From the NCBI GenBank assembly GCA_017303715.1, contig JAFLBZ010000014.1, forward strand, positions 3,708 through 67,707: a stretch of 64,000 nt of DNA. The letters run 5' to 3'. Position 1 is the first letter of the stretch. Each line of letters begins with the position of its first letter. The notes beneath the pieces are model-generated. The model saw only the letters and a list, made by a program, of their open reading frames with translations. It made no database searches and was not told the origin of the DNA. A program made the position numbers and the translations under genes. Origin of the DNA: Rhodothermia bacterium (lineage in GTDB: Bacteria; Bacteroidota; Rhodothermia; Rhodothermales; UBA2364). Below, piece by piece: positions 1 through 64,000 of the stretch.

Positions 1-153
1 TGCGGAAGTAACGGCTTGTGTTCCCAAAAGGTTACAAGGCATTAAGGTTCACCGTATCTTATTATTGACAAAGGGCTTTTTACGTTGTAAATATCGTTGT
101 ATCCAGTATATAGACACCTTGCCCTAAATCATTAATGATCTTATCTTTGGAGA

Positions 154-852
154 ATGAAAATGCGTAAATTAGTGTTCTTGTTTGTTGTTATGGCATCTCT
201 ACCGGGGTGTTATCTCTTTAAAAAACAAACAACTTATTATGGGATCTCTACCGATGCAAAAAATATTGTATTTGTGATGGACATCTCTGGCAGCATGGAA
301 GGTAAAAACGAAGGCGGCCTTTCGGGGCGTGCAACAGCCGCCGCCGCAAATGCGGGCGCAAATGTTGTGGAAAGAACCGTTGGCGGAAGGTTAGGAAATC
401 TTGCTGGAAGCCAAATCCGGAAACAAACCACCAAATTAGGCTCTGCCAAAAGGGAACTCATCCCAACGATCAAAGGATTGACCGAATCCACGCAATTCTC
501 GGTGCTAATTTTTGAAGATAAAGTCAAATCTTGGCGCACAGCTCCAGTAACAGCCTCCGCTACGAACAAAAATTTGGCGGCTGTTTATATTGACGCCGTA
601 CAATCCGGTGGCGGAACTTCCGCAAAAGCAGCCTTAGAGCAAGCATTCCGCATTGGGGGAATAGATGCCATTTTCTTTGTGACCGATGGCCAACCAACGG
701 ATGCAAGTGCGCAAGAAATCTTAAACTTGGTGGCCTCGAAAAACCGTTCTAAAAAAATTGTGATCAACTGTATTGGGATCGGAGACGACCAAGATGAGCA
801 GTTCTTGCGCCAACTTGCGGCGGCTAATAATGGGCAGTACTTCAAAAAGTAA
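154..852 (+). CDS. von Willebrand factor type A (vWA) domain lipoprotein
   Basis: 232-aa ORF. Signal peptide ends in the lipobox LPGC. MIDAS-like DISGSM motif, then GGGTS and FFVTDGQPTD, as in vWA folds. Confidence 0.75.
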   Translation: MKMRKLVFLFVVMASLPGCYLFKKQTTYYGISTDAKNIVFVMDISGSMEGKNEGGLSGRATAAAANAGANVVERTVGGRLGNLAGSQIRKQTTKLGSAKRELIPTIKGLTESTQFSVLIFEDKVKSWRTAPVTASATNKNLAAVYIDAVQSGGGTSAKAALEQAFRIGGIDAIFFVTDGQPTDASAQEILNLVASKNRSKKIVINCIGIGDDQDEQFLRQLAAANNGQYFKK

Positions 853-1108
853 ACAAATTGCACGTATTAAACACCTAAATAAATGGGGTATATCATTCGA
901 TGTACTCCATATATTTTTTATAAAAAGACCAATACTCCTAATTATTTATAGATATTCAAGTATTCCCCGAAAATCTATTGATAATTCAAAGGTTTTTCTT
1001 TGGAAGATGGGCGTTTCTGGTTGATTATACTTGATCTACAATCCCTGCAAACGTTTTTTCAACTGATGGGTCTATACCCTTAACATTCGACAAAACCCTT
1101 TTAACAAC

Positions 1109-4100
1109 GTGGATAATTTAGGTTATAACACTGGGTATATCGAGGAACTATATAGCCAGTACCTCCAGAACCCGCAGTCCGTAAGTGGCGTTTGGCAGGA
1201 GTTCTTTAAAGACTACCGTCCAGAAGCTACCACACAGGCAAGCGCACAATCACGTGCCGCATATGAAACGGCTGTTGCTACACAAGAGCAAAAGGTTGTT
1301 ACGCAAGACGAGAAGAAAGGCATAGCCCCACCACCGACGCCTCCAGCATCCAAACAAACAGGGCGAGCGATCAGTTATCCGCCGCTACCGCCAGCGAGTG
1401 AGACGGTCTGGCTCAAAGGCGCACCTGCACGCTTGGCAACCAATATGGAGGACAGCCTTTCGGTACCAACGGCAACCTCTTTTTATACGGTTCCTGTAAA
1501 ATTGATGGCAGAGAATCGTCGGTTGATCAACGAGTTCCAGCGAACACGCGGTGGGGCGAAAGTCTCTTTTACCCACCTCATTGCATACGCAATGGTTCAA
1601 GCGCTTAAGAAGTATCCCAATTTATACACCGCTTACCGCTTTGAAGGCGAAAAACCTTGGCATGTTAAGCCCGGGGGCATTAACCTTGGGATTGCGGTGA
1701 GTACCACAAACAAGGACGGTAGTTCGGCTTTGGTGGTTCCGAACATCAAAAATGCAAACGAAAAGAATTTTGCCGCCTTTGTAGGCGCCTTTGATGACCT
1801 GACTAAGCGAGCACGCCAGGGAAAGTTGACGCCCGAAGATTTTGCAGGGACGACGGCCTCACTCACCAATCCGGGGATGATCGGCACGTTTGCTTCTGTA
1901 CCCCGATTAATGGTTGGGCAAGGATTGATTTTGGCTACTGGAGCCATCACTTATCCACCGGAATACCTTGCGCTTCCGCCAGATGAGCTAAGTAGAATGG
2001 GGATTTCTCAGGTAATGGGGCTTACTTCCACGTATGACCATCGCATTATCCAAGGAGCCGAAAGTGGTGCCTTTCTGGCGTACATCGCCAAGTTGCTCCT
2101 TGGGGATGAAAAGTTTTACCACCAAGTTTTCCGCGACTTAGGGCTGGCGCAATTACCGTTCTCATTGGCGACTGACTCAACCTCTGGCGTTGGACGCGGA
2201 ACCTATCATTCCGAGCAAGAGCTTATTAGAAAGCAAGGGCGCGTTATTCAAATGATCCGGGCTTATCGTTGGCGTGGACACCGCTTGGCGGATGTAAATC
2301 CGCTGTGGTATGATCCGCAGTACATTCCGGATTTGGATCAAGCAGAATATGGGCTTTCGATCTGGGATTTAGACCGCTCTTTCTTCTCCGACGGGCTTGG
2401 GGGGAAAGACGAGATGACGCTAAGGGAGATTTTGGACACCCTTTGGGAAACCTACACCCGTAAAGTGGGCGTAGAGTTCATGCACATTGCAGACCCCATC
2501 GAGAAAAAGTGGCTCCAAGACCGAATAGAGTCGCACCGAATGCAAGATCCACTTAGCAATGCCCAAAAAGTCCGAATATTGGATCGTTTAAATGCGGCAG
2601 AAGCATTAGAGAATTTTATCCATACCAAATACATCGGCCATAAACGGTTTTCTCTGGAAGGTGGCGAAACCATGATTCCCATCTTAGACCGTATTCTATG
2701 TGATGCAGCCGATCAAGAAGTGAAGGAAGTGGTGATTGGTATGCCGCACCGTGGGCGCTTGAATGTGCTGACGAATATTCTAAACAAGCCTTATGAGCGC
2801 CTCTTCCGCGAGTTTTCCGGAACCATTGATCCAAATACCATGCACGGATCGGGCGACGTAAAATACCACTTAGGGACTTCCGGAACCTTTGTCGCACCAT
2901 CTGGATCGGAGGTGAATGTGCGCTTGTGTGCCAACCCAAGCCACTTAGAAGCCGTCGGGCCAGTCGTGGAAGGTATGGCGAGGGCCATCCAAGAAATGTA
3001 TTGGGTGGAAGAACACAATAGCAACGTAAACTTCGACCGTGTTCTGCCTATTCTTATCCATGGTGATGCGGCTTTTGCAGGCCAAGGCGTCGTGGCAGAG
3101 ACGTTCCAAATGAGCCAATTGAATGGATACCGCACTGGCGGAACAATCCACGTCATTGTGAACAACCAAATTGGGTTCACCACCAACCCAGAAGATGCAC
3201 GTTCCAGCCAGTATGCCTCAGACATGGCCCTGATGATCCAAGCACCTGTTTTGCGGGTAAACGGAGATGATCCCGAAGCCTGTGTACGTGTCGCACGGCT
3301 TGCAATGGATTACCGACAGGTCTTTAACAAGGACATTGTGATAGACATGGTGTGTTACCGGAAATATGGGCACAATGAAGGTGACGATCCGAGCTATACA
3401 CAACCCCTGATGTATGAGCAAATTAAGCGAAAACGCTCCGTCCGGAATGTATATTTGGAGCTGCTCGTCCGACGTGGAGACCTGACCATAGAGCAAGCCG
3501 AAGCCGCCATGAATGCTTTTCAGGCGACACTACTCTCGGCCTTCGATCGTACCAAAGAATTGCAAGGCTCCAGCGAAAAACCTGCACCCAAACCGCCTTA
3601 TCAATTCCAATACGATACCCGTATTCCAAAAGAGACGGTGGATTTGATCGTCAAAAATCTTTCCGTGTGGCCATCCGGTTTTAATGTACATCCTAAACTA
3701 AAGAACCAATTCCTGAAGCGGGAAAAGACGTATCAAGAAAATGGTACGATAGATTGGGCTTTGGGCGAAGCCCTTGCATTTGGGGCGCTGCTTCTGGAAG
3801 GGCATAAAGTGCGGATTAGTGGCGAGGACTCCCAGCGTGGAACGTTTAGCCATCGCCATTCAGTTTTGCACGACATGACCAATAAAGGTGTGTATGTACC
3901 ACTAAACCATCTCGCCGAAGACCAGGCATCCTATACGGCGTTCGACTCTTTCCTTTCAGAGTATGCGGTCTTGGGATTCGACTATGGATTCTCGGTGGCA
4001 GATCCTTCTTCCTTAACCATCTGGGAAGCACAATTTGGTGACTTTTTTAACGGCGCACAAATTATTTTCGATCAGTTTATCGCCGCCGCCGAGGCGAAAT

Positions 4101-4798
4101 GGAACCAACATTCCGGCTTGGTTTGTTTGTTACCACATGGTTACGAAGGACAAGGCCCAGAACATTCCTCTGCACGTCTTGAACGATTCTTGCAAGCCTG
4201 CGCCGAGGAAAATATCCAAGTTTGCAACTTCACCACACCTGCAAACTACTTCCACGCCCTTCGTCGGCAGGTGAAAATGAAGGTGAAGAAGCCCCTGATT
4301 GTGATGTCGCCGAAGAGTTTGTTAAGACATAAATATGTGGTCTCAAAGCCAGAAGAGTTTACAGGCGGAACCTTCCTCCCCCTAATTCCTTCAATCGCCA
4401 ATACAGAAGATGCAGAAAGACTGGTTTTGTGTAGTGGAAAAGTCTATTTCGATTTGGTTGAACGTATCGAGGCCGAAGGTGGCACGCTCTCCGGTGCAAA
4501 AGTGGCCATTGCACGCTTAGAGCAATTTTATCCATTCCCTGAAGCCGATGTCTTGGCCGAGGTTAAACGGTATAAAAATGCAAAAGAAGTGCTTTGGGTA
4601 CAAGAAGAGCCAGAAAACATGGGCGCTTGGCGGTTTATCCAGTCATACCTAAATGCGGTCATTGCAAAAGGCAATAAAAAGGCCAAAACGGCTCGGTATG
4701 TAGGCCGTGTGGCTTCGGCCAGTACAGCAGCCGGATTGGCCCAAGTACATGCCAGCGAACAAAACGCTATTGTCACCGAGGTGTTAACTATCGGTTAA
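1109..4798 (+). CDS. sucA: 2-oxoglutarate dehydrogenase E1 component, long Kgd/OdhA-type form with an internal E2-like acyltransferase catalytic domain
   Basis: 1229-aa ORF with a GTG start. N-terminus NTGYIEELYSQYLQNPQSVS is typical of SucA. Residues about 100-330 carry an acyltransferase catalytic-domain signature (TSTYDHRIIQGAESGAFL). The rest is E1o-like (GMPHRGRLNVL, HGDAAFAGQGVV, NNQIGFTT). Confidence 0.9.
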   Translation: MDNLGYNTGYIEELYSQYLQNPQSVSGVWQEFFKDYRPEATTQASAQSRAAYETAVATQEQKVVTQDEKKGIAPPPTPPASKQTGRAISYPPLPPASETVWLKGAPARLATNMEDSLSVPTATSFYTVPVKLMAENRRLINEFQRTRGGAKVSFTHLIAYAMVQALKKYPNLYTAYRFEGEKPWHVKPGGINLGIAVSTTNKDGSSALVVPNIKNANEKNFAAFVGAFDDLTKRARQGKLTPEDFAGTTASLTNPGMIGTFASVPRLMVGQGLILATGAITYPPEYLALPPDELSRMGISQVMGLTSTYDHRIIQGAESGAFLAYIAKLLLGDEKFYHQVFRDLGLAQLPFSLATDSTSGVGRGTYHSEQELIRKQGRVIQMIRAYRWRGHRLADVNPLWYDPQYIPDLDQAEYGLSIWDLDRSFFSDGLGGKDEMTLREILDTLWETYTRKVGVEFMHIADPIEKKWLQDRIESHRMQDPLSNAQKVRILDRLNAAEALENFIHTKYIGHKRFSLEGGETMIPILDRILCDAADQEVKEVVIGMPHRGRLNVLTNILNKPYERLFREFSGTIDPNTMHGSGDVKYHLGTSGTFVAPSGSEVNVRLCANPSHLEAVGPVVEGMARAIQEMYWVEEHNSNVNFDRVLPILIHGDAAFAGQGVVAETFQMSQLNGYRTGGTIHVIVNNQIGFTTNPEDARSSQYASDMALMIQAPVLRVNGDDPEACVRVARLAMDYRQVFNKDIVIDMVCYRKYGHNEGDDPSYTQPLMYEQIKRKRSVRNVYLELLVRRGDLTIEQAEAAMNAFQATLLSAFDRTKELQGSSEKPAPKPPYQFQYDTRIPKETVDLIVKNLSVWPSGFNVHPKLKNQFLKREKTYQENGTIDWALGEALAFGALLLEGHKVRISGEDSQRGTFSHRHSVLHDMTNKGVYVPLNHLAEDQASYTAFDSFLSEYAVLGFDYGFSVADPSSLTIWEAQFGDFFNGAQIIFDQFIAAAEAKWNQHSGLVCLLPHGYEGQGPEHSSARLERFLQACAEENIQVCNFTTPANYFHALRRQVKMKVKKPLIVMSPKSLLRHKYVVSKPEEFTGGTFLPLIPSIANTEDAERLVLCSGKVYFDLVERIEAEGGTLSGAKVAIARLEQFYPFPEADVLAEVKRYKNAKEVLWVQEEPENMGAWRFIQSYLNAVIAKGNKKAKTARYVGRVASASTAAGLAQVHASEQNAIVTEVLTIG

Positions 4799-4919
4799 AG
4801 TCGCCACCATACGATTTCGCCAGTGGTTCTTACTGATGTTTGTCGCCGCGACAACAGATTGCAAAAACGCTTCACGCCAAACCTTGGCGCTTACAAAATG
4901 CGAACAAGCGTACAAGAAG

Positions 4920-4957
4920 GCACATGGTTTTAGCACATAAGCCATGTGTCTTTTTAT
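4920..4957 (+). terminator. rho-independent terminator candidate after sucA
   Basis: Stem gcacatgg (4920-4927) pairs with ccatgtgt (4942-4949, one G-T wobble) and is followed by a T-run, ctttttattt. Confidence 0.55.
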
Positions 4958-5156
4958 TTGGGTTCGTATCATCGAGTTGAGGTGTCAATTCTCACGCTTT
5001 TTAAGCGGCGTGTGTATTTTTCCTGAATCAAAGCAAGGCATCCGTCCAGAAAAGAAAATTCAGAAACCCTTTTTATTTACGATGGTATTTATAAAGTTAA
5101 ACAGCCTGATTCTTATTTGGGTTCATTTTTACCACTCCACACAAATCCTTTCTACC

Positions 5157-5765
5157 ATGAAAAACATGCTTTTGGGCGCATTTGCCCTTCTCTTAAGTTT
5201 GTCGCCATCTGCCAGTGCCCAATTTGGGATTGAAGGTGGCTTAACGTTCAATCAACTTTCTGACGCAAAAGTCAACAATGTCGAAAAGTCCTTTGAAAGT
5301 GCGCAAGGGAAACACTTGGGTATTTTTTACGGTATGGGCCGCAATGTAGGGCTACGACTTGGTGTACGGTACTCGGATGCAGAGGGGCTTTACAAAGGCT
5401 TGTCTTCTGGAAATACGGATGGCTTCAAGGCGAATTTTGTTGAATTTCCTGTAGATCTTCGGCTTCGCGTAAACACACCTTTATTAAAGCCATATCTGGT
5501 TGCAGGCCCATTGTTTCGGGTGGCTGCTGGATCGGATGATGAGGACTTTAAAGAGGCTGTAAAATCCTTGAACGTGGCCGCAAGTGTCGGTGGAGGCGTA
5601 GAACTACGTCTTGGAGGGCTTAGCCTGTATCCAGAAATCAATTATACCGTCGGAGTTTCTTCCTTCTTAAAAACGGGCGCAACCATTGGCGGGGTTTCGG
5701 TAAATGCAGAAGACAACAGCCAACTCAATCAATTTGTCATCAAATTGGGGATCGGATTCCATTAA
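5157..5765 (+). CDS. outer-membrane beta-barrel protein (porin-family/OmpA-like barrel)
   Basis: The ORF track starts at 4944, but the ATG at 5157 gives a clean signal peptide, MKNMLLGAFALLLSLSPSASAQ. Alternating beta-strand pattern with a C-terminal aromatic residue (GIGFH). Confidence 0.7.
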   Translation: MKNMLLGAFALLLSLSPSASAQFGIEGGLTFNQLSDAKVNNVEKSFESAQGKHLGIFYGMGRNVGLRLGVRYSDAEGLYKGLSSGNTDGFKANFVEFPVDLRLRVNTPLLKPYLVAGPLFRVAAGSDDEDFKEAVKSLNVAASVGGGVELRLGGLSLYPEINYTVGVSSFLKTGATIGGVSVNAEDNSQLNQFVIKLGIGFH

Positions 5766-5797
5766 TCGTATCCTAAAATGCGCGTTGTAGCGTTGAA

Positions 5798-5822
5798 AAG
5801 CCTCCGTAAATGCGGGGGCTTT
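5798..5822. terminator. hairpin between convergent genes (bidirectional terminator candidate)
   Basis: aagcctccg / cgggggctt stem with a taaatg loop, located between the stop at 5765 (+) and the stop at 5826 (-). Confidence 0.45.
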
Positions 5823-5825
5823 GCC

Positions 5826-6212
5826 TTATGGGGTGTGGAATTTCCGAATGGAGAAAGATAAAACGAACATCCAAAGCGCAATAATGGAGAGGCCGCCTAC
5901 TTCTCGCTCAACCTCGATCACGGCGTCCGTCATTTTCCACGATTCAAACATACGGCCCCAGTCAGCTTTCCCAACAAAAATGGGAGCGATATCTGTAGCC
6001 CACAAAAGTGCCGTCCCCGCTATGAGCAAAGGGAACCACCAACGCAACTGGCCACGCCCAGCCAATATACAGGTGATGGCTGCGAGCAGGTAAATAACCG
6101 CCCATCCAATCGGATCGGGATCGTTGTATTGTAGAATAGCAGAAACAATGAATAAAAACGCAAAAACCAAATTGGCTATATGCAATCGTTTGGGGAAAAG
6201 GGTTATGGACAT
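5826..6212 (-). CDS. small integral membrane protein (TMEM220-like, 4 predicted TM segments)
   Basis: The ORF runs 5826..6293. The internal ATG at 6212 (MSITLFPKRL...) starts directly at the first hydrophobic helix. The family assignment is from memory only. Confidence 0.5.
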   Translation of the reverse strand: MSITLFPKRLHIANLVFAFLFIVSAILQYNDPDPIGWAVIYLLAAITCILAGRGQLRWWFPLLIAGTALLWATDIAPIFVGKADWGRMFESWKMTDAVIEVEREVGGLSIIALWMFVLSFSIRKFHTP

Positions 6213-6555
6213 AAGAAGGCTGGTTTGAATGGAAATGGGGGCACATCTAAGATAAGAAAAGGGCCTCCGGTCTGCAACGAAGGCCCATGTCATTAAGGTC
6301 TGTCCGACACCACCGCCTTCGTCGAATCAGACACATAAAATGTGACGGTACTTAGATGCAAGAACCAATGCGTTACGTTTAATCATTTCTTCGCCGGCTT
6401 CCAAAAAATGTATGCACCACCCGCTAAAAGAATAAATCAACTTTAGAATTGGGTAATTCCTGTGAAACTTAAATAAGGTCTTGAATTACGCTTCTTTTTT
6501 TTGTTAATTAAAGGGCTTGAATAACAATATGTCATAACCAAAACCTCAAAAAACC

Positions 6556-6756
6556 TTGGTAGGGATCAAAATTCGGGAAAACGAGTCTATTGACCGTGCC
6601 CTTCGCCGCTTTAAACGCACCATCAACCGTAGTAAAGTACTCCGTATCTATCGCGATACCCTCGCTTACACAAAGCCTTCGGAAACGAATCGCTTGGCTC
6701 GTCAGAAGTCGGATCGTGTGGCACGTAAAAATAGCCGCGAAGAGTTTGAGTTTTGA
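6556..6756 (+). CDS. rpsU: 30S ribosomal protein S21
   Basis: 66 aa with a TTG start. VGIKIRENESIDRALRRFKRTINRSKVLRIYR... matches the S21 family pattern. Confidence 0.9.
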   Translation: MVGIKIRENESIDRALRRFKRTINRSKVLRIYRDTLAYTKPSETNRLARQKSDRVARKNSREEFEF

Positions 6757-6802
6757 TGTCGTAGGATGTGTCTTCTCGACATATTCGTAGAATGATGATA
6801 TT

Positions 6803-6835
6803 AGGCAATCTTTTTGATTGCCTTTTTTGTTTTCC
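6803..6835 (+). terminator. rho-independent terminator after rpsU
   Basis: Perfect 8-bp stem aggcaatc / gattgcct, loop ttttt, then ttttttgtttt. Confidence 0.7.
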
Positions 6836-6937
6836 AAAAACTTAGATTCTCATGAGAATTTGAAGCACAGCTGCTTAACAAGCCTATGTGATCGTATCTT
6901 ATAAAGATTTTCATCTTAAGTGAAAAAATAGATTTCT

Positions 6938-9784
6938 ATGGGTTTAGCCGATATATTCCAGAAATTAAGTCCCCATGCTCGAACTTCAATCCAACCCGCT
7001 CGGATATTGGATTTTGTATGGTTCCGATTGGAGATGTCGCCCGGAGCAGGCGGAACATTGTGCATTTTAGACCCTGATTACAAACCGTTATCCTATTTAC
7101 CCGATTATTTGGGCTTTGAAGGGCCGACAAGACAAGTCCTAAAAACCTTGACTTATGCCTTCGACAACGAAGCGAAGCATTACGATTGGGAGGACGTTTG
7201 GGCAGAGAACAAAAAAGGAGCCATCGGTGAACCAGCCCGATCTTATCCGATTGACCAAGTGCCCTTGGTTTTGGCGTATTTAAAAGGGTCAAACCTTTTG
7301 TTGAACCCAGACCATTTACCGATCGAATTTGCGGCAGAAAAAGGAAAATTGGAGTTACACCTTACAAAGAAGGCGGAAAGTGAAGACTGGGTGTCTAAAG
7401 TGGTACTTCGGGAAGGTCAAAAAAAGTTAAAGTCGTCCAAAGTGGTGAGCGAGGGTTGGGTATTGGTGAAGAATACCCTTTATGAAATCCAACCACTTGG
7501 CCCGTCTTGGAAAGCCATTACGCACTTGCAAACCGTACTTCAGCAAAATGATATACATCCCTTTTTGTGTATTTTATTTTCTTTGTCACAACAACTTGAA
7601 TTGAAATGGGAAGGATACCAAACCCGTTGGGAAAAGTTGCTCAAGGTACGCACCGGCCTTTTTTTTGATCGTGTGGACATGTTCGATGCCCTACATCTTA
7701 GGATTGCTCCAGCCATTCCGGAACAAGTATTACCCGGAAGTGTTTCGGCATTGGTCAATGTCTCGGTTAAAATTGATGAGTTGTCGCGCCGTATTGTCGT
7801 TCGCCCCATACAGATGGAGTCTCATGCGGAGGTGTTTCGGGTGTTAGAAAACCTCTTAAATAAACTGCACCGTTCGTTGGTCAAGGTGGGGAAACCAGAT
7901 TCTGATTTTATACGGGAAGGGGAAACGCTCATCATAGAAAAAGCATTGGCGCAAGAGTTTGTATATAAACATTTACATGGCTTGGTTCAGACCTATCCAG
8001 TATTTGGTGCAGAAAAGCTACGTTCGTATCGAATCAGGTTTGTTATGCCTACCTTAGAAATGCGTTTAAACAGTGGGATAGATTTCTTAGAGGGCGATGC
8101 CTTACTAAACTTTGAAGGAGAACGCTTCTCGCTGTTCGATGTGCTTAACGATGTGCATAAAACAGGCTATGTCCAACTGAGTGATGGATCACAGGCTTTG
8201 ATTAATGAGGCTTATATCCGAAAATTAGAACGTATTTTCACCAAAATAAACAAAGATGGTGTAAAAATCTCCTTTTTTGATTTACCGCTTGCGGCCTCGC
8301 TTTTGGAACAACAAGTTGGCGATGCCCCCCCAATGCCGCAGGTATGGTCGGTGTATGAAGGCTTTAATTCCGTACAAGACCGAATGTGTGAGATCCCGCA
8401 ATTTCTAGGAAGTTTACGGCCTTATCAGGCCTATGGTGTGTGTTGGATGGATTATTTGCGGGAACATAAATTGGGTGGTTGTTTGGCAGATGACATGGGT
8501 TTGGGAAAAACGGCTCAAACCATTGCCTTGCTTAGCAAGGTTTATCCCGCTGAAGAAAAACCAACCTTGGTTGTTATGCCTACAAGTTTGTTGTTTAACT
8601 GGGAGGCCGAGCTTGAGAAGTTTAATCCCGCGCTCCGGTTTTACACCTATTACCGCCAAAACCGAGATTTGACCGAAGCATGCAAACACGAAGTGATTCT
8701 AACGACTTATGGTATGTTGCGGAGCGACATCGAGGCATTCAAGGAAATTACGTTTCATTACGTTGTATTGGATGAGTCGCAGAACATCAAGAACCTACAA
8801 TCTCAGGCAGCAAAAGCCGCCCTCTTGCTCAAGGCGGAGGTTCGTTTGGCACTTTCTGGAACTCCGATCGAGAACAACTTGGGCGAATTGTATGCACTAT
8901 TCCGGTTCTTGAACCCCTCCATGCTGCGTAGTGAGCAGGAGTTTACCGAGCGCTATGCCACACCAATTCAGAAATTGCAAGACGAGGAGGCGGCGCAAGA
9001 ACTCCGGCGCAAGATATACCCGTTTATCCTTCGTCGCCTAAAGCGTGAGGTCGCCAAAGAGTTGCCAGAACGGATAGACCAGACCTTGTTGGTGGAGATG
9101 AATGACGCGCAACGTAGCTATTACGAACGGCGGCGGCGGTACTACGTGGAAGCCATCCGGAAACAAGTTGCACAAGAAGGTCTTCAGAAAACGCAATTTT
9201 ATATTCTTCAAGCCTTGAATGAGTTGCGCCAAATCGCAAGTATTCCAGAGGCGAAAACAGATGGCCGAATCCGTTCCCCAAAGCGCAATGTGCTAATGGA
9301 ACAATTAACAGAAGCCGCGATGAATGGGCATAAATCCTTGGTGTTTACCCATTATTTAGCCGCTGTAGAGGCCATCGGAGACGAACTGGAGCAAGCTGGA
9401 ATCCCCTACGTAAGCATGACGGGCGCAACTTCCAATAGACAGGAGTTGGTCAAGAAATTCCAAGAAGATGAAGAAACAAAAGTTTTTGTTATGACGCTAA
9501 AAACAGGCGGAACGGGTCTAAATTTGACTGCTGCCGACCATGTTTTTATTTTTGACCCTTGGTGGAATACCGCAGCCGAACAACAGGCTATAGACCGAAC
9601 ACACCGAATCGGACAGGATAAAACGGTTTTTAGCCACAAGTTGATTACCAAAGGGAGCATTGAGGAGAAAATTTTGCAACTACAACAGCAAAAACAATCT
9701 TTGGTCGAGGCCATCATTAGTGCCGAGGAAGGAAGGCTCAAATCTCTATCCGAAGAAGATATCTTGTTTATTTTTGGAAACTAA
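6938..9784 (+). CDS. SNF2/RAD54-family helicase with a roughly 480-aa N-terminal region of unknown function
   Basis: 948 aa. Motifs LADDMGLGKTAQTIALL (I), VLDESQNIKN (II), LSGTPIENNL (III) and GGTGLNLTAADHVFIFDPWWNTAAEQQAIDRTHRIGQ (V/VI). Confidence 0.9.
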   Translation: MGLADIFQKLSPHARTSIQPARILDFVWFRLEMSPGAGGTLCILDPDYKPLSYLPDYLGFEGPTRQVLKTLTYAFDNEAKHYDWEDVWAENKKGAIGEPARSYPIDQVPLVLAYLKGSNLLLNPDHLPIEFAAEKGKLELHLTKKAESEDWVSKVVLREGQKKLKSSKVVSEGWVLVKNTLYEIQPLGPSWKAITHLQTVLQQNDIHPFLCILFSLSQQLELKWEGYQTRWEKLLKVRTGLFFDRVDMFDALHLRIAPAIPEQVLPGSVSALVNVSVKIDELSRRIVVRPIQMESHAEVFRVLENLLNKLHRSLVKVGKPDSDFIREGETLIIEKALAQEFVYKHLHGLVQTYPVFGAEKLRSYRIRFVMPTLEMRLNSGIDFLEGDALLNFEGERFSLFDVLNDVHKTGYVQLSDGSQALINEAYIRKLERIFTKINKDGVKISFFDLPLAASLLEQQVGDAPPMPQVWSVYEGFNSVQDRMCEIPQFLGSLRPYQAYGVCWMDYLREHKLGGCLADDMGLGKTAQTIALLSKVYPAEEKPTLVVMPTSLLFNWEAELEKFNPALRFYTYYRQNRDLTEACKHEVILTTYGMLRSDIEAFKEITFHYVVLDESQNIKNLQSQAAKAALLLKAEVRLALSGTPIENNLGELYALFRFLNPSMLRSEQEFTERYATPIQKLQDEEAAQELRRKIYPFILRRLKREVAKELPERIDQTLLVEMNDAQRSYYERRRRYYVEAIRKQVAQEGLQKTQFYILQALNELRQIASIPEAKTDGRIRSPKRNVLMEQLTEAAMNGHKSLVFTHYLAAVEAIGDELEQAGIPYVSMTGATSNRQELVKKFQEDEETKVFVMTLKTGGTGLNLTAADHVFIFDPWWNTAAEQQAIDRTHRIGQDKTVFSHKLITKGSIEEKILQLQQQKQSLVEAIISAEEGRLKSLSEEDILFIFGN

Positions 9785-9845
9785 GCATAAAAATATAAAC
9801 AGCCAAGCCAATTTTATTGTTTCAGAAATTTAATTACAATCTAAA

Positions 9846-11657
9846 ATGGAAAAAAAAGAAGCACCAAAAGACATTATTGCAAAAGAAATATTTGAGGCTG
9901 TATCTCTTGATGGACTAAAGGCTTTTTATGAAAGCTTTATTGTCCCATTTATAACATCCGATTCTGGGAAAAAATTTCGAGAAAATAATTCTTTTTTACT
10001 TAAAAAGATTAGCCTTAGCAGTAAAAAAACAATTGCAGAAATAATTGGAACGATTTTTGGAGATCAGGAATACTTTTCGCAATTCTACCATTTTTCGCCA
10101 AAGGATTTACAAACAATAATTTATCAACTCGTTTGGTTTAATGCTCAATATATTAAACATTTAGAAGCCAAATTTTCATTTAAAATAAGTGTAAATGAAA
10201 AAAGAATGTTTTATGCAAAAATACAAGATAAATATCTTTTTTTTTCCGATAAAAATCATCATCAATATTCAGGTAGCTACTACTTTCTTCAGCTCAAAAA
10301 AGGTATTAGGGCTGTTTTGCAGGAGTGGTTTAGGGAACTCTTACCTAATAAACTACAAGGCCATACCGAAGCGGAATTTACTGATTGTTTAGAAAAACAC
10401 AATATGGAAAGAGAGGGGCAGGCACTTTCGCAAATTACAACTTTGGTAACATACTTTAATGAATGTAAAATCAATAGAACGGCAGCCGGTAAAATTTCAG
10501 CTTCAACACTAAAAGAACTTAAAAAAGTAGGTAATATACAAGAATTATATCCATCCGAAAAAGGGGCACTTGGTCTTGCAATGACCAACTTAATCGCCAA
10601 CTTTTTCTCCTTGTTAACACTAAACAACAGCCTAAGTAACCCTTTGGTATTGACTAAATATATCGTAGATTCTTGGATGTTTATCCGTGACGATCTCATC
10701 CAAAGTATTTACTTACCTTATGTGACTCGATCTTATCATTCTAATAAATCCAGCAATTTAATTACCGAATATATATTTAACTCTATACAAGAATTAAATA
10801 AAGACACATGGTATTCGATAAAAGAATTTACGAACTATATTTATTTTACGAACCAAAATTTCTTTAATTATATAGACTCCTTTTATATTTTAAATATTCA
10901 ATTAATACAAAAGAATAATAATAAGAATGAATTTGATCATTATCTATCGGATGTTCGGCCACATCAAGTGATTGACATACTTGCAACACCAATAATAAAG
11001 AATTTCTTTGCGATAATGGCGACATTAGGTTTAGTAGAACTTGTCTATTCCAAGCCAAACAACCAAGATTTTCGCATAAAAGGACAAGAATATTTGAGTG
11101 TTTTTGATGGTCTTCAATATGTTCGGTTAACGGATTTGGGATTGTTTATTTTGGGCAAAACAAAAGACTATGAATATAAAAAAGAAATTGTTTTATCGGA
11201 AAAAGTCACTATTGAGTTAGACCCCAATTTTTTATTAATAAGCCTTTCCAAGCCTGATGTCGTAAAAGAAGCCCTCTTGCGTAGGTTTGCTGAAAAAGCT
11301 ACCTCGTGCCGTTTTAAGGTGAGTTTTCGGAGTTTTCTTAAACAATGCAGTACACCAGAAGATGTAAAAGCACAGGTAAAGGAATTTGAGAAAAGCGTTG
11401 CGCCCGCCGCCGAGTGGCCACCGAATTGGCAAGCCTTCATGGAGAAGGTGCAACAAAAATTGCGCCCTATCCGGCTCATACCCAATTATCTGGTGTTTAA
11501 GTTGGAAGATGATCCAGAATTGTTACAGGTTTTCCAGAGCGATCCGGTGCTTTCAAAGTTGATTTTGCGTGCTGAAGGGCGGCATATTTTGGTAGAACAA
11601 AGCCGCACTTCCGAATTGAAAGGCCGTTTGGGGCTTTTGGGCTACATCATGCCATAA
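9846..11657 (+). CDS. hypothetical protein; markedly AT-rich for its first ~1.4 kb, with a C-terminal ~130 aa faintly resembling XPB-N-terminal/helicase-associated domains
   Basis: 603-aa uninterrupted ORF, 61 nt after the SNF2 gene and 16 nt before the nuclease gene. I recognised no catalytic motif. The domain resemblance is from memory and weak. Confidence 0.55.
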   Translation: MEKKEAPKDIIAKEIFEAVSLDGLKAFYESFIVPFITSDSGKKFRENNSFLLKKISLSSKKTIAEIIGTIFGDQEYFSQFYHFSPKDLQTIIYQLVWFNAQYIKHLEAKFSFKISVNEKRMFYAKIQDKYLFFSDKNHHQYSGSYYFLQLKKGIRAVLQEWFRELLPNKLQGHTEAEFTDCLEKHNMEREGQALSQITTLVTYFNECKINRTAAGKISASTLKELKKVGNIQELYPSEKGALGLAMTNLIANFFSLLTLNNSLSNPLVLTKYIVDSWMFIRDDLIQSIYLPYVTRSYHSNKSSNLITEYIFNSIQELNKDTWYSIKEFTNYIYFTNQNFFNYIDSFYILNIQLIQKNNNKNEFDHYLSDVRPHQVIDILATPIIKNFFAIMATLGLVELVYSKPNNQDFRIKGQEYLSVFDGLQYVRLTDLGLFILGKTKDYEYKKEIVLSEKVTIELDPNFLLISLSKPDVVKEALLRRFAEKATSCRFKVSFRSFLKQCSTPEDVKAQVKEFEKSVAPAAEWPPNWQAFMEKVQQKLRPIRLIPNYLVFKLEDDPELLQVFQSDPVLSKLILRAEGRHILVEQSRTSELKGRLGLLGYIMP

Positions 11658-11673
11658 CTTTTGCATTGTATTT

Positions 11674-13395
11674 GTGTCACTTTTAGCCAACCATACCTTT
11701 GTTGTATTTGATACCGAAACGACGGGAATGAAGCCCGACGAAGACCGAGTTATTGAGATCGGGGCGGTCAAATTGGTCAATGGCGAGGAAGTGGCTCGCT
11801 TTTCGCAACTCATTAATCCGGGACGCTTTATCCCGAAGTTCATTACCGAGATCACAGGCATAAGTACGGCAATGTTGGTGGATCAGCCGCCACCAGAAGT
11901 GGTGTTGATGGATTTTTTGGCCTTTGCCGGAGATGCCGTATTGGTAGCGCACAACTTGTCTTTTGATGATGGCTTTATCTCGGCGGAGTTGGAGCGGGCG
12001 GAATTACCTGCTTTGGAGCATAAAAAATTATGTACGCTACGCCTTGCCCGTAGGTTGTTGCCGCGCCTGCCTTCGCGGGGTTTAAAAAACCTCGCAAATC
12101 ATTTTGGGATCCGGATTGTGCGGCATCACTGTGCGACAGCCGATGCGGAAGCCACCGCAAAAATCTTTGTCCAACTTGTGCGGTCGTTAGAAACCGAATT
12201 TCACGTCGCCACCATAGACGATGCGGTACGATTCCAATACAAATCCTATGCACAAACGAAGGGCGAACCGAAGCACATATCGGGTATCCGCGAAAAAATC
12301 CTGCCTCAAATCCCAGAGTTACCGGGCGTGTACCGGATGTATGATCGTTCTAAACGGTTAATCTATGTTGGAAAGGCCAGAAGGCTACGGGATCGGGTCA
12401 CTTCGTATTTCCGTGCCATCGAGAACCACCCCAAAAAAACGCAAAATTTGGTACGTGAAGTCCGCGACATCAAATGGGATGTGCTTCCATCCGAGTTAGA
12501 CGCCTTATTGATGGAGTCTAAGCTGATCAAACAGCACTTGCCGAAGTTTAATCGGGCATTGGTTCGGTACAAAAATGCACCATTTCTTTGTCTAAACAGC
12601 CACCTTGCCTTCCCGACGATTGGTTGGAAGTATGTGGTCCAAAACGACGGGGCAGAGTATTTTGGGCCACTTGCCAACCGAGAACAAGCGGAGCAAACAA
12701 TGGAATGGATCAACCATTTGTTTCGCCTAAGAGAATGTGACGAGGTTACGTTTAGCCGCAGACAGGTTTGTATCTACCACGAAATGGGTCGCTGCGAAGG
12801 ACCTTGTGCCAAGCCAGACGCCGCACGAGTTTATCCGGAACATGTGCAAATGGTACGTAACTTTTTGCTGGGCGAGAACGAGAGCGTCCGGCTGACCCTT
12901 GAACATAAAATGAAAAAAGCCGCGTCCACCTTGGCCTTCGAGGAGGCACGCGGATATCGGGATCAGTTGCAAATGTTCGATCGGATTCTGCAGGGGAGAA
13001 AACACATGGCGGCTCCGGTGCGGGAACACAATGGCGCTTTTGTCTTGTGGGAAGACCGTGCATTGTTGGTACATCTCGTCCGTTTTGGGAAAAAGGCAGA
13101 AACCCTAAGGTTTAGTGCGGAGGGGTGGCCAACCGAGCAGGTTCAAAATTTACTTGCTGCGGTTGTGGCCGATCATTTTTCGGAAGATCGTGTACCACCG
13201 GAACGTTATGGTCAAAAAGAGGTGGACGAAATCCGTATTTTGGCGCATTGGATGTACTGTAATCGTGGGCGATTTCATCAAATTCCCTTTACACGCGGGA
13301 TGTCTTTGTCCGATTTTCTCTTGCGTATCCGTGAAGTTCTGGAGCAAGTAAGAACGGCTCCCGCGCTTCCACCAACTGATTTTTCATCGAAGTAA
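11674..13395 (+). CDS. DEDDh 3'-5' exonuclease (DnaQ/epsilon-like) fused to a GIY-YIG/UvrC-N-terminal (Cho-like) nuclease
   Basis: Exo motifs VFDTETTGM, AHNLSFD and HHCATADAEATAK. GIY-YIG region GVYRMYD...LIYVGKARRLRDRVTSYF. UvrC-type Cys segment CIYHEMGRCEGPC. Confidence 0.85.
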   Translation: MSLLANHTFVVFDTETTGMKPDEDRVIEIGAVKLVNGEEVARFSQLINPGRFIPKFITEITGISTAMLVDQPPPEVVLMDFLAFAGDAVLVAHNLSFDDGFISAELERAELPALEHKKLCTLRLARRLLPRLPSRGLKNLANHFGIRIVRHHCATADAEATAKIFVQLVRSLETEFHVATIDDAVRFQYKSYAQTKGEPKHISGIREKILPQIPELPGVYRMYDRSKRLIYVGKARRLRDRVTSYFRAIENHPKKTQNLVREVRDIKWDVLPSELDALLMESKLIKQHLPKFNRALVRYKNAPFLCLNSHLAFPTIGWKYVVQNDGAEYFGPLANREQAEQTMEWINHLFRLRECDEVTFSRRQVCIYHEMGRCEGPCAKPDAARVYPEHVQMVRNFLLGENESVRLTLEHKMKKAASTLAFEEARGYRDQLQMFDRILQGRKHMAAPVREHNGAFVLWEDRALLVHLVRFGKKAETLRFSAEGWPTEQVQNLLAAVVADHFSEDRVPPERYGQKEVDEIRILAHWMYCNRGRFHQIPFTRGMSLSDFLLRIREVLEQVRTAPALPPTDFSSK

Positions 13396-14280
13396 ATGTT
13401 TGGCGAACCTATTTTCCAGCCTCAATTTGTAGGCATCAATGGCGTTGTGCTTCCGGCAAGTGAGGCCAAAATTCATATCACAGATTTGGCCTTCCTACGC
13501 GGGTATGGCATTTTTGATTTCCTGCGTGTTGCGTCTGGCGTTCCTATGTTTATGGAGCGCTATTTGGCCCGTTTTAAGCATTCGGCGGCTTTGTTGGGGT
13601 TGGAAATTCCGCTTTCGGAGCCTGCACTTATTGCACACCTCTACGAATTGATTGCCGCAAATGGCCATCCAAAGTCTGGCCTAAAGTTGGTGTTAACAGG
13701 TGGGTATTCCTTAGATGGCTACCAACCCACATCTCCCAATTTGGTTGTGATGGACGTACCCTACCCTATGCCTAAACCCCAACAATACAGCGAGGGCGTC
13801 TCGTTAATTACCCATTCCTACGTCCGCGAGATCCCAGAAGCCAAAACACTCAATTATATCGTACCCATTCGGGCATTACCGCAAATAAAAGCCGCCAATG
13901 CCTTTGATGTTTTGTATGTTGATGGCAATGGCTGGATTACCGAATCGTCGCGCTCAAACTTTTTTTTGGTGACGTCCGATGGTACGGTGGTTACGCCCAA
14001 TGAACGCATCTTGGCGGGCGTAACACGAAGCGTGGTCTTAGAATTGGCGGAAGCGTCCTTTAAGGTGGAAACGCGGCCTGTCCATCGGGACGAATTGGCA
14101 ACTGCGCAGGAGGCTTTTATCACGTCCACGACCAAAGGGGTTTTGGGTGTAGTACAGGTTGATGGTCAAATTATTGGCGATGGCAAAGTGGGTGACGTCT
14201 GTAAGATGTTACACCATGCGTTTTTGGCCTTCAGCAATGCGTATTTGGAAGATGCTAAGCAATTACTTATGGAGGATTAG
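13396..14280 (+). CDS. class IV aminotransferase (branched-chain/D-amino-acid aminotransferase or aminodeoxychorismate-lyase family)
   Basis: 294 aa. The fold-type IV pattern (RGYGIFD, LTGG, EAKTLNY, ESSRSNFF, GVTR) suggests this family. The start abuts the upstream stop. Confidence 0.75.
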   Translation: MFGEPIFQPQFVGINGVVLPASEAKIHITDLAFLRGYGIFDFLRVASGVPMFMERYLARFKHSAALLGLEIPLSEPALIAHLYELIAANGHPKSGLKLVLTGGYSLDGYQPTSPNLVVMDVPYPMPKPQQYSEGVSLITHSYVREIPEAKTLNYIVPIRALPQIKAANAFDVLYVDGNGWITESSRSNFFLVTSDGTVVTPNERILAGVTRSVVLELAEASFKVETRPVHRDELATAQEAFITSTTKGVLGVVQVDGQIIGDGKVGDVCKMLHHAFLAFSNAYLEDAKQLLMED

Positions 14281-14474
14281 TTTTGATCCTATCTTTATAT
14301 ATTTCAAATACTTAAGAAAAGAAAAGTGTATTCTTCATGAACGTCCCAAGTCCATTAATAGTTAATATGGTTAAAATATATTGTGAACGGGTGGTGAATG
14401 AATTTATCTTATGCCTTTCCTTTTAAGGAATTTATTCCCTTTATCCTTTTAACCTTACCCAACTTTTTAATCCA

Positions 14475-15851
14475 ATGTCCATTTTTTCCAGTAAAAACGT
14501 TAGCCGACTAACGCTTGTGGCGGCACTTGGCTATTTTGTGGATGTTTATGACCTCCTGTTGTTTAATGTCATTAAGGGTGATAGTCTAAAAGACCTTGGG
14601 CTTGCGGGTATCGAGAACGAGGCCGCTTTGCTCAACTTCCAAATGTTCGGGATGTTGTTAGGCGGCATCATGTGGGGGATTTTGGGAGATAAAAAAGGAC
14701 GTGTAACGGTACTTTTCGGCTCTATACTCACCTATTCAATTGCTAATTTGGCCAATGCTTTTGTGGTCGGGTTTTGGGATTATGCCTTGTGGCGGTTTAT
14801 TGCCGGATTCGGGTTGGCGGGCGAGTTGGGGGCTGGCGTGACCTTGGTTTCCGAGACCATGGAGAAGGAGAAACGAGGGATTGGGACGATGATTATCGTT
14901 TCTTTTGGCGTTTTGGGCGCTGTTGTGGCCGTTTTAGTGCATGAGGCGCTTGGATGGCAAAATGCCTTTATCGTGGGCGGGGTCATGGGACTTGCCTTGT
15001 TACTTCTACGAGCGGGCGCTTTAGAGTCTGGCATGTTTGAAGGGATCAAAAAATCCGACGCCGTAAATCGAGGAGACTTTTTTCACCTCATCACACAAGA
15101 TAAAACCATCCGTAGGATTTGGGAGGTCTTGTTACCTGTTTCGTTGCTTGCGTTCGTGCTAAGTTTTCTGTTGCCCGCATACAGCACCTTGTACCGCACC
15201 ATTTTTGGCATCTTAGGTATTGGTATTGTGGTGCAAATGGTACGAGATGCACGCTTCCGAAAATATATGTATTGTATTTTATTGGGGATGCCCATTTGGT
15301 TCGTTATTGGGATTTTGGTCTCCTTCTCCAATCGTTTTGCGGTGGTAACAGGGGTTACGGGAGATATTTTAGTGCCTACAGCCGTTGCCTTCTGCTATTT
15401 AGGACTCTCGATGGGGGATTTTGCTTCCGGTTTATTGAGCCAAAAACTCCGTAGCCGCAAAAAAGCTATTTTAGCCTTTTTGGGATTAATGACTGTCGTA
15501 GTGCTGGCCTTTTTGTTCTTGCGTGGCCTTAGCCCGACGGTTTATTACACGCTTTGTTTTCTATTGGGTTTTTCAGCGGGATATTGGGCAATTTTCGTCC
15601 AAAATGCCTCCGAGCAATTCGGAACCAACTTGCGCTCTACGGTTACGAACACCGTGCCCAATTTCGTAAGAGGGGGCTTGGTGGCCATGTCGGCGGCGTT
15701 TTTGGCACTCATCCCCAATCCTAAAGTGCCGGATATGTACTTTATCCACTCGGCGCTTATTGTGGGGGGCGTGGTGATTATAATTGCCTTGTTCTCAACG
15801 TGGGCTATTCAGGAAACTTTCTCGAAAGACTTGGACTACGTGGAGGAATAA
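14475..15851 (+). CDS. MFS transporter
   Basis: 458 aa with about 12 hydrophobic segments. GDKKGR motif in the loop 2-3 position. Confidence 0.8.
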   Translation: MSIFSSKNVSRLTLVAALGYFVDVYDLLLFNVIKGDSLKDLGLAGIENEAALLNFQMFGMLLGGIMWGILGDKKGRVTVLFGSILTYSIANLANAFVVGFWDYALWRFIAGFGLAGELGAGVTLVSETMEKEKRGIGTMIIVSFGVLGAVVAVLVHEALGWQNAFIVGGVMGLALLLLRAGALESGMFEGIKKSDAVNRGDFFHLITQDKTIRRIWEVLLPVSLLAFVLSFLLPAYSTLYRTIFGILGIGIVVQMVRDARFRKYMYCILLGMPIWFVIGILVSFSNRFAVVTGVTGDILVPTAVAFCYLGLSMGDFASGLLSQKLRSRKKAILAFLGLMTVVVLAFLFLRGLSPTVYYTLCFLLGFSAGYWAIFVQNASEQFGTNLRSTVTNTVPNFVRGGLVAMSAAFLALIPNPKVPDMYFIHSALIVGGVVIIIALFSTWAIQETFSKDLDYVEE

Positions 15852-15875
15852 CCGCCGTATTTTTGACGTACTTTG

Positions 15876-15908
15876 AGGGTTGCCTATAGGGCGACCCTTT
15901 TTGTTTTG
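15876..15908 (+). terminator. rho-independent terminator after the first MFS gene
   Basis: agggttgcc / ggcgaccct stem (one G-T), loop tatag, then tttttgtttt. Confidence 0.6.
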
Positions 15909-16006
15909 TGCCAAAAATACAATAGAACGAATGGGCTTTGAAGTTTGTGGGACGAAAAAAAATGAGCAAAAAACTTGAACAATCGCTTCTTTAGAATCAC
16001 TGCGTT

Positions 16007-17242
16007 ATGGCTTTCAAGATTGAACAACAAAAGGTAGCAAGGCGAATTACCCTTGTAGCAGCACTGGGGTATTTTGTGGATGTCTTTGATATTGTTTTGT
16101 TTAACATCGTTAAAACGGATAGCCTGCGCGATCTTAGGGTGCTGCCGGAGCATATGCTGGTGTACGAAGTGGGGTTGCTAAATTGGCAATTGGGTGGCAT
16201 GTTGGTCGGTGGCCTGATGTGGGGAATTTGGGGCGATAAAAAAGGGCGGCTTTCGGTATTGTTTGGCTCCATCATTACCTATTCATTGGCCAATATCTTT
16301 AATGCGTTTATTACCGATGTGGCTTGGTATGCGCCGTTGCGGTTTTTGGCTGGTGTGGGCTTGGCCGGCGAACTCGGAGCGGGTGTAACCTTGGTGGCCG
16401 AAACAATGGAACGGGAAAAAAGAGGCATCGGAACCATGATGATTACCGCTGTTGGGGTTTTGGGGGCGGTTTGTGCGGCTTTGGTGGGTAAGATAATGCA
16501 CTGGCAAACGGCTTATCTCATTGGCGGGTTTATGGGGCTGGCCTTGCTGTTCTTGCGGGCAGGAACCTTGGAGTCCGAGATGTTTGAGCGACTGCTGTAC
16601 AATCCCGACATCAAAAAAGGCAGTTTATGGCTTATTCTTAGGGATAAACAAAGGCTGCTGCGGTATGTTTGGGTGGTGATGATTGGCTTGCCCGTGTGGT
16701 TTTTGGGTGGAATTGTGGTTCCACAAGCCCACCGATTTGGGGAGGCTTTGGGGGTTACAGGGCCAATTTTCGTGAATGATGCTGTGATTGTTTTTTATTT
16801 GGGCATTGCCTTAGGTGATTTGCTAAGTGGTGGCCTAAGCCAGTGGTTTAAGAGTCGGAAAAAAGTTCTCATTGGGTTCCATGTGGTTTCCTTTCCGTTA
16901 TACACCTTGCTTTTTGCAACATTCGGGTTATCCCCTACGCTTTTTTATATGGTCTTGTTTTTATTGGGTGTAACGTGTGGTTTTTGGGCGGTTTTTATCT
17001 CGATGGCCGCCGAGCAATTCGGAACCAATATCCGCTCTACCGTCACGAATACCGTTCCCAATGTAGTGCGCGGTCTTACCATTCCCATGACTGGCGTCTT
17101 TTTGTGGGTCTTGCCCATCGTACATGGAAGTATGGTGCTGGCTGCGGCTTGGGTGGGCTATGGAGTCTTGGCGATCGCTTTGGTGGCAACCCTACAAGTG
17201 GAAGAAACGTTCTCCAAAGACCTTAACTATGTTGAGAAGTGA
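16007..17242 (+). CDS. MFS transporter (paralogue of the upstream gene)
   Basis: 411 aa. Near-identical stretches to the neighbour (LVAALGYFVDV.D..LFN, GDKKGR, AEQFGTNLRSTVTNTVPN, ETFSKDL.YVE). Confidence 0.8.
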   Translation: MAFKIEQQKVARRITLVAALGYFVDVFDIVLFNIVKTDSLRDLRVLPEHMLVYEVGLLNWQLGGMLVGGLMWGIWGDKKGRLSVLFGSIITYSLANIFNAFITDVAWYAPLRFLAGVGLAGELGAGVTLVAETMEREKRGIGTMMITAVGVLGAVCAALVGKIMHWQTAYLIGGFMGLALLFLRAGTLESEMFERLLYNPDIKKGSLWLILRDKQRLLRYVWVVMIGLPVWFLGGIVVPQAHRFGEALGVTGPIFVNDAVIVFYLGIALGDLLSGGLSQWFKSRKKVLIGFHVVSFPLYTLLFATFGLSPTLFYMVLFLLGVTCGFWAVFISMAAEQFGTNIRSTVTNTVPNVVRGLTIPMTGVFLWVLPIVHGSMVLAAAWVGYGVLAIALVATLQVEETFSKDLNYVEK

Positions 17243-17384
17243 GGACAAGTCGGCGGTCTTCACATCTGGCAAGCAACTCGGTTGCAAAATGGATTTTAAA
17301 TTGTTGTTTTAAAACGATCTCTACGGGGCGGGGTTGCACGCAAGGCTAAAAGCAATAGCTTGCCAGAGACGAGAAGTAAAGCGA

Positions 17385-18183
17385 TTAACTCCGTCCTTCA
17401 GGGCGGAGGCATCAAGCAAGAACTACGCATAATGCGATATTAACTCCGTCCTTCAGGGCGGAGCAGTAGGCCCGGAAATAGCCTTGGGCTTTAGCCCTGA
17501 ACGGTGGTAAAAGGCGAATGCCGTGCGCTGGAAACGGTTTTCTACGAAGATGTCACCCCTACGGGGCTTTTCTTTTCGTTTGATGTCGGCTTTCTACGAA
17601 GATGCCACCCCTACGGGGCTTTTCTTTTCGTTTGATGTCGGGTTTCTACGAAGATGTCACTCGCTGGGGCTGGGTTGTGCGTTATCATGGCTAAAGCCGG
17701 AAGGGGTGGCCGTTGCACACAGCCCCACGCTGAAGCATGGGGTTAATATGAAGCCGGAGAACAGGGGACAACGTTGCTCGTCTGAATGTGGACGTAAAGC
17801 AAGCAAAAACAATGATTAACGAAACAGCAATGTCGTCCTTCAGGGCGGGGTAGTAGGCTCCGAAATAGCCTTGGGCTTTAGCCCTGAACGATCCCCAACA
17901 TGTATGCCGTGCGCTGGGAATGGTTTTCTACGAAGATGTCACCCCTACGGGGCTGGGCTTTGCGTTTGATGTCGGCTTTCTACGAAGATGCCACCCCTAC
18001 GGGGCTTTTCTTTTCGTTTGGAATGGTTTTCTACGAAGATGCCACCCCTACGGGGCTTTTCTGTTCGTTTGGAATGGCTTTCTACGAAGATGCCATCTCG
18101 CTGGGGCTGGGTTGTGCGTTATCATGGCTAAAGCCGGAAGGGGTGGCCGTTGCACACAGCCCCACGCTGAAGCATGGGGTTAA
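17385..18183 (+). repeat. mosaic hairpin-repeat array A (two tandem composite elements holding 3 and 4 copies of a ~52-bp unit)
   Basis: Core unit tttctacgaagatg[c/t]cacccctacggggcttttcttttcgtttgatgtcggc starts near 17538, 17591, 17643, 17924, 17977, 18027 and 18079. Each composite is preceded by the hairpin ctccgtccttcagggcggag plus agtaggc.cggaaatagccttgggctttagccctgaacg. Each ends with catggctaaagccggaaggggtggccgttgcacacagccccacgctgaagcatggggttaa. Confidence 0.9.
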
Positions 18184-18391
18184 AACAATGCCAGCAACTT
18201 TTTGAACTCGGCGGCCATGCAAAATGGCAGCCATACAAAATTTATGCAACCCACCACAGGCGACAATCTGGTTAACCCATAACACCCTTTATTTTTTAAA
18301 AAGTCTTGCAAATGAGACCATAAACCCATACCATTGCATGGTATATTACAAGATAAAAATGGCAAGGCATACCTTTTAAAAAATCCATTCT

Positions 18392-20290
18392 ATGAATCGG
18401 GAAGAGATATTTGTTGAAAACAAACGGCGGAATACAGAAGCACTGCCGTTGGGAACCATTCTTTGTGGACGCTACGAGGTGGGGCGTGTCTTAGGGCGCG
18501 GCGGTTTTGGCGTTACTTATCTCGCATGGGATCAACGCTATGAGGTTGAGGTGGCCATCAAAGAATTTTTCCCCAGTCCGAACGAAACCGGAATAGACCG
18601 CAAGGTGCAAAATGGACAAATCTTACCGGATTTAGACGTCCCCAATCGGAATATCCGTTTGGAAAATGGCCAAGTGGAACCCTTCTCGCGTCTGTTTGCA
18701 CGGGAAGTGGCAAATTTTCAGGCAGAGGCCAAGAAAATGGTCGGATTCCGGAAAATAGCCAATATCGCAACCGTAATAGACGACTTTACCGCACACAATA
18801 CCGCCTATTATGTGATGGAGTTCTACAAAGGGGAAACCCTGTGGGACGTTTGGGAAAAGGCAGATATGCAGCCTTGGTCTTTAAATAACGTGCTCAAGGT
18901 GTTGTTTCCCATGATAAAGGCACTCGAAAAAGTTCATGCAAAAGGACTGGTACACCGAGACTTTAAGCCACAAAACGTCTTGATTTGCAACGATGAGGAA
19001 GACGAAGTGGTTTTGATTGATTTTGGTCTGGCCAAGGCATTGGGCAATAGTGGCCTGATTAGTACCAAGGGGGAATTGGGAACGCCCTTGTATGCACCCT
19101 ATGAACAGCAAAGCCGGATACACAACCATGGGCCATATAGCGATGTCTATAGTGTTGCAGCCACATTTTACCAACTGTTAACCGGGGAACTGCCCAGTCT
19201 ATCGAAAGACCGCGAAGAATACGGGCGAGCGGGATATACCGACCCAATGGTCTTCCCCGAAAAAGGACTACCCAAGGGGCTAAAAAAAGTCTTGGATAAA
19301 GCCATTGCCATTTATCCAAATGACCGCTACCCAACCATGCAGGCATTTCGTGAAGCCATTGAAAATTGCCTTGGCGCCAGCGAAGAACGCTTTTTGAAGG
19401 ACATCAAAGAAGTGCTTGCCAAACCTATTGCCCCACCAAAGCCTATTGTCCCGCCCGCCAAACCCGCGCCAGAACACCGCCCGCTACAGGCCGGAGACCG
19501 CATGGTACACACCTTGGGTGGCGTAACTTTTGCCTTCCGATATTGCCCACCGACAGCAACACCCTTTATGATGGGGGATGCAACATGGGACGACGCAAAA
19601 CCCCACAAGGTACAACTGACCAAGGGTTTTTGGATGGCCGAGACCCCGATTACACAAGAGCAGTTTGCCATATTTGTACATGAGAAGAAATACCAAACAC
19701 AGGCCGAACGAGAGGGTGGTGCTTGGATATGGAATGGAAGTGAGTTCATTAAAGACCCTAAAGCAGAATGGCGAACGGTATATCCCGGTCCCAAACGCCC
19801 AGTGGTAGCGGTCTCTTGGAACGATGTAAATGCTTTTTGTGACTGGCTCTCGGAGCGATTGGGGGTGGAAGCGGCATTACCCACCGAGGCGCAGTGGGAG
19901 TATGCAGCGCGTGCAGGGGGCAAGGGAATGTATGGGCTTAACCACAAAAAACAAGAAATCACAGAAGCAACTCTCGCAGAAGTGGCTTGGTTTGGAAAAT
20001 CACTTGAAATAGGGACCAACGAGGTTGGGAAACTAAACCCCAATGCGTTTGCCTTGTATGATATGCTGGGCAATGTTTGGGAATGGTGTAGGGATGTATT
20101 TGACTCTGATTTTTATCAAGACAATCAAAAAGATCCTGTAAGTTTAACAAAAAATTCATCTGACCGTGTTGTTCGTGGGGCTTCGTTTAACGACTACTGG
20201 CGATACTTGCGTGTTGGGTTTCGTAGCCTCAGCTTCGATAATTTCAGGAACGATAAGCTCGGATTTCGCCCCCAATACATTAAGATTTGA
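18392..20290 (+). CDS. Ser/Thr protein kinase fused to an FGE-sulfatase (SUMF1-like, C-type-lectin fold) domain; DGR target protein
   Basis: 632 aa. Kinase motifs GRGGFGVTY, VAIKEF, HRDFKPQNVL, DFGLAK. Pro-rich linker KPIAPPKPIVPPAKPAP. FGE-type motifs SWNDVNAFCDWL, LPTEAQWEYAARAG, GNVWEWCRD. No TM segment seen. The last ~45 codons are the VR. Confidence 0.9.
   Translation: MNREEIFVENKRRNTEALPLGTILCGRYEVGRVLGRGGFGVTYLAWDQRYEVEVAIKEFFPSPNETGIDRKVQNGQILPDLDVPNRNIRLENGQVEPFSRLFAREVANFQAEAKKMVGFRKIANIATVIDDFTAHNTAYYVMEFYKGETLWDVWEKADMQPWSLNNVLKVLFPMIKALEKVHAKGLVHRDFKPQNVLICNDEEDEVVLIDFGLAKALGNSGLISTKGELGTPLYAPYEQQSRIHNHGPYSDVYSVAATFYQLLTGELPSLSKDREEYGRAGYTDPMVFPEKGLPKGLKKVLDKAIAIYPNDRYPTMQAFREAIENCLGASEERFLKDIKEVLAKPIAPPKPIVPPAKPAPEHRPLQAGDRMVHTLGGVTFAFRYCPPTATPFMMGDATWDDAKPHKVQLTKGFWMAETPITQEQFAIFVHEKKYQTQAEREGGAWIWNGSEFIKDPKAEWRTVYPGPKRPVVAVSWNDVNAFCDWLSERLGVEAALPTEAQWEYAARAGGKGMYGLNHKKQEITEATLAEVAWFGKSLEIGTNEVGKLNPNAFALYDMLGNVWEWCRDVFDSDFYQDNQKDPVSLTKNSSDRVVRGASFNDYWRYLRVGFRSLSFDNFRNDKLGFRPQYIKI
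20156..20279 (+). repeat. DGR variable repeat (VR)
   Basis: 124 bp collinear with 22116-22239. All mismatches correspond to A in the template copy. The core boundary 20162-20279 is firm. The first 6 bp are less certain. Confidence 0.9.
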
Positions 20291-20300
20291 CAATTTTACT

Positions 20301-20326
20301 TTTTTAAAATTTATAAATTTTAAAAA
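20301..20326. repeat. perfect 26-bp A/T palindrome immediately downstream of the VR and target stop codon
   Basis: tttttaaaatttataaattttaaaaa is its own reverse complement. It lies 11 nt after the stop at 20290. Confidence 0.85.
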
Positions 20327-20357
20327 TTTTTTACATTTTTCCAAATGTTAAATTCTT

Positions 20358-20714
20358 ATGAATCCGAATACTCAACCCGTTGTTATTCTTACGAAGTGGT
20401 ACGACTTTGTGTTTTGGATGACACAGAAGGTGCAGCATTACCCTAAGTCCTATAAATATACGCTGGGAGACCGGATTCAAACGCAAATGTTAGACATCTT
20501 GGAAATGTTTGTTGTTGCCCAATACAATAAGGAACAACGAAAACAAACCCTACGACACATCAATATTGCGATCGAAAGACTGCGATATTTAATTAGGTTG
20601 TCAAAAGACCTTCATTGTTTATCAATGGCACACTATGAGTTTGCCGCAAAGCAAATGTTGGAATTAGGAAAAATGGTTGGAGGTTGGGAAAAGCAATATG
20701 CCACGACAATTTAG
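20358..20714 (+). CDS. avd: Avd-like four-helix-bundle protein (DGR accessory variability determinant)
   Basis: 118 aa. Helical and basic, with the pattern W..F..W......PK..KYTLGDRI......IL typical of the four-helix-bundle/Avd family. Sits between the VR and the RT and overlaps the RT start. Confidence 0.8.
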   Translation: MNPNTQPVVILTKWYDFVFWMTQKVQHYPKSYKYTLGDRIQTQMLDILEMFVVAQYNKEQRKQTLRHINIAIERLRYLIRLSKDLHCLSMAHYEFAAKQMLELGKMVGGWEKQYATTI

Positions 20715-22099
20715 CAATTTGTATCCTGATATATGTACTTTTGAAAATCTATGGAAAGCGTTTCGTTATGCTCGGCGTGGGAAGCGTCATAAGCTCGAAG
20801 TCTCGATGTTTGAGCAAGACTTAGAGCGACATCTTTTCGAGATTCAGGAGGCATTAATCTCGCATAATTTCCATTTTCAAGGTTATCGTTCGTTCATCAT
20901 TACAGATCCTAAGGAGCGAGTTATTTCTGCTGCCCCCTTTCGGGATCGGGTTGTACATCATGCCATTTGCAATGTATTGGCTCCTTTAATGGATATGGCT
21001 CTTTTGGAGAATGTATATGCCTGCCGAACGGGTAAGGGTACCCATTTGGCCATTAAAAAAGCTGTGTCCTAAAAGGATTTTAATGCTTAAACGTGCGTTA
21101 TGGGTTAATGAAGTGGAAGCCTACAAAAGCCATTCCCTGCCTCAAGAGCGTCATGTAAGAACTCATGGGATTGCATAAATTCCGGTTTTACAAGGGTTTG
21201 TTCTACTTTTTAATGAGCGGTAAAGCCCCGTAGGGGTGATATCTTACTAGAAATCGGTTTCCAAATGCACAACAAAGCCCCGTAGGGGTGACATCTTTAC
21301 ATGACGAGGAAAAGCTGGTTGATCGTACCAAAGCCATCAATGTTGGCAGAGTCAGCCGAAATCCGGTGGCTGATCTATCCGACTGATTTTTCTAAGGGTC
21401 GCCCTGCCATTATTGGACAACACATCATACTATAAGATAGAGGCGATCACAATAACGAAGCTGTCTAATAGGTTTTTAGATGATCAGGTAATGGGTTTGA
21501 TCTCGAAGTTATTAGCAACATACCATTCCGATATATCCTACTATTTTCGTTTCCCGCAGGATAATTTGTTTGATGCGGCACGTCCAAGAGGATTGCCCAT
21601 TGGAAACTTAACCAGCCAATGGTTTGCAAATTTTTATCTCAATTCTATTGACCGCTTGATTAAGCAAAAGTTGAAATTACCCGGTTACGTCCGCTATATG
21701 GATGATTTTGTCCTATTTGCGGATTCTAAAGAAGACCTTTTTCATGCACAAGAAGAGGTAAAAAAAGCATTGAGTTTACTTAGGCTCCAACTTAATGATA
21801 AAAAAACGCAGATATTTCCAGTGAAAAATGGATTTCCCTTTTTGGGGCTTTACTTACGGCAAGATCGCCTACGTATTTTAAGAAATAACCTCAAGAGCAT
21901 AAAGCAAAGGCTTAGGCATCAAGCAAAAAAAATGCGAAGAGATCAAAATCTACAGCATGTAACACAATCTCTTCAAGCATGGACTGGATATTATGGACGG
22001 AAGCAGTTTCAATACATCTTCGATGAAATTCTTTCTAAACAGAGTTTTTACCGCGATGATTTAAAACAATGCTTCACCTTCACCTTAACTTATGGCTAA
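20698..22099 (+). pseudogene. DGR reverse transcriptase, reading frame interrupted (two ORF pieces, 20677/20698-21072 and 21413-22099)
   Basis: The N-terminal piece has FENLWKAFRYARRGKR, ISAAPFRDRVVHHAICNVL and ACRTGKGTH. The C-terminal piece has RGLPIGNLTSQWFANFYL (DGR-type motif 4) and YVRYMDDFVLF (YMDD). The pieces are in different frames and are separated by 340 nt containing stop codons and repeat units. Confidence 0.8.
21073..21300 (-). mobile_element. insertion within the RT gene carrying two inverted copies of the dispersed hairpin repeat (MITE-like)
   Basis: aaagccccgtaggggtgatatctt (21222-21245) and aaagccccgtaggggtgacatctt (21274-21297) are reverse complements of the array core aagatg.cacccctacggggcttt. 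The spacer ctagaaatcggtttccaaatg resembles the reverse complement of the array spacer. The RT N-terminal frame reopens at 21292. The exact ends are not determined. Confidence 0.55.
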
Positions 22100-22115
22100 A
22101 GGGATTTACCGATAG

Positions 22116-22239
22116 AAATCTAACCGTGTTGTTCGTGGGGCTTCGTTTAACAACAACAAGCAAAACTTGCGTGTTGGGTATCGTAACAACAACAACGATA
22201 ATAACAGGAACAATAAACTCGGATTTCGCCCCCAATACA
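22116..22239 (+). repeat. DGR template repeat (TR)
   Basis: Non-coding copy of the VR, 17 nt after the RT stop. It is adenine-rich with AAC-type codons in the VR frame (caacaacaagcaaaac, aacaacaacaacgataataac). Homology ends at 22240 (C versus T in the VR). Confidence 0.9.
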
Positions 22240-22337
22240 CAAAACATAAATCTCTCCTAACGGTTTGTGCTATGTGTGGTGTGTGTTTTGTCGCTTACGG
22301 GTTACAAAAGTGAGCCATTGTTGTATAGGTAAATTCC

Positions 22338-22370
22338 TGCTTCGACGAAAGTCGAGGCAAAGTTCTTTTT
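22338..22370 (+). terminator. GAAA-tetraloop hairpin plus T-run downstream of the TR (terminator or DGR RNA 3' structure)
   Basis: tgcttcgac-gaaa-gtcgaggca gives a 9-bp stem with one G-T, followed by aagttcttttt. Confidence 0.5.
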
Positions 22371-22416
22371 GGCCCTTATCCTTCGAGATCGGGGCCATTT
22401 TTTAATCCCCAATCGT

Positions 22417-23322
22417 ATGCCGCAGCAAAACCAAGATCAACGTCCCCAAGTATCTGCCCTTGTGTCTGCCCTTTTGCAAGCAATGGAATCCGGCCAAGAA
22501 GTCTATATTGCCAATCTCAAGGCAGTGGTTCCACATTGTTTTAGGATCCATATGCACCATGAAGCCTACGACCAGATGCGCCCCCACTTCACACATTTTA
22601 AGGTTATTGCGATGCAAGAGCTTGATAAGCGTTTAGAGGCTTTGAAAAAACAAGGCATCGGTGATTTTTGGGCTAAAATATGGCGTTTGATACGGGGTGT
22701 TGTCCTCAAACAGCCTTTACCGAAATTGGAAATCTCGACATTGGGGCGATGGGAAATAGAGGTGATTCAGGCATTTGACCTTGATTTGCCGATGGGGTAT
22801 TTGCGCGTGGAGGCTGGTTTTTCCTCGATTGGTAAGCCCAGCTCCCTTTCCGAATCGGTGTTTATGGGCGCTCAAACCAAAGGATTGTCTTTTATGGTAC
22901 AGGGAGATCAAGCCCTAAAAACGGCTCCCTTGGCTGGCGGCATGGCCGCAACAAGTCCATCACCACAAACCGAAGAAGATGTTTTTGCTACCTTGTCTTG
23001 GATGAACCCAGCCACCCAGTCCGAGCAACAATTTCACATCAAAACGCCCTACTTGGCCATTGGGCGGGAAGGTGCATCGGATGCGGAGTACGCACATCTG
23101 CCCGTCCTCCGGCTTTCGGGTGTTCCTGCGGAAATCTCAAGGGTACATGGCTATTTTCAGTATAAGGCCACAGAAGGCACGTTCCGCTTTAAAAACTTGG
23201 GACTACATGGCACAACCATCCTGCCACCCGCCAGAGAAACGGAGGACGGATGGGCGATTCTTGCCCCTAATTGTAGATTGTGTTTAGGAAATAAGTTGTT
23301 TGTGGATTTTGCTCAACGATGA
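22417..23322 (+). CDS. FhaA-like protein: DUF3662-like N-terminal region plus a C-terminal FHA domain
   Basis: The ORF track starts at 22369 (TTG). The ATG at 22417 (MPQQNQ) is preferred. The N-terminal part has VPHCFRIHMHHEAYDQM, resembling the DUF3662 VPN.F.V.LS..DY motif. The C-terminus has FHA-like YLAIGREGASD...ISRVHGYFQY...FRFKNLGLHGTTI. Confidence 0.65.
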   Translation: MPQQNQDQRPQVSALVSALLQAMESGQEVYIANLKAVVPHCFRIHMHHEAYDQMRPHFTHFKVIAMQELDKRLEALKKQGIGDFWAKIWRLIRGVVLKQPLPKLEISTLGRWEIEVIQAFDLDLPMGYLRVEAGFSSIGKPSSLSESVFMGAQTKGLSFMVQGDQALKTAPLAGGMAATSPSPQTEEDVFATLSWMNPATQSEQQFHIKTPYLAIGREGASDAEYAHLPVLRLSGVPAEISRVHGYFQYKATEGTFRFKNLGLHGTTILPPARETEDGWAILAPNCRLCLGNKLFVDFAQR

Positions 23323-23399
23323 AGGGGGATTTTTGCAGGGTTTTAGGACTTTGTTGGGTTGTGATGAGGTTGGTGGTTGGCTTGGGCTATGCACCGCTT

Positions 23400-23885
23400 A
23401 TTACCCGTCGTAGGAAGATGCCACCCCGCTGGGGCTTTTCTTTGTACCGGGAATGGTTTTCTACGAAGATGCCACCCCTACGGGGCTTTCCTTTTCGTTT
23501 GATGTCGGCTTTCTACGAAGATGTCACCCCTACGGGGCTGGGCTTTGCGTTTGATGTCGGCTTTCTACGAAGATGCCACCCCTACGGGGCTTTTCTTTTC
23601 GTTTGATGTCGGCTTTCTACGAAGATGCCACCCCTACGGGGCTTTTCTTTTCGTTTGATGTCGGCTTTCTACGAAGATGTCGCTCGCTGGGGCTGGGTTG
23701 TGCGTTTGATGTCGGGTTTCTACGAAGATGCCATCTCGCTGGGGCTGTGCTTGGTCATGGCTAAAGCCGGAAGGGGTGGCCGTTGCACACAGCCCCACGC
23801 TGAAGCATGGGGTTAATATGAAGCCGGAGAACAGGGGACAACGTTGCTCGTCTGAATGTGGGCATAAAGCAAGCAAAAACAAATC
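23400..23885 (+). repeat. mosaic hairpin-repeat array B (7 copies of the ~52-bp unit plus the same terminal module)
   Basis: Units start near 23409, 23457, 23510, 23562, 23614, 23666 and 23717. The terminal module catggctaaagccggaaggggtggccgttgcacacagccccacgctgaagcatggggttaatatgaagccggagaacaggggacaacgttgctcgtctgaatgtgg is nearly identical to 17688-17800. Confidence 0.9.
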
Positions 23886-24033
23886 CAAATGCCACATTAA
23901 CGCCGTCCGTTTATATGAAAAGTACATCAGGAAATTAACGGTACAAAGTGTCCCGTAAACCACTCTAATCGGCGGACATACCGATGATGCACATAGTTTT
24001 GAGGAAATTAAATAGGGATTAGGTGATTTTATT

Positions 24034-24067
24034 CAAAAAACAAGGCTCCCCAAAACTTTGAGAAGCC
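24034..24067 (-). terminator. terminator candidate after the VKOR-DsbA gene
   Basis: On the minus strand, ggcttctc / ggggagcc forms a stem (two G-T pairs) followed by ttgttttttg. Confidence 0.4.
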
Positions 24068-24091
24068 CAAATGGTTTGCCTGAAAAAGCCC

Positions 24092-25387
24092 TTATTTTTT
24101 TACAGCTGCACGGCTCAACTCTTCACGGACAATCCGGCGGAGGACATCTAAGTTCCCCCATTGATCCACCAAGCGGCCATTTACGTAAACGGAAGGCGTA
24201 CTGTTAACACCCGCTTCTTTCCCGCGTTCAATATCGGCCTGAACAAGTTGTGTGGTTGCTTGGTTGGACATACACGCATTAAAGGTATTGGCGTCTAAGC
24301 CCAAATTTTGGACTTCTCGTGCAAGGACAGATTCGCCCAAGACTTCTTGGTTGTCGAATAGTGCCTTGTGCATTTCCCAGCCTTTACCTGCATTGGCGGC
24401 ACAGAAGAAGGCTTTGGCTGAGGGGCCAGCAAACGAGTGGATTTGGCTTTGTAGATTGGGGTTGATGGTATTGTCTAAGGGGTAATTCTGAAAGCGGAAA
24501 CTTACATATTTCCCAAATTCGGAGACAATAGACTCAATGCGGTCACGAGCCACCTTGCAGGCAGGGCATTGGAAGTCTGCAAATTCTACAATAGTGACTT
24601 TGGCATCCTTGTTGCCTTTTACCAATGTATTTGGGGCAAAGGAAACAGGGAGCGGTTCTTGTTTAAAGTGTTGTTGAACAGCCCGCAAAACAGCGGCTTC
24701 CGAGTTGGTATCTGCGGCATTTGCTTGCTCTTGTTTCCGTTGGTAATTGCTGAAGTACAAAAACGAAAATCCGTAAACAAATAAGGTGAGTACTATGGGC
24801 GTAACGACTGCGGGTTGATAGGAAAAGTTGGTTGTGTTACGCCGAATTGCACCAAAGAAACCGGAAAAATACGCTCCTAAACCTTCTGTTCTGACGAGGG
24901 AGAGGATCAAAAAGACCAGAATAGCGCCATTTATGACGTACATCCCAATACAAAGTGGGCAAGCAATGCCCATTTGCATCAACTGTGTGGCCTTGAACAT
25001 GGAAAACAACACGGCCAGCAAAGAAAGTATAATGCCCACCACAACAGCCGAAGCGCCTTTTTCCTTTTTGTTGAAAAGGGCGATGATGGTCAGCACCAAA
25101 ATGCTAAAATAGAACGCTGCTCCCCAAGCCGCGACAGGAATGCCCAGCATATAAGCACTTTCTGAAGCATAGACCGGCTCGCAAGTGATCCATTCATTCA
25201 CCGTACACCCCAGTGAGCGCGTCAGACGATTTTCTATTCCGAGGGTGATAAAGGTGGCGTCGAGGGCAACATAAATTCCGGCAACTACCGCTGCAAGTAC
25301 AGCCCAAAGCGCCCAAGCCTTGAGCAGCGGTTCCGTTACGGGGATGCGTTTGTGGCCACCTTGTGTTTTCTGAACTGTTTTTGACAT
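24092..25387 (-). CDS. vitamin K epoxide reductase (VKOR) domain fused to a DsbA/thioredoxin-like domain
   Basis: 431 aa. The N-terminal polytopic region has loop cysteines (CTVNEWITC) and an in-helix CPLC. The C-terminal Trx-fold has FADFQCPACK and the usual GVNSTPSVYVNG. Confidence 0.85.
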   Translation of the reverse strand: MSKTVQKTQGGHKRIPVTEPLLKAWALWAVLAAVVAGIYVALDATFITLGIENRLTRSLGCTVNEWITCEPVYASESAYMLGIPVAAWGAAFYFSILVLTIIALFNKKEKGASAVVVGIILSLLAVLFSMFKATQLMQMGIACPLCIGMYVINGAILVFLILSLVRTEGLGAYFSGFFGAIRRNTTNFSYQPAVVTPIVLTLFVYGFSFLYFSNYQRKQEQANAADTNSEAAVLRAVQQHFKQEPLPVSFAPNTLVKGNKDAKVTIVEFADFQCPACKVARDRIESIVSEFGKYVSFRFQNYPLDNTINPNLQSQIHSFAGPSAKAFFCAANAGKGWEMHKALFDNQEVLGESVLAREVQNLGLDANTFNACMSNQATTQLVQADIERGKEAGVNSTPSVYVNGRLVDQWGNLDVLRRIVREELSRAAVKK

Positions 25388-25549
25388 CGTTCCTTAAAGT
25401 TGATTTGGAAAAAAGTTTTTAAAATTACGCCGTTAATGCGCTCATACCAAATTGAATTCCTTATGGATCGGTGTAAATGTCGGCAACTTTCTTGTATATT
25501 AAAAGGTTACACATGCCAAAAGCGCTAAACCCTTTATCCAAATTTTGAT

Positions 25550-26308
25550 ATGGCAGAAGAACTGAGCATACCTGAACAACTGAAAGCCCTGATCCGCCTA
25601 CAATATATTGATGGACGGATAGACCAAATGCATAAATTACGGGGAGATTTGCCGGATGAAATCCGTGACTTGGAAGACGAACGTGTTGGGCTACAAAGAC
25701 GAATTGATAAATACCAACAAGAAAAGCAAGATGGAGAATTGGAGCGCAAACGGATTCAATTCGACCAGCTTGAGAGCCAGTCGCTGATAGAGCGGTATCA
25801 GAAACAGCAAAACCAGGTGCGTAACAATCGTGAATATGACGCATTGACCAAAGAAATTGAGGTACATCGCCAGCGTATTCAAGAATCTAACTTTAGAATG
25901 GAAACGCTAAAACAACGGGACGAGGCCAATGCCATTGCATTAGAACACGTGCTTGGACGGATGGAGCAGTTGGACAATATGGTTGATGGCAAGAAGGACG
26001 AGCTAAATGCGGTAATGGAAGATACGCGCCATGAGGAAGACGCCCTCTTGGAACGGCGTGCCAGTTTAGAATCTGCGATTGATGCCCGCTATCGAATGGC
26101 ATATAATCGTCTCCGCAGCCGTCTTCGTGATGGACGTGCCGTCATTGCCATCGAAAGAGGTGCTGCCGCTGGTTATGCAGTTCCGACTCAACGACAGGTC
26201 GAGATCCGGCAACGGAATAAAGTCATCGTTTGTGAACACAGTGGCCGGATTATTGTAGATCAAGACCTCTTCCGAGAGACGGTAGAGGAAATGGGCACTG
26301 CCGAATAA
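25550..26308 (+). CDS. COG1579/DUF164-family coiled-coil protein with a degenerate C-terminal zinc ribbon
   Basis: 252 aa. L.AL..LQ.ID..ID and long heptad coiled coils. At the C-terminus, where family members carry C..C...C..C, the sequence reads AAGYAVP...VIVCEHSGRIIV with only one Cys. Confidence 0.65.
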   Translation: MAEELSIPEQLKALIRLQYIDGRIDQMHKLRGDLPDEIRDLEDERVGLQRRIDKYQQEKQDGELERKRIQFDQLESQSLIERYQKQQNQVRNNREYDALTKEIEVHRQRIQESNFRMETLKQRDEANAIALEHVLGRMEQLDNMVDGKKDELNAVMEDTRHEEDALLERRASLESAIDARYRMAYNRLRSRLRDGRAVIAIERGAAAGYAVPTQRQVEIRQRNKVIVCEHSGRIIVDQDLFRETVEEMGTAE

Positions 26309-26725
26309 GTATCCAGCCGGACCATCGCCCGATAATTGCGGGAGGAAAGTCCGAACACCATAGGGCAACATGCTTCCTAACGGGAAGGCAACTGCTTGTT
26401 AAAGTTCTTTTGCAAGCGGTTGACAGCAAGTGCAACAGAAAATATTCCCGCCGATGGCCTTTCGGGGTACAGGTAAGGGGTGAAATGGTAGGGTAAGAGC
26501 CTACCAGCACATTGGGTGACCATTTGTGGCTGGGCAAACCTCATGTGGTGAAAGACCAAGCAGTGTAAGTTGCCCCTAAAGGGTGACACGGGCGGCCCGT
26601 CCGGAACTCCTTACACGGGTAGGTTGATAGAGGCGGTCAGTGATGGCCGTCCCAGATAAATGATGGTCTCCCCATTTCGAGCGACCATAAGTGGGCAGAC
26701 AGAATTCGGCTTATAGGCTGGACAT
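26309..26725 (+). ncRNA. rnpB: RNase P RNA, bacterial type A
   Basis: Conserved blocks gggaggaaagtccgaacac, gcaacagaaaa, ggtaaggggtgaaatggtagggtaagagcctaccag and agacagaattcggcttataggctgga. The 5' tccagcc pairs with the 3' ggctgga (P1). The ends are good to about +/-5 nt. Confidence 0.9.
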
Positions 26726-26739
26726 CGTGGTCGTATTTC

Positions 26740-26775
26740 CGAGGCATCCAAGTGGGATGCCTCGACTTGTTTTAG
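26740..26775 (+). terminator. rho-independent terminator after rnpB
   Basis: cgaggcatcc / ggatgcctcg is a perfect 10-bp stem with loop aagtg, followed by acttgtttt. Confidence 0.7.
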
Positions 26776-27040
26776 GATTGCTGAAACCGCTTTTTTGCTT
26801 GGTTTAAGTCGTAAAGGCGTGAGAGTTGCCAATAAACAGCGTGTAATATTTAAAGAAATCATAAATCCATTTTTCTCTTATACACGGTGTTTATTGAATT
26901 TAGAAAAAAACTTCGTAAAAGAAGCACATTTGTGGTTTGGTAATACTTGTAATTTATGTTGATCACCACCAAGTTGCGAAAATTATACACCAAACACAGG
27001 CCACAGATTGGTCTTGTGAGACCTTAATTTGCGTTAACCC

Positions 27041-27406
27041 ATGCACTTACCTGAAAGCTATATTCCCATTATTTTGCAATCTATTGTTGCAATTGGATTT
27101 GTCTTAATCAGTTTGCTCATTACGCACATTTTGGGGCCTAAACGGGGCGGTGTTCGAAAAGAAGATGCCTTTGAATGTGGAATTGAAAGCGAGGGCGATG
27201 CCCGTTTCCCCATTTCTATTAAATATTTTATGACGGCTATCCTCTTCGTCCTTTTTGATGTGGAGGTTATTTTCTTTTATCCTTATGCGGTTAATTTTAG
27301 GAGTATGGGGATGGAAGGATTTATGGCCGTGTTACTGTTTGTGTCCGTTTTTCTGATGGGATTTTATTATGTCCTTCGGAAAGGTGCTTTTGAGTGGGAT
27401 AAATAG
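27041..27406 (+). CDS. nuoA: NADH-quinone oxidoreductase subunit A
   Basis: 121 aa with 3 TM segments. FECGIES motif. First gene of the nuo cluster. Confidence 0.9.
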
Positions 27407-27429
27407 TTTTTTCCTCAATCATTACCCCC

Positions 27430-27978
27430 ATGATCAAACAAAAACCAACCTTTGTTGAGCGTCCTGAAGGCTATGTGGGCGAAGGTTTTTTTGCCACCAA
27501 CATCGAGAAGGTGATTGGTCTGGCCCGTGCAAACTCGCTCTGGCCATTGCCCTTTGCGACCTCGTGTTGTGGCATTGAGTTTATGGCAACGATGGGTGCA
27601 AACTACGACTTGGCACGCTTTGGAGCGGAACGCCTTAGTTTTTCCCCAAGACAGGCTGATTTGTTGATGGTGATGGGGACGATTGCCAAGAAAATGGCTC
27701 CGGTCTTGCGTCAGGTTTATGAGCAAATGGCTGAACCCAAATGGGTCATTGCTGTTGGTGCTTGTGCCTCTTCTGGCGGGATTTTTGATACCTATTCGGT
27801 ACTTCAAGGCATAGACAAGGTAATTCCGGTGGATGTATATGTGCCCGGATGTCCGCCAAGGCCCGAACAAATCATAGATGGTGTCATGAAAATTCAGGAA
27901 TTGGTCAAGAACGAGTCCTTGCGCCGCCGCCAATCCGAGGAATATCGCCACCTATTGGCCTCTTATAAAATTGATTGA
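27430..27978 (+). CDS. nuoB: NADH-quinone oxidoreductase subunit B
   Basis: [17 protein letters not shown] and VPGCPPRPE (N2 cluster ligands). Confidence 0.95.
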
Positions 27979-28514
27979 TTTCTAACCCAAAAACGATGCC
28001 TTTACCGATGTCTGGACTTACCAACCCAATCGTTTTGGAGCAGATACAACAGCAATTCCCCGATGCCGTACTGAACGTCTCGGAGCCGTTTGGATTGCTG
28101 ACCTTAGAGCTTAAGAAGCAGGACGTTTTGCCTGTGATGGCTTTTTTGCGCAACACACCAGCGTTGGATTTTTGCTTTTTAACGGATCTTTGCGGCGTGC
28201 ATTTTCCCGATCAACACCAACGTGAGTTGGGCGTGGTATATCACCTGCATAGCTTGGTGAACAATGTACGGGTACGGATAAAGACGTTTTTTCCTGAAAA
28301 AGCGCCTAAAATGCCCTCCGCTACCACACTCTTTGCAGCGGCTAATTGGATGGAACGCGAAACGTATGACTTCTATGGCATCGTGTTTGATGGTCATCCA
28401 GACTTACGACGCATCCTGAATGTGGACGAAATGGACTACTTCCCGATGCGAAAAGAATACCGTTTAGAAGATGGAACCCGTACCGATAAAGATGACCGCT
28501 ACTTTGGCCGATAA
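27975..28514 (+). CDS. nuoC: NADH-quinone oxidoreductase subunit C
   Basis: 30-kDa subunit pattern [26 protein letters not shown]. The alternative ATG at 27996 is at least as likely as the TTG at 27975. Confidence 0.9.
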
Positions 28515-28534
28515 CGTACCCAATCCTTATTATT

Positions 28535-29746
28535 ATGTCTTTGGCACAGCCTAATTATTTCTCGGCACAAGACACCATAGATGGTGAATTGGCCACCCTA
28601 AACTTAGGCCCTACACACCCCGCTACACATGGTGTTTTTCAGAATGTTCTCAAGGTGGACGGCGAACGGATTTTTAGTGCCGAGCCAACCATTGGGTATA
28701 TCCACCGTGCTTTCGAGAAAATCGCAGAACGGCGTCCGTATTACCAAATCACTCCTCTGACTGATCGGTTGAACTATTGTTCATCGCCGATCAATAATAT
28801 GGGTTGGTGGATGACAGTAGAGAAATTGATAGGGGTAGAACTGCCCAAGCGTGTGGACTATATGCGGGTGATTGTGATGGAATTGGCTCGTATTGCCGAC
28901 CATTTGATCTGCAACTCGGTGGTAGGGGTGGATACGGGGGCACTGACGGGTTTTACTTATATGTTCCAAGAGCGGGAGCGGATTTATGAGATGTATGAAC
29001 AGGTTTGTGGCTCGCGTCTCACCACCAATATCGGAAGAATTGGAGGTTTTGAACGGGACTTCGACAAGGTTTTTTACTACAAATTGCGTTCGTTTCTTAA
29101 AGAATTTCCGACTCGGTTTGATGAGTTTTGTCGGTTGTTGGAGCGGAACCGCATCTTTATGGATAGAACGATCAATGTAGGTGGAATTTCGGCGGAGCGT
29201 GCTTTGAGCTATGGCTTTTCGGGCCCTAATCTTCGGGCGGCCGGGGTGGATTATGATGTACGGGTTATGAATCCGTACTCCTCTTATGAAGATTTTGATT
29301 TCATTATTCCGATTGGCGACAACGGTGATACCTATGATCGGTTTATGGTGCGCCAAGAAGAAATCCGCCAAAGCCTGAACATCATCGAGCAAGCGCTTGA
29401 GAACCTCCCAGAAGGGCCGTTTCATGCCGATGTTCCCGACTTTTATCTGCCGCCGAAAAATGAGGTGTATCACAACATGGAGGCATTGATCTACCACTTC
29501 AAAATTGTAATGGGCGAGACCCCTGTTCCCGTTGGCGAGGTTTATCATGCCGTTGAGGGGGCAAATGGTGAATTGGGTTTTTACTTGATCAGCGACGGCG
29601 GGCGGGCACCTTATCGGTTACACTTTAGACGGCCTTGTTTTATCTATTACCAAGCCTTTCCGGAAATGGTACAAGGGGCTATGATCTCGGATGCAATTCT
29701 CACCATGTCTTCGCTTAATGTGATTGCCGGAGAATTAGATGCTTAA
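28535..29746 (+). CDS. nuoD: NADH-quinone oxidoreductase subunit D
   Basis: 49-kDa subunit. LNLGPTHPATHGV, and the C-terminal end is IAGELDA. Confidence 0.95.
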   Translation: MSLAQPNYFSAQDTIDGELATLNLGPTHPATHGVFQNVLKVDGERIFSAEPTIGYIHRAFEKIAERRPYYQITPLTDRLNYCSSPINNMGWWMTVEKLIGVELPKRVDYMRVIVMELARIADHLICNSVVGVDTGALTGFTYMFQERERIYEMYEQVCGSRLTTNIGRIGGFERDFDKVFYYKLRSFLKEFPTRFDEFCRLLERNRIFMDRTINVGGISAERALSYGFSGPNLRAAGVDYDVRVMNPYSSYEDFDFIIPIGDNGDTYDRFMVRQEEIRQSLNIIEQALENLPEGPFHADVPDFYLPPKNEVYHNMEALIYHFKIVMGETPVPVGEVYHAVEGANGELGFYLISDGGRAPYRLHFRRPCFIYYQAFPEMVQGAMISDAILTMSSLNVIAGELDA

Positions 29747-30296
29747 TATAAATCCAATAGAAATAATGGTCTATAAACCAATCTGTTTTTCGGAAGAACG
29801 CCTCGAACAGGTTCGGAAGATCGTGGCACAATTCCCAGAAGGCCGTCAAAAAAGCGCCTTGATCCGTGTATTGCACATGGCGCAAGAAGACTTTGGGGGG
29901 CACTTATCGGTAGAGGTGATGGACTATGTGGCCGAGCTCCTTTCTATTACGCCGATCGAGGTGTACGAGGTGGCGACGTTTTACACGATGTTCAACCTGA
30001 AGCCCGTAGGGAAGTACATGCTGGAGGTTTGTCATACGGGGCCGTGTATGCTACGTGGGGCAGATAAGACCTTGGCCTATCTCCAGAAAAAACTGAATGT
30101 TGTTGTAAATGAAACCACCGAAGATGGCTTCTTTACGCTAAAAACTGCCGAGTGCTTAGGTGCTTGTGGGTATGCACCGATGATGCAATGCGGTGAGCAT
30201 TATTATGAAAACCTGACCGAAGAAAAAATTGATGCATTGATCGAGGCTTGGCGACACAATCCAATGCCACCTAAGGCCTGGGAGAAGGTAGATTAG
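29739..30296 (+). CDS. nuoE: NADH-quinone oxidoreductase subunit E
   Basis: 24-kDa 2Fe-2S subunit. CHTGPCMLRG and ECLGACGYAPMM. Confidence 0.9.
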   Translation: MLNINPIEIMVYKPICFSEERLEQVRKIVAQFPEGRQKSALIRVLHMAQEDFGGHLSVEVMDYVAELLSITPIEVYEVATFYTMFNLKPVGKYMLEVCHTGPCMLRGADKTLAYLQKKLNVVVNETTEDGFFTLKTAECLGACGYAPMMQCGEHYYENLTEEKIDALIEAWRHNPMPPKAWEKVD

Positions 30297-30304
30297 GCAA
30301 AAAT

Positions 30305-30610
30305 ATGCGAGACTTTTCCCAAATAGTACCCAAATTGTCCAAGGCCATGTATCCTTTATTTTCTCCTGTTTTGGAGCAAAAAAAGTGGGTAGATGCACAA
30401 AGACCTTTGGACAAAGATGTAGAGGGAAAAGTCCTACAGAAATTGCGATTAGAATGGAATGATAACTCCAATGCCATTCTAACGATGGGTTATCAAGATG
30501 CCGAAACGCCAGAAAAGGTAAAAACTTTAAAACGTATCGTAGGAAAGTATTTATTGGATTACATAACACAGCAGACCACACCAGACCAATATACAGAAAA
30601 TGGCCCGTAA
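30305..30610 (+). CDS. small hypothetical ORF inserted between nuoE and nuoF (possible Fic-family N-terminal fragment)
   Basis: 101 aa, visibly more AT-rich than the flanking nuo genes, overlapping the nuoF start by 11 nt. LRLEWNDNSNAI...ET resembles the pre-Fic-core segment (..SNAIEGN.LT..ET), but no HxFx(D/E)GNGR core is present. Confidence 0.35.
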   Translation: MRDFSQIVPKLSKAMYPLFSPVLEQKKWVDAQRPLDKDVEGKVLQKLRLEWNDNSNAILTMGYQDAETPEKVKTLKRIVGKYLLDYITQQTTPDQYTENGP

Positions 30611-31955
30611 AATCCTGTTAGAACATGCCCATGTGGCCGGTATTGAAGGTTACGACGTTTATCGGAAGATGGGCGGTTATCGCTCGGTCGAGAAGGCGTT
30701 AAAAACCATGACCCCCGAAGAGGTGGTGGACGAAGTGAAGCGCTCCGGTTTGCGGGGACGTGGTGGCGCGGGCTTTCCCACTGGCATGAAGTGGAGTTTC
30801 CTCGCAAAACCCGAAGGCATACCGCGCTACCTGCTTTGCAATGCGGACGAGTCGGAGCCGGGGACGTTTAAAGACCGATATTTAATGGAGAAAATCCCAC
30901 ATTTATTGGTAGAGGGGATGGTTACCTCTAGTTTTGCGCTGGGAGTTCATACGGCTTATATCTACATTCGGGGTGAATATAAGTGGATCGTCAAGATTTT
31001 GGAGAAAGCCATAGCCGAGGCATATGCACATGGTTGGTTAGGTGAAAATATCTTAGGGACGGGGTATTCCTTAGACTTGTACGTTTCTCCGGGAGGTGGA
31101 GCTTACATTTGTGGCGAAGAAACGGCCTTGATCGAGTCTTTAGAAGGTAAGCGTGGGAACCCGCGCATTAAGCCGCCATTTCCGGCAGTGAAGGGACTTT
31201 GGCAAAGCCCGACTGTCGTGAACAACGTGGAAACCTTGGCGACGGTTCCGGCGATTGTGAATGAGGGTGGGGAGGCATATGCCGAGATTGGTGTTGGGCG
31301 GAGTACTGGAACCAAGTTGATCTCGGCCTGTGGAAATCTGAACAAACCCGGTGTGTATGAAATTGAAATGGGCGTGCCGGTAGAGGAATTTATTTTCTCG
31401 GATGAATATTGTGGCGGGATTCCTGATGGGAAGCGTTTTAAGGCGTGTGTGCCGGGAGGCTCTTCGGTTCCAATCCTACCTGCAGACCTGATGCTCAAGA
31501 CGGCAAAAGGAGAAGACCGCGTGATGACCTATGAATCGCTCTCCGATGGTGGATTTGTTTCTGGTACGATGCTTGGTTCGGGTGGATTTATTGTCTTCGA
31601 CGAAGACCAGTGCATCGTGCGGAATACCTATACCTATGCGCGGTTTTATCACCACGAGTCTTGCGGCCAATGTTCGCCATGCCGCGAGGGAACGGGCTGG
31701 ATGGAAAAGGTACTACACCGTCTTGAATATGGGCATGGCCGCGAACACGATTTAGACTTATTGGTGGACATCTCGAAAAAAATCGAAGGCAACACCATTT
31801 GTCCGTTGGGCGATGCGGCTGCATGGCCTGTTGCTGCCGCCATTCGTCACTTCCGCGAGGAGTTCGAGTGGCACGTCCGATATCCACAAGAGGCCCTCGT
31901 CCGTAACTATGGTCTGGGGCGTTTAGAACATTATTATGGTGCAGTGGGTGTTTAA
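30600..31955 (+). CDS. nuoF: NADH-quinone oxidoreductase subunit F
   Basis: GLRGRGGAGFPTGMKW (FMN/NADH site) and ESCGQCSPCREG (N3 cluster). Confidence 0.95.
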   Translation: MARKILLEHAHVAGIEGYDVYRKMGGYRSVEKALKTMTPEEVVDEVKRSGLRGRGGAGFPTGMKWSFLAKPEGIPRYLLCNADESEPGTFKDRYLMEKIPHLLVEGMVTSSFALGVHTAYIYIRGEYKWIVKILEKAIAEAYAHGWLGENILGTGYSLDLYVSPGGGAYICGEETALIESLEGKRGNPRIKPPFPAVKGLWQSPTVVNNVETLATVPAIVNEGGEAYAEIGVGRSTGTKLISACGNLNKPGVYEIEMGVPVEEFIFSDEYCGGIPDGKRFKACVPGGSSVPILPADLMLKTAKGEDRVMTYESLSDGGFVSGTMLGSGGFIVFDEDQCIVRNTYTYARFYHHESCGQCSPCREGTGWMEKVLHRLEYGHGREHDLDLLVDISKKIEGNTICPLGDAAAWPVAAAIRHFREEFEWHVRYPQEALVRNYGLGRLEHYYGAVGV

Positions 31956-31998
31956 TTTACCCTGTGCCACAAAAAACAACCTGTAAACCACACAAATT

Positions 31999-32949
31999 AT
32001 GCTCAAAGTCACGATAGACGGCATTGAGACACAGGTAAAGTCGGGTACAACCATTTTGCAGGCTGCCCGACAAATTGCCACCGAACATCCAGAACACAGC
32101 CATGTTGTGCCGCCGGCGATGTGTTATTATACCCCATTAGAGGGAAGCGGTGGAAAGTGCCGGACGTGTATTGTGCGGGTAAGCCAAGGCTCCGAAAAAG
32201 ACCCGCGCCCTATGCCAAAGCCGGTTGCCTCTTGTCAGACACAAGTGATGGATGGCATGGTGGTCGAAAATACCACCAATCCAGACCTCTTGGCGGCGCG
32301 GAAAAGCGTAGTGGAGTTATTGCTGATTAACCATCCATTGGATTGTCCGGTTTGTGACCAAGCGGGCGAGTGCCATTTGCAGGATTTGGCCTTTGAACAT
32401 GGCGCAGCAGAAACCCGATACGAGGAAGAACGCCGTACCTTCGAGCGTATAGACATCGGGTCGCACATTCAACTACATATGACGCGCTGCATTTTGTGCT
32501 ACCGCTGTGTTTATACGGCCAATCAACTAACCGACGAGCGGGTACATGGCGTCTTGTTCCGAGGGGATCGCGCCGAAATAGGGACGTACATCGAGCAGGC
32601 CATAGACAACGATTTCTCCGGCAATGTGATTGATGTTTGTCCTGTGGGCGCCCTTACCGACAAAACATTCCGCTTCCGAAGCCGCGTTTGGTTTACACGG
32701 CCTTTTGATGCGCACCGAGCATGTGATAAATGTTGTGGAAAAGCGGTACTTTGGATGGCGGGAGACGAGGTTTTGCGTGTGACGGCACGGAAAGATGCCT
32801 TTGACGAGGTGGAGGAATTTATCTGCAACGAATGTCGGTTTGATCATAAAGTGAAAGATGACTGGACTGTCGAGGGGCCACGTACCATCAACCGCCATTC
32901 GGTGATTTCCGCCAATAAGTATAAAGCCAAAGACAAAACGGTGGTCTGA
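31999..32949 (+). CDS. nuoG: NADH-quinone oxidoreductase subunit G, short form (Fe-S N-terminal module only)
   Basis: 316 aa. 2Fe-2S CYY...GKCRTCIV, HPLDCPVCDQAGECHLQD, CILCYRCV and CPVGAL. There is no molybdopterin-like C-terminal domain. Confidence 0.85.
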   Translation: MLKVTIDGIETQVKSGTTILQAARQIATEHPEHSHVVPPAMCYYTPLEGSGGKCRTCIVRVSQGSEKDPRPMPKPVASCQTQVMDGMVVENTTNPDLLAARKSVVELLLINHPLDCPVCDQAGECHLQDLAFEHGAAETRYEEERRTFERIDIGSHIQLHMTRCILCYRCVYTANQLTDERVHGVLFRGDRAEIGTYIEQAIDNDFSGNVIDVCPVGALTDKTFRFRSRVWFTRPFDAHRACDKCCGKAVLWMAGDEVLRVTARKDAFDEVEEFICNECRFDHKVKDDWTVEGPRTINRHSVISANKYKAKDKTVV

Positions 32950-32971
32950 TCCACCAAAATCAAGACAACCC

Positions 32972-33970
32972 ATGCCACTCTATTTAATCATCGAAAAAAG
33001 TGCGCTTGTGCTTTTCCTGTTCGCCGTGACCATGGGCGTAGCGGCCTATTCCACTTGGGCAGAGCGTAAGATTGCCGCCTTTTTACAGGATCGCTTGGGG
33101 CCAAACCGTGCTGGCGTTTTTGGCTTGTTACAACCCCTTGCAGATGGTGTTAAGATGTTTATGAAGGAGGAATTTATCCCTTCCAATGCCGAAAAGTTGT
33201 TGTTCATTGCCGGGCCGGGCTTGTTTATGTTTACGGCACTTATGACTGGAGCTGTGATCCCTTGGGGGCCAAATTTGCAAATTGCCGACTTGAATATCGG
33301 GATTTTGTATGTTTTGGGTTTTGTCTCTGTAGGGGTTTATGGCATCATGATTGGGGGATGGGCCTCCAACAACAAGTACTCCTTATTCGGTGCTATTCGG
33401 GCTTCTTCCCAAATGATTAGCTACGAATTGGCGATGGGCTTGGTGGTGATTGCGATTATCATGCTTACCGGATCGTTAGACCTGAAAGCCATTGCCGAGC
33501 AACAAAAGGGCTTTAATTGGAACATCATTTACCAGCCATTTGGGTTTCTTATTTATTGCATTACGGCCTTGGCGGAGTGTAACCGTGCGCCTTTTGACCT
33601 CCCAGAGTGCGAAACCGAGTTGGTGGGTGGGTTCCACACTGAGTATAGCTCCATGAAGTTGGGCTTTTACCTTTTTGCCGAGTACATCAATATGTTTATT
33701 TCGGCGGCGGTGATCTCTACGCTCTATTTGGGGGGCTACAACATGCCGGGTTTAGATTATAGCACGATGAACCCGATTATGGGCAATGCCATAGCTTTTT
33801 TGGTACTGTTCACCAAAACCTTACTTGGTGTTTTTGTCTTTATTTGGGTTCGTTGGACGATTCCTCGGTTCCGCTACGACCAATTGATGCACTTGGGTTG
33901 GAAGATTTTAATCCCCCTTGCCATCTTCAATATGTTGCTCACCGGAGCAGGCGTATTGATCTTTGGGTAA
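32972..33970 (+). CDS. nuoH: NADH-quinone oxidoreductase subunit H
   Basis: WAERKIAAFLQDRLGPNR, plus APFDLPECETELVGGFHTEYS. Confidence 0.95.
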   Translation: MPLYLIIEKSALVLFLFAVTMGVAAYSTWAERKIAAFLQDRLGPNRAGVFGLLQPLADGVKMFMKEEFIPSNAEKLLFIAGPGLFMFTALMTGAVIPWGPNLQIADLNIGILYVLGFVSVGVYGIMIGGWASNNKYSLFGAIRASSQMISYELAMGLVVIAIIMLTGSLDLKAIAEQQKGFNWNIIYQPFGFLIYCITALAECNRAPFDLPECETELVGGFHTEYSSMKLGFYLFAEYINMFISAAVISTLYLGGYNMPGLDYSTMNPIMGNAIAFLVLFTKTLLGVFVFIWVRWTIPRFRYDQLMHLGWKILIPLAIFNMLLTGAGVLIFG

Positions 33971-34033
33971 GCCATCATCATGCGCAACAACCGTATTTCT
34001 GGTGTTTTTAAATAGGAATAACCTTCAAACGGT

Positions 34034-34597
34034 ATGCAAAAACTAACCAATCGGTCTAAAAAAGTCTCGAACAAAGAAATGTCCTTGTTAGAGAAAGCAT
34101 ATGTTCCGGCCATTGTGGGTGGAATGGGCATAACGCTCAAGCACTTTTTCAAAAAGAAGAGCACCGTTTCTTATCCGGAGCAAGAGCGGACGTTTAGCCC
34201 GGTTTATCGTGGCCGTCATGTATTAAAGCGCGACGAGAATGGCGCCGAACGCTGTACCGCTTGTGGATTATGTGCGGTTGCTTGTCCGGCGGAGGCTATC
34301 ACGATGACCGCTGCCGAGCGCAAGAAAGGCGAAGAAAACCTGTATCGGGAAGAGAAATATGCAGCCGTTTACGAGATTAATATGTTGCGTTGCATCTTTT
34401 GTGGCCTCTGTGAAGAAGCCTGTCCCAAAGAAGCGATTTTCCTCACCCCAAATATTACCCCCGCTTATTACGACCGTCAAGACTTTGTTTATGGCAAAGA
34501 TATGTTGGTAGAAGGTCTCGCAACCGAAGACCGCGTGGATGTAAGCAAGCGTCAATCGTGGCGGGATAACCTCGAAAGCACGGAAAAACACCCTTAA
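34034..34597 (+). CDS. nuoI: NADH-quinone oxidoreductase subunit I
   Basis: Two 4Fe-4S motifs, CTACGLCAVACP and CIFCGLCEEACP. Confidence 0.9.
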   Translation: MQKLTNRSKKVSNKEMSLLEKAYVPAIVGGMGITLKHFFKKKSTVSYPEQERTFSPVYRGRHVLKRDENGAERCTACGLCAVACPAEAITMTAAERKKGEENLYREEKYAAVYEINMLRCIFCGLCEEACPKEAIFLTPNITPAYYDRQDFVYGKDMLVEGLATEDRVDVSKRQSWRDNLESTEKHP

Positions 34598-34601
34598 TCT
34601 G

Positions 34602-35126
34602 ATGGAACTCATCTTCTTTTTTGTAATGGCGGTTTTATCGGTGCTGACTGCATTGGCCGTCGTGTTCTCCAAAAGCCCCGTTCATAGTGTGCTAAGCCTG
34701 ATTGCCACGTTCTTTCTGCTTTCGGGGCAGTATGTGTTGCTGAATGCACAATTTGTTGCCATTGTAAACCTGATTGTATATGCTGGGGCTATTATGGTCT
34801 TGTTTTTGTTTGTTTTAATGCTGCTTAACCTAAAAGACGAAGCCGAGCCGCAAAAGTCTAATCTGGTACGGATTTCGGTTACACTCTCGGCAGGAATGTT
34901 GCTTCTTACGCTTGTGGGTTCATTGCGAGGCGCAATTCAACTGCCTCCATCTCTGGCAAGTTCGGCAACGGTTGGCTTGGTCGAGAACTTGGGTAAAATT
35001 CTGTTCACAGATTTTGTGGTTCCTTTCGAGATTGCCTCCATCCTCTTTATTGCAGCCATGGTGGGCGCAGTTTTGATTGGTAAACGCAATAAAGCCCAAG
35101 ACACAGAACCGCTAACCACTTTTTGA
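34602..35126 (+). CDS. nuoJ: NADH-quinone oxidoreductase subunit J
   Basis: 174 aa, 5 TM, positioned between nuoI and nuoK. VYAGAIMVLFLFV motif. Confidence 0.85.
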   Translation: MELIFFFVMAVLSVLTALAVVFSKSPVHSVLSLIATFFLLSGQYVLLNAQFVAIVNLIVYAGAIMVLFLFVLMLLNLKDEAEPQKSNLVRISVTLSAGMLLLTLVGSLRGAIQLPPSLASSATVGLVENLGKILFTDFVVPFEIASILFIAAMVGAVLIGKRNKAQDTEPLTTF

Positions 35127-35168
35127 ACATAGATCACCTGCGGTATGTATCCGCCAACCGATGCAAGT

Positions 35169-35489
35169 ATGTTACAAAGTATCAATTCCATCCCTATCGA
35201 GTACTACCTTATTCTGAGCAGTGTTCTGTTCTCAATTGGTGTTCTGGGGGTGATGATCCGCCGAAATGCCATTGTGGTGCTGATGTGTATTGAGCTTATG
35301 CTGAATGCCATAAACCTCTTGTTGGTGGCTTTTTCCACCTATTTGGGCGATGGCCATGGGCAAGTTTTTGTGTTCTTTATCATGGTTGTGGCTGCTGCCG
35401 AAGCCACTATCGGGCTTTCCATTTTGGTGCTCATTTATAGAAACACCAAAGGCGTGGACATTCATCAGTTGGATCATTTAAAACACTAA
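35169..35489 (+). CDS. nuoK: NADH-quinone oxidoreductase subunit K
   Basis: The ORF starts at 35145. The ATG at 35169 (MLQSINSIPIEYY) gives the usual length of about 106 aa. Contains CIELMLNAINL and AAAEATIGL. Confidence 0.9.
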   Translation: MLQSINSIPIEYYLILSSVLFSIGVLGVMIRRNAIVVLMCIELMLNAINLLLVAFSTYLGDGHGQVFVFFIMVVAAAEATIGLSILVLIYRNTKGVDIHQLDHLKH

Positions 35490-35529
35490 GGTATCGGTAA
35501 AATTCCCGCCTTCCATACAAAATTGGTTT

Positions 35530-37404
35530 ATGCAACAGATCATTCCTTTGATTCCGGCCTTACCTCTGCTTGGCTTCCTCTTAAATGGATTGGCCGGAAA
35601 GAAAATGGGCAAAAACGTTGTGGGTGCTTTGGCTACAGGTGTAGTAGCCGCGTCTTTTTTGCTTACGATTGGGCTTTTTGTCATGCTTCTCGGAAATCCA
35701 GAACCCTTGCAAAACAACTTGTTTACGTGGTTACAAGTGGGTAGCCTGCAAGTAGAATTTGGCTTTTTAGTGGATCGGCTGTCCGTTTGGATGATGCTCA
35801 TCATTACGGGGGTGGGGACACTCATCCACCTCTATTCCATTGGTTATATGCACGAGGACGAAGGTTTCCATAAGTTTTTTGCGTATCTCAACCTCTTCAT
35901 TTTTGCCATGTTGCTTTTGGTGATGGGCAATAACTTTCTGATGATGTTCTTTGGTTGGGAGGGCGTAGGACTTTGTTCTTACTTGCTGATTGGGTTTTGG
36001 TACACCAAACGCGACTATGCCGATGCCGCTCGGAAAGCATTCATTATGAACCGCATCGGAGACTTGGGTTTGTTGCTTGGGATTTTCTTGATCTTCCAAC
36101 AGTTTGGCAGTATTGCTTATGCGGATGTCTTTGGAAGTGCTGGACTTGTGGATCCGACCTCCATTGGTTTAATTACCTTATTGCTGTTTGTAGGGGCGAT
36201 GGGGAAAAGCGCACAAATCCCACTTTATACGTGGTTGCCGGATGCAATGGCGGGGCCAACCCCTGTTTCTGCCTTGATCCACGCCGCAACGATGGTAACG
36301 GCTGGGGTTTATCTGGTGGTTCGAGCCTCGGCCTTATACGATTTAGCGCCAGATGTTTTGACCGTTATTGCTTGGACTGGTTTGGCAACCTCCATTTTTG
36401 CTGCGCTCATTGGATTGGGGCAAAACGACATCAAAAAGGTCTTGGCGTACTCTACCGTGTCGCAGTTGGGGCTGATGTTTGTGGCAGCGGGTGTCGGAGC
36501 CTATGGCTCGGCGATGTTCCACCTGACGACCCATGCGTTTTTTAAAGCACTCTTGTTCTTGGGAGCTGGAAGTGTAATCCATGCCATGAGCGGCGAGCAA
36601 GATATTCGGAGAATGGGTGGCTTGCGGAAAACACTTGGAACCACCCATTGGACATTTCTCTTTGGAACATTGGCCATTATTGGGATATTTCCATTTGCAG
36701 GCTTCTTCTCGAAAGACGAACTTTTGGCCCAAGTTTTTGAACATAGCCCGCTGATGTGGGCACTTACGCTTTTTAGTGCCGCCCTAACGGTGGTGTATAT
36801 GGTTCGGATGTACACCCTTACGTTTTGGGGCAACTTCCGAGGAAGCAAACACCAAGCCGAACACCTGCACGACTCGCCATCGGTGATGACGATTCCGCTC
36901 ATGGTTTTGGCTGTTTTGTCCTTGACCAGTGGCTTTCTGAACCTACCTGCCTTTACCCATGCGCAGTGGTTTTCTGGGTATCTGACCCCATTATTGGGTG
37001 AGGCAGTCCACACAATGAGCGTTTCTACCGAGATTGCGCTCTTGGGCATTGCTTTTATGGTTGCGGTTGGCTTAGGATTGTGGGTGTGGAAACATTACCA
37101 AAAACCAGAACAAGTACCCGCTGAGGACGAAGCCATTTCCGGTTTTGCGAAGCTCACCGGCAACAAGTTTTATGTGGACGAACTGTATAACGCCGTTTTT
37201 ATACGCCCAATCGAGTGGTTTTCCCGATTGCTCTACACGATTGTAGATGCAAAAGTAATTGATGGCTTGGTGAATGGAATGGCCACGCTGGTCAGTCAAT
37301 TAGGTTTTGGCCTGCGCCAAATACAGTCGGGTAAAATCGGGACGTATTTGTTTCTGATGGTGGCAGGCTTGGTACTCCTCCTTCTATTTAACGTAATCTG
37401 GTAA
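35530..37404 (+). CDS. nuoL: NADH-quinone oxidoreductase subunit L
   Basis: 624 aa antiporter-like subunit. FFGWEGVGLCSYLLIGFW, and GKSAQIPLYTWLPDAMAGPTPVSALIHAATMV. Confidence 0.95.
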   Translation: MQQIIPLIPALPLLGFLLNGLAGKKMGKNVVGALATGVVAASFLLTIGLFVMLLGNPEPLQNNLFTWLQVGSLQVEFGFLVDRLSVWMMLIITGVGTLIHLYSIGYMHEDEGFHKFFAYLNLFIFAMLLLVMGNNFLMMFFGWEGVGLCSYLLIGFWYTKRDYADAARKAFIMNRIGDLGLLLGIFLIFQQFGSIAYADVFGSAGLVDPTSIGLITLLLFVGAMGKSAQIPLYTWLPDAMAGPTPVSALIHAATMVTAGVYLVVRASALYDLAPDVLTVIAWTGLATSIFAALIGLGQNDIKKVLAYSTVSQLGLMFVAAGVGAYGSAMFHLTTHAFFKALLFLGAGSVIHAMSGEQDIRRMGGLRKTLGTTHWTFLFGTLAIIGIFPFAGFFSKDELLAQVFEHSPLMWALTLFSAALTVVYMVRMYTLTFWGNFRGSKHQAEHLHDSPSVMTIPLMVLAVLSLTSGFLNLPAFTHAQWFSGYLTPLLGEAVHTMSVSTEIALLGIAFMVAVGLGLWVWKHYQKPEQVPAEDEAISGFAKLTGNKFYVDELYNAVFIRPIEWFSRLLYTIVDAKVIDGLVNGMATLVSQLGFGLRQIQSGKIGTYLFLMVAGLVLLLLFNVIW

Positions 37405-37410
37405 TTTCCA

Positions 37411-38871
37411 ATGGCCACCGTGTCTCTCCTTATCTTTGGTCTCCCGCTGGTAGCTGCTTTTGTCGTTTTCTTCACAAAGGGTAAGGTAGCCCGTTTTGCG
37501 GCCCTCCTTTCGGCGGTACTGACCCTTTCTTGCACGTTGTTGCTTTGGGCAATGTTTGATTCCACCAAGACGTTAGAGGTCATCAGACTACCTTGGATTT
37601 CGTCTCTCGGCATAGGTTTTTCTATGGCATTGGATGGGTCGGGTTTGCTCATGGTCTTGCTTACAAACCTGCTGCTCCCCTTTATTTTGCCTGTGGCATG
37701 TAGCCAAAACACCGAAAAGGAATCCGCACTCTTGGGCTTGATTTTGGTGATGCAATTCGCTCTTATTGGGGTGTTTATGGCATGGGATGGCTTCTTGTTC
37801 TATGTTTTCTGGGAGTTAGCCTTGATTCCCATTTACTTTATCGCCGCCATTTGGGGCGGGGAGAAGCGTCAACGGATTACCCTTAAGTTCTTTATTTACA
37901 CTTTTGCAGGTAGTTTGCTCATGTTGCTTTCGATCTTGAGCGTATATTTCTTTACGCAAGGCGTAGATGGGAAGCATAGTTTTGATTGGGCTGCAATGCA
38001 ACAAGCAAACCTCCCGCCATACATCGCACCTTGGGTACTGCTGGGCTTCTTTGCGGCATTTGCGGTCAAAATTCCGATTTTCCCCTTCCATACTTGGCAG
38101 CCGGATACCTATACCGTTGCGCCCACCGCCGGAACCATGTTACTCGCGGGGATTATGCTCAAGATGGGGCTTTTTGGGGTTTACCGCTGGATGATGCCCA
38201 TTGCCGCCGAAGGTTTGCCGTACTACCAAGATTGGTTTCTGACCTTGGCCATCATTGGAGCCTTGTTTGGAGCCATCATCGCGATTAAACAAGATGACCT
38301 AAAGCGCTTGGTGGCATATTCCTCACTCTCGCATGTGGGCTTGATTGCCGCAGGGTTGTTTGTGGGTAATGAGTCGGGCGTGCAAGGTGCATTGGTACAA
38401 ATGCTGAACCACGGCATCAATGTGGTGGGGATGTTTTATGTGGTACATTGGATTGAACGCCGCACTGGAACGCGCTCCCTCGAAAATTTGGGCGGATTGG
38501 CCGCGAAAACGCCTCGTTTTGCCATTTTGTTTATGATTGTTTTGCTGGGGTCTATTGCTGTCCCATTAACAAATGGCTTTGTGGGTGAGTTTTTGTTGCT
38601 CAATGGCCTTTTCCAGTACAACGCTTGGATGGCCGTGTTTGCCGGACTTAGCATCATTTTTGGAGCCGTGTACATGCTCCGCGTCTATCAAATGGTGATG
38701 TATGGCACGCTAAAAGCCGCTACTGCGGATGTAGAAGACGTCGGGAAATTGGATACAATCCTGTTAGCACCGATGGCCTTTTTAATCCTTCTCTTTGGGG
38801 TCTATCCACAACCTTTGTTTAACCTGACTGCCAAGTCCGTTGAGAAATGGTTAGCCCTTTTGGGCGGCTAA
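37411..38871 (+). CDS. nuoM: NADH-quinone oxidoreductase subunit M
   Basis: 486 aa. FYVFWELALIPIYF, KIPIFPFHTWQPDTY, and AYSSLSHVG. Confidence 0.95.
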   Translation: MATVSLLIFGLPLVAAFVVFFTKGKVARFAALLSAVLTLSCTLLLWAMFDSTKTLEVIRLPWISSLGIGFSMALDGSGLLMVLLTNLLLPFILPVACSQNTEKESALLGLILVMQFALIGVFMAWDGFLFYVFWELALIPIYFIAAIWGGEKRQRITLKFFIYTFAGSLLMLLSILSVYFFTQGVDGKHSFDWAAMQQANLPPYIAPWVLLGFFAAFAVKIPIFPFHTWQPDTYTVAPTAGTMLLAGIMLKMGLFGVYRWMMPIAAEGLPYYQDWFLTLAIIGALFGAIIAIKQDDLKRLVAYSSLSHVGLIAAGLFVGNESGVQGALVQMLNHGINVVGMFYVVHWIERRTGTRSLENLGGLAAKTPRFAILFMIVLLGSIAVPLTNGFVGEFLLLNGLFQYNAWMAVFAGLSIIFGAVYMLRVYQMVMYGTLKAATADVEDVGKLDTILLAPMAFLILLFGVYPQPLFNLTAKSVEKWLALLGG

Positions 38872-38901
38872 ACATCCAACCCATTTTTTTGAATTATAGA
38901 C

Positions 38902-40287
38902 ATGAAAGCAATTATCATTTTGTTTGCAACCGCAATGGTGGTGCTTTTTACGGGGATTTCCGGTAAAAGGACGTGGTTGCTTCCGCTCTCGGTGGTGGGG
39001 TTGTTGGGTGCATTGGCCTCCTTGGTGTCCGATGCCTTTTTGCCCATCCTCTCCTATGGTGGGATGGTACGGTTCGATGGCTTTGGATTGGCGTACTCTG
39101 GCCTTGTAATTGGTGCAGCCACACTCATTTTTTTATTGTCTGGGGACTTTTATCGTGGCCTAAAACACACCTTGGCGGATCATTATGGCCTCTTGCTCTT
39201 TAGCTTAACGGGCGCATTGTGTATGTTCTCGTTCGAGCATATGGTCATGCTCTTTTTAGGCATCGAGATTTTGTCAATACCACTCTATGTAATGGCAGGT
39301 AGCCGCATGGATGACCTGAAGTCATCGGAGGCCGCCCTGAAGTACTTTCTGATGGGTTCTTTTGCCACAGGGATACTATTGTTCGGTATTACCTTGGTCT
39401 ATGGCGCAACGGGAGAATTTGAAATTACCAAAATTCAACAAGCCTTAGACGTGAAAAAAGTTTATTCCATGCCACTGTTTAATACAGGTCTTCTCCTCAT
39501 CATTGCGGGATTGAGTTTTAAAGTCTCCGCAGCGCCATTCCATTTCTGGAGTCCAGATGTGTATGAAGGAAGTCCTTCTTTGGTAACGGCGTATATGGCA
39601 ACCATTGTGAAAGCGGCAGGATTTGGAGCTTTTTACAAACTATTTGTCTTGGGTTTTGGCCCAGAAACACCCTATTGGTCTATGACTATTGCCGTGCTTG
39701 CGGCACTTACGATGACGGTGGGGAACATCACCGCCGTTATGCAAAATAACTTCAAACGGATGATGGCATATTCCAGTATTTCGCACGCCGGTTATCTCAT
39801 GCTGGGACTTTTAAGTGGAAGTGCGGGTAGTCAAGGCATTTTCTTATACCTAATGGCGTATGCAGTTGCAACCATTGCGGCGTTCTCTGTTTTTATGTTC
39901 GTCAACCGTGAAGATGATCTTGAGGGCGGTAAATTCTCGGCTTTTGCAGGCTTAAACAAAATAGATCCCCTTGCAGCGTTTGTGATGGCCCTTAGCATGG
40001 TTTCTCTTGCTGGAATCCCAATCACTGCCGGCTTTTTTGGGAAGTTTTTCCTATTCGCCGGGGCTTTTGGAGGATTTCCGTGGTTGGTAGGAATCGCCGT
40101 CATTAATTCTGCCATTAGTATCGCCTATTACTTCCGTGTGATTGTGGAAATGTATATGAATGATGCAAAGGGGGAATTGTCTTTTACTACTACACCCAAG
40201 GTGTATCGCTTGGTGATGGTACTGGCCGCCATTGTGTTGCTGGGGCTGGCCTTTATACCCGATCAAGTTCTGGCACTTGTTCCATAA
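38902..40287 (+). CDS. nuoN: NADH-quinone oxidoreductase subunit N
   Basis: 461 aa. GIEILSIPLYV, AAPFHFWSPDVYEG, and AYSSISHAGY. Confidence 0.95.
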   Translation: MKAIIILFATAMVVLFTGISGKRTWLLPLSVVGLLGALASLVSDAFLPILSYGGMVRFDGFGLAYSGLVIGAATLIFLLSGDFYRGLKHTLADHYGLLLFSLTGALCMFSFEHMVMLFLGIEILSIPLYVMAGSRMDDLKSSEAALKYFLMGSFATGILLFGITLVYGATGEFEITKIQQALDVKKVYSMPLFNTGLLLIIAGLSFKVSAAPFHFWSPDVYEGSPSLVTAYMATIVKAAGFGAFYKLFVLGFGPETPYWSMTIAVLAALTMTVGNITAVMQNNFKRMMAYSSISHAGYLMLGLLSGSAGSQGIFLYLMAYAVATIAAFSVFMFVNREDDLEGGKFSAFAGLNKIDPLAAFVMALSMVSLAGIPITAGFFGKFFLFAGAFGGFPWLVGIAVINSAISIAYYFRVIVEMYMNDAKGELSFTTTPKVYRLVMVLAAIVLLGLAFIPDQVLALVP

Positions 40288-40356
40288 GACTTGTCCACGG
40301 TAGCCACTTGTGCTATATTTGTACCTCTTGTTTCCCTGCTATCCTTTGGTGCGTGT

Positions 40357-40668
40357 ATGGCCGGCCTTATTCCTGATTATGCCCATTTAGACCTGATTTC
40401 CCGCCACTTTAAGGCCCTTGGGGAGCCATCTCGGTTGTTGATTTTGGACTTGTTACACCGAAATGGCGAACTGAATGTACAGGAGTTGATGGAGGCCAGT
40501 GGGCTGCGTCAAGCAAACTTGAGCAAACACTTAGGCATCCTTTTGGATACTGGAATTCTTAAACGGCGAAAAGAAGGCGTAATGGCATTTTATTCCATTC
40601 AAGACAAGAGCGTACAAGGCTTGTGCCTCTTGGCATATAACCGCCTCATGCTTAACCGACGCGGTTAA
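40357..40668 (+). CDS. ArsR/SmtB-family winged-helix transcriptional regulator
   Basis: HFKALGEPSRLLILDLLHRNGELNVQELMEASGLRQANLSKHLGILLDTGILKRRKEG. The ORF opens at 40291 (TTG), 4 nt after nuoN. The ATG at 40357 is preferred. Confidence 0.8.
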   Translation: MAGLIPDYAHLDLISRHFKALGEPSRLLILDLLHRNGELNVQELMEASGLRQANLSKHLGILLDTGILKRRKEGVMAFYSIQDKSVQGLCLLAYNRLMLNRRG

Positions 40669-41385
40669 TCAGCGGACAACGGCCATCGTTGCAACTCGTA
40701 CTTCCGATGCACCTGCTTCAAAAAGCGGAATGGCCGCCGCCGCTAAGGTTGCGCCAGTGGTGAGTATATCATCCACCAATAAAATTCGTTTCCCCACCAT
40801 TTCTTCGGGCCGAAGCACTTTAAATGCCCCAGAAACATTTGCCCAACGGCTTTGGACGTCCAACTTGGTTTGACTTGTGGTGGAACGGCTCCGGACGAGG
40901 TTGCCCTCTTCTACTGCAAGGCCCAAGACGTGTGACATGCCTTTTGCCAGTTCCGTGCTTTGGTTATACCCTCGTTCAATTTGACGCAACCGCGAAAGTG
41001 GAACCGGAACCAAAACCTCCGCCTTCCAGTCCCCAGCCATTTCTAAAAGGTGATTTCCAAGCAAAGACCCAATATAGCGCCCAATTCGAGGGCGATTTCG
41101 GTATTTTAGCGCATGTTGCAACTTCTGAACAGTTCCACCAGCATCAAACATCCAAAGCGAGAAACCCGTTTCTAACCGTGCCTCGGAACGCCACTGGGTT
41201 TGTAAATGGGTCTGAATAACCTCCATAGACGGATGTTCAAGGGTGCGCAGGCAGGATATACACAGAAATGGAGTTGATTCCGTGAGAGGTTGTCCACACC
41301 CATTACACAAAGGCGGAAAAACCCAATGGCCAATCCCGTCAAGAATAGGTTGCCCAACATGGAAAAAGTTTTGAAGATACTGCAT
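40669..41385 (-). CDS. comF: ComF-family phosphoribosyltransferase-domain protein
   Basis: 238 aa. N-terminal Cys pairs (CNGCG...CISC) and the C-terminal PRT motif ILLVDDILTTGATL. Confidence 0.8.
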   Translation of the reverse strand: MQYLQNFFHVGQPILDGIGHWVFPPLCNGCGQPLTESTPFLCISCLRTLEHPSMEVIQTHLQTQWRSEARLETGFSLWMFDAGGTVQKLQHALKYRNRPRIGRYIGSLLGNHLLEMAGDWKAEVLVPVPLSRLRQIERGYNQSTELAKGMSHVLGLAVEEGNLVRSRSTTSQTKLDVQSRWANVSGAFKVLRPEEMVGKRILLVDDILTTGATLAAAAIPLFEAGASEVRVATMAVVR

Positions 41386-41499
41386 GAATTATATTAGGAT
41401 AGGACGAATGTGGAAATTCAGAAGCTTTGTAATTCATAATTTGATGACTAAACTTGTCTGACAAGAATAGTTGTCAAATCATAACCCCTAAAAGCACCT

Positions 41500-41739
41500 A
41501 TGCCTCGAATCCGCCGTGGAATGCTGGTCAAAAACCTGTTAGAGCACTCCATCGAAATCAAACTTTCCGCCCGTACATTGCTCTTGGAGGCCGGAGAGGA
41601 AGCCATTGTGACCCCCGGAGAAGCCCGTGAAGAGAACCTTCGAGAACACCTCCAACTCAGAACGGTAGCCGTTGTTAGACCCTCGACCGCCGAGGAGGAA
41701 GCACACGTTGCGCGTGCCATGCGCCAAAGTCATCATTAA
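41500..41739 (+). CDS. hypothetical small protein
   Basis: 79-aa ORF, 18 nt upstream of the glycosyltransferase gene, with a charged, non-repetitive sequence. An overlapping antisense ORF (41448..41720) is less plausible. Confidence 0.4.
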   Translation: MPRIRRGMLVKNLLEHSIEIKLSARTLLLEAGEEAIVTPGEAREENLREHLQLRTVAVVRPSTAEEEAHVARAMRQSHH

Positions 41740-41757
41740 TAAACATAGTCTAAGTAA

Positions 41758-42894
41758 ATGAAAATCCTGATCTTAGAGCCATATTACGGACGTTCTCGAA
41801 AGCGATTTTTGGAAGGCTTGGTAGCGCATTCTCGCCACGAAACACAGGTCATTTCAATGAGTGCCCGTTATTGGCAGTGGCGCTTGCAAGGCGGGGCCGT
41901 CACCTTAGCGAATAAGGCCATCGAGACCTTGGAGAATGGCTTCTCGCCCGATGTGGTTTTTGCCTCGGACATGGTGAATCTTGCCGCCTTCAAAGCCCTA
42001 ACAAACGGGCGTTTTACGGGGATTCCTATGGTGATGTACTTTCATAACAACCGCTTAACCTACCCGCTATCTCCTGCCGAACACCGAGATCCCGCATTTG
42101 GATATATCAATTATCTATCGGCATTGGTGGCGGATCAGTTGGTGTTTAATTCACAGTCGCATTTGCAAGAATTTACCGATGCGCTTCCGGCATTTTTGGG
42201 GACATATCCCGACTATACCCACCTGGAAAAAACGCAGGAAATCCGCCAAAAAAGCCGTGTCCTCCATCGTGGAATTTCGCTTAAGCAGTTTGATGCCTTT
42301 TCGGATGCCGCCGAGCCAATCAATTGGGGTGTGGGCATGAAGCCGCCGATCATTCTATGGAACCACCGATGGGAGTACGACCAAAACCCACACGCTTTTT
42401 TCCGCTTGCTCAACCGTTTGGACGATGTAGGTTGTAAGTTTCGCTTGATTTTGGCAGGAGAACACTTTAACGAGGCGAACGAGTTTGGGCAGTCTTTTTC
42501 GCGTTTTGCAGACCGCATCTTGCATTATGGCTATGCCGAGGATAGTGAAGAATATGGGCGTTTGCTCCAAAGAGCGCATTTGGTGGTCTCTACTGCCGTC
42601 CACGAGTTTTTTGGGGTGACCCTTTTAGAGGCTATTTACTGCGGTTGCCATCCGTTGTTGCCTAATAAACTGACTTATCCAGAATTGCTACCCAGCGCAT
42701 TGCATAGACCACTGCTCCATGCTCCAACGCTTTATCAAAACGAGGATGATTTGTTCGATATCATGCAAAGTATCCTAAAAGGCCAAGAAAGACCTTTGCC
42801 CCAACAAACCCTCCGCAGCATCCCTGAACACTTAGACTGGAAAACCCAAATCCGGGCGTTTGATGCGCTTTTTGAAGAGATCGCACCAACTTGA
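41758..42894 (+). CDS. DUF3524-containing group-1 glycosyltransferase (homologue of eukaryotic GTDC1)
   Basis: 378 aa. ILILEPYYGRSRKRF, YFHNNRLTYP and FGYINYLSALVADQLVFNS parallel my recollection of human GTDC1 (ILIIEAFYGGSHKQL, YFHENQLIYP, YGYNQILSCLVADVVVFNS). Confidence 0.7.
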   Translation: MKILILEPYYGRSRKRFLEGLVAHSRHETQVISMSARYWQWRLQGGAVTLANKAIETLENGFSPDVVFASDMVNLAAFKALTNGRFTGIPMVMYFHNNRLTYPLSPAEHRDPAFGYINYLSALVADQLVFNSQSHLQEFTDALPAFLGTYPDYTHLEKTQEIRQKSRVLHRGISLKQFDAFSDAAEPINWGVGMKPPIILWNHRWEYDQNPHAFFRLLNRLDDVGCKFRLILAGEHFNEANEFGQSFSRFADRILHYGYAEDSEEYGRLLQRAHLVVSTAVHEFFGVTLLEAIYCGCHPLLPNKLTYPELLPSALHRPLLHAPTLYQNEDDLFDIMQSILKGQERPLPQQTLRSIPEHLDWKTQIRAFDALFEEIAPT

Positions 42895-42969
42895 AAGGAA
42901 CCTGTAAGAATTGTTCCCGCCATTTTTTTGTAAAAGCATGATATAAAAAACTATAAATATCCTCAAAAC

Positions 42970-43680
42970 ATGATCAAAGAAAAGGTGCTCGTTGCCTATG
43001 AAGCTATGGCTGAAAAATACAATGAGTTAATAGACCATAAACCACATAATGCCTATTACGATAGGCCCAATACACTGCAGCTTTTGCCAGAAGTGAAAGG
43101 GAAAACAATTCTTGATGCTGCTTGTGGGCCGGGAAAATATGCGGAGATTTTAATGGAAAAGGGCGCAAATGTATTTGGATTTGATATTAGCCCCAAAATG
43201 ATTGACTTGGCCAATGAAAGAAACCAAGGTCGAGGGCGTTTTTTTGTACATGATGTACAAGACCCACTCTTTATGGTCGAAGATAAAAGTTGCGACCATA
43301 TTTTGTGTGCATTGGCACTACATTACATAGAGGATTGGAACCCAACCATGAAGGAGTTTCATAGGGTGTTAAAAGACAATGGCTCACTCGTTTTATCTAT
43401 CGAACACTCCTTTAACGATTATCTTTTTTTTAAATCGAAAAAATACTTCGAAATAGAGAACGTAAGGTGTACTTGGAAAGGTTTTGGAAAGCCCGTTGAA
43501 GTCAATAGTTATAGAAGACCGCTCCAAGAATCTATTGCACCACTGACCAATAATGGTTTTTATATTGATAAATTGGTCGAACCCAAACCAACAAAAGAAT
43601 TTGAGAAATTAGACCCAAGACATTTTAAAGAACTCAATGACTTTCCTGCATTTATGTGCATTCGTGCTGTGAAGAAATAA
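42970..43680 (+). CDS. class I SAM-dependent methyltransferase
   Basis: Motif I ILDAACGPGKY and post-I FGFDISPKM, with the Methyltransf_11-like layout. Confidence 0.8.
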   Translation: MIKEKVLVAYEAMAEKYNELIDHKPHNAYYDRPNTLQLLPEVKGKTILDAACGPGKYAEILMEKGANVFGFDISPKMIDLANERNQGRGRFFVHDVQDPLFMVEDKSCDHILCALALHYIEDWNPTMKEFHRVLKDNGSLVLSIEHSFNDYLFFKSKKYFEIENVRCTWKGFGKPVEVNSYRRPLQESIAPLTNNGFYIDKLVEPKPTKEFEKLDPRHFKELNDFPAFMCIRAVKK

Positions 43681-44052
43681 ATGGATAGTGGGGTTTAAGC
43701 TATGTTTGGTTAGCAATATACGCCTTGTAGAAAGTTCCCGCTCCGATGACGCTAAAACCCGATGAAGCTACATCTGGTCGAACAATCTTGGTCGTGTGCA
43801 AAAGTTGATTGCCAATAGTGTGATAGAACCGGCTTTCCTATTAGATATATAAGGCGAGGATGGGAAATTGGTTATGTTCAAGAAAAGCTACTAAACGCCA
43901 AAGCAAGTCCCGAACAATACTTTGTACGGGTTTCTGGATGAAGTTTGTTTTGTTATAGACCTTCGAGTGCTTCATGCACTAAATGGGATTCTGATTACTT
44001 CGCAGTATAGTCGCATAAAAAGACATCTGGAGGTAGGCACTAAAAGGTGGTG

Positions 44053-45027
44053 TCACTCAATAACAAATGAGGCCACCTGGTAGCCTGCAAAGATGCCTAA
44101 TCCATTTTTAATATTGGATTCTATGGGCAATATACCTGAAAAAATATCTGAACTATATAACTCTTGTCTTAAGCTTGTTGAGAAATATTGGTACATGCTT
44201 TCCTCCATCGTATAAAGTAAAATCCGTTGTCGGGCTGGTTTGACTTCCTTGGCAAAACTACTCCCTTGTACACTAAACGAAACCGATGTCCCTCCCCCCC
44301 TAAATAGGTCATCCGGAAAAGCCAAAAAAACATACCTAACGCCACCAGCTTCGGTATCAAATTGGTTGCGTTCCCAGAAATTAAGCCCCGATTTTAAAAC
44401 AGAATCATCTGTTCTGATGGATGAAATCCCAATCTCCCGAAAAGACCCCTTATGTTCTTCCTCCGATACGACCTTAAGCATATAATAATTGTTTTCTGTA
44501 GGATCATCTTTAAATGAAAAGGTAACATGATATAAAGGAAACCCATCAATCTGGGTCGCTTCTTTTCGGTAAGAGATATCGCCAATTGAAATAGGCGCAG
44601 GAATTTGGCCCTCTGCTTCAACGGTAGAAAGCCCATCTGCCATTACTTTAATGCTATATTTTTGCTTTGACCTTGGAAAAAGGCTTGGCAAGGTATAGCA
44701 AGGGATTGAGTTTGGGTTAATGGCATAGTTGTAAACCTGTATTTGCCGCTCCTCATATGGTAAAGTTGCCCGTAGAGTTCCATTTTCATACAAAAGCACT
44801 TTCGCATCCTTGATAAAGTGGTCTGTATTGGTAGCGCTTAAATGATTGTTTTGGATCCAAGCAGGTACATTTTTGGAAACAAAAACTTGCCACTCCTGAT
44901 TTTCCGTAAATAAGGCATTTACGGTAATTTGCGGCTTATAAGCAGGTTTGAATTCCTCAGAAACTTGGAAGTCACACGAGACCTGCAAAAACGAAATCAG
45001 TAATACAATGAGGTTTTTCATGTTCAT
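44053..45027 (-). CDS. DUF4249-like lipoprotein (partner of the upstream TonB-dependent receptor)
   Basis: 324 aa. The signal peptide ends LQVSC. The start overlaps the receptor stop by 4 nt. The family call rests on the typical Bacteroidota gene pairing and on size. Confidence 0.55.
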   Translation of the reverse strand: MNMKNLIVLLISFLQVSCDFQVSEEFKPAYKPQITVNALFTENQEWQVFVSKNVPAWIQNNHLSATNTDHFIKDAKVLLYENGTLRATLPYEERQIQVYNYAINPNSIPCYTLPSLFPRSKQKYSIKVMADGLSTVEAEGQIPAPISIGDISYRKEATQIDGFPLYHVTFSFKDDPTENNYYMLKVVSEEEHKGSFREIGISSIRTDDSVLKSGLNFWERNQFDTEAGGVRYVFLAFPDDLFRGGGTSVSFSVQGSSFAKEVKPARQRILLYTMEESMYQYFSTSLRQELYSSDIFSGILPIESNIKNGLGIFAGYQVASFVIE

Positions 45028-47390
45028 AGCTTAAAATTATATGAGACAAAAGGCAACACCGGAAATAAGGATATTTTTTTATAAACTTGAGCACCATTTC
45101 CTATTGGTTGTAAAAAAATAAAAAAGGGATTTTTCTTGTTGTACACGTTATATAGCCCTATAGATATCACTTGTTCCCCCCATTTTTTGGACTTAGTCCA
45201 ATTCAAACCAAGATCCATTCGATGGTAGTTTGGCATTCTAATACCGTTTCTGCTAGGATACGAAAAATAACGAGGGGACAAGCCATGCTCGAGAAAGTCC
45301 CTTAAGAATGCTGGAGTAAAAATTGACTCTGGAAAGGTTGCGGCATTTCCTGTATTAAAGACCCAGTTCAAAGAAATATCCAATCCTTTTTTGAGCGTAT
45401 GATTTAAAACCAACGATAAATCATGTCTTCTATCATAGGTGAAAGGAAATTTTTGCCCTTGATTGATCGCTGTAAATTGCCGATTGCTCCATGAAAGGGT
45501 ATAACCGAACCAGCCGGTTGTCTTGCCTTCCTTTTTTTGAAGAAAGAACTCAATGCCATATCCTTCCCCTGTCCCTTGGGTCACATTGTCCTGCCAATCG
45601 CGATCATAATTGGTCATGAAACTTGCCCCTTCTTTATATTCAGTTGTGTTATATAGTTTTTTGTAATAAGTTTCCATACTAAACTCGTACTCATCCTTTA
45701 AGTGGGATACCCCAAGAGCAGCCTGCCAAGAGGATTGAGGTTTTACATTTTTAGTTGCAGGCAGCCATAAATCTGTAGGTAAACCAATTCCATTATTGGT
45801 TAAAAGATGGATATGCTGCTCCATCGTAGCAAAAGACCCTTTAAGTGCCCATTGCCCTAGTTTATAACGCCCAGAAAAACGGGGTTGAAAGGAGGAAAAA
45901 ACAGTGTCTTCTACTTTATATTGAACCCAGTGCACCCCTAAATTCATTTTCAAGTTAGTTGTAGCTCTAAAATCATTTTCGATATACTCAACTGTTGTTC
46001 GTGAAGAGATATTTGCCTGCTTTTTTTGAAAGCTTACTGCCGATGTTGCGTCATCCGAATAAGTATTGTTATATGTATAAATACCGGGGTGAAATAGGTG
46101 GTTAATGAAACGAAAACCGAAGCGGATATTATGATTAGGGTTGGGGATATATTGGAGGTCAGTTTTATATCCGATATCCCGAACAGATGATGCGTAAAAT
46201 GAATTGGAATGTTGTGTTATATTTGAAGAATATTCTGAAAAGTCACTTTGATTCAGTAAGTTATATTGACTGTAATTTAGAATTGTATTTAAAAATAGTT
46301 TCGGAGAGATGATATAATTCCACCTCAAAGTTGAGGTCAGGTTTTTCCACTCAAGTCCAGCATTTTCTTGTTTATCAATAAATAAATCTTTTTTTGAATT
46401 TTGTATATTCAGCTTGTCTTTCCCCCAATATACGCTTGCAAATAAATGATGCCGATAATTGGGCTTATAGTTTATCTTTGCATTTAAATCTCCAAAATAA
46501 TAGCTTGGAATGATTTTATTCCCACTGGAGCTTTCTTGAAGTTTATAAATAGGTGTTAAAAAAGCATCAATATACGTTCGCCTAAAAGATAAAATATAAC
46601 TTGATTTTTCCTTAAGAATCGGTCCTTCTAAAGTAGCCCTTGAAGCCACCAGACCAATAGAGCCTGTGAGTTTTGTCTTGTGCATATCGCCTTCTTTCAT
46701 GGTAATATCCAATACAGAAGATAATCTTTCGCCATAGCGTGCTGGAAAACCACCTTTTATTAAAGAAATATTTTGAATGGCATCTGCATTAAAAACAGAA
46801 ACAAATCCGAAAAGGTGCGCTGCATTATACACGGTTGCATCATCCAACAAAATCAAGTTTTGATCTGCTCCACCACCGCGAACATAAAACCCAGCCGTTC
46901 CCTCATTCCCAGCTTTTACCCCCGGCAAGGTTTGAATAGCCTTTAACACATCTGTTTCGCCCAAGAGGAGGGGGATTTTCTTGATTTGCTCAATGCTTAG
47001 ATCCAGCACCCCCATTTGTGTGGTTTCTAAAATATTAGGAGTTGCATTAATTTCTACATCTGTAGATGTCGTTATATTTTCTTTCAGCTTTATAATAAGG
47101 TGAGTATCTTTGGTTAACTCTATTGGAATGGATTGGGTTGCATATCCCAAATACGAAACCATCAAGTTCAAGTGTTGGGGCGGAAGAGTAATGCTGAAAA
47201 AACCGTATTTATTGGAGACAGTGCCCAGTTTGGTATCCCTTATGATAAGAGTTGCTCCTGGTAAGCGCTCCCCACTTGCCAAATCTTGGATGTATCCACT
47301 GATGGTATATCGCTGTGAGTTTTGCTGCGCCTCGGCTGAAAATGAAAAAATGCTTGTCAATAAAATTAAAGAAATACGAGAAAAGTTCAT
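45024..47390 (-). CDS. TonB-dependent receptor with an N-terminal CarboxypepD_reg-like domain
   Basis: The ATG at 47390 gives the signal peptide MNFSRISLILLTSIFSFSAEAQ. The CarboxypepD_reg segment is YTISGYIQDLASGERLPGATLII. The plug has DVLKAIQTLPGV. A long beta-barrel follows. Confidence 0.85.
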   Translation of the reverse strand: MNFSRISLILLTSIFSFSAEAQQNSQRYTISGYIQDLASGERLPGATLIIRDTKLGTVSNKYGFFSITLPPQHLNLMVSYLGYATQSIPIELTKDTHLIIKLKENITTSTDVEINATPNILETTQMGVLDLSIEQIKKIPLLLGETDVLKAIQTLPGVKAGNEGTAGFYVRGGGADQNLILLDDATVYNAAHLFGFVSVFNADAIQNISLIKGGFPARYGERLSSVLDITMKEGDMHKTKLTGSIGLVASRATLEGPILKEKSSYILSFRRTYIDAFLTPIYKLQESSSGNKIIPSYYFGDLNAKINYKPNYRHHLFASVYWGKDKLNIQNSKKDLFIDKQENAGLEWKNLTSTLRWNYIISPKLFLNTILNYSQYNLLNQSDFSEYSSNITQHSNSFYASSVRDIGYKTDLQYIPNPNHNIRFGFRFINHLFHPGIYTYNNTYSDDATSAVSFQKKQANISSRTTVEYIENDFRATTNLKMNLGVHWVQYKVEDTVFSSFQPRFSGRYKLGQWALKGSFATMEQHIHLLTNNGIGLPTDLWLPATKNVKPQSSWQAALGVSHLKDEYEFSMETYYKKLYNTTEYKEGASFMTNYDRDWQDNVTQGTGEGYGIEFFLQKKEGKTTGWFGYTLSWSNRQFTAINQGQKFPFTYDRRHDLSLVLNHTLKKGLDISLNWVFNTGNAATFPESIFTPAFLRDFLEHGLSPRYFSYPSRNGIRMPNYHRMDLGLNWTKSKKWGEQVISIGLYNVYNKKNPFFIFLQPIGNGAQVYKKISLFPVLPFVSYNFKL

Positions 47391-47507
47391 TACTAAATTC
47401 AATTTATTTAAAATTAGAGCCACACTACATCTAAACGTAGTATGGCTCTGTTTATTGTGTAAAAAATACAAGGTCAAAATCCTTCAACTGCAACCTTATA
47501 GAGGCAC

Positions 47508-48393
47508 TTAGTCCACATAATTAAGGCTACATGAACGAGTGCCACTCTGGAGAGAAGCCGTATGGTTTGTGTTCATATTTACACCAAAGGTATCAGACCA
47601 GCTATACATCCCAAGCTTTGTAACTTCCCCATCGGTATCGGTATCACTCCCTGTGCCTGGTAGGACAAATGGGCCAAGAGGTAATCCGTTATGGTATGTC
47701 GTCATACTACCTGAAACAGACACATATACATTGTTGAGATGCTCAGAAGTCTCCTCCCAACTAATCCCGCCAAATAATCTATTCCGACCTTTCTGCCAGT
47801 ATGTCTTAGCCCCTGCTTCCTGATACACTCCGTAATTTGTGTTGAACGCCAACCCTAACATTCGATAGAGTTGGTTATTAATTCTATAATTTACAGGGGT
47901 TCCTTCACACCTTTTACTCCCCGATAAAATCTTGGTTTCTTTTTTGATTTTACCTTGTGTCTTAGCGAGTCCATCGCTTTTGTAAACAGATGCTTCATAT
48001 TCTGTTACGATACCTTCGGAAATAACATAAACGCTGTTTCCAATTTGAATTTCCCCATTCTTGTTCAATACCGACTTAAATTGATCACTCATAGGCCAGT
48101 TCTTTAAAGGATGGACTTCATTTTCGGAATTCTTCATTTGCACAAGAGACGCTCTAAGAGAAGTAAACGCTGCCCCCTTATTTTCATGAATTGTATTCTT
48201 TGCAAAAAGCGATTGCATATAGCTTTGAAAGGAAAGTTGGTCATTAAAGGATAGGCGACCATCTACAATATTAGGGAAAACGTTAGACTTGCTATTTTTC
48301 TTCTTCTTTTAAAAGCGAATCGCAGCCAGAATAAAGAAAGAAAATAGCGAGTAGGCATAAAAGCCTCGTAAGAGAAGTAGGTTTTTTGTTCAT
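47508..48393 (-). pseudogene. lipoprotein gene split by a frameshift in an A-rich tract (33-codon signal-peptide ORF plus a 236-aa body)
   Basis: Minus-strand ORF 48393..48292 encodes MNKKPTSLTRLLCLLAIFFLYSGCDSLLKEEEK-stop (lipobox YSGC). The frame of the 236-aa ORF (47508..48218) is open upstream to 48308 (KKKKNSKSNVFPNIVDGRLSFNDQLSFQSYMQSLF...). The two frames overlap across ttaaaagaagaagaaaaatag. Confidence 0.65.
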
Positions 48394-48563
48394 AGTACAA
48401 TGATAATAAATAATAAATAATGGATAAAATGAAGTTTATTTTATACTTCATGGTAAAACTAAGTATTAAAATCTTTTTTTTGAAAAATAATGAAAATGCT
48501 ATTTTATTTTAAGGTTGTATTGATTTGATTTAGATACTTTTAAGTAAAACACATAAGACCGCT

Positions 48564-49556
48564 CTACCCAAAATCCAAGACGACAGTGCCGAGGGAGAGG
48601 CCAGCGCCACTGCCCAAGAGTAGGATTTTTTTGCCCTTAGGGGTAAATCCGTTCTGGAATAAGGTGGCAAGACCCAATGGAATGGAGGCGGAAATGCAGT
48701 TACCGTAACAATGTAGTGTTTCAACCACTTTAGAAGTGTCCACACCAAAATGTTGTAGAAAATAGGTGTTACCGTATTTGCTGGTTTGGTGGAGGATGAT
48801 GTGGTCATAGTCATGAAGTGAGGTTTGGCTTGCGGATTCGAGGTTCTGTACAAAAGCGTCTAAGTGCTTTGTCGTTAGTCGTATCAGGTTTTTGCCATCC
48901 ATACTAAAATAATATCCCGGATTTTCGGCGGTTTCTTGCGTCCCTCGATTGACCGCACCCCCGATCGCTAAATGGGCTTGCATGGCTCCCGAAGGAAAGT
49001 TTTGGAAGTTGGTATAAATGGGCTGGTAGCCCTCTACTTCGCTCGCTTCCAGAATCACCGCTACTGCGGCATCTCCAAATAAGCCAAATACTTTTTCATC
49101 TTTTGGCGTTAGGGCTTTTGAAGCAATCTCGGAGGAGACCAAGGCAATCCGCTTATATCGGCCTGATTGGAGGTATAAATGCGCTATGTCTAATCCATTC
49201 AAAAAGCTGAGGCAGGTGCTATCCACATCAAAGCATGGGAACGTTACGCGGTCATCGGTGAGTTTGGACTTCATGATGACGGAATTGTGTGGAATGGGGT
49301 AATCGAAAGAGCCGCTGGCCGAGATCAGCAAGTCTAAATCTTGGGGAACTAATTGGGCTTGTGCCAATGCAGCTTTTAAGGCTCGTGTCCCCATTTCGCA
49401 AATGGTTTCCTCCTCCGAAACATGGTGTCTGAACTGCACCCCCGTATTTTTTTCGATCCGGCCTTCACGTCCGTTTGCCAAGCGGTCTAAAGTGGTGGAG
49501 GCGATTTGGTTTTGGGGCAAATAGGTGGCAATGGCTGCAATTTTGATCCTCATCAA
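48564..49556 (-). CDS. beta-ketoacyl-ACP synthase III-like (FabH/thiolase-fold) condensing enzyme
   Basis: 330 aa. Active-site Cys context FDVDSTCLSFL, then HQTSK (His) and GNCISASIP (Asn), the KAS III triad pattern. Confidence 0.85.
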   Translation of the reverse strand: MMRIKIAAIATYLPQNQIASTTLDRLANGREGRIEKNTGVQFRHHVSEEETICEMGTRALKAALAQAQLVPQDLDLLISASGSFDYPIPHNSVIMKSKLTDDRVTFPCFDVDSTCLSFLNGLDIAHLYLQSGRYKRIALVSSEIASKALTPKDEKVFGLFGDAAVAVILEASEVEGYQPIYTNFQNFPSGAMQAHLAIGGAVNRGTQETAENPGYYFSMDGKNLIRLTTKHLDAFVQNLESASQTSLHDYDHIILHQTSKYGNTYFLQHFGVDTSKVVETLHCYGNCISASIPLGLATLFQNGFTPKGKKILLLGSGAGLSLGTVVLDFG

Positions 49557-50836
49557 CAGATCCGTTTAATTTTGCGTAGTTTAGTTCCCGCTTCTTGCAC
49601 CACACGGTTTTCGACGTGATAGACCACGCCTTCAATCCCAAATTCGCCAAAGAGGGTGTCTAAGGTAGTGATAAAGCGGTTTTTGATTTCCTCGAAGGTT
49701 TCGGGCGTGCAAGCAATTCCCAGCTCCAAGTGATCGGATGCCGTTTGTACGATGCGGTATTGGGTAAACGCATTGGTAATCTGGGCGATGCGCCGCGCAA
49801 TTAGATCAGGATATACGCGAATATTCTTAAAAATCAATACATCGTCGTCCCGCCCAATGATGCGTTCAATCGCCATACGTGCTGTTCCACAAGGGCAAGG
49901 CGTTGTTCGGATTTGCAAGACGTCATTCAACTTGTATTTTACGATAGGCTGGCTTGCCCGCGAAAAATCGGTGACAATCGGATAAAACCGCGTTTCGTCG
50001 AGCCACTCTTGCCCGAAGTGGATAAAGTCTTCGTTCAGGTGCATGGTTCCATGGGCACAAGTTACACCCAAGAACCCTTCTGTACATTGATAGACTTCGG
50101 TGATGGTTGTCTGAAAAGTGGTTTCGATCAAGGATTTATCGGCTTCGTGGAGTACTTCGGCAAAGGAGATCACTTGTTTGGGCGCAATGGCAAGGCGTTT
50201 TTCGATCTGGGCTTGGGCAATATCCACTAAGAGTGAAGGCTGTGAAGCCAATATGTCCGGTTGGTATTCGGCGAGTTCTGTCAATAATACAGGCAAGGGT
50301 TTAAAAAGGTCGAAATATCGAAATTGGAAAAGCGAGGATTGCACGGAAGCATATAAATTGCTGTTGGCCCGAAGGAAAAACGCCACTTTTTGTTTTTGGA
50401 ACAGTTTAGGTCTTATAACCCGCTGCATGACCAAAGCTACCCATTTGGCCCGTTCGTCCTCCGACACCAAAAAAATACCTCGTTTGCCGCTTGTGCCTGT
50501 CGAAAGGCCAATGGTAATGCCATTAATTTCGGTTTTAAAATCGCGGCTTTTTTCTGCTTGAAGCGCAACGTTAAGTGCCTCTTCTTTCCGAATTTGGCAG
50601 GTATTGATTTTGTCGAAGTGGGCCATAAATTCGGTTTTGGTGATTTGTGGCACGGCTTCCCAATCGAAGGTTCGTCCGTTGAAAAAACGGGCATAAAAAG
50701 GGGATTTGCGTAAAACCCGTTGGGCAAAATCTGCTAATTTTTGCGTTTGATAACGCGCTAAAGCCTTTCGCGAACCAAAACGGGGTAAGAACGCATTTTT
50801 CAACCAATAAAACACGACTTTTAATTTAAAGCGCAT
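49553..50836 (-). CDS. F390-synthetase-related / PaaK-like adenylate-forming enzyme
   Basis: The ATG at 50836 (MRFKLKVVFYW) is preferred over 50935. Contains GLSTGTSGKRGIF (P-loop-like) and TTPCPCGTARMAIERIIGRDDDVLIF, typical of this family. Confidence 0.7.
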   Translation of the reverse strand: MRFKLKVVFYWLKNAFLPRFGSRKALARYQTQKLADFAQRVLRKSPFYARFFNGRTFDWEAVPQITKTEFMAHFDKINTCQIRKEEALNVALQAEKSRDFKTEINGITIGLSTGTSGKRGIFLVSEDERAKWVALVMQRVIRPKLFQKQKVAFFLRANSNLYASVQSSLFQFRYFDLFKPLPVLLTELAEYQPDILASQPSLLVDIAQAQIEKRLAIAPKQVISFAEVLHEADKSLIETTFQTTITEVYQCTEGFLGVTCAHGTMHLNEDFIHFGQEWLDETRFYPIVTDFSRASQPIVKYKLNDVLQIRTTPCPCGTARMAIERIIGRDDDVLIFKNIRVYPDLIARRIAQITNAFTQYRIVQTASDHLELGIACTPETFEEIKNRFITTLDTLFGEFGIEGVVYHVENRVVQEAGTKLRKIKRIC

Positions 50837-51668
50837 GGCAAACGTGCTTAAGGGTTTCGGGACAATGGGTAAACAAAATTTTAAAATCGGGGTGCGCTTC
50901 TTCAAACCGCCGGATTTTGGCTTGCGTCTCCACAAAATCCGTCCATGAATCGAAAAAGAGTTTGACTACGCTGCGGGGCAAAATGCCAGTATGGTAACTG
51001 TCGTAAGCCCACGAAGCATCTGTACCAAAGAAGATTTTTTGGCCTTCATGCGCAAAAATAAAGCCCAACATTCCCCGTGCATGCCCCGGAAGTTTTACCA
51101 CCTGAAAAGCCGTTTGCTGAAAAAGGCTCCAGACTTCCAAGCCTTCTTCGGTGATGGTTGATCCATCGGCAAGGGCTTCTAAAGGTTGGAGGCGCTCGGC
51201 AAAATCATCGGGTAATAAGCCATGCAAAATGCCCTTTTTTACAGCTTTAAACCCCGAAAGGGCTTGTACTTCTGCCAGAGCTGCTGTACTGCATATGAAT
51301 GTTGCTTGGGGAAAATCTTTTAGTCCGGCAATATGGTCTCCATGAAAATGGGAGATCAAAATATAGCGGATGTCTTCCGGAGCTAAGCCTTTTTGAGCCA
51401 AAATAGCCTTGGCCGTTTCTTCATTCTGTAAAAACATAGGGGTCATCCACCGATACAAACGAGCCGGAAACGGTTTGGTGGCGCGGATAAATTCGGGGCT
51501 ATATCCCGTATCCACCATTACATACCCCACGTTGGGCAGGTGGAGCAAGGCCCAAACCGCATAAAACGAGGTCTTACCACGTCCTGTTTTGGGATTGGCC
51601 ACCGCTGCATGGGCAACACAATACCCCGATGCAAAAAAGTCGAGGCTCAGGTCTGGGTTTTGTGCCAT
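50826..51668 (-). CDS. MBL-fold metallo-hydrolase
   Basis: 280 aa. HFHGDHIAGL (HxHxDH), with later His and Asp residues. Confidence 0.85.
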   Translation of the reverse strand: MAQNPDLSLDFFASGYCVAHAAVANPKTGRGKTSFYAVWALLHLPNVGYVMVDTGYSPEFIRATKPFPARLYRWMTPMFLQNEETAKAILAQKGLAPEDIRYILISHFHGDHIAGLKDFPQATFICSTAALAEVQALSGFKAVKKGILHGLLPDDFAERLQPLEALADGSTITEEGLEVWSLFQQTAFQVVKLPGHARGMLGFIFAHEGQKIFFGTDASWAYDSYHTGILPRSVVKLFFDSWTDFVETQAKIRRFEEAHPDFKILFTHCPETLKHVCHAL

Positions 51669-52648
51669 GCTACATACTCGTCTATGCCTTCAAATGTGTT
51701 CATCACTGGTTGGTATTGGAGGCGTTCTTGTGCTTTGGAGATGTCTAAGGTCAGGTTCACAAAGAGAATCCCCACACCATAACGTGTTAAGGTCGGTTCT
51801 TTATGCGGATGGAAGGTTTTGGCGATGTTTTCCAATAAACTACCAGCAAAAAGCGCCACGCCTTTTGGGATTTTGCGGCTTGGTGGCTGTAAGCCCAATT
51901 GGGTTAAGGCATACTTCAAGGCTTCCCAAAAGTTTTGGGGTTGGCCATCGGTAATATTGTAGGCTTCTCCATAGGCTTCAGCGTCAGCCCGTAGGCAGCA
52001 CGCAATGGCTTCAATTACATTACGGGCACTGGTTAGGTCACAAATATTTTCGCCATCACCAATTATTTTAAGCCGCCCTTTATGATAGGCTTCCAAAACA
52101 CGTGGCAAAATCACGGTATCTTCGGCGCCAATAATGGCACGGGGGCGCAAGGCAATTGTTTCAATGCCTTTTCCGTTCATCTCCAATACGATTTGCTCTG
52201 CCTTCAGTTTGGTCTTGGCATAGGCATTGACCATCTTGGCGGGCAAAGGATCGGATTCCTTCACGCCAAAACGGTCGGTAAAATCGAAATAAATGCTGGG
52301 AGTGGAAATGAAAATAAAACGCTGCACCCCGTTTTTTAAGCTGGCCTTGAGCAAGGTCTCGGTGGCGACAATATTGGCTTGATGAAAGGCTTCATAGGCT
52401 CCAAATGGTGCGGAAAGCGCGGCACAATGTACCACAGCCGCTGCATTGTGGGTCAGTTGGTCACAAAAAACCGCATCGGTTAGGTCACCTGCCAAAAAGT
52501 GACAGCCTGCGGCCATGAGTTCTTCGGCGCGATGTGTCCTTCTTGAAGTGGCCAGAACGTTGTATTCGGGCAGGTTGGCCGCAAAGTGCTTTGCCACTCG
52601 TCCGCCCAGAAATCCCGCAGCCCCTGTAATCACCATGTTTTGGGTCAT
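51647..52648 (-). CDS. NAD(P)-dependent epimerase/dehydratase / 3-beta-HSD-family oxidoreductase
   Basis: The start is preferred at 52648 (MTQNMVITGAAGFLGGRV, Rossmann GxxGxxG). A YAKTK catalytic YxxxK is present. Confidence 0.85.
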   Translation of the reverse strand: MTQNMVITGAAGFLGGRVAKHFAANLPEYNVLATSRRTHRAEELMAAGCHFLAGDLTDAVFCDQLTHNAAAVVHCAALSAPFGAYEAFHQANIVATETLLKASLKNGVQRFIFISTPSIYFDFTDRFGVKESDPLPAKMVNAYAKTKLKAEQIVLEMNGKGIETIALRPRAIIGAEDTVILPRVLEAYHKGRLKIIGDGENICDLTSARNVIEAIACCLRADAEAYGEAYNITDGQPQNFWEALKYALTQLGLQPPSRKIPKGVALFAGSLLENIAKTFHPHKEPTLTRYGVGILFVNLTLDISKAQERLQYQPVMNTFEGIDEYVAWHKTQT

Positions 52649-52753
52649 CTTAGTACCAAGTCTAAGGATCAAAAAGTTTTCGTAACGCTACGAAAATTTG
52701 TACTTCCATAAACTAAGGCAAGGGCTTAAATCCCCCAAGTTTTCCTTGTCTAT

Positions 52754-52879
52754 ATTTTACCTGACCTCTAAATGATTTTACCTGACCTCTAAATGATTTT
52801 ACCTGACCTCTAAATGATTTTACCTGACCTCTAAATGATTTTACCTGACCTCTAAATGATTTTACCTGACCTCTAAATG
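52754..52879. repeat. perfect tandem repeat, 6 x 21 bp (attttacctgacctctaaatg)
   Basis: Counted directly. Units start at 52754, 52775, 52796, 52817, 52838 and 52859 with no mismatches. The array lies about 80-230 nt upstream of the minus-strand operon start. Confidence 0.95.
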
Positions 52880-53068
52880 TCTATTGACGTTGCCTACGAT
52901 GCCGAGTTTTTTAAGGCGACCAAAAAACAAGCTAAGATTGTGGAGGCGCGCTTGTGATGGTGTAATGGAAAAAAGGCTAATTAGAAGAGGCTAATTTATT
53001 CAATACCCATAGCTTAATGGTTTTAAGTCACGTTCGCATTAAGGGCAAATGAGATTAAAAGATTGGCT

Positions 53069-53845
53069 TTAAGAGGGTGTAGAAACTTGTACGCCTGCTT
53101 CGCGGAGGTAGGTCACAATGCTCTCGGCGATAACCTCGGCGGTTTTGTTTTGTCCCATTTCGGAATTGATGAAAAGGGCGTCGAACATATTCGTGAGGGA
53201 AGCCATCTGAATGGTCACTGCTGGAACTTCGCTAAACCAAGAACTTCGGTCTAAGGCTGCACTTGGGATGTCTCTTTCCGGTGATAGGTCATTGGCCTGC
53301 ATCATGTCCTTCAGGGATGCTCTAAGGTTTTTATCCAGAATATAGGCGGCTTTTTGGCTTAGACCTACAAGTCCCTGAGAGGCTGCCTTCTCGGACTTAA
53401 ATCGGTCTGCATAAAAAACAGTAAAACCACTTCCTACACCAGAGTTCACATCTAACCGCACCAATAAGTGGGCTTGGTTGCGGTTTGCAATCGCTGCTCG
53501 CTCTGCTGGAGAGACGATATCATCCATATCATTGCGTGAAAGCAACACCGAGACCTTGTAACGGTCGTTCAAAATTTCAGATACACGGCGTGCTATTTCC
53601 CAATTGGTCTTGAGCGGAAAGGTGTCGTTGATGACCTGCCGCCCGTCGTTGTCCTTGAGAGGGTAATTGGGATCTAAGACTACTTGAATGGGTTGTTTGG
53701 GTTGTAAAAACGTAAGTAACGTTTCTGCATAGTAGAATGAGCCGCCGATGAGAAGAAATATGCTAAAGACAATAATCCAACGAGACCAACGCGGTGACGT
53801 TACCAGATCTGCATTGTCGGTAATTGTCCGGTGAGAAACAGCCAT
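53069..53845 (-). CDS. membrane-anchored amidase_3 (N-acetylmuramoyl-L-alanine amidase)-like protein with substituted metal-ligand positions
   Basis: 258 aa with an N-terminal TM anchor. Family-like blocks VVLDPNYPLKDNDG (usually IDPGHGG.D.G), WEIARRVSEIL, LLVRLDVNSG (usually SIHAN) and PAVTIQMASLTNMFDALFINS...QNKTAEVIAESI. Confidence 0.6.
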   Translation of the reverse strand: MAVSHRTITDNADLVTSPRWSRWIIVFSIFLLIGGSFYYAETLLTFLQPKQPIQVVLDPNYPLKDNDGRQVINDTFPLKTNWEIARRVSEILNDRYKVSVLLSRNDMDDIVSPAERAAIANRNQAHLLVRLDVNSGVGSGFTVFYADRFKSEKAASQGLVGLSQKAAYILDKNLRASLKDMMQANDLSPERDIPSAALDRSSWFSEVPAVTIQMASLTNMFDALFINSEMGQNKTAEVIAESIVTYLREAGVQVSTPS

Positions 53846-53896
53846 TTTTACTTGTTTCAGGTGGTGGAGGTAAGAACTATACTAAACCTTACGTCT

Positions 53897-54286
53897 TTAT
53901 TTTTTGTTTCTTAGCCAGCTAAGACCGGAAAGGAGCATTATACTTGTTCCTACAATGGTTCCAGAAATAGATGTGGGAAAGCCTGTAACAGCGCCGGCCA
54001 TTATTGCTTTCAGTAAACTGGTGCGCTTAGGGTCTCCTTCTCGTTTATACTGGAAATAAAAAACGCCCAAAGCAGCCCCCAAAAAGCCGATTGTCATGCT
54101 TAAGGGTAAACTAAGCCCCAAGGAAAAGAACTCGCTTCCGAAGAGGAGGTTGTCTAATAATAAGATCAAACCGCCACTAAATGGGCTTAGGTAGTTCTTT
54201 TTTACCGAAGGGGTAGAGGTCGGAGTGTCCAGTTTTTGTGGAGATGGTACTGCTTCTATATGTTTAGGGTGCTGTGTATTCGCCAT
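53897..54286 (-). CDS. hypothetical membrane protein
   Basis: 129 aa with three hydrophobic segments after a polar Pro/Ser/Thr-rich N-terminus. Confidence 0.5.
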   Translation of the reverse strand: MANTQHPKHIEAVPSPQKLDTPTSTPSVKKNYLSPFSGGLILLLDNLLFGSEFFSLGLSLPLSMTIGFLGAALGVFYFQYKREGDPKRTSLLKAIMAGAVTGFPTSISGTIVGTSIMLLSGLSWLRNKK

Positions 54287-54989
54287 TGTTCATTTTGTCT
54301 AATTCTTTTACAAAAAACTGACGGGTTTTTTCGGTCAATTCGTTTACATGTTTCGCCTCTAAACCAGCGGTCGGGATAGGAGGGTAGCATTTCAGAATAA
54401 TTTCACCAGCATGAAGACGGTTGAAGTTCAGACGGTTACTATAAGTTGAACTTAACACGGGAACGAGAGGAACCTGTGCCTCTATGGCTGTGAAAAAAGC
54501 ACCTTTCTTAAAAGCCCCTAAGCCTCGTCCACGGCTTCGGGTTCCTTCTGGAAACATGGCTAAGGAGATGTTACGGTCTTGGATTTGTTGTGCCGCTTGC
54601 CCCATGCGCGAGGTGGACTTGGAGCGGTTTTGGCGGTTGAGGATAACATTGCCGGCCAACCAATAGACCAAACCGAAAATTGGAATATAGATGATCTCTT
54701 TTTTCCCAACCGAGACCGTCCGCTTGGGGACAAAGGAACCCCATAAAAACATGTCCCAGTTGGATTGGTGGTTGCCGATAATGATGTTGGGCTGTTGCTG
54801 GGTAATGTATTCAGGATTAATCATGCGCACGCGAATGCCCAAGATACGTTTAAAGCCGTTTCCTAAAAGGCGTGCAAGAACATAGGTGTTTTCAGGATTT
54901 ACGGGGCGAAAGAGGCAATAAAAAATCCCCAGAAACGACACGATTGCGCTATAAAGCCCAAAAACAACCAAACGCGGGTACTTTAGCAT
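54264..54989 (-). CDS. plsC: 1-acyl-sn-glycerol-3-phosphate acyltransferase
   Basis: GNHQSNWD (HX4D) and MFPEGTRS motifs. Confidence 0.85.
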   Translation of the reverse strand: MLKYPRLVVFGLYSAIVSFLGIFYCLFRPVNPENTYVLARLLGNGFKRILGIRVRMINPEYITQQQPNIIIGNHQSNWDMFLWGSFVPKRTVSVGKKEIIYIPIFGLVYWLAGNVILNRQNRSKSTSRMGQAAQQIQDRNISLAMFPEGTRSRGRGLGAFKKGAFFTAIEAQVPLVPVLSSTYSNRLNFNRLHAGEIILKCYPPIPTAGLEAKHVNELTEKTRQFFVKELDKMNNGEYTAP

Positions 54990-55029
54990 AAGGAAATTAG
55001 CATAAGGAAAAAGGTTGAGGGATAACGCC

Positions 55030-55989
55030 TTATTTTGTCAAGGCATCTAGTTGCTGCATGAGGTCTGGCGTCAGTTTAGGTAATACATCTAAGGCCCGAA
55101 GATTCTCGGTTAGTTGGCCTACCCGCGAAGCACCCAGAATTACGGTGCTTACATTTGGGTTCTTGAGACACCACGCAATGGACAAATGGCTCATGGGTAT
55201 GCCGGCTTCGTTGGCCAATTTCTCGATGGCAATGGTTTTGTTCAAATTGTTTTGCTGCATCATCAAATCGCGCAACCACCCCAAGTCTTTGTTTGTAACG
55301 CGAGCATCTTCTGGAATGCCGTTGTTGTATTTTCCGGTAAGGAGGCCAGAAGCCAAGGGAGACCAAATGGTCGTGCCCATCTTATAGGTTTGGAAAAGGT
55401 GGGCGTACTCTTGCTCCATGCGTTTGCGAGACAAGAGGTTGTATTGGGGCTGCTCCATCACCGGAGCGATCAAGTGGTCGCGGGCAGCCACAAGATGCGC
55501 CTCCATAATCAGGTCTGCGGGCCATTCAGAGGTGCCCCAGTAAAGAATTTTGCCCTGCTGGATGAGGTGGGTCATCGTCCATACAATTTCCTCCATAGGC
55601 GTCTCTGGGTCTGGCCGATGGCAGAAATAGAGGTCTAAATAATCCACTTGTAGGCGTTTGAGGGCTGCATGGCAGGCTTCGACCAAGTGCTTCCGGCTGA
55701 GTCCGGTTTGGTTGGGCAATTTACCACCATCTCCAAAAAACACCTTGCTGGAGACCATATATGAAGAACGATCCCAGTTTTGGTTGTGGAGGATGCGTCC
55801 CATAACCCGTTCCGAGTTTCCATTTGCATAGCCTTCTGCATTGTCAAAAAAATTCACGCCGGCTTCATAGGCATGAACCATAAGGGCTTCTGCCACATCA
55901 TCCGAGATTTGATTGCCAAAGGTGAGCCATGAGCCAAGGGAAAGGGCACTTACTTTTAGGCCCGATTTGCCGAGTTTGCGGTATTCCAT
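55030..55989 (-). CDS. aldo/keto reductase (Kv-beta-like subfamily)
   Basis: 319 aa. MEYRKLGKSGLKVSALSLGSW, FDNAEGY, YLDLYFCHRPD, and WGTSEW. Confidence 0.85.
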   Translation of the reverse strand: MEYRKLGKSGLKVSALSLGSWLTFGNQISDDVAEALMVHAYEAGVNFFDNAEGYANGNSERVMGRILHNQNWDRSSYMVSSKVFFGDGGKLPNQTGLSRKHLVEACHAALKRLQVDYLDLYFCHRPDPETPMEEIVWTMTHLIQQGKILYWGTSEWPADLIMEAHLVAARDHLIAPVMEQPQYNLLSRKRMEQEYAHLFQTYKMGTTIWSPLASGLLTGKYNNGIPEDARVTNKDLGWLRDLMMQQNNLNKTIAIEKLANEAGIPMSHLSIAWCLKNPNVSTVILGASRVGQLTENLRALDVLPKLTPDLMQQLDALTK

Positions 55990-56071
55990 ATGGTATATAA
56001 AAGTGTGTTAAGTGCAAAAAATATAAAGGTATAAGTAATTGGAAAGTCAACAAAAATGAAGAACCAACGCT

Positions 56072-56362
56072 TTAAATAGCATCAGGGGCCTCTTTTAGGT
56101 AGTGGTCAATTCTGGTTTCGATCTCGTTTTTCAACCAAGCATCTGTTACAGGAACATAAAAGGGGATTTTTGCCGTTATTTTTAATTTTTGCGCATCAAA
56201 GACCACAGTTCCATCAATACCCATTTTGTTAAAATGCACAGTATCGCCTTTCCAAGTAGTGGTCAGTTCCAACTCCGCCGATAGTTTGTGAATCACATAT
56301 TGCATTTTTTTGCGCATTTGCTCCAAGGTATAAGAATGGGAGCGCTCAATGACGATTGCCAT
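56072..56362 (-). CDS. polyhydroxyalkanoic-acid-system-family small protein
   Basis: 96 aa. The pattern I.ERSHS......+.....I...L..E......W.G.T..F...G..G......Q.L.I.AK. matches my recollection of this family. Confidence 0.55.
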   Translation of the reverse strand: MAIVIERSHSYTLEQMRKKMQYVIHKLSAELELTTTWKGDTVHFNKMGIDGTVVFDAQKLKITAKIPFYVPVTDAWLKNEIETRIDHYLKEAPDAI

Positions 56363-56440
56363 AGGGAAAAGGTTTTGGTTAGGGGAATTGGTGAATATAC
56401 GGACACAAAGACGAATTACCTGCTTGACATAAGGGGAATT

Positions 56441-57658
56441 TTAGCCGAACGTAATAAAGTATTGCAATACTCCTGTAATAAACCCTAATATACCACCAAT
56501 CATGATGAGTTTGGTTTCGTCTTCTTGAAAGGCTGGCCGGAGGAAATCTTGGAACGAGGTGGAAGAAAGTTCTTTTACACGGGTAGAAAGCATGTTTTTG
56601 AGCAAATTGGCTTCTTGGCGCTTAAACTCGGTATCCCCCAAGGCAGAGGCCGTAAGCGAAATCACACGGTCGGATGCGGCTTCTTTCATATGGATATAAT
56701 GTTCCAAGCCCACGACCCATTGGACGACGGGCTTGGCAATTCCGGCGACGTCATCCACTATATTCCGGATGTAGGTTCGGATGATAATTTGCGTTCGATC
56801 GGATTTTGGGCCATAGAGTAGGTTCTGGATTACATTTTCGACGGTCAGAATATCGTTTGCAATAATCTCAGACCATGTGACGGCGACCGAGGGCTGTCTC
56901 TTGAGGAAAAGCCCTTGTAGGACATAAGACCCAATCTGAATGGGGTTTAGCGGCTGGAATATAATCCGTAGGGCTACCCAGTTGGTCGCAAATCCTACGA
57001 AAATACCCCAAACGGGCAGTTGCCACCAAGCTGGATAGAGCCACCAAGCCAGCATTTGTAACAAACCAAAGAAGAAGCCAAGTACGGCTCCTGAATAGAT
57101 GATAAAGTCGAATTCTTTTTGACCACAGGAGAGAAAAATCCGATTAATAATCGAACGGTCTTTTAAAACCTGATGCAGAACCAAGTGATGGACGTCCAAT
57201 ATTTGTTCTACATTCAAAGAGATGTCTTGCATCATCCGATGGACGGTAGCGGGAAGTTGCAGGCGTACTTCCTCAATAATGCGGTTTTTCGCTACTTCAG
57301 GCAGCACTTCCCAGACAGTTGGGTTTTCACGTAGGATGATTTCTTCGATATAGAAAGGCAGTTGGCGATCAATGATGGTGGCGATATGTGCTGCAATTTT
57401 ATCGGGATCCATTGCATTGAACAGTTCTTTCACTGTTCCCACCTTGTTCAACGTGTTATTGGTGGTAATACGGGCCATTTTCTCGGCTCTTGCAGGCAGA
57501 ATGCCGACCCAGCCCAGAAATGGCGGTTTCCCAATCGGTTTTATCGGATAAAAAAGCATCTGGATGGCGATCCAATTGGTGAACCAACCCACAAATGCTG
57601 CTACAAAGGGGATGCTAAAATATTGCCAGAAGGCGGGGTTGCTCAATACATCGAGCAT
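56441..57658 (-). CDS. DUF445-family membrane protein
   Basis: 405 aa. N- and C-terminal TM helices with a long soluble middle. FVAAFVGWFTNWIAIQMLFYP resembles the DUF445 N-terminal signature. Confidence 0.6.
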   Translation of the reverse strand: MLDVLSNPAFWQYFSIPFVAAFVGWFTNWIAIQMLFYPIKPIGKPPFLGWVGILPARAEKMARITTNNTLNKVGTVKELFNAMDPDKIAAHIATIIDRQLPFYIEEIILRENPTVWEVLPEVAKNRIIEEVRLQLPATVHRMMQDISLNVEQILDVHHLVLHQVLKDRSIINRIFLSCGQKEFDFIIYSGAVLGFFFGLLQMLAWWLYPAWWQLPVWGIFVGFATNWVALRIIFQPLNPIQIGSYVLQGLFLKRQPSVAVTWSEIIANDILTVENVIQNLLYGPKSDRTQIIIRTYIRNIVDDVAGIAKPVVQWVVGLEHYIHMKEAASDRVISLTASALGDTEFKRQEANLLKNMLSTRVKELSSTSFQDFLRPAFQEDETKLIMIGGILGFITGVLQYFITFG

Positions 57659-57739
57659 ATTGGGTGATGGAAAGCAGGGTTATGAAGGTCGCAATAAGGT
57701 CGTATATAATTAAGGATGTTAAAAATACAAAAGAGTTGA

Positions 57740-58480
57740 TTATCGGAAAAGGAAAAGTTGCGATAAGTTGACCTCAACATTCAGGGATATGTGTGAGACC
57801 TGATAAATTTGCCGTCCTTGTACACCCGGAGTGAAGACGGAAATTTGGAATGGGAACAACAAACCCTTAACGTCCCTGTAATCGCTAAACCACGTTGCCA
57901 CGACCGATCCATCGTTCAAAGGAGTTTCTGTGGCAATCAAGAGTAGGTTTTGGCGATCGTAATAGCGGGTGAAGGTGTTGTTTTTGCGGGCGTAAACTAC
58001 CTTGAATACCCGTTTGTTGTTGAAAAAAGTTCGTTCAAATTGCATAATTTCCACGTCTTCGTCTTCTAATAAGGCGAGTTCTTCTTTGGCTTGTAACAGA
58101 GAAAGCCCATCATCTTTTGGAACCAACGATTTTTTACCGTCTTGTTCGATCCATGCCTTCTCTGGCGTATAGCGTAGTTTATACGTTTCGCGGATACCAC
58201 CATTCAGGACTTGCTGTTCCACATAGCGGTAGCCGGGGAATTTGGAAATGGAAATCCGGAGTCCTTCCAAGTCGGTTTCGTCAATCTTGCCGGAAATTTG
58301 GGCTTCCAAACGAATGGAGTTTACCTGACGCCAGCGTTCTTCGCCGCCCGTAATATCCAAGTTTGCCCGAAACAAGTCTTCGGCACTGTCTAAGTAATAG
58401 GTGCGGGTTTGTGCATGAAGCGATAGCGGGAGAATGGCGAATACCAAAATCTGCTTTAGGAAAGTACGAAAGAGATACAT
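57740..58480 (-). CDS. hypothetical secreted protein
   Basis: 246 aa. Signal peptide FAILPLSLHAQ. No motif recognised. Confidence 0.5.
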   Translation of the reverse strand: MYLFRTFLKQILVFAILPLSLHAQTRTYYLDSAEDLFRANLDITGGEERWRQVNSIRLEAQISGKIDETDLEGLRISISKFPGYRYVEQQVLNGGIRETYKLRYTPEKAWIEQDGKKSLVPKDDGLSLLQAKEELALLEDEDVEIMQFERTFFNNKRVFKVVYARKNNTFTRYYDRQNLLLIATETPLNDGSVVATWFSDYRDVKGLLFPFQISVFTPGVQGRQIYQVSHISLNVEVNLSQLFLFR

Positions 58481-58486
58481 TATATA

Positions 58487-60385
58487 TTATAGGGTCTTAG
58501 GTTCATCATTAAATGTGCAATGAACGGGAGGAGTCCATTGCCATATGGCGTTACAAAGCCGAATTTCGTCTGCTTGTACCAAATCCTCAAGCGTGAGGTC
58601 TGCCTCGCTTGCCTTGGTGTGAGGTTGTGCCAGCACAAATTGCCGATATATCCCCGGTAATGCACCCGATTGGCATCTTGGTGTGAGCCAATGGCCATTC
58701 TTTCGGATAAAAATAGTTGAACGCGAGCCTTCCGTAACCAAGTTATCTTCATTGAGGAAAATGACCTCAAAGAATCCGGCCTTTACTGCACGGGCATACT
58801 CAGCTTCGTAGAGGGATCGCTGTGTGGTTTTATGTTGATAAAACGGATCTGAAGCGGATGTTCGTACAGGGGAGATACAAATTTTAGGTGGATTTTGCCA
58901 TTGGGGCTGTTGTGCGATGGGCTGTGCGGTGTACTTGAAGTGACCATGTTCGTTAAGCGATATGCGTAAACGAGTGGGTTTTTGGGGTTTTTCGGTAGCG
59001 ATAAATGTCTCAATAACTTCAAGGAAGTGTTGTTTTTGGAATGGGATCTGGAAATAAGCCGCCGATTTTTCCATACGTGCTACATGATAAGGGAGCAGGG
59101 GAGCACCATTGTCCCAGCGCATGGTTTCGAAAAGTTCGATCGGTTTTGCGGGTGGGTCGGTTAAAAATCGGGCTTTTAGCAAGCATTCGTCATACTCGTC
59201 GCTGGCGTTGGAATCCCAGACCACGCCGCTTCCTACACCTAAACTGCCTTTGTCGTGTTGTATAGTAATCGTCCGTATTGCTACACTGAAAACGGCTTTT
59301 TGGTTTGGTGAGACGTAGCCAATTGCGCCACAATATAGGCCACGCGGGTTTGGCTCAAGGGCGGCGATCCGTTGCATAGCACGTTGTTTGGGCGCACCTG
59401 TTACCGACCCACAAGGAAACATTGCTTTAAATATCTTGGAATAAGGCGTGTTTTCCACCAATTTTCCTGTGATAGTAGAGGTCATTTGGTGAAGGCTACG
59501 GTAGGTTTCGATGTCGAAAAGGGATTGAGTGAGGACACTCGCGGGTTCACAAATCTGTGAAAGATCATTACGGAGAAGATCCACGATCATGAGGTTTTCC
59601 GCACGGGATTTCTCGTCGTTTTGTAAATACTGGGTTTGTAAAAGGTCTTCTGCAACGTTCCGGCCCCGTTGAGTGGTTCCCTTCATCGGACGTGTGGTAA
59701 TCTTTTGGCCGTCTATCTCAAAAAAAAGTTCTGGGGAAAGGCTCAGGAATGTCTCGGTTTCGGTTTGGAGGAAGGCACTATACCCCACTGCCTGCTTCTG
59801 GCGGAGGCTTTTATAAAAAGCAAAAACATCTCCCTCAAAATCAAATTGCATTTGTCCGGTGAGGTTGATTTGATAAACATCTCCTTCTTGGATGAGGGTG
59901 CGAATTTTCTCAATTTGCTGGGTGTACGGTACTCTTGACCAACTAAATACTGGCCTTCCGGCATAAAATGGAGCTTCATGTGTTGCGTCAAATGCTCGTT
60001 GAGGTCTTGTATAAACGCCAAACCATGCCAAAGTCTCTGGCAAAACAGGCTTTGGCGATACCGAGACAAAGGCGTACCCTGCTTCATAACTCAAAAATCC
60101 GGCAACAAAATAACCATTATTAACTGCCCGATCCACCTCTTCGAGAAGGGGAACTACTTGGTCTAAGTGGGTTGCCTTCAGTTGCGCAATAGGGTTTTGA
60201 AAGCATAAAAGACGATCCCCTTGGGCCAATGGATGGGTGGTCTCAAGTAGAATCGTTCCCGGAAGATGTGTCATACCCGCTTTTTTTTCATAATTTAAGC
60301 GCAGGAGCAGCCTTTTTTGAAGTTCTTCGTTTAGATTCAGCAGAGGATATTGTGGGATAAAAAAAGAGCCGATGTGGCTCCACAT
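58487..60385 (-). CDS. pabB: aminodeoxychorismate synthase component I fused to an aminodeoxychorismate lyase-like (class IV) domain
   Basis: Chorismate-binding blocks (YQINLTGQ, LSPELFFE, MKGT..RG, FPCGSVTGAPK, RGLYCGAIGY), then a C-terminal fold-type-IV region (NEDNLVTEGSRSTIF, GALPGIYR). An alternative start at 60274 is possible. Confidence 0.85.
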   Translation of the reverse strand: MWSHIGSFFIPQYPLLNLNEELQKRLLLRLNYEKKAGMTHLPGTILLETTHPLAQGDRLLCFQNPIAQLKATHLDQVVPLLEEVDRAVNNGYFVAGFLSYEAGYAFVSVSPKPVLPETLAWFGVYTRPQRAFDATHEAPFYAGRPVFSWSRVPYTQQIEKIRTLIQEGDVYQINLTGQMQFDFEGDVFAFYKSLRQKQAVGYSAFLQTETETFLSLSPELFFEIDGQKITTRPMKGTTQRGRNVAEDLLQTQYLQNDEKSRAENLMIVDLLRNDLSQICEPASVLTQSLFDIETYRSLHQMTSTITGKLVENTPYSKIFKAMFPCGSVTGAPKQRAMQRIAALEPNPRGLYCGAIGYVSPNQKAVFSVAIRTITIQHDKGSLGVGSGVVWDSNASDEYDECLLKARFLTDPPAKPIELFETMRWDNGAPLLPYHVARMEKSAAYFQIPFQKQHFLEVIETFIATEKPQKPTRLRISLNEHGHFKYTAQPIAQQPQWQNPPKICISPVRTSASDPFYQHKTTQRSLYEAEYARAVKAGFFEVIFLNEDNLVTEGSRSTIFIRKNGHWLTPRCQSGALPGIYRQFVLAQPHTKASEADLTLEDLVQADEIRLCNAIWQWTPPVHCTFNDEPKTL

Positions 60386-60452
60386 TCCACACCGGCTGTC
60401 CCACCATTATGTTTTAAAGACGTGTAGATAAGAGAAAGGTCTAAAGCAACTA

Positions 60453-62489
60453 TTGCTTTGCGTATTAAGTTTAAAAAAGTTAAGAACTGTTTGTCACAAA
60501 ATTGTCACAAAATTGTTGCAAAATTATAATTTCGGAAGCGCTTCCGAAAAAAATGATCTTCAGCGAATCCTGAAAGAAGTCTGGGGTTTTGAAGCCTTGC
60601 GGATAGGTCAAGAGGAAGTGGTGCGCAATGTGGTCGCGGGGCACGACGTCTTGGCCGTTTTACCAACAGGTGGCGGTAAATCACTCTGTTATCAACTGCC
60701 GGCGTTGTGGTACCCTGATGGGTTAACGCTGGTTGTTTCGCCATTAATCGCGCTGATGCAAGACCAAGTACAGCAGTTGCAAGACCGAGGTGTACGTGCG
60801 GCAGCCCTTCATAGCGGGTTAAAGCACCACGAAATAGACCAGATTTTGACGAATGCAGAGCATGGTTTGCTCCGGCTCTTGTATGTATCTCCGGAGCGTT
60901 TAAAAACCGAAATGTTCCTGATGCGGGCTTCTCGTTTGGCGGTTCGGCTATTGGCGGTTGACGAGGCGCATTGTATTTCTGAATGGGGCGAGCATTTCCG
61001 GCCAGCTTATCGTTTGATCAAAGAAACAAGAGAGGCTTTGGGTATGCCACCCATAATAGCAGTTACGGCCACTGCTACGCCCATTGTTCGCAAAGAAATT
61101 CGGACGTATTTAGGGCTTACCGAGCCCAAGGAAATTGTCAATGGCTTCGATCGTCCAAACATTAGTTGGAGTGTTTTTAAGACCGACCGGAAACGGGAAA
61201 AAGTGAGTGACATTATAAACAAGGTGGCCGGAAATGGAATTATTTATGCCAGTACTCGGCAACGGGTAGAGGAGTGGGCAACATGGTTACGTGATGAGGG
61301 GATTGCCGCCGAGGCATACCATGCTGGAATGTCGAACGTGTTGAGAGAGAAGGCGCAAGAGGCTTGGATGCGGGGGAAGGCACGTATTATGGTGGCAACC
61401 AATGCGTTTGGAATGGGTATAGACAAGCCAGATGTTCGCTTTGTGGTTCATGTGGATTTACCGGCAACGATCGAGGCGTACTATCAAGAAGCTGGTCGCG
61501 CTGGACGTGATGGGCAAAAAAGTTTTGCGATTTTGCTCTGGGATCAGCAGGATGTGAAAATACAAGAGGGCATGATCGAAGAAGGATATCCCTCGGCAGC
61601 AGACATTCAAAAGGTGTATGAAGGATTTTGTGCATTGGCACAAGTGGCAATTGGTTCGCTTCCCGATGCGCCCTTGATGGTACAGATGGAGCGATTACAA
61701 GAGGTTTCTGGATTTTCCGCCACCAAAATTCGACAGGCCCTGCAAAGTTTAGTGCATCATTCGGTACTACGGTCGGTACCAGTGCGCAAAAATCAGGGAC
61801 AAATCCGGTTTTTACAACCTATCGAAACCATAAGGGGTTATGCGCAAACGCTGGAAAACGAGAAACTTGGGGCTTTTTTACTGACGATACTTAGATCGGT
61901 GAATGCGGAAGCTTTTTCGGGTTGGTACGGGTTGGATGTTTCTATTTTGGCTAAAAGAACAGGATTGTCTAATGAGCGGGTGGAAAAAGGGCTGTACTTT
62001 TTTGCATCGCGTAGCCTCCTTGCTTGGGTTCCGGCAGATGGTGCCCTCCGGTTTGAGCTTGCGGAGGCACGAACGGAGCGCTTGCTTTTGGCGGTTAACG
62101 AACTCACTGCCTCTAAAAAGAGGGCTTTGGTACGGCTAAAACACATGATTCGATTTGCGAAGCATGTTGGATGCCGTCGCTATTTCCTGCTTTCGTACTT
62201 TGGCGAGCGGGCTTCTTTGAATTGCGGAAAGTGTGACCATTGTTTGGGGAGGCATAAACCAGAGGCTATAACACCCGATGATGAGCCGCATCTAAAGCAA
62301 ATTTTACGATATGCTGCCGATCAAACGCCGCAAGAAGTATGGGACGCATTTCGGGAACTCCCCGATGGGCGGGTAGAGGGGCTTGTCGAGTGGCTTTTGC
62401 ATGAAGGATGGGTGGGGGTTAAGGAACCGCTTCGAGGGACATTTCATCTTACAGCTAAAGCATTGAAAAAAATGGATTGGTGGAAGTAA
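60453..62489 (+). CDS. recQ: ATP-dependent DNA helicase RecQ
   Basis: PTGGGKSLCYQLPAL, VDEAHCISEWGEHFRPAY, ATATP, YYQEAGRAGRDG, and the zinc/RQC region CRRYFLLSYFGE...CGKCDHC. The start is uncertain. The TTG at 60453 is the ORF-track call, and TTG at 60513 or 60516 is equally possible. Confidence 0.9.
   Translation: MLCVLSLKKLRTVCHKIVTKLLQNYNFGSASEKNDLQRILKEVWGFEALRIGQEEVVRNVVAGHDVLAVLPTGGGKSLCYQLPALWYPDGLTLVVSPLIALMQDQVQQLQDRGVRAAALHSGLKHHEIDQILTNAEHGLLRLLYVSPERLKTEMFLMRASRLAVRLLAVDEAHCISEWGEHFRPAYRLIKETREALGMPPIIAVTATATPIVRKEIRTYLGLTEPKEIVNGFDRPNISWSVFKTDRKREKVSDIINKVAGNGIIYASTRQRVEEWATWLRDEGIAAEAYHAGMSNVLREKAQEAWMRGKARIMVATNAFGMGIDKPDVRFVVHVDLPATIEAYYQEAGRAGRDGQKSFAILLWDQQDVKIQEGMIEEGYPSAADIQKVYEGFCALAQVAIGSLPDAPLMVQMERLQEVSGFSATKIRQALQSLVHHSVLRSVPVRKNQGQIRFLQPIETIRGYAQTLENEKLGAFLLTILRSVNAEAFSGWYGLDVSILAKRTGLSNERVEKGLYFFASRSLLAWVPADGALRFELAEARTERLLLAVNELTASKKRALVRLKHMIRFAKHVGCRRYFLLSYFGERASLNCGKCDHCLGRHKPEAITPDDEPHLKQILRYAADQTPQEVWDAFRELPDGRVEGLVEWLLHEGWVGVKEPLRGTFHLTAKALKKMDWWK
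60491..60523 (+). repeat. three tandem 11-bp repeats (ttgtcacaaaa x2, then ttgttgcaaaa) at the 5' end of recQ
   Basis: Read directly. The period is one helical turn. The repeats lie inside the ORF-track N-terminal extension of recQ, so they are probably promoter or operator sequence rather than coding. Confidence 0.6.
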
Positions 62490-62755
62490 ATGGTGTCCGG
62501 TTTCAGGTGCTCCCATTCTTATTGGGACAAAGTGGCTAACTGGCACATGTAACCGAAGCCAAAGCGTTAAAATCTAACGACGTTTTCGTTTGGCAACTCA
62601 CGAGATTTCTAAATTAGAGGATTTGAAAGGTATTTGTGCCTATGGTAAGGAAATTCTGTGATGTGTTTCTTTAGGAAATAAGCTTAATTTGAAGGATTTA
62701 ATTCGTTTAATAACAATAATTTAGTGTGGTTAATGGTTGTTAAGTTGTGGACGAT

Positions 62756-62793
62756 CAAGTGAGAATGATGAAAACAAGTGAGAATGATGAAAA
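62756..62793. repeat. tandem duplication, 2 x 19 bp (caagtgagaatgatgaaaa)
   Basis: Read directly in the ~600-bp AT-rich intergenic region. It is flanked by 17-bp direct repeats taataacaataatttag at 62709 and 62851. Confidence 0.85.
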
Positions 62794-63103
62794 AATCTTG
62801 TGATTGTAAATTCAGCGGAAATTAGGCCAATTTATAGGTTTTAAATTTATTAATAACAATAATTTAGAACCCTAAACTTACGCTGAAGAGAAATCTTCGT
62901 GCCTGATGTGTATAAGTCCTTGTTAGGATTAGGATACATTATTCCTTGTACATATGAACTATATTTTAGATGTTCTGACGAAGATGATTTGATCTTACAC
63001 ATTCTTTTCACCAAGAAATCCCAAAAATATGGTAATTTCCACGTCAATCCGCAGAACAACATTACGCTTTTTGGCTTTTGGAGACCCCAATATCAACTTT
63101 TCC

Positions 63104-63580
63104 ATGCGTTTTTTGGTGGTTTTTTTCATGGTGGGGCTATTTCTGACTGGGTGTCAGCGTACACAAAAATTGAACAAGCCGGAGGTGGGTATAGTGTCCG
63201 TGAAAGACGTTCTTCCTGAAATGCCTTCTTCTCCACAGTCACCAAAGCCTGTGAAAGCCAACAAGAATGAGACAGAAAAGCCAAAAAATGTTTATTCGGA
63301 GACGGCCAAAACCACCGATGGGACTAAATATGGCCAACCGGAGGCGGGAATGGCGCTTCTGCGGATAACCGTTGCCGATGTTTCGGGTACGCCCGTTCGG
63401 GCGACAATTGCTTTTGAGCGGGGGATAACCTATGGATACCGGCTTTTTAGGCAGGTTCCACCCGGTGTTTATCGCTTGGAGGCTATGGCTACGGGCTATA
63501 AGCCGAAACGTCAAACGATTACTGTTTTGTCTGGCCAAGTGGTGAACCAAACATTATTCCTTGAAAAAGAAAAGCTATAA
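63104..63580 (+). CDS. lipoprotein with a carboxypeptidase-regulatory-like (CarboxypepD_reg) domain
   Basis: The ATG at 63104 gives MRFLVVFFMVGLFLTGC (lipobox). The C-terminal part has LRITVADVSGTPVRATIAF...VPPGVYRLEAMATGYKPKRQTITV. Confidence 0.65.
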   Translation: MRFLVVFFMVGLFLTGCQRTQKLNKPEVGIVSVKDVLPEMPSSPQSPKPVKANKNETEKPKNVYSETAKTTDGTKYGQPEAGMALLRITVADVSGTPVRATIAFERGITYGYRLFRQVPPGVYRLEAMATGYKPKRQTITVLSGQVVNQTLFLEKEKL

Positions 63581-63599
63581 GTCATTAATTTATAAAGAT

Positions 63600-64000
63600 A
63601 TGATTCGTGAATTTCTGGGAATATTCCCAACGTTTAACGACAAGAACTGGATAGCTCCATCGGCGGATGTGATTGGTGATGTGGTGCTTGGAGAAGAAAG
63701 TAGCATTTGGTTTAATGCCACCGTTCGAGGAGATGTGAACCGTATTCGGATCGGGGACTTCTCGAATGTGCAGGACAATGCCGTAGTACATGTTACAAAC
63801 CGAACAGCACCAACAAAAATTGGCAATTACGTAACTGTTGGGCATAGTGCGGTGGTACATGGCTGCACGATAGAAGACAATGTTTTGGTTGGCATGGGAG
63901 CCATTATATTGGATCATGCCATTATTGGTCGAGACTCGATTGTGGGTGCAAAAGCATTGGTTACGAGCCGGACGGTCGTTCCGCCGCGATCCTTAGTCGT
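63600..64000 (+). CDS. gamma-carbonic-anhydrase-like / hexapeptide-repeat protein (YrdA/PaaY family), 3'-truncated by the window edge
   Basis: Not in the ORF track because it has no stop in the window. My translation from the ATG at 63600 is MIREFLGIFPTFNDKNWIAPSADVIGDVVLGEESSIWFNATVRGDVNRIRIGDFSNVQDNAVVHVT...IGNYVTVGHSAVVHGCTIEDNVLVGMGAIILD. Confidence 0.8.
   Translation, partial: MIREFLGIFPTFNDKNWIAPSADVIGDVVLGEESSIWFNATVRGDVNRIRIGDFSNVQDNAVVHVTNRTAPTKIGNYVTVGHSAVVHGCTIEDNVLVGMGAIILDHAIIGRDSIVGAKALVTSRTVVPPRSLV

Follow-up and report, generated by a model that had tools for sequence, protein, structure and literature searches.

Degradation of DGRs mediated by transposons and MITEs has been described in Thiohalocapsa sp. 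PB-PSB1 (Dore et al., bioRxiv 10.1101/2023.09.22.558884), where MITE-like repeat arrays in and around DGR cassettes replace or interrupt the reverse transcriptase (RT) genes, strains with intact and with interrupted RTs coexist, and the target proteins join CLec to signalling domains, protein kinase included. Cyanobacterial DGRs diversify Ser/Thr kinase-CLec proteins, and degraded DGR remnants near transposases were described in the same study (Vallota-Eastman et al., 2020; PMC7517822). The DGR of the Bordetella phage BPP-1 (bRT-Avd; PDB 8ub7) combines RT, Avd, a template repeat (TR) and a variable repeat (VR) at the C terminus of a CLec-fold target, with adenine-specific differences between TR and VR.

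The locus analysed here lies in a 64-kb stretch of a Rhodothermia MAG (hereafter the window) and shares all the features listed above for PB-PSB1, from the repeat arrays and the coexisting strains to the kinase-containing target. It differs from PB-PSB1 in the phylum of the host and in the repeat family, and its lesion is known at single-base resolution, the 75 nt that encode motif A having given way to a truncated element of 382 nt. With the cyanobacterial DGRs it has in common a target with the kinase at its N terminus and the VR-bearing CLec/FGE-sulfatase domain at its C terminus, whereas the RT clade and the host are different and no base-level disruption of an RT by a MITE is described in PMC7517822. 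As opposed to BPP-1, with which it shares the components and the adenine specificity, it is chromosomal, its target is a kinase fusion, and the RT in the window is devoid of motif A. The preferred reading, to which a probability of roughly 0.85 is given, is that the RT gene was destroyed by a mobile non-autonomous element in a chromosomal DGR that is complete in all other respects. The mechanism is not new: for Thiohalocapsa PB-PSB1 it was already reported that MITEs and transposons cause DGR RTs to decay and that interrupted alleles occur alongside intact ones. The locus offers a base-resolved natural switch-off of a DGR, in which a probably mobile repeat took the active-site motif of the RT and spared TR, Avd and target.

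The DGR cassette and its split RT gene

The cassette and its surroundings comprise the following features:

17535..18120 (17535-17660 and 17909-18120), strand not given: left flanking arrays of a 52-nt hairpin unit
18392..20290, + strand: DGR target gene, 632 aa, Ser/Thr kinase domain and C-terminal FGE-sulfatase/C-type-lectin-like domain
20158..20279, + strand: VR at the 3' end of the target gene, a 122-nt direct repeat of the TR with 85% identity
20358..20714, + strand: bAvd accessory gene (Pfam bAvd, 1.3e-21)
20698..21070, + strand: N-terminal part of the RT gene, codons 1-124 and the first base of codon 125
21453..22099, + strand: C-terminal part of the RT gene, codon 150 to stop, with motifs 4-7 (YMDD among them), shifted to the +1 frame
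22118..22239, + strand: TR, the other member of the direct repeat pair with the VR
22369..23322, + strand: conserved 317-aa ORF downstream of the TR
23458..23733, strand not given: 5.3 copies of the 52-nt hairpin unit, forming the right flanking array

The target gene matched Pfam Pkinase (2.3e-31) and FGE-sulfatase (1.4e-49), and the VR occupies the last ~45 codons of its C-type-lectin-fold part. All 18 mismatches in the 122-nt TR/VR pair fall on TR adenines, in agreement with the conclusion of an earlier note on this DNA that the target had been diversified in the past, and the TR is invariant among all alleles examined. The locus thus has an adenine-specific TR/VR pair, a DGR-type RT beside the TR, and Avd together with a C-type-lectin-fold target; the DGR is chromosomal, not phage-borne. 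The complete RT ORF with catalytic motif A that an autonomous, active element needs is absent. The 317-aa ORF adjoins the cassette also in L001, L002, L013, L017 and L018, and returned zero matches in Pfam and NCBIfam.

As the earlier note had observed, the RT gene is split into two ORFs lying in different frames, and their positions were reproduced (20677..21072, with the RT start at 20698 and ending in ...GKGTHLAIKKAVS-stop, and 21413..22099). Comparison with the uninterrupted allele L001, whose RT is fully wild-type, gave 100% identity over 20373-21070 (L001 1-698) and 99.9% over 21453-23484 (L001 774-2805), the latter including the C-terminal part of the RT (Pfam RVT_1, 2e-14). Between them, the 382 nt of the window at 21071-21452 stand where L001 has 75 nt encoding LMKKHQWVLKMDIKKYFYTIDHEIL, that is, RT motif 3/A including its Asp. 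The lost segment spans codons 125-149 with parts of the flanking codons; it aligns to bRT (8ub7_A) ...FLKSDFSKFFPSID, whereby Asp136 within it is aligned to bRT Asp138. The stop codon TAA at 21070-21072 is a product of the left junction. Since the net length change in the RT gene is +307 nt, the C-terminal part comes to lie in the +1 frame and no separate frameshift is needed; the insertion of ~220 bp with an additional 1-nt frameshift, proposed earlier, is really one replacement of 75 nt by 382 nt. The earlier view that inserted DNA carrying two hairpin-repeat units had broken the RT was borne out by the same comparison.

The proposed check of a conceptual translation against DGR RTs was made with a profile built from 120 DGR RT homologues and run on all three forward frames. 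It covered positions 1-123 in the N-terminal fragment and 147-359 in the C-terminal fragment only, with nothing for 21292-21432. The best-scoring PDB entry for the uninterrupted allele P0001 was Bordetella bRT (8ub7, E=4.6e-44); P0001, P0148 and P0149 are uninterrupted RTs of 364 aa, and the RT of the relative P0002 (79% identity) is likewise uninterrupted. Among the GTDB species representatives, the RT search found no relative above 44% identity. With no active-site motif A left, the RT should be unable to work in cis, a loss of activity expected from general knowledge of RT motif A. The earlier suggestion that the element "may now be inactive" is upheld for the cis RT.

The inserted element and its family

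The replacement has the following anatomy:

21071..21452, + strand: inserted element, 382 nt, a copy truncated at its left end and belonging to a modular family that has terminal inverted repeats; not present in L001, L017 and L018
21071..21139, + strand: left arm, starting at nt 20 of the family left end
21140..21221, + strand: central module containing GGTTTTACAAGGGTTTGTTC, ~80-90% identical to the L010, L005 and L004 copies
21222..21297, + strand: a pair of hairpin units (core AAAGCCCCGTAGGGGTGA) with a 52-nt spacing and a reversed orientation relative to the flanking arrays
21298..21452, + strand: a stretch of degenerate short repeats and then the right arm, alignable with the right ends of the copies in L004, L005, L007 and L010
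21453..21454, + strand: TA dinucleotide at the right end, the likely insertion target, present also in the empty site of L001 (CCTAT-TA-ACGAAG)

Between the two hairpin units (21222-21245 and 21274-21297) the identity is 96%. Over 76 nt, they show ~80% complementarity to the flanking 52-nt arrays (17535-18120 and 23458-23733), and the description of them as the reverse complement of the flanking-array repeat was correct. The 18-nt core of the unit occurs 11 times in the window, with 0.00 occurrences expected by chance. What the flanking arrays share with the element copies is the hairpin-unit module only, and this module is equally placed in the L004, L005, L008 and L010 copies. The right arm ends in the right inverted repeat ...GATAGAGGCGATCACAA.

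Members of the family are built as TA, TTGAGCCAGCC...GGCGATCTCAA, TA, with the hairpin unit as one module. Their ends, TTGAGCCAGCCTTTAACTT... and ...AGAGGCGATCTCAA, are inverted repeats, and TA flanked all nine of the nine family ends examined. Homologous copies were found in L002/L007, L004, L005 and L008-L011, and the order of modules is shared by those in L004, L005, L007, L008, L010 and L011. The contigs of a related metagenome (Ga0209573) contain at least five element loci, and there are more in Ga0058864 and Ga0058865. The elements are short (~90 to 560 nt), non-coding and multicopy, with no credible ORF inside; the GTDB species representatives scanned with the element pattern gave 0 hits. 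Two further matches from the metagenome pattern scan, L003 and L006, were discarded as chance matches. The RT-gene copy has a complete right end followed by TA, while its left inverted repeat TTGAGCCAGCCTTTAACTT is missing: compared with the copy at L004 413, which reads TTGAGCCAGCCTTTAACTT and then AAAAGGATTGTAATGCTT, it has lost the initial 19 nt of the left end.

Insertion sequences of the IS630/Tc1-mariner type (e.g., ISY100) have MITE derivatives, and the pneumococcal BOX elements are modular bacterial repeats. The present family resembles both in its TA-flanked ends, terminal inverted repeats, short length, non-coding nature and high copy number, as well as in nested insertions and internal modules in variable tandem number. 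It deviates from the IS630/Tc1-mariner MITEs in that the RT-gene copy is without its left inverted repeat and that none of the 10 ORFs scanned around the cassette is a partner transposase. By its inverted repeats and TA-flanked ends, the element is best described as a non-autonomous, modular, MITE-like repeat of ~0.4 kb. That it moved by transposition is suggested by the family, the left inverted repeat being absent from the RT-gene copy itself; the left flank of this copy is deleted, and the search for an undamaged pair of empty and filled sites found none.

Probable course of events at the RT gene

In the most plausible sequence of events, transposition would have preceded the deletion. The element would have inserted at the TA of ...CCTAT-TA-ACGAAG in the RT gene, and a deletion of ~96 nt, simultaneous or soon after, would have taken away the 19-nt left inverted repeat together with the TA duplicate and the 75 nt of RT sequence next to it. 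The outcome would be the 124-aa N-terminal piece and the frame-shifted C-terminal piece, and with the left inverted repeat lost the element should no longer excise.

A tentative alternative is that the 382 nt were copied from another copy of the element by break repair, template switching or gene conversion, with microhomology at both junctions, so that the 75 nt were replaced in one step. It would account for a left junction at an arbitrary internal point (family position 20) with ~1 nt of microhomology and for the L004 copy of the same sub-family being followed by TAACGA, the same six bases as here. The four-gamete conflict between the insertion and site 22491 points moreover to recombination in the population. 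Over its final ~25 nt, the deleted RT segment weakly resembles the right end of the element, the score being reached by 25 of 5000 shuffles, but this similarity test was post hoc. Against the alternative, the right junction coincides exactly with the family right end plus TA, as transposition predicts, and no donor copy is present within the 64-kb window. Possible as such copying is, transposition followed by deletion remains the preferred order.

Coexisting alleles, VR haplotypes and the remaining explanations

The same junctions were assembled from SRR20274866, ERZ795033, SRR13786855, SRR13786856 and SRR22032297, and also from JGI 3300014348, 3300014349, SRR25212038 and SRR28161539. Since they recur in nine sample accessions, the lesion is a strain-level polymorphism of bioreactor and wastewater-type communities and not an artefact. 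Its uninterrupted counterparts include, besides L001, the alleles L017 and L018 of a separate lineage, in which the RT ORF is open, a poly-T apparently replaces the FLGL primer-grip codons and a 2-nt frameshift lies inside the VR. The coexistence of intact and broken alleles in related communities provides a natural on/off pair for the dependence of VR diversity on the cis RT. The tail of L015, considered as a variant insert, was rejected: it departs from the window after ~21346, where the assembly seems to have run on into a different copy of the element.

Two VR haplotypes are linked to the same broken RT, haplotype A in the window and L014, and haplotype B in L012 and L015, each identical across independent samples. 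They differ from each other at 18 positions, all of them TR-adenine sites, and the differences of haplotype B from the TR are likewise confined to TR adenines. In keeping with a frozen VR, only three full-length target variants were present in a 15-billion-protein collection. Two haplotypes on one broken RT imply diversification after the break, if there was no recombination. However, with sites polarised by L002 a four-gamete conflict appeared at site 22491 (recombination or homoplasy), and the SNP density was uneven, with 9 SNPs in 1766 nt of the target gene vs 5 in 3194 nt of the rest of the locus (Fisher p=0.045). Together, these two observations undermine the phylogenetic case for VR change after the break.

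The DGR might still be active in broken-RT strains if it were served in trans by the RT of another DGR, whether of their own genome or of co-resident strains. Indeed, the TR, bAvd, the VR and its flanks are intact, and both haplotypes with their 18 TR-adenine differences are linked to an identical insertion; in Thiohalocapsa PB-PSB1, each DGR class has one complete locus together with degenerate loci without key machinery (10.1101/2023.09.22.558884). Nevertheless, rescue in trans is considered unlikely: tblastn with P0001 recovered only the two fragments and no second RT in the window, each haplotype is invariant across independent samples, and the conflict at 22491 with the higher SNP density of the target gene permits exchange of the VR by homologous recombination instead. 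It is equally doubtful that the switch-off of this DGR is favoured or recurrent in the population, with diversification continuing without the cis RT, a reading based on the dead RT with two VR haplotypes, the poly-T lineage of L017 and L018 and the persisting wild-type L001. In such a case, strains could time and again fix a selected target variant by inactivating the RT, and now and then a trans RT or recombination with RT-proficient strains would diversify it anew.

That a degenerate motif 3 is still encoded at 21358-21432, as would follow from an insertion of ~220 bp plus a separate 1-nt frameshift, is hardly credible. The N-terminal frame does reopen at 21292 and run to a stop at 21433-21435, as reported earlier, and the peptide IRWLIYPTDFSKGRPAIIGQHIIL exists, in which TDFSKGRPAI superficially resembles SDFSKFFPSI of bRT. 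However, the "motif-3-like" ORF at 21301-21435, which lies in the degenerate short-repeat and right-arm segment, obtained no score against the RT profile, so the identity of the peptide with an RT segment was not upheld. The homology to L001 breaks only at 21070/21071 and 21452/21453. The peptide-coding DNA is common to intergenic copies of the element (L002 9198-9265; L004, L005, L010), and the local alignment of the deleted 75 nt to the insert was at chance level, with 516 of 1000 shuffles reaching the score. Accordingly, the candidate catalytic Asp belongs to a peptide encoded by the right arm of the element, and the true motif 3/A codons were deleted, not degraded.

An assembly error or an intron-like sequence removed from the transcript, both raised earlier, can be dismissed with near certainty. 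Short-read assemblies do break at the repeats of the insert, L012 and L014 both ending at 21212, and alleles with a continuous ORF do exist (L001, L017 and L018). Such alleles, which the earlier note would have taken as a sign of an artefact, instead reflect a polymorphism. Both junctions were found independently in SPAdes, MGnify, JGI and Logan assemblies, with three sequences (the window, L013 and L024) spanning the whole insert, and neither splicing nor recoding could make good the 25 missing conserved codons, exact excision still giving a motif-A-less RT that is 75 nt short of L001, L017 and L018. Rfam gave no RNA family match for the whole window at the gathering threshold, nor for 20900-21600 and the L002 copy at E<=10, and the fold of the insert RNA showed no excess stability (z-score -0.11), which speaks against an intron or a ribozyme.

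In the NCBI annotation, the two RT fragments appear as "hypothetical protein" and "RNA-directed DNA polymerase", which makes the locus a useful caution for annotators.

A single replacement in the reverse transcriptase gene

A complete DGR cassette spans positions 18392-23322 of the window, in chromosomal surroundings (MFS transporters, a VKOR-thioredoxin gene, RNase P RNA and the nuo operon).

Features of the DGR cassette and its repeats (window coordinates)
17535-17660, 17909-18120 and 23458-23733: 52-nt tandem arrays flanking the cassette
18392-20290: target gene, 632 aa, Pkinase and FGE-sulfatase domains
20158-20279: VR, at the end of the target gene, 85% identical to TR
20358-20714: bAvd gene
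20677/20698-21072: RT-like ORF 1
21222-21245 and 21274-21297: two hairpin units between the RT ORFs, 52 nt apart, core AAAGCCCCGTAGGGGTGA
21413-22099: RT-like ORF 2, Pfam RVT_1
22118-22239: TR, repeating the target-gene end

All 18 differences between TR and VR fall on TR adenines. Pfam RVT_1 matched only the second RT ORF, and the first matched a group II intron RT model (NCBIfam) and an RT profile; in the NCBI annotation the fragments appear as J0L94_08345, "hypothetical protein", and MBN8588320.1, "RNA-directed DNA polymerase". Directly downstream of TR lies a conserved 317-aa ORF (22369-23322) with no Pfam or NCBIfam match, which accompanies the cassette in every related contig, including a relative at 86% nucleotide identity. 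The class A bacterial RNase P RNA (238.5 bits, 26309-26729) directly follows a 252-aa ORF (25550-26308).

A protein search with the joined RT fragments as the query recovered the uninterrupted relatives that the earlier note had proposed looking for: P0001 (364 aa, 91% identical to the joined query, with the N-terminal fragment matched exactly) and P0002 (357 aa, 79% identical). The contig encoding P0001, L001 (Logan, SRR5576004), is 100% identical to the window over 20373-21070 and 99.9% over 21453-23484, with 75 nt between these blocks in L001 against 382 nt in the window (21071-21452). The earlier note had proposed an insertion of about 220 bp plus a 1-nt frameshift; judged by this alignment, the lesion is instead a single replacement, in which 382 nt took the place of 75 nt. 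The resulting net gain of 307 nt (3 × 102 + 1) puts the C-terminal part into the +1 frame without a separate frameshift, and the stop codon at 21070-21072 arises at the junction (TCC T/AA, the slash marking the junction).

The 75 nt specific to L001 encode LMKKHQWVLKMDIKKYFYTIDHEIL. Aligned with bRT, the Bordetella phage DGR RT of solved structure (8ub7_A, E=4.6e-44), the deleted segment lies opposite ...FLKSDFSKFFPSID, and Asp136 of P0001 falls on bRT Asp138; from what is established about RT palm domains, this would be the motif A (motif 3) active-site aspartate. In a profile built from 120 RT homologues, positions 1-123 are matched by the N-terminal fragment and 147-359 by the C-terminal frame, while positions 124-146 have no counterpart in the window. 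We infer that a truncated MITE-like element, by taking the place of the motif A codons, has abolished RT function in cis.

The observations of the earlier note held, namely the two RT ORFs, the two hairpin units in the gap and the N-terminal frame that reopens at 21292 and closes at 21433-21435; its interpretation was partly supported. The motif-3-like segment with a candidate Asp turned out to be repeat-element sequence. Indeed, the DNA encoding ...WLIYPTDFSKGRPAIIGQHIIL (~21360-21432) is common to intergenic element copies in a related organism (L002 9198-9265; right arms in L004, L005 and L010), and the peptide did not score against the RT profile even with all filters off. Moreover, the deleted 75 nt resemble the insert no better than chance (516/1000 shuffles scored as well), so the likeness of TDFSKGRPAI to bRT SDFSKFFPSI is coincidental.

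The inserted element family and its arrival

The hairpin units in the RT gap are ~80% complementary over 76 nt to the flanking 52-nt arrays, and the window holds 11 occurrences of their 18-nt core (0.00 expected). A scan for the insert pattern GGTTTTAYAAGGGTTTGTTC yielded seven true element copies in JGI metagenome contigs (L004, L005, L007, which is the L002 contig, and L008, L009, L010 and L011); L003 and L006 were chance pattern matches. The copies share one module order: a left end (TTGAGCCAGCCTTTAACTT...), ~24-nt repeats in variable number, a block ...GGCGGATTTTTCTAAGGGCCGCCCTGCC..., a central block with GGTTTTACAAGGGTTTGTTC, one or two 52-nt hairpin units, further short repeats and a right arm ending ...CTATAAGATAGAGGCGATCTCAA. 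The left and right ends form imperfect inverted repeats, and TA flanks 9/9 element ends examined. There is a minimal version of ~90 nt (L004 2554-2646), and nested insertions occur at L004 413 and 2874. Variable internal tandem modules are known from pneumococcal BOX elements, which this family recalls. The anatomy is that of a putative MITE-type family, apparently undescribed, and the hairpin units seen initially are one of its internal modules, to which the match between flanking arrays and element copies is confined. Its TA-flanked ends resemble IS630/Tc1-mariner derivatives, a superfamily whose TA preference has been described for ISY100 (PMC2170065). The 10 ORFs scanned around the cassette include no partner transposase.

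The copy in the RT gene starts at family position 20 (AAAAGGATTTTAATGCTT..., compare L004 413) and so lacks the left inverted repeat; its right end is complete, GGCGATCACAA, followed by TA. The corresponding empty site in L001 reads CCTAT/TA/ACGAAG. In the simplest history, the element would have inserted at this TA, and a deletion of ~96 nt, after or along with the insertion, would have removed the left inverted repeat, the duplicated TA and 75 nt of the RT. A one-step templated copy of the element from another locus is also possible: the left junction cuts the element at an arbitrary interior position, TAACGA follows one L004 copy as it does the RT insertion, and the similarity between the last part of the deleted RT segment and the element's right end is slightly above chance (25/5000 shuffles, post hoc).

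The flanking arrays sit within further repeated modules (17300-17900 and 23740-23910), with a 167-nt block at 17672, 18109 and 23742, a 91-nt block at 17413 and 17800, and three copies of a 25-nt hairpin, ATTAACTCCGTCCTTCAGGGCGGAG; direct repeats of composite repeat DNA bracket the whole cassette. In L002, too, a hairpin-unit tract follows the cassette (2866-3300). The RT-internal units (21222-21297) are inverted relative to both arrays (17547-18059 and 23466-23645) and could in principle allow half the cassette to be inverted; none of the contigs examined had the inverted arrangement. Elsewhere, an intergenic gap (52754-52879) holds six perfect tandem copies (100% identity) of a 21-nt unit, ATTTTACCTGACCTCTAAATG.

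A natural polymorphism

Logan contigs from SRR13786855 and SRR13786856, two runs of the photosynthetic EBPR bioreactor data set PRJNA704939 (PMC8103865), agree exactly with the window. This insert and its junctions recur in L012 and L021 (SRR20274866), L013 (ERZ795033, full span), L015 (SRR22032297), L019 and L020 (JGI 3300014349 and 3300014348, respectively), L023 (SRR25212038) and L024 (SRR28161539, full span), and this recurrence in several independent assemblies effectively rules out the assembly error considered earlier. Contig breaks cluster around the left junction (21070 is where L016 stops and L019 begins; L020 begins at 21074), suggesting an assembly-graph branch with both alleles in one sample. 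L015 (1220-1270) departs from the window after ~21346, where it gains one more short repeat unit; the assembly has probably run into a different element copy there, so that this is no true insert variant.

Splicing or recoding could not restore a functional RT because 25 conserved codons are absent. Moreover, the RNase P RNA was the only Rfam match in the window, a search of 20900-21600 gave none even at E≤10, and the fold of the insert RNA is no more stable than that of shuffled sequence (z=-0.11). The broken RT represents natural polymorphism rather than an artefact, an intron or a frameshift.

Some DGR loci of Thiohalocapsa PB-PSB1 have MITE-like arrays in place of the RT gene, and intact and transposon-interrupted RTs coexist among its strains (Dore et al., bioRxiv 10.1101/2023.09.22.558884); the break in the window is the same phenomenon but in a different phylum. 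Kinase-CLec DGR targets and degraded cassettes near transposases have been described in cyanobacteria (PMC7517822). The lesion is another instance of an already described DGR decay.

VR haplotypes and ongoing diversification

TR, Avd and VR remain intact, and every allele carries the identical TR. The VR occurs as three haplotypes: A (window, L014) and B (L012, L015, L024), both linked to the broken RT, and C (L017, L018), found with an uninterrupted RT ORF. Each is invariant across samples, and the protein collection holds only three full-length target variants, which together argue against ongoing hypermutation. Rescue of the DGR in trans in the broken-RT strains seems improbable; the 64-kb window contains no second RT.

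A and B differ at 18 positions, all TR-adenine sites, and their sharing of one unique insertion would, at face value, place a VR change after the RT break. This argument is weakened by SNPs polarised with L002: at 22491, derived T is found both next to the insert (L019) and in insert-free contigs (L001, L017, L018), and ancestral C also accompanies the insert (window, B lineage), a four-gamete conflict that needs recombination or repeat mutation. Set against a single-origin tree, this site points to recombination (or repeat mutation) around the cassette. Between A and B, moreover, SNPs are denser in the target gene (9 in 1766 nt) than elsewhere in the locus (5 in 3194 nt; Fisher p=0.045), so that exchange of VR-bearing DNA by recombination suffices as an explanation. 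At least three SNP backgrounds carry the identical insertion (window 21739, 22491, 22845 and 23446; L019, L021, L023).

The L017/L018 lineage may carry damage of its own. At L017 3207-3224 and L018 1351-1368 (window 21844-21853), 6-7 clustered substitutions have each changed the base to T. In L017, CCCTTTTTGGGGCTTTACTTACGG has become a run of 17 T, turning the conserved GFPFLGLYL (motif 7, primer-grip region) into GFPFFFFFL; in L018 one A interrupts the run, giving GFPFFFFYL. The change may inactivate the RT or create a slippage-prone tract, and an artefact is possible, as the two data sets (ENA ERZ795034, JGI 3300014350) may not be independent. Haplotype C also has a net 2-nt insertion relative to TR (L017 ~1880-1890, start of L018; window 20189-20193), which frameshifts the last ~35 target codons to give a 653-aa product ending ...FLKFINFKNFLHFFKC; the target gene itself looks damaged in this lineage.

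Follow-up and report, generated by a model that had tools for sequence, protein, structure and literature searches.

Direct repeat arrays bracketing a DGR in a Rhodothermia bacterium are probably locally amplified REP-like clusters associated with a Y1 transposase

Introduction

A DGR cassette that lies between long tracts of one repeat family, all in the same orientation, raises the question of whether the repeats belong to the DGR or only share its location. We address this question for a 64-kb stretch of a Rhodothermia bacterium genome (the window; 64,000 nucleotides, numbered from its first base), in which arrays at 17.4–18.2 kb and a third composite at 23.4 kb bracket a DGR in direct orientation. 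An earlier note on this DNA had offered three readings: the cassette sits in a hotspot of repeat proliferation, it is prone to deletion or duplication by recombination between the arrays, or the repeats travelled with it.

Results

Layout of the arrays in the window

Region 23400–23885 consists, on the + strand, of seven head-to-tail units of ~52 bp followed by the terminal module and tail known from 17.7 kb. The units start at 23407, 23459, 23511, 23563, 23615, 23667, and 23718 (period 51–52 bp), the first and the last two of the seven being variants, and TRF reports a 52-bp-period array at 23458–23733. The 60-nt terminal module (ATGGCTAAAGCC...CATGGGGTTAA) is present in three mismatch-free copies, all on the + strand (17687–17746, 18124–18183, and 23757–23816), and the tail of composite 3, which extends to ~23885, has its counterpart at 17747–17812 in composite 1. 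Composites 1 and 3 match perfectly over at most 107 bp (17685–17791 = 23755–23861), and composites 2 and 3 over at most 96 bp, within the unit arrays; the 30-nt core and the 60-nt module gave no chance match in 100 shuffles. The array observation is correct and far beyond chance. TRF, pattern searches, alignment, and the unit table agree on the third composite as the earlier note had described it, with seven copies of the ~52-bp unit and then the terminal module and tail. The coordinates of all features are collected in Table 1.

The entire window was searched with a covariance model of the unit, filters off, which gave 16 units in total: seven on the + strand at 17539–18109, seven on the + strand at 23415–23748, and two on the − strand at 21222–21298, in the gap of the RT gene. 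All 16 fall inside 6.2 kb around the DGR, and the same search returned no further unit with E < 2 in the window. Model and alignment concur with the earlier description of three + strand composites flanking the DGR segment as long direct repeats, and the model likewise leaves the copies that disrupt the RT as the only inverted ones. The arrays sit just 3′ of an MFS gene and of ORF 22369–23322, composite 3 starting 78–85 bp past the stop of the latter. Other small hairpin modules are joined to the unit arrays, namely CTCCGTCC-TTCA-GGGCGGAG, GGGC-TTTA-GCCC, and the terminal module, so that the composites are BIME-like mosaics; the DNA fold of the composite 1 head (17384–17534) has z = −2.7. We rejected the idea that one older composite had been split by insertion of the cassette, as composite 2 has head, units, and module without a tail, and composite 3 has units, module, and tail without a head.

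Table 1 Features of the DGR region and its repeat arrays (window coordinates)
Feature	Coordinates	Strand	Basis or detail
Composite 1 head	17384..17534	+	hairpin module ATTAACTCCGTCCTTCAGGGCGGAG at 17384-17408 and 17439-17463; GGGC-TTTA-GCCC module; repeat families D8, D9
Composite 1 units	17539..17686	+	three head-to-tail 52-bp units (TTTCTACGAAGATGYCACCCCTACGGGGCT plus T-rich spacer); the last is a variant
Composite 1 terminal module (60 nt) and tail	17687..17812	+	107 bp perfectly identical to 23755-23861
Composite 2	17800..18183	+	head, four units 17925-18123, terminal module 18124-18183; no tail
DGR target gene, Ser/Thr kinase fused to FGE-sulfatase/C-type-lectin fold	18392..20290	+	Pfam
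VR	20158-20279	+	repeat pair D5 with TR
avd (bAvd)	20358..20714	+	Pfam, 1.3e-21
DGR RT gene, 5′ part	20698..21070	+	collinear with intact 364-aa RT of L003, L004
Composite of the unit family inside RT (382 bp)	21071..21452	-	inverted units 21222-21253, 21274-21298; replaces 75-76 bp of RT
RT gene, 3′ part	21453..22099	+	Pfam RVT_1
Template repeat (TR)	22118..22239	+	pair with VR
Accessory ORF, 317 aa	22369..23322	+	conserved beside RT in L123, L003, L004, L006
Composite 3 units	23407..23756	+	seven head-to-tail units
Composite 3 terminal module (23757-23816) and tail	23757..23885	+	module identical to copies in composites 1, 2

Every short-read contig of the locus stops at the arrays, and repeat-rich regions are error-prone, which could suggest that mis-joined or collapsed repeats merely simulate the bracketing. 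We regard such an assembly artefact as scarcely credible, because independent assemblies from at least six samples end at the same window coordinates, with Avd-bearing contigs stopping at 18099–18154 and 23422–23436 and flanking-gene contigs at ~17377 and ~23866. Given these shared end points, the junctions of unique sequence and repeats are the same as in the window; the unit variants are, moreover, ordered and differ between composites. The arrays in turn account for the breaks that short-read assemblies of these genomes show at such sites.

Two further features of the window are recorded here. Directly to the left of the arrays, two paralogous neighbouring MFS transporter genes (14475–15851 and 16007–17242) share ~71–72% DNA identity in stretches. 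An intergenic perfect tandem of six 21-bp units (ATTTTACCTGACCTCTAAATG) lies at 52754–52879, upstream of an amidase gene, and is unrelated to the 52-bp family.

A genuine DGR whose RT gene is disrupted in some strains

TR and VR differ at 18 positions, and 18 of these 18 mismatches fall on TR adenines. The bracketed segment is therefore a genuine DGR. The kinase-FGE gene, avd, RT, and TR named in the earlier note are all present, but its FHA label for ORF 22369–23322 lacks Pfam support: Pfam detected no FHA domain there, the best match being an unrelated DUF at E = 0.055. By eye, the C-terminus of this ORF is FHA-like (GR...ISRVHG...LHGT...LG); the ORF is 82% identical to its copy in the related locus L123. 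The rest of the window is housekeeping (nuo operon, RNase P RNA, 2-oxoglutarate dehydrogenase, and RecQ), close homologues of the window VKOR-DsbA protein are from Rhodothermales, and the scanned window ORFs include no transposase or integrase gene. The RNase P RNA at 26309–26729 is of bacterial class A (238 bits), and its 421 nt on a 367-position model imply insertions.

Exact breakpoint mapping placed the RT stretch that was replaced at L003 2765–2839 (lost region ...MDIKKYFYTIDHEIL...) and revealed neither a recognisable target duplication nor a tetranucleotide target. A simple insertion was thereby rejected in favour of a replacement of 75–76 bp by 382 bp. Contigs with an identical Avd are available from at least six public assemblies, and the RT is intact (364 aa) in L003 and L004 and split in L005–L008. 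The gene is also uninterrupted in L123, a relative with 86% RT identity. Since L123, L003, and L004 keep the uninterrupted gene, the disruption is the derived state. One composite of the unit family has thus inactivated the RT, and with it the DGR, in this strain. That the 382-bp composite replaced the RT stretch here but not in L003 or L004 marks the unit family as mobile or invasive.

The RT composite has only its two units in common with composites 1–3. An element of another organism, at a non-RT locus (L088), matches it with 80% identity over 298 bp, and at least seven contigs of the organism of metagenome Ga0209573 carry partial homologues of the RT composite, none of them in RT genes. 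In the Ga0209573 organism, a ~24-bp tandem repeat (GCTGAGCCAAGTCGAAGCCCGGCG, at least five copies) lies inside composites beside 52-bp units (L024 13190–13340). Compared with the window, VR has 22 differences in L003, 18 in L005 and L008, and none in L007, only at TR-adenine positions. The disrupted-RT alleles carry at least two different VRs, and diversification therefore either preceded the disruption or was supplied in trans.

The unit is a tag-plus-hairpin motif with conserved pairing

The core of the unit is [C/T]TAC-N-AAGAT, followed after ~3–4 nt by a short GC hairpin; in the window it takes the form of the tag TTTCTAC-N-AAGAT, a linker of ~3–4 nt, a CCCC-TAC-GGGG hairpin, and a T-rich spacer. 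A slightly degenerate core matches 105 metagenome stretches of 31–66% GC, in which the copies are almost all intergenic and often spaced at ~46–58 bp. At 155 of the 207 TAC-N-AAGAT anchors in the retrieved DNA, a perfect stem of 4 bp or more follows within 6 nt, compared with 10% of random positions. The stems are of at least 12 types (for example CCCC/GGGG, GCTCC/GGAGC, TAGCCTC/GAGGCTA, GTCCC/GGGAC, GGGC/GCCC, and GCAGC/GCTGC), with double-sided changes in three of the four core pairs. Because so many different stem sequences keep their pairing, the stem covaries: pairing is conserved rather than sequence.

Related organisms hold dozens of dispersed intergenic copies of the unit, and in one of them, the Ga0209573 organism, homologous composites are dispersed over at least seven contigs. 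In the more distant organism Ga0209570, units lie within an element of ~190 bp whose termini are inverted and which shows an apparent 9–10-bp duplication, from which it follows that more than one kind of small element carries the family. The exact 22-nt core, searched in a set with one genome per species to which the source genome does not belong, had two single-copy matches, both in unrelated high-GC MAGs. A literature search with the motif as a text string returned primers only.

Several known identities were tried and rejected. Rfam gave no match at E ≤ 10 in 17.0–24.2 kb, RNase P was alone in reaching the gathering score in the whole window, and the unit-bearing related loci gave no credible matches; neither the array nor the terminal module nor single units folded better than shuffles, as RNA or as DNA. 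On these two grounds, a structured RNA or sRNA array was rejected. The unit hairpin, with its 4-bp stem, fails the standard pattern of intrinsic terminators. A CRISPR array was dismissed, as the 22-nt 'spacers' are themselves repeated and no cas genes occur among the scanned window ORFs; likewise, the Cas12a-repeat likeness of TTTCTACTAAGATGTAG was judged coincidental, the GTAG half being missing from most variants. Integron attC-like sites were discarded, as the module boundary does not match a core site and no integrase occurs. A cyanobacterial origin, first suggested by the kinase-FGE DGR, and with it cyanobacterial repeat families were ruled out by the presence of NuoEFG in complex I and by best protein matches in Rhodothermia/Rhodothermales.

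Units flank Y1 transposase genes in several lineages

All DNA retrieved for the analysis was screened for HUH and Y motifs. At L066, L082, and L099, a 153-aa ORF lies 24–26 bp from a unit and matches Pfam Y1_Tnp (4e-25) and the NCBIfam IS200/IS605 transposase model (73 bits; cut-off 55). This Y1 gene has an inverted unit upstream (hairpin, then ATCTTTGTAG) and two or three direct units downstream. Its homologues at L101 (69% identity) and at L040 and L090 (59%) have matching inverted and direct flanks with diverged units, and L115 and L083 are internal-deletion derivatives that kept their ends. Thus, a Y1 gene with unit flanks occurs in three independent lineages (L099/L082/L066, at L099 797–1448; L101; and L040/L090). 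By contrast, the palindromes that flank a RAYT gene at L058 differ in sequence from the unit, and this enzyme was rejected as the driver.

The protein signature Y---Q--HH, together with DH[IV]H and WQ, assigns the transposase to TnpA_Y1 subclass 1.2. A profile search found thousands of such Y1 proteins, including ones from Melioribacter, Ignavibacteria, Flavobacterium, Calditrichaceae, and Chlorobi. The complete Melioribacter roseus P3M-2 genome (L127; CP003557, ~1494125–1497586) has 13 model-positive units within ~1.2 kb around a Y1 gene, several of them in tandem at ~49-bp spacing. Based on these associations, we read the 52-bp unit as a putative member of a REP-like family cognate to IS200-like Y1 transposases of subclass 1.2 in Bacteroidota and the wider FCB group. 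The 64-kb window itself has no Y1 transposase gene, and a trans-acting Y1 enzyme in the source organism is assumed.

The link between units and DGRs is not general

We gave a real association between units and DGRs a low prior. The earlier note had suggested a test for enrichment near retroelements; a DGR RT or Avd gene was found in the flanks of 0 of 105 unit-bearing loci. It had also suggested comparing synteny in relatives. The VKOR-DsbA relative with 86% identity (GCA_016788705.1) has neither DGR nor units beside VKOR, where its neighbours include Haem_bd and LprI. L123 has only 20279–23324 in common with the window and lies in another neighbourhood (Peptidase_S9, L27/L21), with one unit 24 bp past the last gene and another ~400 bp further. 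The DGR site is a synteny breakpoint. No target gene adjoins the block in the L123 assembly: over L123 1–126, at a contig end, homology starts exactly at the VR end, and upstream of it an N-terminus on the opposite strand (MKYDQWLKNPIRFLAMTGYTLEQF...) looks like that of an IS transposase.

More distant DGR relatives differ in what accompanies them. L124–126 (54% RT identity) carry four 54-bp units ~450 bp after TR, homologous over the whole unit length and with a compensatory change of the hairpin to GGGC-TAAC-GCCC. L129–131 (48% RT identity, FGE target) carry a canonical RAYT gene (NF047646, 93.8 bits) directly after TR (L129 7578–8075; L130 2943–3440; L131 2160–2657), flanked by its own ~77-bp direct repeats, which are unrelated to the unit. 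No units were found in DGR relatives L132–L137 (46–49% RT identity); those designated P0119 and P0129 lack units. Units at the 3′ side in two DGR lineages (the window with L123, and L124–126) are more than a low background density would predict. Nevertheless, with units near only two of five related DGR lineages, no TR or VR similarity in the arrays, and the null result at the 105 loci, we rejected the arrays as a DGR component (TR, VR, IMH, or conserved flanking element). The link is not general, and, on balance, we take units and DGR as a co-occurrence of two accessory kinds of DNA in variable intergenic space.

The same relatives bear on the possibility that the arrays belong to a mobile cassette, in which Y1 action or array recombination would relocate or exchange the DGR, or just its avd-RT-TR-ORF block, along with flanking units. 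We consider this unlikely. The L123 block does have units at its 3′ end despite its different neighbourhood, but the apparent IS transposase start upstream of the L123 avd indicates that this context may be a secondary rearrangement, and the shared block begins only at the VR end, whereas the left arrays of the window lie upstream of the target gene. The four-unit array after TR in L124–126 and the RAYT after TR in L129–131 point in the same direction as L123, but the latter enzyme has unrelated repeats, and the P0119 and P0129 DGR relatives have no units. IS200-type enzymes use same-strand ends, and all 14 flanking units are on one strand; yet Y1 genes naturally have their units in inverted rather than direct arrangement, and the 105 unit loci offered neither RT nor Avd. 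A stronger version, in which the units are functional Y1 (HUH) ends and the same-strand arrays make the whole DGR cassette mobilisable or excisable cargo, strikes us as very unlikely; if true, it would explain avd-RT-TR-ORF blocks in differing neighbourhoods with 3′ units and a RAYT after TR. The earlier suggestion that the repeats travelled with the cassette is thus weakly supported at most: units at the L123 3′ end and the L124–126 array favour it, and the null result at the 105 loci and the three relatives without units oppose it.

Discussion

Hotspot proliferation is the best-supported of the three readings in the earlier note, with all 16 units within 6.2 kb, a polymorphic composite in the RT, and a synteny breakpoint. 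We consider it reasonably likely that the arrays are transposase-associated REP-like clusters that were amplified locally, rather than DGR machinery, and that they bracket the DGR because the repeats proliferated locally in a variable part of the chromosome; in the same likelihood we include that they are REP/BIME-like repeats of a Y1 transposase, a variant with unusual geometry. In the history we propose, a Y1 enzyme supplied in trans and working on hairpins in single-stranded DNA would have seeded units or composites in non-essential intergenic space, and the seeded units would then have expanded via slippage or unequal exchange. Local copying or homogenisation of the arrays may have followed, which would account for the 107 bp over which the left and right arrays are perfectly identical. 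Of the 16 units, 14 have the order tag then hairpin on the + strand. Because this strand is G-rich throughout the window, it probably serves as the lagging-strand template, an arrangement that would be well matched to single-strand processing. Some evidence speaks against this reading: there is no Y1 gene in the 64 kb, the RT replacement is unlike a clean IS200-type insertion, the units fail strict REP criteria, and all window units cluster at the DGR. As to the remaining reading in the earlier note, rearrangement by recombination, direct repeats that match perfectly over 96–107 bp and nearly so over several hundred bp make it plausible that the cassette of 5.6–6.1 kb could be deleted through homologous recombination.

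The arrays might instead be selected host cis-elements that insulate the cassette as stacked terminators, RNA-stabilising hairpins, or nucleoid-protein sites. Enterobacterial REPs and BIMEs have such secondary roles (PMC2817692, PMC3733652), a T-rich run follows the GC hairpin of every unit, and both the MFS gene and ORF 22369–23322 have arrays directly past their 3′ ends. The gene upstream of a unit is also co-oriented with it about twice as frequently as it is opposed (55 versus 26 at the 105 loci). However, the 4-bp stem misses the standard intrinsic-terminator pattern and the folds do no better than shuffles, while seven copies with extra modules exceed termination needs. Since the family also inserts into and destroys a gene, and the conserved tag and the Y1 association point to a selfish or enzyme-driven origin, we judge a selected host function to be improbable.

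Under the reading that we prefer, clusters of a Y1-associated repeat, an apparent structural feature of the DGR is reclassified as ordinary repeat proliferation. The unit family has also killed the DGR RT in some strains of a natural population and not in others. The unit would define a REP-like family across Bacteroidota/FCB, with a tag 9–10 nt from a very short hairpin and a head-to-tail period of ~50 bp, and it offers a concrete DNA substrate for probing Y1 transposases that are low-copy and probably domesticated.

How the family relates to known systems can be set out from the DGR outward. Like cyanobacterial-type kinase-FGE DGR cassettes, the window has a kinase-FGE target, Avd, RT, TR, and adenine-specific VR differences. 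It is unlike them in its tag-hairpin arrays, which are no described component of such cassettes and are absent in three of the five related DGR lineages inspected.

IS200/IS605 elements and their non-autonomous PATE/MITE-like derivatives share with the units subterminal hairpins and a conserved tetranucleotide located a constant distance to the 5′ side of the hairpin. The tetranucleotide of IS608 is TTAC, to be compared with [C/T]TAC in the unit family. The window composites have no long terminal inverted repeats, and the end-keeping deletion derivatives L115 and L083 also fit this group. The RT event differs in being a replacement of 75–76 bp, and the inverted termini and 9–10-bp duplication of the Ga0209570 element are not IS200-like.

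Another close parallel is with REPs and BIMEs and their RAYT (TnpA_REP) (Nunvar 2010 PMC2817692; Di Nocera 2013 PMC3733652; Ton-Hoang 2012), which share GC-rich extragenic hairpins, a tetranucleotide tag, clusters mixed with small motifs and possible head-tail reiterations, and the inverted flanking of a single-copy Y1 HUH transposase gene. The shared tag is conserved and reads GTAG on one strand and CTAC on the other. Inverted flanking was found in L099/L082/L066, L101, L040/L090, and Melioribacter roseus (L127), and the hairpin shows pairing-preserving variation (155/207 anchors, at least 12 stem types). The definition of REPs requires a GTAG/GTGG tag 0–2 nt 5′ of the basal stem and 7–20 paired nt (PMC6006769). 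The window units depart from this strict form, with a CTAC tag 9–10 nt from a 4–5-bp stem, and stems in the unit family measure 4–7 bp, compared with 7–20 bp in REPs. BIMEs alternate in orientation with fixed linkers, whereas the units run head-to-tail on one strand per array at a regular period of ~50–58 bp. The associated enzyme scores as IS200-like (subclass 1.2) and not as a canonical RAYT.

Finally, the unit-flanked Y1 genes share with TnpA_Y1 subclass 1.2 as published (PMC6006769) its signature, its Bacteroidetes/FCB range, and its low copy number. Quentin et al. 2018 (PMC6006769) described this subclass as generally without associated secondary structures and reported no cognate structures for it; here, by contrast, the genes are flanked by clusters of tag plus hairpin, which tie the family physically to subclass 1.2.
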